A stretch of 64,000 nt of DNA, taken from the NCBI GenBank assembly GCA_025603075.1, contig MU626264.1, forward strand, positions 124,001 to 188,000, given 5' to 3'. This document shows, one piece after another, positions 1-64,000 of the stretch. Positions within the stretch are counted from its first letter, which is position 1; the number at the start of each line of letters is the position of its first letter. Made by a program: the position numbers and the translations under genes. Below the pieces are notes generated by a model. That model was not told where the DNA came from and did no database searches. It worked only from the letters and a program-made list of their open reading frames with translations. Source of the stretch: Neoconidiobolus thromboides FSU 785. Taxonomy: Eukaryota; Fungi; Entomophthoromycota.

Positions 1-494
1 GGAGATTTTTAAAAACTATCAAAAGAAGATTCGTAAACAATTTATCTCGTTTTCATCTTTTGTTTATTAATAGAAAATTCACTTTACTCTTGCATAGAAC
101 TGATTCTATTACTCCTTTTTCCAAACGATTAGAAAACCTTATATCCCTATATCTTTAAAGTATATATTTCGGGCGTTCAAAAGCCAAGTATTTTTAGCGT
201 CTATCAAGCAAGTAATTTTTATAATGTGAAGATTTTACATCTCCCTTTTAAATTTAAATGTTATAGTTCTTTTAAATTAAAATACTGCTTTATTGTTATA
301 ATAAAGTTAGGGTCAGATTTAGGGCTAGATTTAAAGCTAGGTTTTGTTATTAAAAAAATGTTGCGATTTCTATTTTAAAGTCACAAAAACTGATCCTTCT
401 ATCAAAAATATGTCCTCAGTAGTATAATACTTTGCATACATATAGCCATAAATTTATTTCAATATCATAGAAACTACAGAAACAAACTCTTAAT

Positions 495-1793
495 CTATTC
501 CAACTTGATCCAGCTCAGCATTGGAACCTGCTTTAATCTATCACATAATTTCGAATCTAAAAAATGAGTGATGGGAGCAACAAGTAATAAGGGGGTCTTA
601 AGCTCAAAAATACTCTCTGTATTAACGTCCATAAGGTTGAATTTATTAATTCGGATCAATTGAAGATTTGGAAAAAAACTTAAAAAATCAAAGAATTCTT
701 CGACTAATGGATAAAAATAATTGATAGTTATGTTTTTTATATGAGTACATTTGTAGTTACAAGTTTCATTTATATTAGTTTCGTAGGCCATTTCTTTGAT
801 ATCAAAATATAATCGATCAATGTAGATGGTATTTACATTGGGGAGTGAAGCTATCGATCTCAATAAATCTTTGGATAGGTTTTTGATATAAACTTGTTTT
901 AAACTTGGTAGTTTTAATAACTCAAAACCAGTATTATTTTTCATACTAATATAACCTAAAGTATTAAGTTTAACACCTTCAAATAAAGTCAAATCAATAG
1001 TAACATCATTTCCTATAAGACCAGGACTTGAATTATCAATCAATTTAATACTTTCAAATACTTTTAAATCCCCAAAGTAATTAACAATAAAATCAAAATC
1101 TAAAGGACCTTCGAGTTCTAATTTTACATGAGCAATAAAGCTTAAATTGAAACTGAAATTAATAGGGACACTGATATGATCTTTGGATTTCAGATATAAC
1201 ACTTTTAGATTAACAAACTCACTCTTGATTCTATCCAATCCATGGAGTTCCAAATCACCACCAGTGACATGTAACTTCAATGACTTCAATATCCCTGGAT
1301 TTAAGTAATTAATAACTGTTCCCATGTTTAAATTATATGTGTAGACTTCTATCATTTCAATTTGAGTTAAATATCTGCTAAATAATTCTAAATAATGAGT
1401 CAAACCGCTATCTAATGATTTTATCACCAATCTCTTCAATTTTGGTAAACTAACTCCTAATTCATTGTTGTTATCGCTACTATTAAATAAGTTCTCGTAG
1501 TATAAAGATACTATGTTAGAACAGTAGCCAATATATTCCATTTCATTACTGGTTATATTTAAATGCTTCATCAGTGAGCCATTTTCTTTAATGAATTTTA
1601 GTTGATAAGATTTATATCTTCTATGTTTACTATGGTTGTAGTTGGAGTAGATTAAGTTTATCTTGATTACTTTGTTGACTATGTTATATATTACTTCATT
1701 CAATAAACGTAGTTCAAATAGTTGTTCTGGATTTATAAATTGGAAGATTTCTTCTAATAATACATCAGATAAATCAGTAAAGGACAAGGGCAT
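495..1793 (-). CDS. F-box domain protein with degenerate LRR-like C-terminus (intronless, 432 aa)
   Basis: N-terminus LSDVLLEEIFQFINPEQLFELRLLN fits the F-box pattern; downstream LxxLxxLxI repeats (LPKLKRLVI, LKVLYLKS, LPSLKQVYI, FPNLQLIRI); similar architecture to 18867-20252. Confidence 0.75.
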   Translation of the reverse strand: MPLSFTDLSDVLLEEIFQFINPEQLFELRLLNEVIYNIVNKVIKINLIYSNYNHSKHRRYKSYQLKFIKENGSLMKHLNITSNEMEYIGYCSNIVSLYYENLFNSSDNNNELGVSLPKLKRLVIKSLDSGLTHYLELFSRYLTQIEMIEVYTYNLNMGTVINYLNPGILKSLKLHVTGGDLELHGLDRIKSEFVNLKVLYLKSKDHISVPINFSFNLSFIAHVKLELEGPLDFDFIVNYFGDLKVFESIKLIDNSSPGLIGNDVTIDLTLFEGVKLNTLGYISMKNNTGFELLKLPSLKQVYIKNLSKDLLRSIASLPNVNTIYIDRLYFDIKEMAYETNINETCNYKCTHIKNITINYFYPLVEEFFDFLSFFPNLQLIRINKFNLMDVNTESIFELKTPLLLVAPITHFLDSKLCDRLKQVPMLSWIKLE

Positions 1794-2458
1794 GATATAG
1801 CGTTTAATGCTATAAAGAAGGGAAAATAGTTTTTTTAAAATTCTTATTTAATGGATAATTTTTTTGCTAATGACGTAACTTGAAATTACATTTTTATTCT
1901 TAAAATGCTACTATATGGATTAAATGTTTTATTTACAATAATAAACTGAATCCTCGATTAGCTGGTTTAAAAGGCGCAATAGATCAACAAATATACTCTA
2001 GTAGATTGAAAAATGCCTCTGCTTTGTTTTTATTTTTAGAAGAGATAAAAAATTAAATCAAATTCATTTTACTTTCTATCCTTTGCAATGCTGGGTATTG
2101 AGTATTAACAAAAAGGGAGCTAATGACAAATGAAGAGGAAGTTGGTTGATTAAACTGAAGAGTAAAAGCTTCTGCATAAGTTTTTAATTTTAGTAGAAAG
2201 GTAAGAGTTCTAAATTGTTAAAGAGAAGTTTTGAATCAAAATAAGTATAGATTTTTGTAAATGTAATATTATGAGTGTTGGGAAATGCTAATAAAAATAG
2301 TAAAACATTACCAAGAATAACGTTCTTTTGTATAGCCTAGAATTGGATAGCGGATAATAAAACAAAAAATTTAAAATCAAAAGTGAAACATTTAAAAAAA
2401 CCATTAATATAATTATAGGAGTAATCAAATTTTTATAACTATTATGACTATTAAACAT

Positions 2459-3232
2459 TTAAATATTTAACTTTTCACAAACCCAATCTAAATCAAATTC
2501 TTCTTTATCTTGCAACTCTAAAGCCTGTTTAAAAGACAAAATAAAACAATGTCATTAAACTAATAAAATACAAAAGCTTACGCGATTTAGCCCTGTTTCT
2601 TTCATGAAATTACTTCTGGTAGTGGAAAATAGCATATTAAGTTCATGAGAAACTAAGCATTAGGAATTGAAATTAATGTTGACGTTTGGAATGATTACTA
2701 CAAGTCAAAAATTACCTCCAGGTGGGCTGTAATGAATCAATACAAGTGGATATTTCACTCTCCCATCTTTTAACTCTTGCTAAAATAACATTTAAATTAG
2801 AAATAATATCAATGTACTTAAACTACCTTAAAGCTCAATATAATAAACGTATTAAAGAAATATAAAGTTAAGGATTGTTAGTAATAAATAAACAAAAGTA
2901 TAAATTTCAAAAAAAGGATATATTGGTGAGTCTTCTGGTAGCTCTTCTAAAAGTTCCTCAAAAGTTGTTTGTTTTTCTTCAGCTTCTAACTCAGTCTGCA
3001 TTAATTTTCGGTTTATGCTTACTATACTAACGATTAATTTATATTCCTTTGATTTATTTTTGATAGAGGTTACCTAAGATATATGAACAATCTCCTAAAT
3101 CTTTTGCAAAACGGAATTTTTTGATTTTATTTAAGATATCTTGGTCAAGCTTACAACTTATTAAACTACTCTAACATATGGGTTTGTATTAGGGGAATTT
3201 TAAGTATGCACCTTTGAGATTAATTTTACCAT
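2459..3232 (-). CDS. GMF: Glia maturation factor (ADF-H family Arp2/3 debranching factor), 7 exons, about 140 aa
   Basis: Hand splicing (ATG 3232-3230 | 3170-3074 | 3021-2922 | 2848-2827 | 2779-2716 | two further exons, stop 2461-2459) gives MSSLISCKLDQDILNKIKKFRFAKDLGDCSYILVSINRKLMQTELEAEEKQTTFEELLEELPEDSPMFIILSFKQELKDGRVKYPLVLIHYSPPGVSHELNMLFSTTRSNFMKETGLNRALELQDKEEFDLDWVCEKLNI, matching the GMF hallmarks KFRF, ELP..P.F, DGRV.YPL. Confidence 0.9.
2849..2921 (-). other. U12-type (minor spliceosome) AT-AC intron, 73 nt, intron 3 of GMF
   Basis: 5' end ATATCCTTTTT, branch site TCCTTAAC at 2874-2867, 3' end AC at 2850-2849; removal restores the frame (CCA AT|G TTT = P-M-F). Confidence 0.88.
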
Positions 3233-3820
3233 TTTATTAAAAATATCAAAAGATGGATTTAAAATTTTGTTCTTATTTTAAGTTTTAATTTGTGCCAAGT
3301 GTGTATTTTTATTGCCAATTTTCCTAAGTTTTTATTTGTAAATGAAATTTATTAATAATATTTTATTTGAAAAAATAAGCAGTAGTTTAATATACATGAA
3401 AGATAACTGATAGATATATATCGAGTCGAAGGTAAAATAGCACACGAAACTATATTAAAAAGTAGAGTTTTAGTATTAAATTTAAATAAAAAAAATATTC
3501 AACTCTTAATTATACAACTAAAATATAATAATAGTTAGAATAATTTTTAAATTTTTAATAAAATAAGAATATTAACTAAATTTAACTAAATTGTATTTAA
3601 TTTAAATATAGTTTAAAATGAACTAATAATACCATTAAATAACTAAACCGAAAATCTGGAGATATAGTTCAAAATCTAATGATGAATTACTAAATTTAGA
3701 AAATATTCAAATGTTTGAAAAAAATAGAATATAATAAATAGTTCAAACGAATGTAATCTAAAAATTTAATTAATTTATTTATATTTCTTTAATCTAATAT
3801 CATTCTCTAAAAAATCAGTC

Positions 3821-4417
3821 ATGAATTTTAAAACTTGTATAATATTACTATCCATTCACCTAACACTCTGCCAAAACCTTAGCAATGACAATAGTATGCC
3901 CCCACCACCACAAAATGATTGGCGAAGTGGCATTAACCAATTGATTCAAAATGAAAGAATGAATAATCAAGTAGCGTCAAAAAATAGTCCTGATACTAGT
4001 CAACAAGCGCCTATAGATAGTAATAATAATAACCCACAAATGTTTACCGACACCAATAACAACAATAATAACCCGCCATCACCTGCCGCAAATCCTAATA
4101 TTAATCAACAACAGCCACCTCAACCAAATAATCTAGATCCTAATCACCCTCAACCAAGTTCATCAACATCTACTGTACAAAGTATCAATCTCCAACCACA
4201 ACCAACGAATTTAAATAATACTCAAGTAGCAATACAAAATAATACAAGTTCAGCTAGCAATGGCTTTAAAACCGCTGTGATTATGGAATTGCCTAAATCT
4301 GTTTCGGTTAGAAGTGGGACATTTATTGGTTCAGATGGTGCTCTAGTTAATACTTCGTTTGTGAATTTTGTGTGTATTTTATTAGCGGTAATGACAGGTC
4401 CTTTTTTAATTAAATAA
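3821..4417 (+). CDS. Secreted Asn/Pro/Gln-rich low-complexity protein with predicted GPI-anchor signal
   Basis: Signal peptide MNFKTCIILLSIHLTLC; N/P/Q/S/T-rich body; C-terminal small-residue site followed by hydrophobic tail (SDGALVNTSFVNFVCILLAVMTGPFLIK). Confidence 0.65.
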   Translation: MNFKTCIILLSIHLTLCQNLSNDNSMPPPPQNDWRSGINQLIQNERMNNQVASKNSPDTSQQAPIDSNNNNPQMFTDTNNNNNNPPSPAANPNINQQQPPQPNNLDPNHPQPSSSTSTVQSINLQPQPTNLNNTQVAIQNNTSSASNGFKTAVIMELPKSVSVRSGTFIGSDGALVNTSFVNFVCILLAVMTGPFLIK

Positions 4418-5019
4418 ATTTTATATTTTACATTTTATTATTAACTTAATGTTGATTTGTGTAAGGTGTTTTTCAATTATTGCTAGATAATAGAGGTTTT
4501 TTTTATTAATATTTATACATAATTTTAAGCTTCAATAAAGTTTTATAAAGTCTATATTAGTCTAAATTACATACTATAATGGCTCATTTTGGATAAAATG
4601 GATATCATTGCCAGTGATAGGGAGTTGAATACTGATATTGCTTCTTCTTTTATAAATTATAATCTCCTTTATTGTTGTGCTCCTTTATATATCTACTACA
4701 CAACTTATTTTAATAAAAATGTTCGTTTGTCAAGCTATGATAGCGTACGTTTCAATAGTGCAATACATAACTTAGAGCACTATCTATTTATAGTATTTGA
4801 TTATTCGATGTTCTATCAATTAACAACTTAATTATCCGATTTTAGAAGTTTTGTTGAATGTAGATACCATGAACTTGAAAAAATTCACAATTTTTTTTTT
4901 ATAAAATACTGAAAGTAACTAGTGGTAGTTTAACTCTACAGTAGTAATACTGATTACATTTTGAGTAAATTAACCACCAACTAAACCTTCGACTTGTGTG
5001 AGAGAGATTAAAAAGTATT

Positions 5020-5111
5020 TAGGATGTTTTTTTTGACTTAACTTTTCCATCTTTTAAGCACTATTTGAGCGGAAAATTTAGTAAAATTTTTAAATACAAA
5101 AATACATCCCC
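5020..5111 (-). mobile_element. MITE family copy 1
   Basis: Matches family core TTAAGCRCTATTTGAGYRG...AAAATACATCCCC; left TIR degraded. Confidence 0.8.
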
Positions 5112-6516
5112 ATATATAAAATTAAATGATTTTTTTAATAATAGGATAAGTGAATTTATTTACGAGTTTACTATTTAGATTATTTTTTGTAGTTTTATAA
5201 AGTGTAATATTTATTAAATGATCATTTTTTGAGGTATAAAGAAAAAGCAACATAAAATTTTAAAGAGGTTTATAGTAAAAGTAATGAGGTATTATAAAGA
5301 GTTAATTATTATAGGGTATATATTTCTTTATATGAATTTGTTATATAGTTTATAAATACAAGACATCTCAACTTTAATATCAACTCAATCATCCATTATC
5401 GAGATGTAGTTGAAACTCCAAAATGTGTTACATTGAGGCCGTTTTTTTCCTCTTAATAACTTTTTCTTTTAATTAGATCTTAAACATAAGTAATTCAATT
5501 AATATTAGACTTTATATAAATTGGATTTATAATATACACAATTAGTTGATCTAAAAATTTATGCCTACCTTCCCTTTAAGTGCCCCATTATACAAGCTTT
5601 TTGATCTACTCTCATAGTTTCATTTTATTAAAAAGTAAAAAATAATAAAATAAAATGATAATATTGATTTAATAACTATAATCATAATTACAATAATACT
5701 ATAAGTAAATACAGCATCTCGATGTCTTACTGTGTTAAAATATTTATCTATTATTCTTTAATTGATATTTATACATTAAATTTAATAATTTAAAATAACA
5801 TATATTACATGCTATGCTTTATAAATTTCACTTGTTAAATTGATTTGTAAAAATTTCAAGTTCAAAATATAATTCGATGGTTTAGTATTTATAATTATGA
5901 CTATAATTGTAATTGTATTATATACAAAATTATATCATATACATTTTACTAGTTTTTAAATATTCGTTTATTATTCTTTAACTGGTATTTATAAATTACA
6001 CTTAATAATCAAAAATAATAGTTTTCTTGCATGCCAAACTTTAAACTTTTAATTTGTTGAATTAATATCACTGATTTAATGTTCTGTCAATAATTAATGT
6101 GTTAGAAAATCTGGATGACAGATTAATAAAAACAAAATATAATATCTATACTACAATATTGAAAAAAGTAATACAACAATATGAGGAAAATTCGAGTAAG
6201 ACTTATAAACCATATGATAATTGAATTATTAATAAAGTAACAGTAATATCTATTAGAACTTTATTATAAACATAATTAAGATAAGTGTGGTTTATTCTAA
6301 TTTAAACAATAATTATTATCATATTTATTCTATTTTACATAATTATAAAAATGCAATATTATATCTTTATTTTAGTCAATTAAAGATAAAACTAACTCTA
6401 CTATTTTGATATGAGTGTATAGATTCAAAATATTAAATCCACGTGTAGTTGATAAAGTATAAAAGGATAATAAATCAGACTAAATAATTAGCATAAAAGT
6501 GAAATTTTAGTTGAAT

Positions 6517-7374
6517 ATGAAAGCTATTAACATCTTACTTCCCAGTTTACTGTGCTTTAATGCTATTGAAAGCAACAAAATTGAGAGAGTTCTCTTTATT
6601 GGTTTAGATGGTGCTGGTAATTTTTACCAACAAATTGACACACCAAATATCCATAAACTTTTTGGGTCTGGCGCTTACACTAACAATGCTCAAGCTATGA
6701 AACCAACTTCCTCAGGTCAAAATTGGGGTTCCATGCTAACTGGAGTAATTCCGGAACGACATGGTGTTACTAATGGTAACATTAATAATCATTACTACAA
6801 TAAGACTGAATACCCGACTGTTTATAAAACTATCTTAAATTATAGCTCTAATGCTACTATTGCTTCCATTGTCTCTTGGGCTCCATTGAACAAAGGTCTT
6901 ACCGAAGAAGGCTTAAAATTAGATAAAGTAACTTCTAATGATGCAACTGTTTTAACTTCAACTTTAGATTATATTACTAAACGTGGCAAAGATTCTAAAT
7001 TTATGTTTGTTTATTTTGGTAATATTGATGAAACTGGACATAATAAAGGATGGTTAAGCAAAGAATATATTAAAGAATATAAACTAGTTGATAGTTATAT
7101 TGGAAAAATATTAGCTAAACTTGAAGAAGCTAAGTTAAGAGATTCAACTTTAATTTTAATGACTGCAGATCATGGTGGTATTGGTAAGACTCATGGTGGA
7201 AACTCAAAAGAAGAAACCCAAATCTTATTTGGTGCTTCTGGACCTGGTATTTCACCAAAGAAGTTGGATGATACTGTTCGTAACATGGATATCTTTGCTA
7301 TCACTTTAAAAGCTTTAAATATCCCATTGCCTTCTTATATTGATTCAAAAGTCCCATCTAATCTTTTTGATTAG
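6517..7374 (+). CDS. Secreted alkaline phosphatase superfamily enzyme (nucleotide pyrophosphatase/phosphodiesterase-like), intronless, about 285 aa
   Basis: ATG at 6517; signal peptide; metal-binding motifs FIGLDG, DETGH, TADHGG; nucleophile loop PTSSGQNWGSMLTGV. Confidence 0.85.
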   Translation: MKAINILLPSLLCFNAIESNKIERVLFIGLDGAGNFYQQIDTPNIHKLFGSGAYTNNAQAMKPTSSGQNWGSMLTGVIPERHGVTNGNINNHYYNKTEYPTVYKTILNYSSNATIASIVSWAPLNKGLTEEGLKLDKVTSNDATVLTSTLDYITKRGKDSKFMFVYFGNIDETGHNKGWLSKEYIKEYKLVDSYIGKILAKLEEAKLRDSTLILMTADHGGIGKTHGGNSKEETQILFGASGPGISPKKLDDTVRNMDIFAITLKALNIPLPSYIDSKVPSNLFD

Positions 7375-7725
7375 AAAATAAATATCAAAGTATAATTTAA
7401 AATTAATTATTTTTGAAATATGATATTGAATGTGTGTTTTAATTTGCTAATCCAAAATTAAATTTGAATACTTAAGACTGCTAATGTAAAGTATTAAATT
7501 TATCAGAGTTATTTTAAATCTATGCTATTGTTATTTAAAAATTATTAATATTTTGATTTCATTTAATTCTGTTAAAGTAAACAGAATATGATATAAAAAA
7601 ACAAAGCAAAATATTGAATTATTTTATCTACCAATATATAAAAATGAATTAAAAGCTTGTATAATAAACTAAGTAAAAATAGTTGAAAGTAAATAAATGA
7701 TACTATTTTCTTAAGTTTACTATAT

Positions 7726-7824
7726 GGGGATGTATTTTTGTATTTAAGAATTTTACTAACAATTTTTCTGTTCAGATAGTGCTTAAAAGATGGAAAAAGT
7801 AATGAAGCTAAAAAAAACATCCCC
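7726..7824 (+). mobile_element. MITE family copy 2
   Basis: GGGGATGTATTTTTG ... AAAAAACATCCCC, AT on both flanks. Confidence 0.9.
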
Positions 7825-8727
7825 ATTATTAGTTAAAAATTTATTAGTAATATTTTTTTAACTAAATCTTGAATATAAATAATTTAAATAAGATGAAATT
7901 TTATATATGCTCTATTTATAATAACTACAATTCATTAGTTTGAAAAAATCACACTTATTATTCTTTTAAGCTACTGTCCTGGCTTTAAAATAACTAAATG
8001 ATAGAAACTTTCAATGAGACAATTGATTAATTTCATTGCCTTCTGGTCATTATTGAAATGATATGAATCCTCTATATCAAACACTAAAATTCAGTTTGAT
8101 TTAAATAAATAGTTGACAATATTTATAATTAAAAAATATAGTTGAAATTATTAAAATTTATCAGGAATTCCTTTTTAATTAATAAAAACCTAATAAACAA
8201 TAAACTGTTAGTTTAAAACGAGTCAATCTATATACTAATATTTGAAATCAATCAATAGAATATTTATTTATGATAATTCTTTTAACATCTAATATAAGAA
8301 ATTGTTCTAACTTTGATAGATGCATTGAAGTCAAAGTAGAGTTTAGTGTGAGTTTTAAGGAGCTCGTATTTTCAAAAATGAAGACTAATTAGAGTATCTG
8401 AGTCAATGATTATAAAGTTGATTTATTTATAATATCAAAGCTTACCTGTGAAAGGATTGGGACTAAGCTTCTAACATATCGAATAAATACAATTCGAAAT
8501 ATTTTAGTCTCTTCAATAGGTTTGGTGGCAAAGTCTAGTTACTGAGTTGGCTGCTAGAACAGCGTATTTATATTTCAGCTATGAGCTTATATTGACAATT
8601 AGAAATTTAGAAATTAGCTTGTATTTATATAAGATTGAAATCGGAATCAATATTGATAACTAATATACTAAATTTAGTTATTGTGATAAAGTTTCAAGTT
8701 TCAAAGTGATAGAAAAAGAATATAAAG

Positions 8728-8825
8728 GGGGATGTATTTTTATCTTTAAAAATTTTATTAACAAATTTTCTGCTCAAATAGCGCTTAAAAGATACAAAAG
8801 TCATGGAATCAAAAAAAACATCCCC
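8728..8825 (+). mobile_element. MITE family copy 3
   Basis: GGGGATGTATTTTT ... AAAAAACATCCCC with family core. Confidence 0.85.
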
Positions 8826-9485
8826 AAATACTAATGTTTATTTTAGTTAAATTTAATAGAAGCCTATTGAATTTAAAAATGAATTATTATTATTATTACT
8901 ATATATAGTTCTACCTGTATTTGCATCATTATTAACAATGATAAATTGACTAGTGATGCCTTTTCTTCTTTACTTTTTTCAAGTCATCGTTTCTATCATC
9001 ATTGTAACTGTTTCTACATTTAGTGAAGTAGCTTATTTTAATAAACTAATAATTGGCTAATATAGTAACATGTAGTCGCAAATAGATAAATTTTTATTAG
9101 AATCCTACTATTTATTCTAACTTACCAATTTGTATATTATTTTATTTAATTGTTTAATTATTTGGATTTTACAAGTTCATTAAAATTAAAAATAATATTC
9201 AACTAGAATAAACTTTATAGCATAAAATTTACAATTACTATTGTTAACTTCCTTTTGTAGCTATGGTTCTATTTTAGATATAAAGTTAAGGTGAGTAGAG
9301 TATTGAATGATAATAAGTTTTAAAAAATTTAATAAAAATATATAAAAAAAGTTCGTATAATTTATACAAATTCTTAGTATTTATTAAACATTTAAACTTA
9401 ATTGTAATATAAAAAATTTATCATTTAATGTCTACATTTATAATTATCCAAAGAAAACACTCTTAATTCCACTAACATTCATCTT

Positions 9486-10375
9486 TTATACATATTTAAT
9501 AACCAATAGCAGTCCAATAAAGCATCCAACTATAATTAACCAAAGTCTCCAATTACTTAGCTTTTCTTCTAAGACCTTTAATCTTTTTCTACCTTGTGTT
9601 AGATTATTGTCTGTATTATCTAGATCATCTTCTAGTTCAGTTAATAATTCATTATGATTGATTAATTCCTCATTAATTTGTAAAGAAATATGTTTTTGAT
9701 TTGAGATACTAGAGCTAAGTAGATCCAGGTTACGGTCCTGATCTAGTGGAAAAATAAAATGAAGGATTAGTAAGGGGATGAAATGGAAAAAACAATTTAA
9801 CTTACCTTGTATAGTTTGTTGTTGCATTAATAATAAGTCTTGATTGTTATAATTTTGATATAGATTCGAAGCGTCATCAACATCCAGATTATCATCATTA
9901 TTATTTAAATTTGAATTTGCAGTTGGATTACTAAATTGAAAAAAAAGTTCAGAAATTAAATAATGGCATAATTTAATAACTTACTTTGATGAAAACAAAT
10001 TCATTTCTACCACGTCTTCATTTAGTTTTAACAAATTATAGCGTTCTACATAAGTTTTAAAATTAAATTCAAATTTATTATACTTTTTCTGAAGTTCTTC
10101 ATCTTCTTCATCGTCGATTCTAATATATATAAAAGGATGTTAATTAATCAATCCTTGATATACCTAAAAAAAATTTGCTATTATCTCTTCATTAGAAAGT
10201 GAACTTACTTTGTTTCAATACTTTTATAAAAATTCAATAATTGTTGATGATTACTATTGATTTCTAAATGATAACTATCATCTTCAATATTTAATAAAAT
10301 ACATCGTTCATACTCTTTTAATAGTGATGTGTTTTGTTGTAATAATAATTGAGCTTTATTGTAAGTTAAAACCAT
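9486..10375 (-). CDS. Syntaxin-8/SYN8-like Qc-SNARE, multi-exon
   Basis: ATG at 10375 (MVLTYNKAQLLLQQ); spliced to SNARE motif QQQTIQDQDRNLDLLSSSISNQKHISLQINEELINHNELLTELEDDLD and a C-terminal transmembrane helix. Confidence 0.75.
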
Positions 10376-10585
10376 GGTAAGAGTAAATAATAATAATAAT
10401 AATAAAAGTAATAAAAAAAATAGTTAAAAATGAAATTTAGTTTTTAAGCAATTTTTTGAACTTTAAACTTTGAGCTTGAAGTTTGAAATTTCTCATTGGT
10501 TGGAATCTTAATTCTTTATAAATTTAATTCAACTTTTTTCATTTTCTAATTCATTCAATTGACTTTTCAAAATTAATCAAGAAAG
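10376..10585. promoter_or_regulatory. Short divergent promoter region shared by the SNARE and SPB4 genes
   Basis: Head-to-head ATGs at 10375 (-) and 10586 (+), 210 bp apart. Confidence 0.5.
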
Positions 10586-12927
10586 ATGAGTTTAACAGCG
10601 CCCAATTTAGGTTCTCCATTTACTTCTATCTCACCTAAACTCAATGAAACAATTATCTCCAATTTAACTTCCCAAAACATATGTAATATGACGCCAGTAC
10701 AAGAAGGTACTATTCCATTATTGTTAGGTAATAAAGATGTAGTAGTTGAAGTAAGTATTTGATTATTAAAATCTGTTTTAAATCACAAACAAAAATAACT
10801 TAATACTATTCGAATTAAAACAAAAATAATACAATATTAATTGATTTTTTGAAATAGGCAGTGACTGGTAGTGGTAAAACATTAGCTTATTTAATACCAG
10901 TAATTGAACGTATTAAAGCCAACCATTTAAGTGGTATTGTTATTGCACCAACAAGAGAATTAGGAGAACAAATTTATAAAGTATTTGAAAGTTTAACTAT
11001 AGGATTAAATATTCAAGGTTTATTATTAACTGGTAATAATAAGTTAGAAAAGGATAAAAAGGAGATTAAGAATAAAACAATTAATGTAATTATTGGTACT
11101 CCAGGTAGAGTATTTGAAATATTAAATAGTGGATTATTAAAAACAAAAGAATTGGAAGTACTCGTGTTGGATGAAGCTGATAGGTAAACAGAATATAGAA
11201 ATACTTAAAAGTAAAATAATTAATTAATTAATACCATTTTGTTGATTTTATTTTTAGATTATTAGAATTAGGGTTTTATAATATTTTAAATAGTATTTTA
11301 AAATTAATACCAAAACAACGAAGAACAGGTCTTTTTTCAGCAACAATGACCGATGATTTATCTGAATTAGTTAGATTGGGATTAAGAAATCCAGTTAAAG
11401 TAGTAGTGAAAGTTAATGTTAAAAATCAGTTAAGTAATAATCAACAAAGAATTCCAGATAAGTAAGTGAATTATATTTTAATTGAATAAGTATAAAACAT
11501 TAATGAAAACATATTTTAGACTTGAAATTGAGTATATAAAATTAAATTTTAAAGATAAATTATCTACAATGATAAATTATATTCAACAAAGTCAATTTAA
11601 TAAATTTATTATTTATTTTGCTACTTGTTATCAAGTAGATTATTATTTTAAAGTAAGAATTAAGTTATTATTGCCATAAATATAATTTTATTAATATTAA
11701 TATATTAAAGTTACTCAAATTACTACCTGAATTAATTGATTATGAATTAGTATCTTTACATGGTAAAATGGAAGTTAAAAGAAGAAATAGTAAATATTAA
11801 TTGATCTCAAATCCTCTTTCATTAACCTCTCCATTTTTTTTAGTCGTTTATAACAAATATATTGCCCTTAATGATTTACAAAAATCGATTTTATTAACCA
11901 CGGATGTAGCCAGTCGAGGGCTAGATATTCCTTATGTAGATTGTGTTATACAATATGATTTACCTGTTGATCCAAAACAATTTTCTCATCGTTGTGGACG
12001 TACAGCACGAAACGGAGAGAGTGGAAATGCGTTATTTTTTTTAAAATTTGGTACCGAAGAATTATATCCTGATTTTTTAAAAGTTCGAAAGATACCCACG
12101 ACCGAGTTGAAGATACAGACTAATGAGGAAAAGAGTAATAAGCTGTTCGAAGAATTGAGAAACAAAATGTTGGAAGATAGAGAGTTGATTGAAAAGGTAA
12201 GGATTCAAATAAGATAGTTTTATTTTTTTACATGTAATTATTAATATTGTTTTTGTAGTCAGCTCAATCGTTTGTTGCTTATGTTAAAGCTTATTCCAAT
12301 CATCAAGCTTCTTATATCTTTCGTATTAAAGAACTAGACTTTGAAGATTTAGCTTATTCCTTTTGTTTGTTAAGAGTAAGTTAACTTTAGTTTATTTAAC
12401 CATATTTATTATTTAATGAATATTCTAATCAACTTTCTATATTTAGTTACCAGCAATGCCAGAATTAAAAAACAAAAAGTTCAATTATCCAGAGATTAAA
12501 ATAGACGTAAGTGTTTTTATTTGATAATATAGCTTAAAAAACAAAAGTTTATATTTAATGTTTTTTTATTTTAGTTAAAAACAATAAGTTATAAAAATTC
12601 TCAATTAGAAAAAAATCGATTAAATAATGTAAAAAAAATGCAAACGCCTGTTAAGTAAGTTTCATTCTATTTTTGACTTAGATCATATCATTATTATCAT
12701 TATTATCATTATACTATTATATTTCTATTACTGTTTTGATAGTAATGTTTGTTGATGTTTCTGTATTTGTATTTGTATATTATTTATATTAACTTTATTT
12801 ATCTAGACCTGAGACAAGTAAAAAACAAAAATCAGCACCATGGTCTAATACAAAAGACAAAAGCGAAAAGAAAATTAAACGTAAAGAAAATGCATTGAAG
12901 AAAGCTAAATTACAATTGGAGAATTAA
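10586..12927 (+). CDS. SPB4: DEAD-box RNA helicase SPB4/DDX55 (60S biogenesis), multi-exon
   Basis: Q motif [52 protein letters not shown]; C-terminal [24 protein letters not shown] and APWS motifs typical of Spb4. Confidence 0.88.
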
Positions 12928-13129
12928 AGAAATTGAGTTATAATAACTAAAGTAACATTGCAAACTTAAAAAGAGAGAAGAAAGAAAGAAGAGATATTAT
13001 TATTGTTAACTATTATAGATTTAAAAAATAAACTTATTATTATTATTATTTATTGGTATAAAGTTTTCTGATTAATTATTTATAAAAGCTAGTTTTGATT
13101 TGATGATTCTATTAAATTATTCAACATAT

Positions 13130-13225
13130 GGGGGTGCTTTTGGCTTCACCACTTTATATATGTTTTAAGCGCTATTTGAGCAAAAAATTTGTTGGTAAAA
13201 TTCTTGAACCTAAAAATACATCGCC
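13130..13225 (-). mobile_element. MITE family copy 4
   Basis: TIRs and core AAGCGCTATTTGAGC; AT flanks. Confidence 0.85.
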
Positions 13226-14146
13226 ATACTATTAGAATTTAATTTTGATTTTATATAATTAGATAAAGACAAAAAAAATCAAGTTGAAAAGTTATAGATG
13301 GCAATTTTTATTATTAAAAAAATTAAAATTAAAATTTAATGTAAATAATAATAATTCAGAAAAAATAAAATAGTATTTAATCTTAACTTCAACCTTAACT
13401 AGCATTAGTTCGACTTAATTTAATTAAATTCATATTATTTAGACGTATACTTTAGTACAATTGCAACTAAAAAACAATTATTTTGTATCAATTTAAAAAT
13501 GTAATTCAATAACAATGATATTAGATTTCAACTTAATATTCAAATTTTTTTTTAAAATTTTAATAAAATCATTCATCCAAATTTGGTAATATTTGAAAAT
13601 TAGCCCCATTCTTTTTTATCCCCGATAATTTACTATTACTATTTTATTCTAATTGGGGTAAATTATTTGCATGTTCTATTTTTAATTTGAACTCAATATT
13701 TGACTTCAAACATTAACAATGATTATTGAATCTAACTTTTTGTTTTAAATAAAATAATAAAATTTAGATCTCTTCTTAATTAGATTTTAGTATTACTAAA
13801 CCAACTAATAAGTATCAATTATCTTATTCAATAGTACATTCTTTAATCAGTATTTTAACATTAAATAGACTTAATTGTGTTAATTAAATTACTACTAATC
13901 TATTCTATCTTTACACTTTTATTTCCTCACTATACAAGAATTGACTGCAACTTAATTTTAATCACTTAAAAGGCAATTTCGGAACAAAATCACTAGCGAT
14001 AATCAATGTTAATATCAAATCAAATAAGATTGTACCTTTACTTTATATATTATTATATATTCTCAAAAATTCATAGCTATATAAACAACAATTATAAATG
14101 ATAAGCGTATTAGTTTTATAATAAAAAATCATTATTTTAATAAAAC

Positions 14147-14653
14147 ATGACTGAACAAGAAACATTTTCATCAAAAGTCAATTCATCCTCTATTCAACTT
14201 GATAACATAGAATTTGACCGCAAAAATCCTTGTGATAACAATATTGAAGAAAGCAACTCAACTTCAACTAATATTCAACCAACCGGACTAAAACTCGCCT
14301 TCATTATGTTTTCTTTAATCTTATCTATTTTTCTAGCCTCTATTGATGAAACTATTGTAGCTACTGCTATTAATTCCATAGTGAATGACTTTGGCTCAAA
14401 TGGAGAAGTAACATGGATAGCAGCTTCTTATTTATTAACACAAACGGCATTCCAACCAATTTATGGAAAATTTTCAGATCTATTTGGTCGTAAAACTCTC
14501 CTGTTGTTTTGTTTGACTTTATTTCTAATTGGTAGTATTGGATGTGGTGTAGCTATTAATATAATTATGTTAATTGTACTTCGTGCTGTCTCAGGGGTAG
14601 CTGCTGGTGGTTTGTTTTCTCTTGCTTTTATTGTAATTTCAGGTATGAGTTTT

Positions 14654-14689
<36 letters not shown>

Positions 14690-15943
14690 ACTTTTTAATT
14701 TTTAATTTATTAATTATTAATTATTAATTATAGATGTAGTACCTATGGTACAAAGGGGTCTTTATCAAGGTATAATAAGTGCCACCTTTGCTTTAGCTAA
14801 TGTAGCAGGCCCGTTATTAGGTGGTTTATTAACCGATTATTTAACTTGGAGATGGGTATTTTATATTAATATACCTATTGTAATAATAGCTGGAATAGTC
14901 ATTATATTTTCATTACCTAAATTAAAGTTAAATAACTCAAAATTTAAAGATACGATTCCACGTATTGATTTTTTAGGTACAATATTGTTAGTCGTTGGAA
15001 TTATATTACTTACTCTTGGGTTAAATTGGGGTGGTACAACTTACAGTTGGTCTTCAATTCAAGTTCTATTATGTTTAATTATTAGTCTTGTATTATTGAC
15101 TGCTTTTATATTTGTTGAGAAATATTATGCTAAAGAACCAGTCATTCCAGGAAGATTATTTACGAGAAATTCATTATTAGCCAGTATCAATGCCTTTATG
15201 TATTGTATACCTTTTTTTTCAACTACTTATTATTGGCCATTGTATCACCAACGAGTTCAATTGAAATCCGCATTTGATGCTGGTTTACATGCTTTTCCTC
15301 CTTTATTAGCAGTATGTTTATGTTCGGTAGCTTCGGGTTTACTTGCTCAACAATTTCGTACCTATCGACCTATCATGCGCTCTGGTTCAGTTATTCTTTT
15401 AATTGGTATTTCTTTAATGGCTCTATTAAGAAAGGATATTACTCAAGCTGAACTCTTTGTTTTTCCTGTTTTAATTGGAGCAGGTATTGGTTTTAATATT
15501 CAATTAACTTTAACTTGTGCTCAGTTAGCAGTGAATGCTTCGGACGCTGCTATGATCACTTCTTTTATCGCATCTGCACAAACTCTTGGAGGTGTTTTTG
15601 GTTTAGCTATTGTCGGTTCCATTTATAATAACGTTTTATTTAATTCTTTAAAACATAATCTCCCTGAGGAAAATGTAAATTTAATATTTCAATTTCATTC
15701 TATATAGTTATTAATTTTTTTTAGATTACTCAACTTTTGAGTCAACTTAATAATTTGGATACTTTATCTTCTACAATTCAAAAACAAGTAACTGTTTCTT
15801 ATCTTGATGCCTTTCGTACCCTTTTCCTTTCTATGATTCCTTTTTGCGTGATTAGTTTAATATGTACCTTAGCTTGTGAAGATATTCCACTCCAAAATCA
15901 TACAGAAGCTGAAAAAGTAGCTGAGAATTCTAATGAATCATAA
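14147..15943 (+). CDS. MFS drug:H+ antiporter (DHA2, 14-TMS type), 3 exons
   Basis: LASIDETIVATA, WIAASYLL, GKFSDLFGRK, GPLLGGLLTDYLTWRWVFYINIP motifs; two GT-AG introns join the three track ORFs. Confidence 0.9.
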
Positions 15944-16026
15944 ATTTTTTGTAAAGTCATTGAATAGATTTAGCTATTAGGATAATAATACTATTAAATA
16001 TTATTATTCAAAATGATTTACTATTT

Positions 16027-16123
16027 GGGGACATATTTTTATGTCTAAGAATTTTACTAACAATTTTTTCACTCAAATAGCGCTTAAAAGATGGGAAAAA
16101 CAATGAAGCCAAAAAACATCCCC
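16027..16123 (+). mobile_element. MITE family copy 5
   Basis: TIRs and core; flanked by ATTT on both sides. Confidence 0.85.
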
Positions 16124-16187
16124 ATTTATTTATTATCTTTGATGGATTTTAATAAATGTTTTTAGTTAAAAAGCTCTAAAAATTATA

Positions 16188-16287
16188 GAGGAATATTTTT
16201 TTTGGTTTTACTACTTTTTCCATTTTTTAAGCACTACTTGAGCAGAAAGGTTATTGGTAAAATTCTGAAACATAAAAACACATCCCC
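16188..16287 (-). mobile_element. MITE family copy 6
   Basis: Core AAGCACTACTTGAGCAG and right TIR ACACATCCCC. Confidence 0.8.
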
Positions 16288-17108
16288 ATATAATATAATA
16301 CTTTTTGAATATAGAAATTCAAATATTGCTAAATTATTTATTATATTTATGTTATTGAATTTTTTATAATTAATATCCAATACTACAATATTAAATCATA
16401 GTATTAAAATAATTAATCAAGTACTATTTTTAAATATTGTATATTATTATCATAGAAAAGCTAACTTATTATATAATTATTTTGATTTATGCTATTTTTT
16501 TTGCTATTTTTTAACATTTTTAAATTATTAAAAGTTTTGTGATTTTATAAATTTTGTTTATTTAATATCAATTTTAAAGATACTCCAAAAACTTAAAACA
16601 AATATTATATTAAATATGTTAAATTTTATACTTAGACTTAAATCAAAGCAAAAATTAATAGTAGTGTTAAAACTAATATTATATTAAATTTATATTACTA
16701 AAATAAACATAGTGCTTTAATTTGAAATTAATTTAAAATTACTAGCTTTTTAAAGTTTTTTAATGTAAAAAAATCCGCTTTAATTGGTGAAAATTATCCC
16801 ATCAACATTCAAGTTGTATTTTAAAGCTTAAAATATTTGTTTTAAAACATAACAACTTGCTAATTGTCTTGAAAAAAGGTAGCAATAGTAATAGTTCTTT
16901 AATGGAAAAATTCGATTGTAATTTAATAAGAACTTGCAAGTTTAGTACCTCATTCAAGAATCTAAAAAATAATCAATAAAAAAAGAAAAGTCTATAAAAA
17001 GCGTCAAAATATCATTGAAAAATTTTAACTTAAAAATGTTTCTTAATAACTTTATATTGATTGTCATCTCAAAACGAAATAAGGGTATAGCATATCTCAC
17101 ACATCAGT

Positions 17109-17327
17109 ATGAACAAATTTAAAGCAAATGCTGGAGAAGGAGATAAAATTGTGGAAAAAGAGAGCAATTGTATATATCTCAATAATAACTGTGTAGTACA
17201 AGCAGACTATCAAACATTAAATTTGTAATCAATGTATTATGAGATTGAAATATTAGATTCTGATAACAAATTTGAGGTTTTAGTCGGATATACTAATAAA
17301 AGTGGTTTCAAAATTCATAGTAATTAA
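17109..17327 (+). pseudogene. Possible SPRY-domain gene remnant
   Basis: Frame reads VVQADYQTLNL*SMYYEIEILDSDNKFEVLVGYT, resembling the SPRY YFEVEI...IG strands; internal stop; ends at a MITE. Confidence 0.3.
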
Positions 17328-17334
17328 TATATGT

Positions 17335-17428
17335 GGGAGTGTTTTAACTTCATTATTTTTTCCATTTTTAAGCGCTATTTGAGCGGAAAATTTGTTAGTA
17401 AAATTCTTAAACACAAAAATACATCCCC
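17335..17428 (-). mobile_element. MITE family copy 7 (GGGAGTG subtype)
   Basis: Nearly identical to the copy at 29437. Confidence 0.9.
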
Positions 17429-17476
17429 ATATAATAATAGCTATTAAATTTAATGACTTTCGATAAAGACACATAT

Positions 17477-17574
17477 GCGGAAGTCTTTTTTGATTTCATT
17501 ACTTTTCCGTTTTTTAAACGTTATTTGGGGTGGAAAGATTGTTAGGAAAAGTCTTAAATAAAAAACATACCCTC
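17477..17574 (-). mobile_element. MITE family copy 8 (diverged)
   Basis: Degenerate TIRs and recognisable core; ATAT flanks. Confidence 0.75.
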
Positions 17575-17771
17575 ATATACTATTTAAATAATAAATTTAT
17601 GGTATAAATACTAATAAAAGACAATATCCAAATACTTTATCCATACATTAAAAAAGGCAATATTATAGACTGCTTTTACGACTTAAGATTGAGTAAAGTA
17701 ACGTTTACATATAGTAGTGGTGACTTACGCTATTACAAATTTCAATCAAATGTAATATATCCCATATATAT

Positions 17772-17868
17772 GGGGACGTATTTCTGTATTTAAGAGTTTA
17801 CTAACAATTTTCCATTCAAATAGCGCTTAAAAGATGGAAAAAGTAATGAAGCCAAAAAAAACATCGCC
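17772..17868 (+). mobile_element. MITE family copy 9
   Basis: GGGGACGTATTTCTG ... AAAAACATCGCC; ATAT flanks. Confidence 0.88.
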
Positions 17869-18464
17869 ATATGATAATAAAGATACATCACTCAAATATA
17901 ATTTTGGTAGCTAACCCTCCTATTATCGTCGTGGTAACCAACTTAGAGTTGATTCAGTATCCAACTATGCTCAACAAATTCCTCCTAGTTATTAGATTTC
18001 ATTGGTAATATTCTTTTAATTATTTAGTATTATTAAGTAAACATGTCAATGGCCTCACATCCCTTGTTAAGATATTAACAACCCAGCAAAGCGTTAATAA
18101 ATATACTTAAATAAATGTCCAAACTTGATAGTAATAGAGCCTTGATAATTTAATTTATAAGCTTTTGAAACTTGATCTTTGTTGATATGATATTGCAATT
18201 TCATCTACCTCTTCAAAAGACATCAAGCAGCATCTTGCTTCCTTGAAAAGTCAAATATACTAAAAGCGTATTATTTATTACCATAAAGGCAAAATACAAA
18301 AAGCTATTATTATTATGTGTTTGCTGAAAAATATTTATTTTAGTAACTTTGAGTACTTGCTTATGACTCTTTTTTAAATATAAAAAACATTGAAGTGAAA
18401 AGTATTTTAGATTAACAAAATGATATCACACCGCCAATACAAAAGGCTATTTGATGCACCATTT

Positions 18465-18562
18465 AGGGATGTATTTAAGGGTTTAAGGATTTTACCAATA
18501 AATTTTACGCTCAAATAGTGCTTAAAAGATGGAAAAAGTAATGAAACCAAAAAAATATCTCC
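18465..18562 (+). mobile_element. MITE family copy 10
   Basis: AGGGATGTATTT ... ATATCTCC; ATTT flanks. Confidence 0.8.
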
Positions 18563-18691
18563 ATTTATTTTTTTAAGCACTTTCAAAGAAATATTGAGCA
18601 AGTAAAAATTGTAAAAGCTTAAAATATCTATTGATAATTGATTAAATGCACTTATTAACATATAAATAACTTTAACTTGATTAATTTATAA

Positions 18692-18731
18692 AATGAGTAA
18701 CTAATGAGTAACTAATGAGTAACTAATGAGT
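18692..18731 (+). repeat. 11-bp tandem repeat (AATGAGTAACT) x3.6 upstream of the F-box gene
   Basis: AATGAGTAACT AATGAGTAACT AATGAGTAACT AATGAGT read directly. Confidence 0.9.
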
Positions 18732-18866
18732 GCTTTTATATAGGATAAATAATCATAAAGTAAATAAAAGTGATTAAATAATGAACCAATATTCTACTTA
18801 ATTATATTATCACAAAGTATAAATAAAGTGAAGAATTAATAATTTCTTGCTTTTTTTAAACTTGAA

Positions 18867-20252
18867 ATGACTACTTTAAAACTAGATAACTTACCCGACA
18901 TTGTGGCTGATACTATTTTTGATTTCCTATCACCAGATGTTTTATATGATTTAAGGTTTTTAAACAAAGCACTATTTAAACAAATCAACCAACTTATTTT
19001 CAGCCATTTATGTTATTCTATCTATTTAGATCTACCATATTATCCATGTATTGAATATCCATTATGTAAAAAGCATAGCAGATACTCATATATTCAGTTT
19101 TCCTTTTACAAAAAGTACAGAAACAATATACAGTATCTAAGGCTAACAAGTTTTCAATTAAAATATTTATCGCTATGTCCTAACATTGTAATATTAAATA
19201 TCGATTATACAAAATTAACCAACATAGATACATTAGATAAGTTAATACCACATAAACTGCCTTACATAAAAAATATAATTTTAGCTACTGAATATAATTA
19301 TAAATCTATCTTATTAAAGCATATTAATTTACTACATCAGGCTAAAAAAGTAACAGTAACTATTAAAGGTTTATTAGAATTAGATTTTCTTGTTAGCTTA
19401 CTTGATCCAGAGAAACTCACAACATTGGAAATTAAATGTAATGCAGTTAATTTAACCGCCCTCGGAAAACTAAAAGTGCTATTCGTACAATTAAAGAAGC
19501 TAATAGTTATATCCAGTAGATTTTCTATACACTCAAATTTTAATGATACTTCGAATTTTCATTCACTTGAAATATTAAGGGTAACAGGCATCCCAGTAAA
19601 AAAGGTTCCTTTAAGATACTTAGGTGATATCTCTAAAATAAAGCATGTATTTATAGATATTGATGACTTTATTTATCAAGACACAATAAAGTCGACACAT
19701 CCAACTATTCAATCTTTTGGTTTCACTAGCTCAATGTCTAACATAAAGTCACTTTTCAATGTTTTATGTTTAAGAGAAATTTGTATTAGTGGAACAATTG
19801 CTTTTGAATCCACATTCAGGGCCATTTTATGCTTACGAAATCTTCAAGTATTAACTATTCACGATTTAAACCTTATAAACCACAAATTTAATTCATATTA
19901 TTACATTGCTGATGACAAGAAGGATCTTAAAGTAAAGGATCTGAGAGCACTATTTGAAAATATTCAAAACTTTATACACTCTAATTCAATTAGAAAGGTC
20001 ACTTTTAACCAATGCTACATTCCATCTAATACCTTATCTATCATTTTATTTTTTCTAAATGGCATTAGAGTAGTTAAATTTTTAGATGGAAAATGGAACC
20101 CTGGGGAAAACGTGTTATTCAGCGTATATTATAAAAAAGAGCCATTTATAATCCAAATTGATAGAAAATCTATAAATAACAGTTCATCAAAGTATAATAC
20201 TCTACTTTCTTATTTTAGTCATGTGAACATTATTTTGGATATCTTAGAATAA
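18867..20252 (+). CDS. F-box domain protein with degenerate LRR-like C-terminus (intronless, 461 aa)
   Basis: LDNLPDIVADTIFDFLSPDVLYDLRFLNK F-box pattern; LCPNIVILNI, LPYIKNIIL, LRNLQVLTI repeats. Confidence 0.78.
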   Translation: MTTLKLDNLPDIVADTIFDFLSPDVLYDLRFLNKALFKQINQLIFSHLCYSIYLDLPYYPCIEYPLCKKHSRYSYIQFSFYKKYRNNIQYLRLTSFQLKYLSLCPNIVILNIDYTKLTNIDTLDKLIPHKLPYIKNIILATEYNYKSILLKHINLLHQAKKVTVTIKGLLELDFLVSLLDPEKLTTLEIKCNAVNLTALGKLKVLFVQLKKLIVISSRFSIHSNFNDTSNFHSLEILRVTGIPVKKVPLRYLGDISKIKHVFIDIDDFIYQDTIKSTHPTIQSFGFTSSMSNIKSLFNVLCLREICISGTIAFESTFRAILCLRNLQVLTIHDLNLINHKFNSYYYIADDKKDLKVKDLRALFENIQNFIHSNSIRKVTFNQCYIPSNTLSIILFFLNGIRVVKFLDGKWNPGENVLFSVYYKKEPFIIQIDRKSINNSSSKYNTLLSYFSHVNIILDILE

Positions 20253-20517
20253 TATTATTAAAGAATTAAAACCATGTATTGTTACCTTCGAAGGTTAATT
20301 TACGGCTTTATTTACTAGAATCATGAATGAAGGTTCATCTCTCTCCTATTGTTGTTAAAAATAAACTATAAATGTTTTGAAATATAACTTTATCGAAAAA
20401 AATCTTGAAAAAACATGTAATGGTAGATAAAATAGTATATAATTTTATAAATAAATTCAATAGTTAGTTTTACAGTACTATAAGGAAAAGGTAATTAACA
20501 AAATAAAACTTTAAAAA

Positions 20518-23135
20518 TTAACGGCGATATTTTGGTCTAGCAAAATCGGGATGCTTTAACATTTCGGCACAATCAAATCCTCCCTCTTTAGAATCTAATG
20601 AATAGGAACTAGGTTCACTATCCGATCTTAATATCAAGGGATCCTTTTTAGAATATAGAGGTAATGAATTTTCCACATTTTGTGTCGATAATGAATGTTT
20701 ACCATGATTAGATATGTTAACAGATTTTGCTTTTTGCATCATGGATGGCGATTTAGCTTTAGGAATTTGATAAGGATCCACTTTCAATTCTCCTTTATTG
20801 TCGTTTTTATTTACTTGTTTAATTTCATCTTTTGGTTGACTACTTTTTCCTGTCCATCTAAGTTTATTAAATACTGATGTATCATACCATGATTTATTAC
20901 GAGTTCCAGATTTGGGTTTAGGATTTGCTGCAGATGCAGCTGCTGGGTTAGGTACTTGACCTTTGATAATAGCTTCAAGATTATCCGATACTTCCAATTC
21001 TGAAGGCTCATTTGTATTTTCTTCATCTTCATCTTCAAATGTTTCGCTGGTAACTGGTATACCAACTTCTTTCATTAATGTTGGCATCATATGACGATAG
21101 GCTAAATGACCTGACACTAAATGAGTAACATCTACGTTTTCTACCCCTTCCACATTTTGTACTGGGTTAAGTCCAGCAATTGAAAAACTAGTGGAGGCAG
21201 CTCGATATAAGAAACCTAAGATCCAATCACTTTTCACATGCCCATTAACGAATCGTCCAGAAACAACAGAGGCACTTTCTTTCCATTGTTTTTGGGAAGC
21301 AGTAATTGGCGCTCCAAATATATAAACATTTTCAACAATACCAAATGCTTTTAATCGACTTAACTCCAACAAACAATAAAAGATGACGCGTGCGCCAAGA
21401 GAAAATCCAACCAATGAAACTGGACGATGACCTTGTGCATGGTTTAATAATATATCCGCTAAAACTAGGCCTGCTTTTTCAGCTAATACTAAACCATTAG
21501 ACCAAGGATTATCAACTAAATAACCTAATTTACTAAGTGCCATTGGAACTGCTAATGCAGCTAAAAGGGCACTTAACAATGTATGCTTTAAAATTTCTTG
21601 AGCAGCAAATGATAACACTTCACCTGCTAATAGTTTTAATGAATTACCAAGGTGTTTTAAAGCTTCTGGTTCCCATAATAATGAAAAATGATCACCAATT
21701 CGACTATCTACCATGCTAAATGGTTTTGTTACATCTTCTCCTTTACCTGGAAGCCATCCTGTTATACTTAATAATACACTCGATCTTTTGTTATCATAAA
21801 TAGGTAAAAATTCAAATATATTCACTCCTCTTGTTCTTTTTTCCATTTTTTGACCAGCAATGGCTATAAATTTAATTAATCAATATGTATACTTGATTTT
21901 ACTTTAACTTACTTCCACCAGCAACAACACCTCCAGTGGCAATTAATGCCGTACCACCAGCACCTGCAAAAAAAGTCGATGTACCAGCTAAACCCAAACC
22001 AGTAAAAGCAGCTCCAACACCGGTTGCAATTACGGGCGCTAATAAACCAGCTGACAAACCAATAATCACACTACCACCAACAGTAGCTACACCTATTAAT
22101 AACAATCTTGATTTTAAATTAGTCTTTTTCCTTGCTTTTGTTTCAGAAGTATGAGTTAATGCTTCCGCTACTTCATTAATTTGAAATTGTTCCGCTACTC
22201 TTTTTTCTAAATCAATGACATCAAACCAATCCAATTTAATTTCTTCTGCCATTGCTTTTAACAATGTCCTTGATCTTGAATCATAAATATCTTCATTTGT
22301 TAATAACAAAAATAAATCTAATATGATGGTCCATCTTATATCTATTTTTAATGTTTGTGATCCTTTTGGTACATCAATTTGATTAGTCTCATTTAATTTT
22401 TCAATAGTTGCTTTATTCAATCTTGCTTCTTTTGTAGTACAATTTGATAGGATTGTTTTACTTAAATCGGACGGTATAACTCCATGACTACATAATTTAT
22501 CGATCATCACTTGTTCTACAAAAATTAAAATTTAATTCAAATAAAAAAAACAATGGTTTACCTTCTTCACTAACAGCCATATGATTATATAATTTTTTCA
22601 TTATTTTTTTTGCAAAAACAGTATAACTTGCATTAGCTGAAGCATACTCTTTAATTTTGAAGGGATATTTACTAGTTTGTTGCGTTAACAATACTCTACA
22701 TAAAGCTACATAAGCAAATTTTTCTTCATCTGTAAATATATCTTTAGTTGCTTCTATATGTTTATTTCTATTTGATAGATTATCCATATTATCTGTTAAA
22801 TTTAATCCTTCATCAATATTCATTAGATTTAATTGAAAATCCACTTCTTCCTCTTCGTTATTTTCTTCTTTGACCATAATAGTTGGTAATGTGGAGGTAG
22901 CTGGAGAAAATACAGGTAATTCACCAATTAAAGTTACATCACTTTGAATGGATAAACCATTGTCATAATCGGTGTGTGAAAGAGTAGTAGTATTTGGTAC
23001 ATGATGATTAAAGTCAATGTATGAGTTCCTTGAAATGGTACTAGTACTCCTTATACTTGGATCTCTTTTAACTTCATTTAATCCATCTTCATTTCCACTT
23101 TCACTGATTGTTACTTCTTGAAATCCGTCCGACAT
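20518..23135 (-). CDS. DUF726 / TMCO4 / Mil1-like membrane protein with lipase-like GxSxG, 3 exons
   Basis: Introns 22561-22516 and 21912-21864 join the three track ORFs; Gly/Ala-rich hydrophobic region, RPVSLVGFSLGAR, VSGRFVNG, SGHLAY. Confidence 0.85.
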
Positions 23136-25615
23136 AAATAAATATTTTTAATTATAAAAAATGGTGGCTTAAACTGTTAATTTCTTTTTATAATTGCTGG
23201 AATTACTTGAGTTTTATTGGTGGATTCAAATCACTCTTCTTTAAGATAAATTTTTAATAAGATTAAATGGGCTTAATTAAACTAAATAAATACTTTTCAA
23301 TCTAATATATTAACTAAAAAAAATTGAACACTGTAATAGAATTATCTAATAATAATTATAAAAAAATAAACAAAGTTAAACTTTTTAGCAGAAATAACTC
23401 TAGTTTTAATCAGAATTGTTTCAATTTATACTGCCAATTTTTACATTTTGTTTATTTTTTATAACTTATTGTTGAAAACTTTAAAACAGTTTGCTTAAAT
23501 ATTATTCATGAGATAATTCTGATGGGGTGGAATACTATATCTCTTGTCCTTCGAATTGATTGGTCTATCCATCATGGCCAAGAGCTTACTATTGTTGGCA
23601 CTAATCCTATTTATGAAAAATAATAGAGTCTATTTATATCATAGATAGGAGTATAACATGATTAAAAACTATAAATAGTAATGTATATTATTTTATTAAT
23701 AAAAAGTTATTCTCTTAATCTGTTTCAATAAATTAAAAATAATAAATTATTGCTATTCAATTTTAATTGATTGATTCTAGATAATACAACTGATTCTTTT
23801 GGACTTAAGCAATAAAGTGATATTACCTTTGTATATTACTTTAGATTGTTATTTTAAAATATGAGCTTATTTTTCTATACTTTATTATTAAATTGTTCTT
23901 ACTTAATACCAAGTTTTTTGCTTCTGTTTTTGTAAACTATCGACTGGTCAATATTTTGTCTAATAGATATTTTAATATAAGCAACTCAGTACAAAATACA
24001 TACTGATGAAATTCCTGTGATAGCTAATTTAGTTTTCTAAATTTTAGCTTGTAATTTTATTAATCCAAATGCTTCTGCCCAATATTTCAATATTAATTTG
24101 AGCAAGGACAAAAGGGCCAAAAGATAATCTAACATCTATAAAGTTTAAGGGTATCGTAAAATAATCTAAGCTTTAAATTACACTTTTTAAAGATTTTAAA
24201 TGAAACACAAATAATAGCTAGATATTTTTTATAAATTTAGTCCAGCTCCGCCTATATAAAGCGGATAGTTTATTAAAATAGCGGATGAAAAAAAGATGGT
24301 TCTGTTATGTACATTCAATGGATTTAAGCATATAAGCTAATTAATAATATAATATTTAAAAGGTAGCAGAATAAAGGCCTCAACTCTAACATTAAAGTTA
24401 AGAGACCCTCTCCAAATACTATTTTTCAATTTTAATTATTCTTTTATACTAATAAACTTACTTGTCGGTTTAAACCAAGAGTTCAAAATGTTAAAAGATA
24501 TGATGTGATAAAATTAAAATGTCAACCTTATGGATATGCCTTCTTATCTAAAAGCTTATCTACTTTCCTATCAATTAAATACGACATTAACTCTTCAATT
24601 ACTTCTACAAGAAACATCAAGTGATACAACATATTGACTAATTCAAGGTGCTTTACAATTATTTAAATAGTATAATATCTATTTAGTTTATATAAGTGAG
24701 TGTGACAATAATTTTAAAAATAATTTTTATTATTATTTGTTTTACTTAAATCTTTAGCATTGTCATTAAATATTATAGGTAATTGACAATTTTTATAAGG
24801 TCTAGCATTCAATCAAATAATTTGATTAAAGCCAAGGAAATAATTTAGTATTTTGACATTAAGGGGATGTAATTAAATCAAAACGTAGAAGGATCAATTC
24901 AAAAGAGATGTAAATGTCTAGAACTTTAAAAATAGAGAGATTACATTTATTTTTAAATATTTTCTAGCTCATTTTATTACTAAATTTTAATTTAGTTTGC
25001 TTATGCAATATTTAATGGATGGTAACTTTTTATATTAGCTAAGTATAAAATCCCTTGTAAGTCTAGATTTACAAATGAAAATCTATTAATGTTATAGGCT
25101 TCTTTTGTCCGGTTAGATAGTTTTTCCTTTGGAATTTTCTGGATCATGGATTGATTAGTAAAAATAATAGGCAAGAAGTCGGTATTTTATATAATTCATT
25201 AAATCAAAACTCTCAAAAGATACACTTTATTAATCTCCATTGTCTAGATCTTGAATTCGCTAGAATTATTATTGACCTTATTTTCTTTTTATAATAAAAA
25301 GAGCACTTTTTTATAACTTGAACTGGAAATAAGGATTGTGTTAGATTAAGCTATTTACTCAATAAGTGTATTTTCCATATTTATATCTTTACCTTATCTC
25401 TGATTTGTATAAAATACCTTTTCAACATTTGATTACGATTACAGTTAAACATATTAAAACATTTTGAAAAATAAGATAGAATTACTAATGCTCTGTTAAT
25501 TTATTAACAATATAATTAAATATTTATTCTCTAAGTACAAAAATTATTAACAAAAACTGCGAATACAACTATTTTCATGCCTGTTTTGCTTAGAAATCAC
25601 CAAGCATAAATACGA

Positions 25616-25932
25616 TTACTTCCTACTTTCAATACTAGGTTTGTTGAAAGCATCATGACTTGGCCTTTTAGAAATAGGTGTGTTAACTAAATTCTCTAGT
25701 GGTGGTATATTACAAAAGTCATCTCTTTTATCAAGAAAGTCTCTCATTAAACTTAAAGCTTTGAGTTTATTCTAATGAAAAACTATTAATTCCTAAGTCA
25801 AATATTTAACATATTTCTAAAACTTACAATATCCTCTTTTTCCAAGTCCGTAACATCTTTTGTCATTTCGTTGTTAGGTAACACATCTCCTTTGTTTTCA
25901 GCTTCAAACAATAACTGTAACATATCGAACAT
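25616..25932 (-). CDS. Unidentified small spliced ORF (about 87 aa) or 3' remnant of a longer gene
   Basis: MFDMLQLLFEAENKGDVLPNNEMTKDVTDLEKEDI, then GTAAGT...TTCATTAG intron, then NKLKALSLMRDFLDKRDDFCNIPPLENLVNTPISKRPSHDAFNKPSIESRK*. Confidence 0.35.
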
Positions 25933-27495
25933 GATGGGGTATTTATTTTAGAAATAAAAAACGATTAATATTAAAATATCATTTAAATCTATTTAAACTA
26001 TTTATATAGTTTAAGGAAACGATCTAGACTCTAAATTATACATTATACAATTAGGAACAAGTTACATAGATGAAAAATAACTAATTCTTTCACTAGTGTA
26101 AATTGCCATATTAAAAGTGAGATCAACTAATAATAGACCTTTAAATTGAGTATATTCATTATGTTGTCCAATAAATTAATATAATAGTTTTAAAAATATG
26201 GATTCAGATTTAAACCTTGAATTCAGCCAATTACATTTTGTTTACTAGCACCACTTTTGTAATATCCATAAACTTAAATTTACTATTCTTTTTGTTTTAT
26301 TATACAAAGTATAGCGCACGGATTAAGAATTAAAGGGATCTTTAATTCTTAAATTCCATTATTTTTAATTCACTCCTACTCAAAAGTTTTTGTTATAATT
26401 CAACAATAGAGTATAGTTTTATATTGATATAATTATATATGAAAAAGAAGCGGAGATAGTAAAAAAATTAAAAGGACTATATATAGTTTAAAAAAATAAA
26501 ATCATGAGTTGAGTAAAAAAGAGAATTTCCACTTTTAGTATATCCCCATTGATATAAAAGAAAATGGTATCAAAACTCTTATTTTTATAACCGAACTTTT
26601 AACCCACAAATTTATGACAAGTATTAAGCTCCACATTTGTCACTATAAAGCAATATCTTGGAAATAATTATATTTTGTAGAATTATTTGTATTATTCATA
26701 AGAGTGGTTATATGTCTATTCTCTTAAAGCAGGAGCTTTAGGACAAAATATTTGTTATATTTTAAATCATAGAATATTTCATTAATTATTTCTCTACTTT
26801 CGACAGTAGCAGCTATATTAATTAAGGCTGAACTTAATAATATACAGTTAAATGATCACAAACTAAATCCATAAAAATCAAAGCCTAAGAACTTTATTAA
26901 TAGCGTAATCATTTCAAAGTAACCATTTTAAAACACCAATTAATAAATGTGAAGTTCTAATATGGCTATTGACTCTTCTACTAAGTCGAAAAATTAAATT
27001 ACTCATAGTTTAATTTTTGTCCAGTATTTTATATGCACAAAACCCCTTAAATTTTTTGCTATGAAATATACACTAAATGGAATAAATTGTGCACAGAAGA
27101 AATACTCTCTCTAATACAAAAACAGCCCAAAAATAACGCTACCACATTCTCCTCCATATTTATATTCTCTTGTGTCTTTTAACTATAGCGAAAGCTTAAA
27201 ACTTTCAACCAACTAAAAAACAACTATTTTTTAAAAATTGCTATTATTAATTTTAGATTAGGTTCATACTTACATAGATATAGAAAACGCACTAAATACG
27301 ATAAAAAATAAGCCCTGCTGATATGTTACTATTATAAGTATTCATACTAGAGTTCTTTATATCAAATATCTTATTTCAATTTCATAATATTACATCATAT
27401 ATAATAAAATCTTTTAGAATAACCTGTGTGATTAAGGTGTTAAATTGTAATTTTCTAAAAGCATCTTTGTAGTAATATTAGATAAATAAAGATAT

Positions 27496-27587
27496 AGAAG
27501 TGTATTATTTGTTTAAGAATTTTATTGATAGTTTTTCTACTCAGATAGCACTTAAAAAATAGAAAAAGTAATGAAAAGAACATCCTC
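27496..27587 (+). mobile_element. MITE family copy 11 (diverged)
   Basis: Core TTTAAGAATTTTA...GATAGCACTTAAAAAATAGAAAAAGTAATGAA...ACATCCTC. Confidence 0.75.
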
Positions 27588-27804
27588 ATATAAAGCTTAA
27601 AACATTACCTTTAGTTGAAAGTGTTTTAATAAAAACGTTTAACTCAACCATTGGAATAAACGAACAATAAGATAAATTTGATATAGTTTATGTCATTTGA
27701 ATAAAAAATGAGTAAATACTAAGATAACCTTTTTATAACCTACATATTTATATATAGTATAAATAAAGGAAAACTTATGACTTTATTTTTCAATTTAATA
27801 TAAA

Positions 27805-29145
27805 ATGAGTACCTTAAAATTAGATAACTCACCCAACATTCCAGCCGATACTATTTTTAGATCCTTGTCTCCGGATGAATCATTTGATTTAAGGTTTTTA
27901 AATAAGGTATTGTTTAAACAAATTAACCATCTCATTTCTTATAACTTATGCTATTCAGCCTACTTATGTTCATCAGCCTACTCATGGATCCAATACACTT
28001 TGTAAAGGTCACAGTGATGATGTACAATAATTGAAAAGAACGAACGAATAATTAAACTATTTAAAGTTATGCACCAAAAGTAAAATATTATATGTTGATT
28101 ACTCGAAATTACCCAATGTCTCTTGTTGAATAGCTTAGTACCACAAATAGCTCCTTTATCTAAAGAACATGATATTAACTATTAAGAAGGACTGCAAAAC
28201 TATTTTATTAAAGTATATGTATTTATTATTTAAAATTAAAAAATCCACTGCTACAATCAAAGGCTCGATCGATTTAGATTATCTTATCAAATTACTTGAT
28301 ACAGATCAGCTCAAGACTTTAATAATTAGACATGCTTAAATCAAACTAAATGGGATTGAAAAATTAAAGGGGTCTTTTACCCAGATAAAGAAGCTGGTAA
28401 TTATTTTTGGTATATTTTCGATGTCTTCAAGTTTAAGTAATGGTCCAAAATTTTATTTACTTGAAATATTGAAGTTGATAAGTACACCGATAAATAAAGT
28501 TGACTTAAGTTATTTAGATGATGTTTTTAGAATAAAGAAGTGTATGCAATTATAGATGATTTCATATGTGATGATATGTTTAAATTATCACATCCAAATA
28601 CTGAATTTTTTGGCTTCACTAAATTAATGTCCAATATAAGTCTGCTTTCTGACTTTTCGTGTTTAAAAGAAATACATATTAGTGGCTTAGATATTTTTGA
28701 GCCTACTTTTAAAACTATTTTACATTTACAAAATCCCCAAATATTAACTATCCATAGACCAAAGTGTACAAATCGAGGGTCTGGTTTGAAACATTATGTT
28801 TCTGAGGCTTCAAAAATAAACATAGGATAGTATACGGAAACAACAATTTTATACACTCTAAGTCAATTGAAAAAGCAATTTTTAAATGATATAACATCTC
28901 AACTAATAATATATTTCATATGATACTCCTTTTGCATAACACCAAAGTAGTTACTTTTATAAATGGAGAATGCTATTATCATAATTCTAAAATAATCAAG
29001 CTAGTTTGCTATAAGAAACAGTTTTTAGTTCAAATTGATAAAAAAATCCATAAGTGATAGTGAGTTAAAATTTAATAATCTACTTTCTCGCTTTGAGTAT
29101 TATAAAAATACTGCTTTAGGTATTTCACGATTCCAGTTAAAATAA
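27805..29145 (+). pseudogene. F-box/LRR pseudogene, paralog of 18867-20252
   Basis: MSTLKLDNSPNIPADTIFRSLSPDESFDLRFLNKVLFKQINHLI aligns with MTTLKLDNLPDIVADTIFDFLSPDVLYDLRFLNKALFKQINQLI; collinear downstream fragments (IDDFI, SHPNTEFFGFT, KFNNLLSRF) broken by stops and frameshifts. Confidence 0.85.
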
Positions 29146-29192
29146 ATCATTTATGCTATTATTTTTCATTTGTAATTTTCTATTTATTATAT

Positions 29193-29289
29193 GGGGATGT
29201 TTTTTTTGATTTTATTACTTTTTCGATTTTTCAAGTGCTATTTGAGTAGAATAATTGCTAGTAAAATTCTTAAACAAAAATGCGTCCCC
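29193..29289 (-). mobile_element. MITE family copy 12
   Basis: GGGGATGTTTTTTT ... GCGTCCCC with core. Confidence 0.85.
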
Positions 29290-29436
29290 GTATTTTAAAG
29301 AACAAGCTAATAACAGAAGCATTTTAAGTTTAGATTAATAATATAGCTTATGGTGTCATATTTATCTCCTATGCATCTATGTTTTTACTTTTAAAAACAC
29401 TAAATAACCTCATATACAATTTTAGCAATACCATAT

Positions 29437-29535
29437 GGGAGTGTTTTTTTTGACTTCATTATTTTTTCCATTTTTTAAGCGCTATTTGAGCGGAAAATTT
29501 GTTAGTAAAATTCTTAAACACAAAAATACATCCCC
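29437..29535 (-). mobile_element. MITE family copy 13 (GGGAGTG subtype)
   Basis: Intact TIRs, ATAT flanks. Confidence 0.92.
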
Positions 29536-30571
29536 ATATAGATTATTTTATAATACAAAAATCTTGTATTGATAAATGCTACAATTTGTATTTATATTTA
29601 AAGTTTTAGAATATATAAAGTTTCTGAAAAACATCTAAACTATTCCTTCTGCCATTTTTAAAACGCTACTTTTTTCTCAAACAAAATCCACTTTAGCATA
29701 TATGGTTAAATAAAAGATATTTGTTTATGATATAGCATTTTACCTTATTCTTTATGATTTCCGTAGAATAATATTTTAAAAAATAAAGGATATTATGTAG
29801 ATAACATGTTACTTTTCTACCATTCTTAATTTTATTAATCAAGCCTTTCATGTTTTTACCATCCAAGATTTTAAGGAAGCATACCTCAGACTTTATAACG
29901 ATAGCGGGGTTTTGGGTCATCTACTCTTTTACATAAATTTATCCTCAAATGACCAAATGACCACTACCTTTGGATGTGCTCATCTTCCTCACTTTCGAGT
30001 AGTGTTGTACAAAATGTAGTTTTCCCATATGAAGTCCAACCTAATCAAATACTAGCTTGTCAATTAAACTTAGAGTGTTTCTCCAATTAGCGCAATCATA
30101 TCTCTCCTCTCTTATCACATCCCGGTTCCTCCAGTCATATTATTGACCAGTTCGTTATAAACCTTTCTTATCTTCAACTATGAATAACTTGTGATTTTTA
30201 CTATTTTAAGGTTTTAAAGGAGCAGTCTATGACTTAAATTGAAACACTTTCATGGAATCTTCATAATTCCCTTGAAAACGACTAACCTAAAAGAAATTGT
30301 TTATCTTTGGCTTTTCCAACTCAAATTTCACTCGAATTATATAAATACAGTAATAGTAAACATCTAAGCTAATGTACTATATGTTATGTTTATCACCCTT
30401 CCACTAGTTTATCATTGTGTTTATCAGTTTTATAAAATAAATTCTAGTTTAATATATGGATCTCAGTTATTCTTAAAATATCAAAGTTATAAATAGAATA
30501 ATTAAGATATCGTATGGCTAAATATATTAGATTATAATAAAAAATAGTGTTTATATAAAATAAGAACCAAG

Positions 30572-31953
30572 TTAGTCTTTTTCGATATCCGCGAAATATG
30601 GGTGAGAAAGTGCTGCATGAGCAGTAATTCTCTTAGAAGGATCATATTCTAACAAGCGCTAATAAGATATCATTAAGTATAAACAAAAACTATCATATAA
30701 TATAATATAGTACCATAAGTAAATCAACACCTTGTGGTTCTAATTTTGGAACCAAAGGAGCAAGTGAAGTAGCTGGAAAATGTGGGAATGGCTTAAAATC
30801 AGGTAGAAGAGAGACCCCAGGCCACGTTAATTCGGTTGGAGTTCCTAGTATTTTGAAAATCCTTACTAATTGATCTTTTACTGAATTTCCTGGAAATAAT
30901 GGTAATCCAGATGACATTTCTATAAGAATTATTTTATTATTTATCATATAATAAAGCAAAGCTGAAATACCTGCAAATATACAACCAACTGACCAAATAT
31001 CAATAGCTGTATCATAATGTCTCGATCCCATTAATACGTCGGGTGGACGATACCATAGGGTAACAACCTAGTAATTAATTAACTTAGCTTTATTTAATTA
31101 TCCGTAGCTATTACTTCATGAGAATAACTTCTAACGGGGATACCAAAAGCTCTAGCCAAACCAAAATCTGCTAATTTTAGTTCTCCTTTCTTCATAAAGT
31201 ATAAGATTAATTAAGCTATTATAAGTAACTAAGATTTTATATATACCTTATTTATAAGTAAATTGTGAGGCTTTAAATCCTAAATTATTCATGAATCATT
31301 CGTCAATAAAGTATTATACTGATATTTACTCTATGTAGAACTCTATTATGGTGACAAAAAGCCAACCCCATTAATAGTTGGTATAGTAAATGCTAAAATA
31401 GTTTAATATGATTTTATGGTTTTTATATACTAAAATACTACCTTAACAGTTATAGGCTCTAATTCTCCATTAAATGCATCCATATATTTCTTTAAATCGG
31501 AATCACAAAACTCAAAAACCAAGACCAATTTTTTATCCACATGAAGCACATCGTGTAATCTATTCTTATTTTAATTTGGAACAGGACTGATTCAATTAAG
31601 TTTACTTTACTACATTAAAATGCTTTAACTCTTTTAATAAAGATATTTCTCTTATAGCTGTACAAGGCACCTAATTTAAGTAAGAATCATAGTAGATTAT
31701 CTATATTATTATATACCCCTTCTTCTTCGTTGTCCAATCTTATACGTTTTAATGCAACAAACTCATTGGTTTCTAAATTTTGTGCTTTATAAACAATACC
31801 ATAGGTTCCTATAAATCGACGATTACAATTATGCTTAGTATAATTTAAGTCGTTTATCTATTACCTTCGCCTAATTTTTCAATACGCTATATATGTGTTA
31901 ATGGTTAATAATAACAGAATGATAGTTGATCTTATTACTTTATACTTTTCCAT
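30572..31953 (-). CDS. CDK5: CDK5/PHO85-family cyclin-dependent kinase with PCTAIRE motif, 11 exons
   Basis: Spliced MEKYK|RIEKLGE|GTYGIVYKA...EEG|[17 protein letters not shown]...HR|DLKPHNLL...[20 protein letters not shown]|[14 protein letters not shown]...[10 protein letters not shown]. Confidence 0.8.
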
Positions 31954-32282
31954 TTCAATTTCAATTTCAATTTCAAAATAAAACTTGAATTTTAAAAACA
32001 AAACTTGAATTTTAAAAATTAAAAATGAATAATCAACAAGTTAGTTTTAAGCCAATCATTCTAGCCATAACTTTCAGCATGTATAAAACTTTAACTTGGA
32101 AAAATAAAGGAATATTATGTTTGAAATAGTATAAATAGTATAATATTAAAGTATAGACTGAATACTAAGCTCTATATTGTGAGTATATAAACTGCTAAAT
32201 ACTTAATAATATCCTAGTTTAATATAAAAAATGAATAATAACACTAATTAATCCGTGAAAATAAACAAAATTTCATCTTTAT

Positions 32283-32765
32283 TTAAAGTAGTTCTGGCAT
32301 TCTTAATACCTTCTTCTCTCTATTTTTAGCATGTTCTTTAATTAATTGGAATACTTTTAGTCCTTCGATATTTGCTGGAGGAGTTCTTTCTTCGGTTGCC
32401 CAATAATAAATATCCCAATCATTTTCATTTAATAATTGATCGAACTGCTTACAATCTTCATAAGATAAATCATTTAAATATTTTCCAACAAAGGTTGATA
32501 AGATTAAATCAGTCTCTAATATACCTCGTTTACGACATTGGTAAACTAACCTTCGTCGTAGATTCTCTTCGCTTTCTTTACTTCTATCTTGTAATGGAAT
32601 ACTAAATGGATATTCTGGTACCTCGTATAAATTACCGAATTTATCCACTCCTTTATTATTTTGTTCATTAATAAAACTGGTGTTATGTATCTTATTAATT
32701 GAGATAGCTCTCAAATTACAGATAGTTTGTTTATTCAATATTCTTTTAATAATTAAGCGACTCAT
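32283..32765 (-). CDS. SDHAF2: Succinate dehydrogenase assembly factor 2 (flavinator)
   Basis: RRRLVYQCRKRGILETDLIL, ENDWDIYYWAT; N-terminal mitochondrial targeting-like segment. Confidence 0.93.
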   Translation of the reverse strand: MSRLIIKRILNKQTICNLRAISINKIHNTSFINEQNNKGVDKFGNLYEVPEYPFSIPLQDRSKESEENLRRRLVYQCRKRGILETDLILSTFVGKYLNDLSYEDCKQFDQLLNENDWDIYYWATEERTPPANIEGLKVFQLIKEHAKNREKKVLRMPELL

Positions 32766-32904
32766 TTCAACAAGAGAAGCTTTTGCTTCTTTTTTGGAGT
32801 TTTATAAATTTAAAATTAGCCAATAGTTTTATCCAAAAGAAATTATATTTTAATAAAATCGAAAGATTATAATAGTCACATAATAAAATAACGTTTTATT
32901 AAAC

Positions 32905-33777
32905 CTAAGGTTTTGATTGAATTTGACGAATGAAGCTAATATATGTATTGACACGAGAATATACCTAAAAAATAAATAATTGCTAAAATATATTATGAGT
33001 AAACTTACAGTTGGTGCTTCTGGGGCTAAGCATTGGCTACCAGATACGAAACTTGCAATACCAACTTGAATGTTTCCGCCTTGTTTAACAAATAAAGGAC
33101 TACCAGAGTCGCCGTTACAAGCGCCTAATAAAAAAATTAGTGTTCCATATCTATATTTATCCCTATGTATATATACTTTTAAGTCCCTCTTTATATCCGG
33201 CACAGATATGATGTTCTTTCTTTAAGAAATTTCCATAAGCAGTATTGCATGGGTCATGACTATAAACTGGTAATATAGCTTCTCTTAATACTGGAGATAA
33301 GGTGTTGGTGTTTGGGTTAGTTCTACCCCATCCAACCCCAATGGTTTGTAAACCAACAGTTTGACCAATGTTAGAAGAATCTAAAGTAACAAATTCAACT
33401 TGAATATTACTTGGAATTGGGGCAGCTAATTTCCAAACAGATACATCATAAGTCAATGTATTAGAAGAATATTGTGGATGACTATTGATGGATTTTACTA
33501 ATAAACTTGCACCATTTTCACTAGCTGCAGTCTTTCTTAAATCGTGACGATGTACATTGACAGTAACACTTGAAGGGGTTGTTTGGGAACAATGAGCAGC
33601 AGTAATAATAGTATTACGGTCAAGGATAGAACCACCACAGAAGTGACTACCACTTCTTTGTAATGAAACAACAAATGGGTGTGAGAAAGGTACTGACTCT
33701 TGACCATTAATGATTCTTTGATCTTGTCCAGATACAACACCAGCAATGAGGAATAAAGAATAAAGACTGAATTTCAT
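32905..33777 (-). CDS. Secreted S1A serine protease with elastase-type pocket, 3 exons
   Basis: Signal peptide, QR|IING activation site, TAAHC, YDVSVWKL, spliced KSACNGDSGSP, GIASFVS, PTVYSRV. Confidence 0.92.
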
Positions 33778-34658
33778 TTTATAAAACTAATTTTAGTTTA
33801 GTTCATTATTTTAGATATTTTGAATATTTATACTTATAATAAATGTAACTTTCGTTCATTATAATTCTATTAATCAGCTGAGTAATAATATGAGTGGTCA
33901 TCATAATACCACCTGTATTTTATTTTAGTTAGTAAACTAAACCATTGATAAACATAAAATATGGTTCCCACGATACAAATTAATCATAAAAGCTACATAT
34001 AGTTGACAATAAACAATTATTTTAGTAAATTATTTATGTATCTACTTTAGCATTGATGGATTTCTAATAGTATAGATATACACTATAGCCATAGCTTTGA
34101 TAATAACATAGTTATAGTATTTTTTCTTATGATTAATCATTTAAGGAATGACAGTTATAGTTATCTCATTTTGATACATAACAAGTTAACTCAACCATCG
34201 TAATTACCCAGTGTTAATATATTAAAAACCCGAAAAAACAATAAAATTTAATCTTTTTATTAAAAATAGAAAACTTTGGCTATTTAAGAGCAGTATGATA
34301 CTGGTATTGTCATTTATTTTTTATAACAATTTTAAGAATAAAGTTAGTCTGACTTAGCAAGTCGTCCAATTGAAAAAATATTTTTTAATTAAGCTAAAAA
34401 TAACGTTATTAAGTAATGGTGCTTTAGGATATAGTATAGAAAACAATAGAATAGACTAATGTTCTTGTATTGATATTTATTTTATTTTATTTTATTTTTG
34501 CGCGGAAAATAAATCTTATTATGATTGATCTGTTATAAAAAAAACTCTCAATGTTTTTCGTTTCTGTCTTGTACATTTTTTGCACGCAAATAATAGAATT
34601 TAGTTACATTTCAGACAAAAAAGATATTTCCGATTTTAATGTTTTAATTTCAATATAT

Positions 34659-34759
34659 GGGGATGTTTTTTTTTGGTTTCATCACCTTTTCGATTTCTTA
34701 AGTGCTGTTTGAGCAGAAAGATTGTTAATAAAATTCTTGAATAAAAAAAATATATCCCC
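34659..34759 (-). mobile_element. MITE family copy 14
   Basis: TIRs intact, ATAT flanks. Confidence 0.88.
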
Positions 34760-34965
34760 ATATGTTTTATGTTTTATAAATTATTTAAAGTCATAAAATT
34801 AAATCAAAATTATTATAAAAATATAAAATCCATTTTTTATTTTAATATATAGTTTTATTATAAAAAATTATGTTCTATTATTTATTAACATGAAATAAAA
34901 TACAATATAATATAATATAATAAGCAAATATAAAACTTATTTAATTATCAATAAGCTCAATATAT

Positions 34966-35064
34966 GAGAGTGTTTTTTTTGGCTTCATTATTTTTTCCGT
35001 TTTTTAAGCGCTATTTGAGTGGAAAATATGTTAGTAAAATTCTTAAATACAAAAATACATCCCC
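34966..35064 (-). mobile_element. MITE family copy 15 (GAGAGTG subtype)
   Basis: Core and right TIR intact, ATAT flanks. Confidence 0.9.
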
Positions 35065-36195
35065 ATATCTTTAAAACATATTTCTAATATATTGAACCAA
35101 GATTCTATGATTAGTCAAAAAAATAGACTAAAAAGATTTTTATTTATTTATTTATATAAAAATAAAAACTATAAAAATATCGCAATGTTTAAAAAGTTAA
35201 AATTGTTTAACTAGATTCACACTTCTACAGCTTTCATTCCACATTGACCCCTTATGTCCCTTTTTTCGTTCCCTTTTACTGCCGCAAGCATCTACAATAC
35301 TTATAAGAGGTTTTTCGCTCATCAATTTATTAATGATACCCATAACCCCATCACCTCTATTAAATCTCTAACCTTGATCTCTTTGACTTAGTTAAGCCTA
35401 AAGAGGACTAAAATACTTTGAAGGGATTCTGAGCCTACTAGTTTAATACCCTCCTTGTAACATTTTTGAAGAGTTATTTTTTTTTATATTGTTTTTATTT
35501 TGATAAATAAAGTACTTAGTGTCTAGACTTTTAAAGATGAAAAACTTTTATTAAATTAGCTTGAACATATTAAAAAAAAGGTATTAGAAAAAAACTTTTT
35601 AACAATTAAATCAAATAAGACACTCATGTTTTAAGTACTTTATTTATATTAAAACAATAGTTTTGATCCTTTCTATCAACAATTAATTGATTATAACCAA
35701 TTTGCAAATTTTCATTGCAAAATTAGCCGCGAATTTTGTCCAAAAGAATCTAGATACATTTATAGTCATAGTAATTTCCGCCTAAAAATACACTAGACTA
35801 TAAAAACTAATGGGCATTTATTCACTTAAAAAACAATGGAGAAAATTAAGAAATTGGGATAAGTGTTAAGGGGATTTTTTAGGTCCTAATATAAAAAGTA
35901 AAAGGAATAGTTTGGTATAGTTTTTTGAATAATTCAAGACTGACTTTTAGCGGATCGGTGAATACTGAACGGGTGTTTTGTTAAAAGATCTAGTCCGAAA
36001 AAAGGCTTATGAGATTCAATAATAATTACTGTACATTATCTACCTAAAGTTTTTTTAAATTTTAACTTTATGATTACAAATCATAAATCAAAAAGCTACA
36101 GTAAACATTCACAACTTAAAACAAACTTATAAAAATTTCCTATCAAATTATTGTAAAAAAACATATAATTTATTAAACTAAAAAGAATCAAAGAC

Positions 36196-37194
36196 CTAAG
36201 AACTAAAAGAAACTGGTGGTGAATGACTGAAAGAGTCTATAGTGATGGAGTCAAACCAAGATGAACCTGCTTTAGCCCAACCCATACCATAAACTGGGGA
36301 ACAAGATAAGTGGATAGGAGAAGAGCTTAAAAGATTATTGTTACACTGGATATTATTGAATACATTTGACGATGTAAAAAAAGTTTCATTTATCGATATA
36401 AAATCATTTTGTTTATAACTCGATTTCGGTATACATTTGATATGCTGATTTACTACTTCTTCCTTCAAGCTATCGTTGATACAATACCTTGAACCGAAAC
36501 TTGGCTTTGGTTCTTTAATATATACACTGGGTTTAATGGTTACTGTATAATTTTTACCTTCGTTGTTATCCCAGTACTCATTATTACATACATTATATTG
36601 AATTGCAAATTTTAAACTATATTCCGCATTTACATCTTCGCTCGTTAACTTATCTTTTGGTAAGGTTAATACAAATTGAAATTGATCTTTATCTTGATTT
36701 ATACTTTTATGATGATAAGCATCGATATGTGAAAATGAAGTCCAATTATCAAAGGTATATCTCACTATAACTTCTTTTTGAAAGGTTATATTGGTTACAT
36801 TTATTAGCCCTTGAATTCTTGACTTATCTTTACTTAATTCGATACCTTCTAAATGAACCATATGATGATACCTATCTACAGTTGAATTGAAATTAGTCAA
36901 TTTAATACTTAAAGGTATTTTCCCACTAATAGATTGAGGACATAATGTTTTATCGAATCGCACTATTTTAGCTAATTCTTTACTTGAAAACTGGACACTT
37001 TTTAGTCCATGTTTACTATTAAAACTATCTTCTCTTTTTAATATCGGTTTAACAACTTCCCCCGAAATTTTACGTATTAATAGTTTTGGTTTAGGTTGAA
37101 TCTGGGATTCAAAGATAGCATGAGTCAAAGATAACGAAGTGGTAGGTACATGGTTTATTGTACTCAGTAAAGGAGGTGAGTAATTATAAAGCAT
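36196..37194 (-). CDS. PP1 glycogen-targeting regulatory subunit (CBM21), paralog 1
   Basis: RKISGEVVKPILK, RVxF-type KSVQF, CBM21 core (VTNITFQKEVIVRYTFDNW, FAIQY, YWDNNEGKNY). Confidence 0.88.
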   Translation of the reverse strand: MLYNYSPPLLSTINHVPTTSLSLTHAIFESQIQPKPKLLIRKISGEVVKPILKREDSFNSKHGLKSVQFSSKELAKIVRFDKTLCPQSISGKIPLSIKLTNFNSTVDRYHHMVHLEGIELSKDKSRIQGLINVTNITFQKEVIVRYTFDNWTSFSHIDAYHHKSINQDKDQFQFVLTLPKDKLTSEDVNAEYSLKFAIQYNVCNNEYWDNNEGKNYTVTIKPSVYIKEPKPSFGSRYCINDSLKEEVVNQHIKCIPKSSYKQNDFISINETFFTSSNVFNNIQCNNNLLSSSPIHLSCSPVYGMGWAKAGSSWFDSITIDSFSHSPPVSFSS

Positions 37195-40100
37195 ATTTTT
37201 TTAAAAAAAAAATAGAATAAAAAAAGCGTTATCTCTGATAAAGCTAAAATTTATAATTTTCGTTGATTATGGGGAAAATTGATTATTATCAGGGGTAGAT
37301 TTGAAGTTTCTAATGTTGTTTATATACTAATTCAATAATTGTATTGACGTCGACATTAGCTCCAAATGATTGGTTCTATTCTTATCACTTTTAAAGATGG
37401 AGGGTAGATAAAGGGAGTTGGGTAAACTTGTGTTTGTCTTAAACTTTCATTTCACTCAAATTAAATGTAAGAATGAGCTCATTTCAATTTATTCTCTAGA
37501 ACTACAGGATTTTAATATAACATTTAGCAGATAACAACGCCATATTAATAAAACTATTCGTATGAGTTTAAATTTATGTTATTATTACAATTGTATAAAC
37601 TTTATTACTACTTTATTAATAAATAATAAATAGTAAAAATAATACACTTAAATTGATTGATGTTAGTTTGTTTTATAATTCAAGTTTTAACCACAAATTG
37701 ATGTGAGATCATTAAAGTTACATTGATTAATGAAATATAAATAGGAATATTTTAATAACAAAGTGAGCCAAAGTTTAGGGGGTGGGATTTTTACAGATAA
37801 CGGTATAGTGTGGAACTAATTTTCCATTTAATATTGCGATTTTTTAAATTCAGGCGGTGCTCTTATCTTTGAAACTATTAAAACTACTAAAACTATTAAA
37901 GCTATTAAAAATATAGTAATAATAAAATATAATATCAATAAACTTTAAGATAACTATAATACTTTAACAGAAATCAAGTTTTCTTATCTATTTATTCATC
38001 AAATAGCTGATTAAAATGAACATCCTTAGACTTATTATTACGTTATTAACAATAGTTATTTAACTTTATAATTTAATTGCACAAACATGGTTCAGTTTCA
38101 AGCATAAAGTTTTGGGATTGAAAATTCTATAGAATCTTTTTTGGGTTATTTTTATAAATGCAGTCTATTTTTAGTTAACTTTATCCCTTAAACGTTTTAA
38201 TAAACTTGGAGGTAGTAAAAATACTCTTATCTAAGGCAAAAGCTTGTACCATTTAGTATTAATTTATTAAAGTACGGATGGTTTGTAATAACAAAAAGGA
38301 TAAGATGGAATTATAATTAATAGTTTCTTATCTATGAAAACAAACTAAGTAATAACCAAACATAATGATTTGTTTAGTATAAACTTACGTTTGAATTTAA
38401 GAGTTAACTGAAGTTGAGATTTCTAGGCGTGAGAAAAATTAATGGAAACAAGGGAATTATTTTATTTCATTTAATCTTATAAAGTTAAACCTTAAAATTT
38501 AGTACCTCCTTTTTGAAAAGGGGATAAGAATAAGAGTATAATTTGATATTTTTGAATTATCATTGCAAAATGAGTTAAAATTAATAGTTAAATAGTTATA
38601 AGATTCATACTATTAAAACGTGGCAAAAAGTAGAGATTAGACGGTGTTATTTGTTGTCTATCAAATAAAAGCACCTTATAATTTATAACTTAAATGAAAA
38701 TCGTGGCAAATGTTATTTACTTAATGATATAACCTTAATATTAATGGTGGTTAAGTATAGCGATAAGATAAAATAGTGATTTGATAGTACATTGAGGGGG
38801 ATATACTATTATCAATAATCGAAAATTAGATTACAAAATTCATAAAAGAACTATAAGTATTATTTTAAAAGTTTTATACCAGATTATTCCCATGTTATTA
38901 TTATTTTTGAAGGTTTACGTATTTTTATATTTTTAAAGGGGATTGTTTAAAATTTATTAAAACTTGCTTGATTTTACCACGGTATTAATCATTTCAAACA
39001 TTTTTAAACTTCATAACACCCTTTCACTACATATGATCTTTAATAAAATCATATTATATTTTATATGTTTTTTTACTATAAATGTTTAAAATGTTTGACT
39101 TTCTTTTATATTATAATAATCCTAAATTATACTATAAACAAATAAATGTTAAATTAAATTAGGCTTATCTTTTATAATTAAAGATAATAATTTCAGTGTT
39201 TGATATCAAAAAATCGAGCCCACTAAGCTAAGAGTGGTGTTTTATTAAGCAAAAGCAACAAATAAGGAGTATCTCATGATAATATTTTTTAAAATAGATC
39301 AAGATCATGTTATCTTTTAATAAATGCTTTATAAAACTTAGTTTAACTCAAATCAAACTGTACAAATTTATCTATTTTACAGGCGTAAATTTTAATCCAT
39401 CTGACTCATTTTTTACTTTTGATTGTTAGTGATCTAATCATATTTACCCTGAATTTTTCCCTGAGTTTTTCCCATGCTTTTACTTACAATTCAAAATAAG
39501 GTGATTAGAAATTAAAACCTTAATAAGTTAACGTAATAAAATAAAACAAAGTAAACGAACGATCTTATTTAATATTTATTTAATATAATACAATGTTATT
39601 TTATGAATATTGTATTATATAAAGATTCAAATAATATATTATTATTATCTCTATACTTACTTTTTTATCTTAATTATATTTAAGCCAATCGTTTAATTAG
39701 TTTAAGTATTATGTATTTTATCGCTTCTTCATTTATTTTTTTATTAACATCAGATTAAGTTAAAAATTAATCAATTTTAACAATTCAAGCGTGTATTGAT
39801 ATTCTACTAATAATATCAAGAAGCTATTTATCAATAATAGCAATTAATTAAATATAAGTATTGTTTAATTAAACACTAAAATAATCTTGTATAATATTTT
39901 ATTTGTATTTTACTTTTGTAAGTTTGTTAGACTCAGCTTTTTTGTTTTGAAGATAACAACGTTCTATTAAAAATAAACCGATAAATTGCATACTAAATTT
40001 AGCAATTTACATAATGTTTGCTTGTCCTTATCTTATCGCATAAATTTAATAATTTATGAGGAGGATCCTAATAAATTTAGAAATCCAATTCTTAGGAACC

Positions 40101-40264
40101 CCAAAAGTATAAATATGAACTCAAACTACTCAACTTTTTTTTTAAATCTCTTTTAAATTGAAAATAGAAATCTCTATAGTTTCAACTTTAATTGTATTTA
40201 TTTAACTAGTTCTTCACTTATAAACATCCAAACTTATTTAATTATCAACTTTATTTATTACAAC

Positions 40265-41326
40265 ATGTTGTCCGTATCACCTTCTGCTTTATTTCAATTC
40301 CAATCTCAACTACACAATGTCAGTGTCAATACTGTATCTGTTCCAGCTTACAAGCCAACTAAAAAAGTTATCATCCCTAAGATCGAGGTTATTAAACCCC
40401 TTGCTACTTCAATCCCAGTTCATACTACCAATCAAACCAAATCGGCTTTAAAGTCACCAGTAAGACCAGGTCATTCAAGATCGAAGTCAGTAACATTTAA
40501 TGAGGAGCTTACTAAGGTACGTACCTTTGATAAACTATTATGTCCTCAAGCAGTAAGTGGTAAAGTTCCTTTATCAATCTCATGTCCTGATTTGCTTCAT
40601 CTTCAACATCGTATATTTTCACAACAAGTCTGTTTAGAGTCTATTGCTTTAGATAGCTTATGTGCTAGTATTATTGGTAAGATTCGTGTCAACAATCTCG
40701 ATTATGCTAAAAAAGTCATCTTAAGATATACCTTTGATGATTGGAATACAACTCAAGAAAGTGAAGCTGCCTACTTTCGTTCTTTATCTCAAACTTCAAA
40801 TGCACAAGATTTATTCAAATATAAGATAGATATTCCAAAGAGTATTTTATTTACAAACAATCCTAAAAAGGTATTCAAGCTTCAATTTGCTATTCAATAT
40901 AATGTAAGAGGTGAAGAGCACTGGGACAATAACAACAATAACAACTACATTGTTGATGTCAACCCTTCCTATTATGTTAATGTTCAAGAAACAGATAAAA
41001 CTTGTTCAGCTCCTATTCCAATCAGACCTGGTAATTCAAACAGAGTCCGTTCTAAATCTTTTGACAGTTCTTCTCCTGCACCTTCCTTATCTAATTTAAT
41101 TCAAAATACAACTACCAACTCACCCTTTTCAACCCGCTATAGCTTTGAACAATCTTTAAAGTCTAGTAGATCGGCCAAGGTGGACCTTAAATCATTTTGC
41201 AATGAGGTTCAAGCTTTACAAAGTGAACAAATCCGTTCTCAAGCACAAGTCCATTATGAGCCTGTGTCATGTTCTCCTATCAGTAACTACCAAAGCTTTG
41301 GATGGGGAAAATCATACTGTAATTAA
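40265..41326 (+). CDS. PP1 glycogen-targeting regulatory subunit (CBM21), paralog 2
   Basis: KSVTF, VNNLDYAKKVILRYTFDDW, FAIQY, HWDNNNNNNY. Confidence 0.88.
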   Translation: MLSVSPSALFQFQSQLHNVSVNTVSVPAYKPTKKVIIPKIEVIKPLATSIPVHTTNQTKSALKSPVRPGHSRSKSVTFNEELTKVRTFDKLLCPQAVSGKVPLSISCPDLLHLQHRIFSQQVCLESIALDSLCASIIGKIRVNNLDYAKKVILRYTFDDWNTTQESEAAYFRSLSQTSNAQDLFKYKIDIPKSILFTNNPKKVFKLQFAIQYNVRGEEHWDNNNNNNYIVDVNPSYYVNVQETDKTCSAPIPIRPGNSNRVRSKSFDSSSPAPSLSNLIQNTTTNSPFSTRYSFEQSLKSSRSAKVDLKSFCNEVQALQSEQIRSQAQVHYEPVSCSPISNYQSFGWGKSYCN

Positions 41327-42264
41327 TAATTCTAAGCTGGGCTTATTAAAAGTTTTCTATGTTTATTTAATCATTGCTTTATTTAATTTTGTTCTAAAAG
41401 GACAGTTAATAAAAATAAAATGTTATGATCTCACTATTGCACTAAAATTTAAAGTATAAATTGTTCCTAGGTTAAATTAACGCTATAAAATTTAGAAGGT
41501 AAAGTTACATAGTTTCTATAAAAGTTATATGAAATTAATTTATAATTAAATAAAGATAGAGTTTGGAAAAAAATAATAGAATAAATACGAAAAGGAGTTT
41601 AAAAATATATATACAGAAAAATAACACTTTAAAATAATACAAATTCTATAAAGAAAAAATTAATATCATTACAAATATTTATCTTATACCTTTCATTTTA
41701 TACTTATATTGTGAAAAGAATAATTATAAATCAAAACCAAAATGCTGTTACTTTTGGGGTATCATTAGTAAACTATTAGTAAGTAATAAATTAGAACTTC
41801 ATTAAAAGTAAGTAGATTAGCCGAATAAATGAAAATAAAATACTTGATTGTAGCATTTATAATATTTGAAGTAAATACGACAAACTATCATATTAAAAAA
41901 AATAAAATAATTAAAGTATATATGGAATGATAAATACAAATTAATTTTTTTAATGATATCAGTTTGGAGTCACTTTTTTTATCTTTATAACATTGTTAAT
42001 TCCTATATTGACCTCTTTCGAGTATTATACTTGATTTTACTATTGAGAATAAAGCGATTTTCATATTTTTATTGTTTTAAAATGAAAATTGAGGTTTGGT
42101 TTTATTACCTCTTATCGCTTTATAATGAGATAAGGATGATAAAAAGAAGAAATTATAAATCATTGATTTCTAAAAACAAAATAGAAAAAGCAGATGTAAA
42201 AATATAATATATTTTTAATAATACTAAATAAATTAAGACTAAAAACTAATACAATTCTTTTTTT

Positions 42265-43410
42265 TCAAGTATGTAAAGGTGAACTATTATTACTATTTCT
42301 ATCCTCCATGGGAATAGAGTCATAAAAACTTTTACTAGTATTTGGTAAATTATAAAAATAAGGGCTAGTACTGGCATTAAAACTACCTGGTTCAAATTGA
42401 GCTTCATTCTCTGGTGATGGTGGGTCATACAATAACCATCCATTAGTATTCTTGCCACTCGCTTTATTCATACTATCTACTTTAGAAATAATAGCCTCAC
42501 TTCGGCTACCATTCTCTTGTTTAACATTATTTTTAAATGAGTATCTAGCCCCAAATTGGGACTTTGTTTCATTTAGTCTAAAATTATCAGGTGAAGACAG
42601 ATCAGGTGAAGCACCATAGCTTGAAGCTAAGTCAAAAGAATTACTACGTCTACCTTTTGGTAGTGGGATGGCTACACTTTGCTCCATATAATCTGGATCT
42701 ACTTCAATGTTGGGTGTAATTTCTATAGAGTAATTTCTACCTTGATTGTTATCCCAGTATTCTTTTCCACAGCAATTAAATTGAATCGCAAATTTAATGG
42801 AATGAATTTCATCTGGGTCATTGCTTACTCGCATCTCTGGTGGGATCATTAAATCAAATCTAAATATATCTTGTTGTATAGCTGATAGATGTACAGGCCT
42901 TAAATATTTGGCATAAATGACTTGAAACGATGTCCAATGATCAAAACTATACCGTACCAATACTTCCTTGGCAAAGCAAAGGTTTTGCACTCTTATCAAG
43001 CCTACTATTGCTGAGTTTTCTTTATCTAGTTCAATGCTTTCCAAAACAACGGGTAAACTTTCAAGGAAAGATGAATTACTAGAGAAATTGATTACTTTCA
43101 TAGTCATAGGAATGATACCACTAACGGATTGAGGGCATTCTAATTTATCATAAGAACGTACACGTACCAAATTACTGGTGAAAGAAACTGCTTTTGGACT
43201 GTGAGGAGCACTACCATCGGTATAATGCTTTAATGCAGATTTTACTACTTCCCCGGATTTTTTTCTTACTAGTTTTGGACGGCCGTTTGGTGGACTTACA
43301 GTACCATTATTAGTATTAGATTGATTTAAGTTACGCTCATAAGTAGCGTGGGTAAATGAGATTTTGGTTGTGATTGGATCATTCAAAGTTTTTGGATAAA
43401 ACATAATCAA
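42265..43410 (-). CDS. PP1 glycogen-targeting regulatory subunit (CBM21), paralog 3
   Basis: LVRKKSGEVVKSALK, KAVSF, VQNLCFAKEVLVRYSFDHW, FAIQF, YWDNNQGRNY. Confidence 0.88.
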   Translation of the reverse strand: MIMFYPKTLNDPITTKISFTHATYERNLNQSNTNNGTVSPPNGRPKLVRKKSGEVVKSALKHYTDGSAPHSPKAVSFTSNLVRVRSYDKLECPQSVSGIIPMTMKVINFSSNSSFLESLPVVLESIELDKENSAIVGLIRVQNLCFAKEVLVRYSFDHWTSFQVIYAKYLRPVHLSAIQQDIFRFDLMIPPEMRVSNDPDEIHSIKFAIQFNCCGKEYWDNNQGRNYSIEITPNIEVDPDYMEQSVAIPLPKGRRSNSFDLASSYGASPDLSSPDNFRLNETKSQFGARYSFKNNVKQENGSRSEAIISKVDSMNKASGKNTNGWLLYDPPSPENEAQFEPGSFNASTSPYFYNLPNTSKSFYDSIPMEDRNSNNSSPLHT

Positions 43411-44327
43411 AAAGTGAATAATTTCAATTTAAAAGGTTAAAAATAAAATAAACACATAAAGGTTTAAATCAGTTAAAAAAAGTTAACTTGATTTTTTCTC
43501 CCTTGCTTTTATCTTAGGGGGCATAACAATGATGTCAAACATTGATTACTAAATTAAATTTGTTTTATAGGTGGAGTAAAAATCTGGTTGATTTAAAAAT
43601 TTTACTGCCATAGCTTAAATTGTTTTGTATATAATAGAACCAATATGTGATATATAATTTGATTTTCCTTTATATTGTTATTTACTTTCATATTATTCAA
43701 TCGATATTGGTATTTTTTATTTAACAATAACAAAGTTTACAGTAATTAACACAAGCTGTTAATCCTTTTAAAAAGAGCAATATAATGTACGGGAATATTT
43801 TTTTCATTTCAGTATCTTGTCCAATTTTAAATAGTCTAATTTTTTAAATTATCAGTTAGCTGATATACGAAAACATGCCTATAATATTTAAAACAAGCAG
43901 ATATCACGATAAGGAGTTCCAAGGTACAAATTACGATAAATTAATAATCAAAATTAATAATCAAAGCTTATCTTATGTGGTAAACTTTAGTTTACTAATA
44001 TGAATAGTTTTGATTTATATTTTCAAAACTTTTGTCCATTATAAACTCTAGTTGCCATGTATATTAAATAGTAATACAAATTATTTAAAATAGCTAATAA
44101 AATTGAATTTATAATATATCATGTATGGACCAATAAAATAGCCTGATTTACTATAAAAAGTAAATGACTGTATTTTATTTATAAGTCCAATAAAAAACTT
44201 TTGCAATTTTAGATTATTTAAATAGCGAACAAAATGGAAACAAAAATTATCAAGTGTGATGCTTAAAAAGGTTAATTTGAAGCTATTGATTTATTACTCA
44301 ACTCTTGTACTTTAAAATTCATTATAT

Positions 44328-44426
44328 GGAAATGTATATTTTTGTTTAGGAACTTTACTAACAATCTTTTTGTTCAAATAGCGCTTAAAAAATGTAAAAA
44401 ATGATGAAATTTAAAAAAACTTCCTT
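44328..44426 (+). mobile_element. MITE family copy 16 (diverged)
   Basis: Core TTTACTAACAATC...CAAATAGCGCTTAAAAAATG; degraded TIRs, ATAT flanks. Confidence 0.78.
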
Positions 44427-44958
44427 ATATTTATTCAAAAAAATTATTTGTTATTATTATATTATTTCCCTGTAATGATTATTACTTCACCAGCTTTATT
44501 CAAATTAATAAGAAACTTTAAAAAATATTTATTTGGAGGATAGCATGTCAAGATAAATCTATATGTTTCTCAAAAAACTATTAGTCTATTCAGAAGCAAA
44601 TACTAATACTAGTTTTTGTCATGTATTGATTTCCCTATAATTCTATGTTTTTTTTAATTAATACAAACATGTGAAACTAACCTTTTAGAAATTTTAACAA
44701 AATTCCAAAAGAGGATGCCCCCTCAAATAAAATACTAGCTAAAAAAATAAGAGTAGAAGTGTAGGTAAGAAAAAAGAGTGATGTAAAAATAAAAAAATAG
44801 AATTACAAATGAAAGCTCGCATTCACTAATGGCGACTTTAAACTATATGGATCAGTTTTCATTGATTTTTTATATATATTGTGTATTTTTATTATCCCCT
44901 TTTTATTAATTTATTATTAAGTATCAAATAAGCTATTAGTAACTCTATTTCAATTTAT

Positions 44959-45057
44959 GGGAATGTTCTTTTTGGCTTCATCACTTTTTCTATGTTTTAA
45001 GCGCTATTTGAGCGGAAAAATTGTTAATAAAATTCTTAAACACAAAAATACGTCCCC
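44959..45057 (-). mobile_element. MITE family copy 17
   Basis: GGGAATGTTCTTTT ... ATACGTCCCC with core. Confidence 0.88.
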
Positions 45058-46703
45058 TTACTATATTTTCAAAATTATTGTGTTATAACAGCTATTTTTA
45101 ACTATGGGTTGCACTATAGCAAGTGCTTTATATTAATTTTAAATTAAAGTAAGAAAGTACATTAAGCTCAGTTAGAAAAAAGATAGTTTGATAAGTAATA
45201 TCCATGCTCCTTTAAAAAAAAGCTCAGTATTAAACAATTTTGTATAAAAAATAAGTCATCTTAAGAACTCTGGTTTGTTTATATTCAATGTCCAAACTAG
45301 TAAAGTAGGTCATAAATTAAAAGAAGATATGGGGATGTCCAAATTAGTTTCACTTTTTTTCCAATTTTTAAAAATTATATATTTTAAAACCACTTGAAAT
45401 TCTATAAAAATAAAGAATTTATTAAAAAGTAAAAGTACCTAACACAGTTTTAATTTTATTATAGTTTATGTTACAAGTTAGCAGAATTTCTACTAAATTT
45501 AATAAAATTTTCCAGATTGGCAAAGCTTTTACCAATGTAACCTATACATTGATATTAATCAAAGGTGTAATAGGTAAATAAATACATGTTTTCATAAAAC
45601 TTTATATGAAATATCGCTTTGTCAGCCTCATGATTAATTATAGGATAATAATCGCCTAAGCTGTTGTGTTCTCGAGTTTAGAGACAGTCAATTCCACGTT
45701 CCTAGCTTGATTTACTATGAGAATTTCTAGCTTCATTCCAAAGAATATTCTTCTCATTTTGATATTTGTGCTTGCCAGAGTATAAAAGGGATTTTAGAGT
45801 ATAATAGTTCGAAGCTTTTTAACTGAATTATTCCTTGACATCTCGTACATTTAGTAAAGACACTAAGTTTTCTTAATAGTATTTTACGTAGATTTTACAT
45901 TAGTATTGTTTATTCTATTTGTCTTATACAGCCCGTAGCCTATTACATGCTATTCTTCATAATTTAAGTCTATATTAGTCACATAAACTAAGGCCTTTCG
46001 ACTTATAGTGTAGTCAACCAGAAAACAGCTATTTTTGACTCCAATCACTGAGTACCAGATTTCACGCTTTATTAAGAAGTATCTATTATTAATTACTTTA
46101 TAGTCAACATTGGAGATTTGCTATCAAATAAATGAATAATTTTAATATTATAATTACATTATTGGTATATTACTAAGTTAATAAATAGCTGTATGGGAGG
46201 GAGTGATTAGCCTTAAAGCTATAACTAGTTATCTTTATATAATATAAGCAATGTAATAATAGTTTTTATTTATTATTACAACTATCTGCCTTTTAGTTAT
46301 TTATTGACTTAGTTACTAATAATTTAAGAATATTAATATTTAATAATTAATTTGTATTACTTAATAAGCTACTTATTTGCTTGATAAGCATTAAAGCTTT
46401 TAAGTTTTCTATTATTATAAATAAGCTAGGGATGATTTTTTATTTTTTTATTTTCTATAAACTTTATAACTTTAATTAAGATTATATTGGATTTTTTTAA
46501 TTTATCAGATACTGGATAAAAACATAGTTTATTATTATATTTAATAAAATATGATATTTTCTAATGCTCTACATTTTTTAGATATATGATACAAAGACTT
46601 TTAAATTTTAGGATAGTTTCCTGTATCTGCTTATATATTAATTTTTATAGACCTTCTAAATAAAAGTTTTTTTATTAAATTAATTAAATAGTTTTTTGCA
46701 TAT

Positions 46704-46802
46704 GGAGGTGTTTTTTTTGATTTCATCACTTTTTCTATTTTTTAAGCACTATTTGAGTAGAAAGATTGTTAGTAAAATTCTTAAACGCAAAAATACATCC
46801 TC
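46704..46802 (-). mobile_element. MITE family copy 18
   Basis: GGAGGTGTTTTTT ... ATACATCCTC, ATAT flanks. Confidence 0.88.
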
Positions 46803-46888
46803 ATATACTGAATTACAATCTAATATTCCAAATAAATAACTAAAATCAACTCCATTTATTATTTATTTAAAGCTTAAAATTATTATAT

Positions 46889-46987
46889 GTGGATGTTTTT
46901 TTTGGCTTCATCACTTTTTCTATTTTTTAAGCGCTATTTGAGTGGAAAAATTGTTAGTAAAATTCTTAAATACAAAAAGACATCCCT
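46889..46987 (-). mobile_element. MITE family copy 19
   Basis: GTGGATGTTTTTT ... AGACATCCCT. Confidence 0.88.
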
Positions 46988-48663
46988 ATGTCCTTTGTTT
47001 TTCTTTTTTGATTAAAAGAATGAGTTTAGATAAACAATAGAAATCGAAAATCAAAGTTTTTAAAATAAGTAAATTCATCCTTGATAAAGTTCTAACTTGC
47101 TATATTAAGAAGTATTGATTTTTTTTATAGAAGGGGTTAAACAAATAATTTAAAATGAGATTTATTTAAAATAAACTTTATTAGAAACAATCAAAAAGAC
47201 GACTTCAATATCAAATAACAAAGGCAGACAAATTATATTTTCTAAGCTATCATTTAAATTGCCAATTGTATTTACCGAAAAATTAAACTGGAAAGTTTAA
47301 CGACCAAGATCAAAACATTTAGTATTTAAAGTAAACTGTCCGTTATCTTAACTTAGAGATTTATATCCTAGGTTTTAATGTTAAAAAATCAAGAGAAAAT
47401 TTAACTTCCAACTAAAATAAAATAGCCATCTAAAGCCTAATTAGCGTTGAGACTAAAAGGATTTTATTATAGCTAACAGCTAACTAAAAGATATCGATAA
47501 GAAAAGCAGTAAAAGACATTTTGCAAATTATAGCATTATAGTTGAGATTATTACAAAATAAGAAGATCAATCAAAGCTGTAAAGGCAAATCTGATATCCA
47601 ACTATTAAAATAAGTTGGTATAATAAGGGTTTAAGTTCTGTTATTATTTAAACAAATAGATTCTAACTAATGGCTTTTTTTATTCAACTATAACTATTTA
47701 AAATTTAAGCTAATCTAGTATTTTTTGATGTATTAAATTATATAATGAGCTCATTAAACTAAGATTTCAAGTAAAAATAGTATGCAATTATTAAAGCTGT
47801 TTTATTTACAAAATTCAACAGCTGATTAGTGCAAAGTGAAGTAATATTGGATTTGAAAAACTAGAGATTGATTATTTTCTATCTTATATTTTTTTATAAA
47901 AGACTATGCCATTTATGACTTAAGTGCTTCAATAATTTTATAATCCCCAAACTTACGAAAATCTGAGGCATTAGTTTTATAATAAAAATTACCAAGATCT
48001 GAATATCAATAAATATGGGGATGTCAGTTTATAAGCAGGCCTATCATTGACTCCTTAATATAATCCAACTTTATTTCCGCTCTGTAAAAAGGGAATAGAA
48101 TATCAATGACCCTGATATCATAAATGTTTGTTGATTTGACTATATGCATGCTATGAGTAGCTGCAAAGATTTCATCCATATCCTAAATTTTTTTAACTTT
48201 GTCAACATACCCGGCATTTCTAGTATCTATATCCTCAAACACTACCAACATTGATTTATCTGACTTGATGGCAAAGTTGGGTACATAAGTAATAGTCTCT
48301 CTCATTATCAACACTGACATTTAATGTAGGCTTTACTTTGATCCAAAAGGGATGATCATTCATCTTTATGGTTTGGAGCAAGGAATACATATGAGTGCCA
48401 ACAAAACATCTAACATTACTGTAATCCATCAAGTACAATTGTTTAATTTGGTCCACAAATGTTTTACATCCTAATGATAATGTCAAAGTTTTTATATTAA
48501 CACTTTTTCATTTGTGGTCTTTTGCACAGTTTAAATGAATTTCTTTTTGAGTAGAGTTGTTAGGAAGCTCAAAAAAAATCCTTGCTAGTTATCCTAATAC
48601 AAAAAGTATATACTATTGTTGATCTTCATTCTACTGTTTTATAACTGTAGCACAATAGAACAT

Positions 48664-48760
48664 GAGAATGTTTTTTGGCTTCATCACTTTTTCCATCTTT
48701 TAAGCACTATTTGAGCAGGAAAATTATTAGTAAAATCCTTAAAGACAAAAATACATCCCC
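48664..48760 (-). mobile_element. MITE family copy 20
   Basis: GAGAATGTTTTTT ... ATACATCCCC. Confidence 0.88.
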
Positions 48761-49577
48761 ATACGTTATCGCTTCTAATTATCAGCTCCTTTTTTATATA
48801 CTTACTCTCGGTTTTTTTGATTAAAAAGAGAATAGAAACCAAATTTAATTTTCTAGTTACTTAATTTTCAACTTTTTATCTATCATTTCTTTTGTCTTGC
48901 TTTTTTAAGCTTATATTGTTTTTTTATTTTATAAAATAGTACACTTGATTAATATTAGAATGTTAAAAATTACACCACTTTAAAATTAAGCTAATAAAAC
49001 AAAAATGTTAAATGAGTGTTTATTTAGTTAAAAATAACAATTGTAATTTAATTGTCCATATCAAAATTAAATAAAGAAGCTTGAATTTATTCAAGTATAA
49101 TTATATGACTTATAATAAATAATAAAAATTTAATCTTATTGCTGATGAGTAAAGCGAACTTATTTGTATTTGTAAGATCAGTTTATAAAATTTAACGAAG
49201 TTAGATTTGAATTTCAATTACTATACAATAAAAAAAATTATTGATACTTTATTAACATTGTAATAATAAGAGAAACATAAAATACCTGTTTATTTTTTAA
49301 GATAAAAAAAGTAAGTTAAAATATAAAACAAATATTATTAATATTAATCTTTATAATAATAATTAAAATTCAACCATTTTGTCTAAAAGAGTAAGTTAAG
49401 TGCTCGATCAAGCCAATTGAAAAGCATTTTAAAAAACATAACCAATTAACATCGAAGCGATTTTTTTAGTTAAATGAGCTGTGACATAATCAACTAAAAT
49501 TTTCAAATGTTATAAATACAATCCAAATTTAACTTTCAATTTTACTATCTTCTTTTCTAATAATAACATTCAAAAGA

Positions 49578-50893
<1,316 letters not shown>

Positions 50894-51506
50894 ATTAAGA
50901 TTTTAAAAGTTTATATTTATTTTTTAGTAACAAAAATTAAAATAGTTTTTTATTTCGTTTTAAATTTTTTAAATTTTTACTCAAAAAAGTAAACTGGTTT
51001 TTTTTAAGTATATGTTGTTCTATTTAGAATTTCGACTAAAAGCTAAATTTGGTCATCACTTGGTCATAAATTATCAAAAAGTTGGCATTGATTTTTTTAA
51101 GAATCACAAGTTGCCACATAAGAACAAAAATTTAGGATTTCATTAATTATTATAATAAAGTAAAAGAGTATGCAGAAATAAAATAAAAGAGTATATAAAA
51201 ATAAAATACTACAAAAAAACCTCCAATCACAACTAACAAAAAAAGGAAGTATTTAACTAATGTATTATTAAAATAAATGAAACATAAAATGATTCAACAA
51301 TTATTCACCTTCTTTTAATTTGCTAAATGAACCAATGAAGTTTCAATAATGCTTGGAGTTACAATTCAACTTTAAGCTTTATCAGGTGGTAAAAGATCGC
51401 TAAATTCATTTCAATCAACGAAAGTTTGGATTTTTCTATTTATTAAAAAAATCGCACTTTATTCTTTTTATAAAAAATATTCCAATAAAAGTAACAAAAT
51501 AACAAT

Positions 51507-53760
51507 ATGTCAATTCCAATTAAAGCAAAGGGTACTTTACGTACACTGTAAGTGGCTATTCATTTATTGTATTTATGTATATATAGTTGAAAAGAGAGTG
51601 AAAGAGAGTGTTTAATTATATAAAATTAAGATTCGTTTATTTATTATTTTATTATTTATAGTAAAAACATGACATTTAATTACTCTGAGATACAAGTTAA
51701 AGTAAGGGATGCTACTTCAAATGATCCGGTTGGACCAAGTGCTAAAACATTAAGTGAAATTGCTCGAGCTACATTTTCACAGTAAGATTTTTATTTTATA
51801 AAAGTAAAAATATTAGTTTATTAAATTTACCATTTTCAAAATATTAGCCATACCTTCATTGAAGTAATGGAAATTTTGGATAAAAGATTAGATGACGCGG
51901 GTAAACAATGGCGTCATGTTTTTAAGGTAAATGAAATATTCTCCTTATTAACTTGTATTGATCTTTTAATTTTAATTTTTTAGGCTTTAACATTAATGGA
52001 ATATTTAGTTCAGTTTGGTTCTGAAGAGGCATTAAATCATTTTAAATCCAATTTATATCGTATAAAAACATTAAGGGAATTTCAGTATATTGATGATCAA
52101 GCTAGAGATCAAGGTTCTAATGGTAAGTAATAGAATTATGACAATGATGTGATTTGTTTTCTATGATACTAATGATATCTATTTATTTATTAGTTCGCCA
52201 TAAAGCTAATAGTTTAACAGAATTATTAACAGATGATAGTAAATTAAGAGAAATGAGAAAAGGGATTAATAATCAAATGAATAATAATTATGGGAACAAT
52301 CATAATAGTACAGGCGGATTTGGATCTACTGGATATGCTAGTGGAAGTGGTTACAATTATAATGAGAATCAAACCAATTATTCAAGCGGTGGTGGCTATG
52401 GTAGTATGAATTCAAGTTATTTAAAAAATAATAAACAACATGGCATGTCAGATGAGGATAGAGATCTCCAATTAGCTATTGAAGAGAGTAAAAGAATGGC
52501 TGAAAGAAACCCTATTCAAAGAACTCAAACTGGACTTACAGATAAGTATGTTGTTATGTTTTATGTATATATTTATATTTACATTTATATTTATATTAGC
52601 AGTGATAAAGATTTCCAATATGCACTTGAATTAAGCAAAAGAGAAGCAGAAAAAGAAGCTCAAATGAGAGAGCAATCTATTGCTAAAGAAAATGAATTGG
52701 TTTTACTAGATGATTATAATCCAAAGTAAGTTAATTTATTATAATAATCAGTATAATTCATTAATTGATTTTATAAATTAATTAGTGAAAAAAATACCTC
52801 TGCCGTATCTCATTTAAAACAATATGATTTTTTTGGAAATATAATTCATGATCCTAGCACTAATAGTAAAAGTGGAACAGCTGATTTATTAGGACTTGAT
52901 CCCTTAGCATTTAGTTCTAATACAAGTTATAACACAAGTAATTATAACACAAGCTATAATAGTATGAGCAGTTTTAACCAATCAAATCCATTTCATCAAA
53001 ATAATAATCCAATGAATCATCATCAAGTTAATACTAATATATTTCAATTAAATCAACAACAGCAAGGAAATCAAAATAATAATAATAATACAGCGACAGG
53101 ATTTAATTCTCAATTTAATAATCAATTTGATGGTGGATTTAAAGCTAAATTGTTACCTCATCAAAAAGTCAATAATGCTAATACAGCATTGGCAGAAGTG
53201 GCTCGTAATAGGTAATAATATTCAATATTATGGTTGATGAGAACTAAATATTAATAAATTGATTTATTTAGTTCTAAAATTGATCCGTTTGCTTCGTTTG
53301 CAGCTGAAAGAGATAATAATAATAGGTAACTAATTATTTTGAAAACTATGTTTATATGAAAATTAATATTTGTGTTAGTTCTAATAATAATAGTAGTAAT
53401 AATTTAAATTTATTCAATTCTAATTCACCAAATAATAACAAACTGGGAATGAATAATAATAGTTTAAATAATAATCCATTTCAAATGAATTCTAATAATA
53501 ATAGTAATTTATTTACAAATAACAATCATTCAAATTCTAGTCCAAGTTTAAATCAATTGTTTAATAACCCAAGTCCAATGTTAAATAATAATAATAATTT
53601 AAATAATAGCTTAAGTAATGATAATTTATTTAGTAATATCAATAGTGGATTTAATTCTACTACAAGTAATACTAATAATTCAAATCCATTTGGAAGTGTT
53701 AATCAAAATCAAAATCAAAATCAACAAAGTCAAGGACAAGGAACTAATATTTTCTTTTAA
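51507..53760 (+). CDS. Epsin (ENTH domain, two UIMs, NPF/DPF motifs), multi-exon
   Basis: ENTH: VKVRDATSNDP, WRHVFK|ALTLMEYL, LREFQYIDD..RDQG; UIMs EDRDLQLAIEESK and DKDFQYALELSK; NPF motifs in the Asn-rich tail. Confidence 0.9.
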
Positions 53761-53985
53761 TACGATGAGTGAAGTAGTATGTTAAGTTAGTTTCTCTCTT
53801 TTCTTTTTCTCTCTTTTTTACGAATTTTCTTTCCTTCTTTTTCTCTCTTTTTTGATTAAAAAAATATTCTAGTTTAATTAAGTATTTTTTAACAATAATT
53901 TAATTATTCATTTAAATTTAACTTGATTGAATATTAAATAAAAAAAAGGATAAAGTAAATAAAATATCAATTCTTTTATTTAATA

Positions 53986-56838
53986 TTAATAACTAAAAGA
54001 AGGGGATTCTAAAAATAACACCGTTTTAGTAGGTACAATGTTACTAGAAGTTTCAAAATTTCGATTGTTACTATATGAAATAGTATCAATACTACTATAA
54101 TTGAAATTGCTAATACTATGGATGTTATTTTCATTATTACTATAAGTACTACTAGTACTATAGATGTAATTACTACTGCTACTATTACTGGGTTCATTAT
54201 TATTATAATTATTCACATTGTTCGAATTAATTTCATTATTATAACTATCTCCCACCATCATTTGGTTTTCATTTTCATTCATCACTCTTGGATATTCCAT
54301 TTGTCCATTATTTACATAATCCCTACCTCTATATCCTAAATTAGTAGGAATTGTTTTCATTACTGTCGATGTCAAAGTTCTCATTATCATTTTAGTTTCT
54401 GTAATTCTTAGATACTTTGTCTCTGTAGAAGTTTCTGTAACCTTAATCATTTTAGTGGAAGTCACTGTTGCTGTAGTAGCGGGAGTGGGGGTAATTGTAG
54501 ATTTTTCATTTTTACATTTAAGATTATAAATGTAATTTTGAAGCTGTTGATGTTGATGTTGAGAATTAAGGTAAGTTTTATCAATAATAATAGGTGCTTG
54601 GAAGGTATTAAGAAGGGGTTGAGAATTAGCAGAATTAGCTTGGTTTTTTAATAAAGATTGAATACTTGTTTGTGAGTCTTGAGTAGAGGGGATAGGAGGT
54701 TGGTTAGAAATCATTGGAGTCATGGAATTCATATTCATGTCGACGTCATTGTTCATGGAACTCATATTGTTGTTTATAGCATTCATAGCATTCATATCAC
54801 TATTCATCCCTACAATATTATCTGTATTCATATCAATTTTATTCACTTCATTATTATTAAAAGGAATATTAGAAATTGGATTTAAATTAATTGAATTTCC
54901 TTGTGGCGGTAATATTGGTTCCATTAAATCGATATTTAAGTTGTTATTATTATTATTTAATTGTTTTTTCATTATAAAATCATTTCTAGCATCTTCCGAT
55001 TCTCTATTAGGTACCATATTCATTTTAGAAGGTTGCTGCTGTGGTTGTTGTTGTAGTAATGGTCGATTACTCATTGGTTTTAAATCTTGGATTAAAATAG
55101 GTGATGGAGCAACAAAAGCTGGGTTTTTTCGATCATTTACTCCTTGTAATTTTCTCATGTTACCAATTCGTTCTCTCTCAATCATTTCTCTTTCTTTATT
55201 AATATCAATATCTTTTTCTTCTTTTTCACTAAAAGTGTCAAAATCAAAAGGATTTCTGTTAGTGTTGAGCTCTTCTCTCATAGGTTCCATATTTAAATTG
55301 ACTATATTCATATACCTTTGATTCTCTTTTAAATTATTGAATTCTTTATTATCCTTAGCTTTCTTTGGTTTATCGTTATTGATTCGATTTTCGACTTCTT
55401 TCATTTCTTCTTGCTTTGAAATACCTTGAATCTCTTCGTTTATGGCTATTTCATTCTTTTTAGTTTTATTCATTGAATTCATCATATTTATATAATTTCT
55501 CTTAAATTCCGAATTATTATCTTCTTTTCCTTCTTCATTATTATTAGTAACAGTGATCATTTCATCTCCATTCATTAAATCTTCATCTGTAATTTCTCGT
55601 ACTTCATTCATACCAGCTAATAAATTATTATTATTATTATTATTAACGTCCATCATACTGTTTGTAGTAGTAGAATTAACTTTATTTGATGGTTGATTTA
55701 ATATATTTTCTTCAGACATACCAATACGTTGTAACTTATTTTCATCGAACAAAATACTTTGGTTTGAATCTTCCATACCTTGAGATTTGTTTGGTTTACC
55801 TCCTGTAGTATTAAATTTTTTAGTCATTTCTGAATTGATATTAGTTGTCTCCTGATTTACATTTAAAGGAATATTATTATTCGTTTCTTGAGTATTACTA
55901 AGTTCATTGCTTTTCATCTCTTGTTCCGTATCTGTAATTGAAGTATTCATTGTCGTTGGTATATTATCATTGTTCATTTCCCTAGCTGGGGACGGTTCGT
56001 TAGCCTTCACCTCTTGTACTGGCTTTACGGCTGAGTTATTGTCCTCTATTGATGGTAGAATATTATTACTATTGATTCCATTTACTATCTCTGGATTAAT
56101 CTTTTTTTCTTCTTGTACAACATTTAAAGAAAGTGTATTCTTTCTTAATGGTAAATCATTGTTATTATTCATTTCCTTTGGTAAATTTAGAGTGTCATTA
56201 CTCTCCTCTTGTGCAGCATTTAATTGCATTTTATTTTTCATTTCTTCAGCGGCTTTTAGAGCTAGATCTTTCATGCTTAAACCTTGGTTGTTTTTATTCA
56301 TTTCCTGTGGCAAGGTGGAAGCGGCGTTTTTATTCTCTTGAGGTAAAGCTGTAGCTGTATTATTCATACTCAATGATATACCATTATTATCAACTTCTTG
56401 TATTTCATTTGGAGATGGAATATTCTTGTTCTCTTGCGATGGGCTATTTACTCCAGGCGGAGTGTTATTATTATTCATCTCTTGTGGTAAATTAGCTTCA
56501 TTGGACTTTACTATTGGTGCGGGACTAATAGATTCGTTATTTACTACTGGTGGAATATTATTACTATTCATTTCTTTCGGTGGGTTATTTACTATACGTG
56601 GCATACTATTGTTATTCATTTCCTGTGATAAAGTTGGTTCACTCGCTTTTACTTGTGTTGCTGCGTTTGTAGAAGGAGTATTGTTAGTGGATGGTAGGTT
56701 ATTGTTATTCATTGGTTGTAGTATATCCGAAGGGATGTTAGGCTGTCCTGATAAGGCTGGAGTAACCGACTCATTTGATGGTGGTAATGAGAGATTATTT
56801 TCTATATTTGGTATGTTTTTATTATTATTAAATGCTTC

Positions 56839-56897
<59 letters not shown>

Positions 56898-57063
56898 CAG
56901 ATGCTTCGTTATTATTATTGTTAATTGTTAAATTATTTGTATTTGAATTCTCTTGTTGAACGGTATTAGGCAATATTGGAGTGGGTTCTTTATCTATGGT
57001 TAATGCTTGACCACGGATTAAAGATACAATGAGGATGCTCAATAGTAGGTTTTTTTGTAGCAT
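53986..57063 (-). CDS. Secreted Asn/Met/Pro-rich repetitive low-complexity protein (1025 aa, intronless)
   Basis: Signal peptide MLQKNLLLSILIVSLIRG; degenerate QEMNNNxxP repeats; Thr-rich segment near the C-terminus; no recognisable domain. Confidence 0.7.
56839..56895 (-). repeat. (AAT)n coding microsatellite encoding 19 Asn
   Basis: Uninterrupted TTA/ATT run in the + strand text. Confidence 0.9.
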
Positions 57064-58791
57064 ATTGTAATTGAATTATAAAAGAAGGATGCAGACAATA
57101 TAATAAAATAGTAAATGTAAAGTGTAAAAATTAGTTTAAAAAATAAAAGAAATTAAGTATTTATATATAGTCTAATAATGATTATTTTTATTTTTATTTT
57201 AAGTATTCATTGTTAAAGGATGAAACTATGTAAATGGAGTATTTTGTTAAATTATATTAGTTATTTCTTAAGAAATACTTTAACTGCTAATAATCTTTAG
57301 TTTCATATAATTTAATTTTATCTTGGAATAAATCGATCTTACCAACGGAAATAGCACTTTTATTTGAAGCTAACATTTCAAGAATGGAAATTATTTATAA
57401 AGAGTTCATTTTATGTTTCTAATAAATAGTAAATGAAATACAAATTTTCATTTTTAATTAATATTAAAAATAGATTTTTTACTTTAATGATTAGTATTAA
57501 AGATAGGATAATAAATTATATACTATTACTAAATTACTTATCTATTTTTTTTAAGCTCTTGATTTCAAGTTTATTTTAAAAAAATTTCTGAGTTAAATCA
57601 GAACTTAAAAAACTACCTTTCATTTACTAAGGAACTGTAACAAAATTTGTTTTAAACTAATGAGTATTTTATTTTTCATAAAATAACCGTCATTTATTAA
57701 TAAGTCATTGTTACTTGTAGAAATAGTGGTAAAAAACTCTGATACCTTTATTTTTGAGAGTATAACAATTAATTCTATTTACAAAATAAAATAGTAGGCG
57801 GTTTAACAGCATAGTTGTATTTTGTTTTAACATATTTCGTTCTTCTGATTTTGTACTATATTGCTTATTTAGTAATAAATGTATTTAATACGATAAAGAG
57901 GATTTCTGGTATAGTAAAGACTACTTTTTATATGCTAATAATTGCTTTTAATAAATATTTAGGAATTAAAACAAAATGTTCTAAAGCTAAAAAAATAAAT
58001 TTAGTTGCCAGTAATGGTAATAAGTATATTGAAAAAATAGATGATAAATTGTAAAGCAATCTAAAAAACCTTTGACTAAGCTACCTGGTAAGAATAATAA
58101 ATTGTAATAGTAAAATCGAGTTAGGTTTTAAAAAAATAATGAGAAAAAACAAAATTGATGTTGTACCCAATTACCTGCTTCTTTTTTAAAAATCTTGGAT
58201 TATTTAAGAAAGTAGCTTATATAATAAGACTGTCTTTCATTATTGTGTCTGTTTTTTAATATTAGCTGGAAAAATGAAATAAATTTTAAAAATGACATAC
58301 TCAAATTGTCTCACTTTAAACTGTGGCCCTTCAAATTGAATCCCATTTTTTGATTTTATTTAATAATTTTGCTTAATAAATTAAGAATTTTAATACTTTT
58401 TAATAAATGAAACTGAAATGTTATAATTGTCATATATATCACATATTCATTTTAATATGATATAAAATGCTTTGTTTTCGATTATATAAAATTAAGCATT
58501 TGAATTCAACTGTTTACTAACAGGTAATTATAATCCCCAGCTTAATTCCATTAATTAAGCAGTTGAACCCAGAATTATGATTGGCTTGAAAAGCAAAAAT
58601 GACAAGATTGTATATAAGACCAACCAATGGAATAAACCCATTGAATCAATAAAGTCCAAGGTTAGTACTTTAATTGGTTTAAAGTGCTGAGTCAAAATAA
58701 TAAAAGTTGCAATCATAAAATTTAGTATCTTAGAACCTTTTTTCAAATTTTTAACAAGAATCTTCATCCAGAACCTTTTTAAAAAACAACA

Positions 58792-60321
58792 ATGACTATA
58801 GATTCAAGACAAGATTGTTATTTTTTCCTTGCTGATGGTTGTACCAAAGTAATTCGCTTAATTTATTCTTTTAATTAATATCTTATCTTTGTGTTAAAGG
58901 GCGCAATGTGTAGTTTTCGACACAATGAAGTATGTAAAACCAATAAAGTCCTTTGCCCTGACTGGTCTACCACTAAGATTTGCAAAACTGATAATTGCGA
59001 TAAACTACATTCTACTTTTCATGTTCCTAATCAACCAGTATGTTTTTATCTATCTATTATCTGCTACAATACTTATTTTATGTTGTAGGTAGCTCAAGCT
59101 TCCAAAGCAGAAATTCAATGTTATTGGGAACTCAACGGCGGTTGTTTGAAACCAACTTGTCCATTCAAACATTCCATGCCAAAAACAAGTGAGTGCATTT
59201 ATTAAAATATATTTAGACCTATGCTTATACAATAAAAAGTTATACCAAATGTCATTCCAAAACCAAGTGTTCGTTCAGTAGCTACTCAAGCTATTAATGC
59301 ACAAGTTGTATCGCCACCTCATGAATCCGATTCTGGTTCTGTTGATAATCAAGGTGAGGCTAAAAGTAACTTTTCAGGGTTACCTAATCCATATGCAAGA
59401 CCTTTTGTACCCAAACCTGGATTATCTAATTCGAAGAACAATGGTCACTCGGTCAACAACCAACAAAAGATATCACCAAAACAAAATGGAGGCCTTAGTT
59501 TTATGTCTAGTCAAAACGGGTTACTAAAACACGGTAACAACACCGCTCATTCCAATGGCACTTTAAGCTTTGTGCCTAAAAGCAATATGCAACCAGCTGC
59601 CAATGGCGGTCATGGTCAACATCAAAACAAGAACAACTTTAAAAATAAGTCTAATCAACAGAATAATCAACAACAACAACAAAATGGTAATACCAAAGAA
59701 ACAAACAAAAAAGCAAATCAACCACGTTCTATAAATGATCGTTTATCTAATTTTAATAATAAAGAAAATAATAACAACAAGAACAAGGAAAATAAAGCGA
59801 ATTCTCGTGCTATGGATAAGGTCAAGTCCTCTCCTCCTTCTAATACTAAGAAAGCTTCTGAAGAACAATTTAAAGATATCAAAGTAAAGTCTCTTGAGGA
59901 AATTTTAAAAGAAAAACGCCAAAGACAAGCTAAAGAAAATAATAAAGAAGGGTTTAATACCTCCAATTCTACTGGCTCTGTTTCACCACCAAAAATAAAT
60001 CAAGAAAATAAAAATAATCAATCAGGTAATGGAGTTAGCGATGTAAATACAAAAGATAATAAAAAAGAAAATGAAACTATTCCATTACCAGTTAGTTCCG
60101 CAAAGAATGAAAAGAGAGAAAGAAGTCCTTCACCAGCCAAAGAGCATACAATAAAGAAGAGTAAGGATGTGAATGGGGATGCCAAGTCAACCGATGAGAA
60201 TGCAATTATTGATGGGTTAGATTTAGAGTTTGAAGTTGATCAACTTGATTTTGATTTGGACCATGACCAAGATTTAGGGGAGTTAGATTTAGATGATTTG
60301 GATGTTGATTTTGGATTATAA
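58792..60321 (+). CDS. ZC3H11A-like triple CCCH zinc-finger RNA-binding protein, multi-exon
   Basis: MTIDSRQDCYFFLADGCTK|GAMCSFRH..CPDW..C..C..H|..CYWELNGGCLKPTCPFKH; downstream IKVKSLEEILKEK motif; acidic tail. Confidence 0.75.
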
Positions 60322-61203
60322 ATTTAAAAATCCAAAATTTCAAGTATTATTAAGGCAATTATTATTAGTAGAGTTCTATGGTTTCAACTACTTTTATAAA
60401 CACAATTACTTTTCTATAACTCTATTGTTTATGCCAACTCTTGTGCACTTTTATTTTAATAAATTTTAAATCTCAATTTGAACCGTAGTCCATGTGTCCA
60501 GGTTATGATGTCGGATTTGTAAAGAAATAATGATGATGATCTCACAGCCCAAAACTAATGATTTTTATTTATTTAGCTAGCTATTTTTATTTATTTTACT
60601 TTATTTTTTAATTATTTTTTGTATTTTATATTTTTCAATTTAGGTTTTAGTTTTTTATAATTAATAAAAAGTTTTTGATGTTCTTTTATGAGTTTTGTTT
60701 ATTTTGTCAAATTTTTTATGAGTTTTATATTGAATTATTGAATTTTATAATCTTTATTATGTTAAGATTAAGATAACATCGTTACATCCATAAAGGAGAT
60801 GTTTGAGTGTTTGGAAGCGATTTCTAGTAATTAGTAAAGATAACTAATATAACAAAAGAGTAACATCTATATTGGTAATGCTAATATAAACTTTTCTCCG
60901 AGCCACTTCAATAAAACTTTATCTTAAATAAGGCAATTATATCAATTTAATTTAATTTTATATATTAGAATGATAATGAAATAATTGAGATGAGATCAAT
61001 TTTCTAATTTTTAATTTTGATTAGTGAAATTAAACTATATCTTAATGTAATTTAAAAAAAACAGTCGGATTTAATTTATTAACACATTCTGATAATACTA
61101 AACTTAATTTGCAAATATTGCAACCAACAGTAGGATTCTTTATATGCCTAAACATAGAAATAAGTACAGTATCAATAAAACAACAATATAAAAAATTTAC
61201 ACT

Positions 61204-62620
61204 TGAGTGGCAGCAAAGTTAGATTACATTTGTAAAATTTACTATATGAGGATGTATTTTTGTGTTTAAGAATTTTACTAACAAATTTTCTGCTTAAATA
61301 GTGCTTAAAAAATGGAAAAAATAATGAAGTCAAAAAAAACACTCCCATTTCATGATCCTGTATATTATGTTAAACTTCTGAATCTTCAGCAGCTCTCTTT
61401 AATGCTTTTTGGCCTTCTTTTTCAGTTATTCATTCAGATGGTAATAAAATTAAAACTCAATTAGCTTTGTAAATCTTTTTAATTTCATTAGTATACTTTC
61501 TATCGACATCATATTGTTCTACTTCGCAAATTTCAATATGTTTGCCATAATCTTAAAAATTCAAATATGGTTTCATGTAAATAGGCTTTGACTAAAAATT
61601 CATGTTAACATTATTTGTATCAGAAGTAAAATAAAGCTAGTTATTAAAAGTTGAATCTAATCTAATAAGTACCACAATCTTTTATAGGCTCATGAAAAAC
61701 CATTAATTTAGTATAACAAGCTTTACGATTAGAATAGCAACTTGGATCCTTTTCAATTCTCTTAATGACTTCAGTATAATGTTTAGCAGCTTCCAAAAAG
61801 TTACTCTTTGAATTTTTCTTTTTCTTTTTCTCTTGTTTGATTAACTAAATCTAGGTTATAATAAGCTTCCTTTTATTTAACCGATTAGCTTTTTCAGCCT
61901 GAAATTCTATGTTAATTCAACATCATTAAATTACTAACTATATTTTCTTCTTTGAGTCGGTAAGAATACCAGCAGTACAATACTCAGTAAGAGACATATT
62001 GAAATATTTGATAACCTTATCTAAATCATTCCTTTTTACATAAACATTACCAATACAATCAAAAACTCTAATAAAGGTTAAACACATAAATTTAAAATTA
62101 AATCCATAAACCTACTTTGCTATCAGTTTAAAGTCGGCACGATGTTCACGCCCAGTTTCAGCTGCCTGCTCATATACTTTAAACATTCATTGTATTCTTT
62201 TATTTCAAATAAAACAGCCACAAAATCATGTTAATCTCATACTTTTTAGCTGATATAGCAAAATTACCAGCTTTGTTAATAAGGATAGTAATATTAGTAT
62301 TTTCAAGTGCAAAAGTGTTATTGAGACAAGTTAAAACTTGACTAAAATTATGTTTTTATGAGCTTGAGATTCAACATCCTTTTCTTTAAAGGCCTCATTC
62401 TTTTCAATATTTTTTTAGTCAATTATTTAACTCCCTTAACTATTAGTTCTGGTTCTGGTTGCCTTTTTGGTCCTTCTTTTGGATCAGATAGGCTAGATGC
62501 TTCGTCTGCTTGATCAGCTACTGATGGTGGCACAAATGGATGTTAGTGCCTCCACCACTTATCATGACTTTTATATCCATTAAACAAAACATAATATTCA
62601 TAATACGGGAATCATTCATA
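61204..62620 (-). pseudogene. STI1: STI1/HOP co-chaperone pseudogene (TPR2A-TPR2B-DP2 part) with intron remnants and a MITE insertion
   Basis: Fragments MNDSRIMN, NTNITILINKA|AVLFE, AKHYTEVIKRIEKDPSCYSNRKACYTKL, RAAEDSEV*HNIQDHE[MITE]I**ILQM*SNFAATQ; many stops and frameshifts. Confidence 0.85.
61248..61346 (+). mobile_element. MITE family copy 21, inserted in the STI1 pseudogene
   Basis: GAGGATGTATTTTTG ... AAAAAACACTCCC, AT on both flanks. Confidence 0.92.
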
Positions 62621-64000
62621 TATATACTAAGTTGTATATTAATGTCAGAACTGGATAATATTGTATTAGAAACTATCATGACAATAAAAAAATACTTTTT
62701 GAGATAAAGATCTAGGATCCTGTATTTAATTAACTTATGAATAATTGGCTATATCTAATTTTATGCAAAAATAAACTTTAAAAACGACAAGCATCTAATT
62801 CAATACTTTGTTATTTTTCCAATATCTTGTTGCAGAATTGTGGGTAGTTAGAAACCAGCCAATAAAAATACATCAAAGTCATTATATAATCGTCACCATT
62901 TCATAGTCAGTATCTATCTTTTTGTACTTAAGTACTTGATATACCAAGCCACCTGTTGTCTAAATGGCGAAGAAGGTTTAAAAGGTTATACGATCTATAC
63001 AGGCCTCCAAACTGAGTAGCCAGATTTACAAGAAGAATACCGACTTCAATGCTATAAATCAACAGAATACTTTTGATATGCTTTACTCTATTTTACTTTC
63101 AAAAGGAGTTCTATTGAGCTATTTCCTCCTCCGAACTCTATCACCACAAACCAACTCCTTTTAATCCCAAGCCTTAATAATTTACTCAATAGCCCTTCAG
63201 TTTTTGAAGGTACAAATAATATCACTGGGATTTTTCATATCAACCCTACAAGAACCTTGACTACCAACCCACTGGAAATAGCCAAAAACCAATAGTACCT
63301 AAAAACTAGCCTCACAAACTAAAAGCCCCAACTATAAATTCTAGTAATAATAATAGAGTCTTAGTTGTAAATTCCGTTGAAAATGGTCAAAAAGTAATAT
63401 AGGGAAATTACCCGACAAACCAAAGCTACCTACCTTAGATAAAAACAATATATCTGAAGCTTTGCTCATAGCCTTTACCAGAAATCATCAACAGCCAACA
63501 TCATCCAAAAATTCTCATCATAAACCAAAACCTTTAATTTCAAATTGTAATAGCGCTATTGAAACCTTAGCTACTAACTCCACTAATAACGAGCAACATT
63601 CAACGATATCTAGAAAATAAAAAAAACAAACACATAACTAGTAAACATAAAACAAAAAGATTCTTTGAAAAAAACAAACTTATTGGAGTAAAATTGATGC
63701 TATTACGGCTAAAATTAATTGCAAAAAAGATATTTTAGAATATATAAATTATGTTATTGACACTTATAGAAAACTCAGTTCAAGAGTATCAAACTATATT
63801 GGTAATAAGATCTTAATTAACTAATTTGTAAGAAATTCAAAAAATAGAATCATCAAAAAGCAAAATACTGGTAATGACAATAACACTGACAATAATAATA
63901 TCAATGATAATAATGTAGATGAAAATAATAATAGTATTATTTTTTGGTTATGTCTTCCATTTATCTTTTGGTCTTTTTTACCTTTGTTCTTTTTTTGTTG

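Follow-up and report, generated by a model that had tools for sequence, protein, structure and literature searches.

The window analysed here comprises 64,000 nt of the genome of Neoconidiobolus thromboides FSU 785, a fungus that NCBI assigns to Entomophthoromycota (GCA_025603075.1, contig MU626264.1, positions 124,001–188,000 of the forward strand), and all coordinates below refer to this whole stretch. On its minus strand, between positions 3232 and 2459, lies a gene with homology to GMF, organized in seven exons and six introns. Splicing of the six-intron model in silico gives a stop-free coding sequence of 423 nt and a product of 140 aa. Five of the introns are of the U2-type, all with GT-AG termini and lengths of 47–63 nt; the sixth, intron 3, is 73 nt long and has AT-AC termini. 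For the RNA evidence, ten public sequencing runs were found to hold words of the window, and the contigs of the four best of them (X1–X4, from two studies) were aligned to positions 2300–3400.

From the 5′ end of the gene, the proposed start codon is the ATG at 3230–3232, with a GT donor directly after it. Its placement follows homology, as M together with the following SSLISCKL... aligns with M-SESLVVCDV of GMF beta. A proposed intron 1 of 59 nt (3171–3229, GTAAAA...TTAG, phase 0) would join this ATG to the conserved N-terminus, and it is needed between the two because an in-frame TAG stands at 3173–3171; we infer both the start codon and intron 1 on these grounds. Exon 2 (3074–3170) encodes the N-terminal GMF segment recognized through PDB matches and is followed by intron 2 (3022–3073, GT-AG, 52 nt, phase 1). 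Exon 3 (2922–3021), which is present in contigs of all four runs and gives a weak Cofilin_ADF match, ends in ...TCA CCA AT, so that intron 3 (2849–2921) interrupts codon 67 in phase 2. Next come a micro-exon of 22 nt (2827–2848) encoding (M)FIILSFK, and intron 4 (2780–2826, GT-AG, 47 nt, phase 0), which is absent from the contigs of all four runs. Exon 5 (2716–2779) again has PDB matches. Intron 5 (2653–2715, GT-AG, 63 nt, phase 1), exon 6 (2582–2652) and intron 6 (2525–2581, GT-AG, 57 nt, phase 0) precede the last exon (2459–2524), which carries a TAA stop and is supported by the open reading frame (ORF), the RNA contigs and the spliced model; exon 6 is likewise supported by RNA contigs and the spliced model.

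The 5′ end of the mRNA presents a more complex picture. The spliced form of intron 1 was found in no contig of the four runs, and the contigs of X3 and X4 read through it (3171–3196/3217). One contig of X2 matches the genome up to 3169, beyond which come 23 foreign letters that leave the GMF frame open, and one contig of X3 crosses the proposed intron 1 as far as 3217 and then continues into 95 foreign letters. A search of the window with all 23 letters from X2 and 30 of those from X3 gave no match at up to two mismatches. These contigs may be chimeric, or their foreign letters may represent strain differences or another copy. Beyond the start codon, a common upstream region of about 660 bp separates GMF from a divergently oriented deposited gene of 173 aa (3896–4417, plus strand), which lies within a 198-aa ORF rich in N, Q and P with a hydrophobic N-terminus and has no Pfam match on record. 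Elsewhere in the window, two long intron-free ORFs of 1025 aa (53986–57063) and 432 aa (495–1793), both on the minus strand, correspond to deposited genes for which no Pfam family is recorded.

The assignment of the gene to GMF is based on several concordant matches. When the 32-aa piece encoded by exon 2 was compared with the PDB, the top five of seven matches were GMF beta or gamma chains (E 0.003–0.01), and the piece aligned to native residues ~4–33 of GMF chain 4jd2; the other two matches were weak ones to SARM1. For the 21-aa piece of exon 5, all six matches were GMF chains, with an alignment to residues 79–95 of the 142-residue GMF gamma chain 4jd2. The match positions of the two exons are thus collinear in GMF, and no cofilin or coactosin chain occurred among the matches of either, the E-values for such short pieces being modest (0.003 to about 1). 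No GMF match came from the PDB searches using exon 3 or the last exon. The deposited partial product carries PF00241, and a Pfam search with the single exon pieces, which are too short for it, gave one weak match to the same family. The 140-aa size of the spliced model fits a single ADF-H domain protein of about 140 aa. No match to the exon 2 piece was returned by HMMER among 1.84 billion representatives, and the ESM Atlas returned unnamed short clusters only. By homology, the gene belongs to the ADF-H family, and within it to the GMF branch.

On the gene strand, intron 3 opens with ATATCCTTTTTTTG at 2921 and closes with ...TTTAATAC at 2849, and the following exon opens with G TTT ATT at 2848. 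Its 5′ splice site, ATATCCTTT at 2921–2913, agrees with the U12 consensus /RTATCCTTT at nine of nine positions; the core of this site is the octamer ATATCCTT (2914–2921), the next base being T. The branch-site box TCCTTAAC (2867–2874) agrees with the U12 consensus at eight of eight positions, lies 18 nt before the 3′ end of the intron, and is followed by the AC terminus at 2849–2850, the earliest AC after the box. The U12 branch-site box, TCCTTRAY, is typically located ~10–20 nt from the 3′ end of the intron, and we take the spacing of 18 nt to be within the described range, near its long end.

Taken singly, neither motif is enriched in the 64-kb window relative to shuffles: ATATCCTT occurs three times, with about 8 copies expected for RTATCCTT, and TCCTTAAC occurs once, with 2.5 expected. 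We therefore also consider the ordered combination, defined as RTATCCTT followed, at no more than 400 nt, by TCCTTAAC and, 6–30 nt after that, by AC or AG. It was found once in the window and was present in 20 of 400 windows simulated under a first-order Markov model. Because of this frequency in the simulations, the sequence by itself is not decisive for a U12 intron and the decision falls to RNA; at the ~5% level, before the requirement that the frame be restored in a conserved gene is taken into account, the signals are suggestive. The two other copies of ATATCCTT, at 15432–15439 (a stretch spanned by a plus-strand ORF) and 29786–29793, both on the minus strand, are not followed by a branch box and were read as chance occurrences. 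A further candidate from a relaxed U12 scan, at 32209 on the plus strand, was rejected as not resembling an intron of a plus-strand gene, the sole sizeable ORF nearby lying on the minus strand (32283–32765). A search of the 64-kb window against Rfam gave no match.

The RNA contigs settle the position of the junction. In X1 and X2, contigs join 2848 directly to 2922, skipping exactly 73 nt, and the joint has no ambiguous letters; the ends of the skipped segment are GT..AT on the plus strand, that is, AT..AC on the strand of the gene. The contigs of X3 (1001 nt) and X4 (499 nt) contain exon 5, the 22-nt exon and the sequence from 2922 onward. In their alignment, six letters of the micro-exon were pushed into a look-alike intron end (2780–2785) and the other 16 were placed between the aligned blocks; together these make up the full 22 nt, so that both the micro-exon and the removal of intron 4 are real. 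A 60-nt contig of X1 likewise includes the micro-exon, flanked by 8 nt of exon 5 on one side and by 30 nt of sequence on the other. The neighboring GT-AG joints, namely 3021/3074, 2652/2716 and 2523/4 to 2581/2 (the cut of the last being read at +1), were present in all four runs. The AT-AC intron at 2849–2921 is confirmed to be excised precisely from the mRNA. An earlier note, made from the DNA sequence, had proposed a U12-type AT-AC intron at 2849–2921 and a 22-nt exon lying between it and a U2 intron, and had suggested a check of RNA across 2922/2848. Both proposals are borne out: the intron has the full set of signals, and contigs from four runs, belonging to two studies, show precisely this AT..AC joint; the contigs of X3 and X4 carry the short exon.

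Some variation was observed among the runs. One contig of X2 reads A in place of the plus-strand T at 2966 (115 of 381 in word depth); the resulting change of ACA to ACT on the gene strand is synonymous and probably reflects a difference between strains or alleles. In exon 5, runs X2–X4 have one difference more than X1. The other six runs, X5–X10, hold 5–17% of the sampled words of the window; one of them is a fish-gut metagenome, and their labels include four other organisms and one further sample of organism B. They may derive from relatives of the fungus or from its environmental occurrences.

The deposited GMF call extends from 3001 to 2459 on the minus strand, starts at an internal Met, encodes 102 aa and does not include the conserved first 40 residues. 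Splicing from the deposited ATG as supported by RNA gives 100 aa rather than 102. We found ten models with GT-AG or GC-AG introns that yield 102 aa, and in all ten the coding sequence extends into the U12 intron as far as the GT at 2893. In the simplest one, GT(2893) is joined to AG(2780), the micro-exon is skipped, and MFIILSFK is replaced by ten intron-derived residues. Consequently, the deposited call cannot hold the true junction, and a conserved strand has probably been replaced in it by residues derived from the intron. This accords with the expectation in the earlier note that gene predictors would mis-model GMF, as seen both in the length of the call (102 aa versus 100 aa from the true splice) and in the missing N-terminus. 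The note also held that no alternative with GT-AG ends could restore the frame; this was incorrect, since GT(2893)-AG(2780) keeps the frame.

The existence of this in-frame alternative, with which the deposited 102-aa product is consistent, could be taken to mean that the 2848/2922 joint arose artefactually, through assembly or through template switching by reverse transcriptase, and that the real mRNA uses GT(2893)-AG(2780). We regard this as so improbable that it can practically be set aside. There are no letters that fit both sides of the joint and hence no repeat on which template switching could act; the joint recurs in two independent studies, whereas the 2893/2780 joint was found in no RNA contig of the four runs. 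The alternative would also lose the conserved strand (P)MFIILSFK, which matches ...SYK of GMF. A second explanation accepts the excision of the intron and attributes it to the major spliceosome, acting on a U2-type AT-AC intron whose U12-like motifs arose by chance in an AT-rich genome. The frequencies given above lend it something, as each motif alone is no commoner than in shuffles and the full combination appears in about 5% of simulated windows; moreover, a perfect U2-type TACTAAC stands inside the intron at 2883–2877 on the minus strand, separated from the U12 branch box downstream by two bases. However, the number of TACTAAC copies in the window (17, with 11.8 expected) is in keeping with chance, and both U12 signals are perfect and belong to an intron whose position matches that of a known minor intron in human. 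U2-type AT-AC introns have a U2-like 5′ site (ATAAGT-like) and not ATATCCTT. This second explanation is, in our view, very unlikely, if less so than an artefactual joint.

We therefore favor, with a probability of about 0.93, the reading that GMF contains a U12-type AT-AC intron at 2849–2921 on the minus strand, removed by the minor spliceosome and inherited from the ancestor shared by fungi and animals. In minor splicing, U11 binds the 5′ site and U12 the branch site, U6atac then replaces U11, and the first downstream AC is used. In the GMF transcript, U11 would pair with ATATCCTT at the 5′ site and U12 with TCCTTAAC at the branch site, U6atac would take the place of U11, and the 3′ site would be the first AC after the branch box. 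From the precise excision of the intron we infer a working minor spliceosome in N. thromboides, and removal of the GMF intron would depend on the U11, U12, U4atac and U6atac snRNPs.

In two of the runs the intron was also found in a retained form. X1 and X2 each have a further contig, which spans 2827–2951 without a gap and has a length of exactly 30 + 73 + 30 nt. It forms one arm of a bubble in the assembly, opposite the spliced contig, and its left flank consists of 8 nt of exon 5 and the micro-exon. Since exon 5 and the micro-exon are joined in this flank, U2 intron 4 had already been removed while the U12 intron was still held, and genomic DNA is ruled out as the source of the contig. The word depths were 891 for the retained and 763 for the spliced form in X1 (a retained share of about 54%) and 73 and 240 in X2 (about 23%), the word depths of an assembler being a poor measure of retention. 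The contigs of X3 and X4 show the spliced form only, and contigs drop minor variants. No contig covering U2 introns 2, 4, 5 or 6 was found in the four runs. If the U12 intron is retained, translation would read 23 codons of the intron and then meet an in-frame TAA (ORF 3001–2852). Minor introns are spliced more slowly than U2-type introns. The GMF U12 intron appears to be slower than its U2-type neighbors, and the retained form fits slow minor splicing.

Two stronger interpretations of the retained form can be considered, both of which we find doubtful. One is that the minor intron of GMF is a slow, rate-limiting gate kept since the fungal-animal ancestor, at which a sizeable share of the transcripts in N. 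thromboides waits with just this one intron still in place and hence with a premature stop; were it true, the dosage of GMF, and hence Arp2/3 debranching, would track the activity of the minor spliceosome. The other, which seems to us equally unlikely, is that the intron is mainly retained (detained) and regulatory, most GMF transcripts being non-productive. The near equality of retained and spliced word depths in X1 speaks for detention, as does the in-frame stop that retention adds, with the ORF 3001–2852 ending within the intron; on the other hand, the contigs of X3 and X4 are spliced only, the spliced form predominates in X2, and contig depth is unsound as a measure.

The significance of the finding can be considered at several levels. 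As a case verified by RNA, the GMF intron adds to the evidence for minor splicing being retained in an entomophthoralean fungus, and it indicates a minor intron position that would have been unchanged since before the split of fungi and animals. It is otherwise a clean but ordinary ancient conserved intron and leaves the knowledge of minor splicing unchanged. Its practical value is that it flags a deposited gene call short of 40 N-terminal residues, and the same annotation error is to be expected wherever pipelines ignore AT-AC introns.

With respect to other fungi, the survey by Larue and Roy (2023, NAR, PMC10639083) documents minor introns together with minor snRNAs in non-Dikarya fungi, including Rhizophagus irregularis (n = 205) and Basidiobolus meristosporus (n = 249), reports no convincing minor introns in Ascomycota and Basidiomycota, and discusses the retention of minor introns in Rhizophagus. 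Rhizophagus and Basidiobolus resemble N. thromboides in being fungi outside the Dikarya that have U12-type introns with canonical signals; neither Conidiobolus nor Neoconidiobolus is named in the text of the survey (PMC10639083). A full-text search of the literature for Conidiobolus or Entomophthoromycotina in connection with minor splicing, or for GCA_025603075.1, returned nothing relevant.

The closest comparison is with human GMFB, whose intron 4 is an experimentally used minor AT-AC intron; in a study of Srsf10, exons 4–5 of this gene serve as the donor cassette for a minor intron (Meinke et al. 2020, eLife, PMC7244321). The splice sites printed there are TCG/atatcc and ttctttaacttgagaaaaac/CTT; human exon 4 starts at ...cag/GGC and contains CACCAGA, and exon 5 ends at TTG/gtaagt (PMC7244321). 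The ATATCC 5′ site and the AC 3′ end are common to the human and fungal introns. The branch boxes of both are of the TYCTTTAAC/TCCTTAAC type, with the perfect TCCTTAAC in the fungus versus TTCTTTAAC in human, and the distance from the box to the 3′ site is 18 nt in the fungus versus 11 nt in human. The human protein around the junction presumably reads P-R-F-I-V-Y-S-Y-K, a sequence that we partly checked against PDB alignments. With this protein and the printed sites, human intron 4 maps after the CG of an Arg codon, in phase 2 of codon 67. It thus lies in a gene of the same family and at the same place as the fungal intron, between P-x and F, and the question raised in the earlier note, whether the P-x/F intron of GMF is U12-type in animals, is answered in the affirmative for human GMFB, where codon and phase also agree. 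The codon that is split encodes Met (AT/G) in the fungus and Arg (CG/C) in human, within the contexts P-M-F-I-I-L-S-F-K and P-R-F-I-V-Y-S-Y-K, respectively. The 22-nt fungal exon arises from an extra U2 intron inside what is exon 5 in human, an intron without a human counterpart as judged from the published boundaries of that exon. Since the two introns share gene, position, phase and AT-AC type, the fungal one would have been inherited from the opisthokont ancestor and not gained; as judged from this sequence comparison, GMF intron 3 is an inherited opisthokont minor intron.
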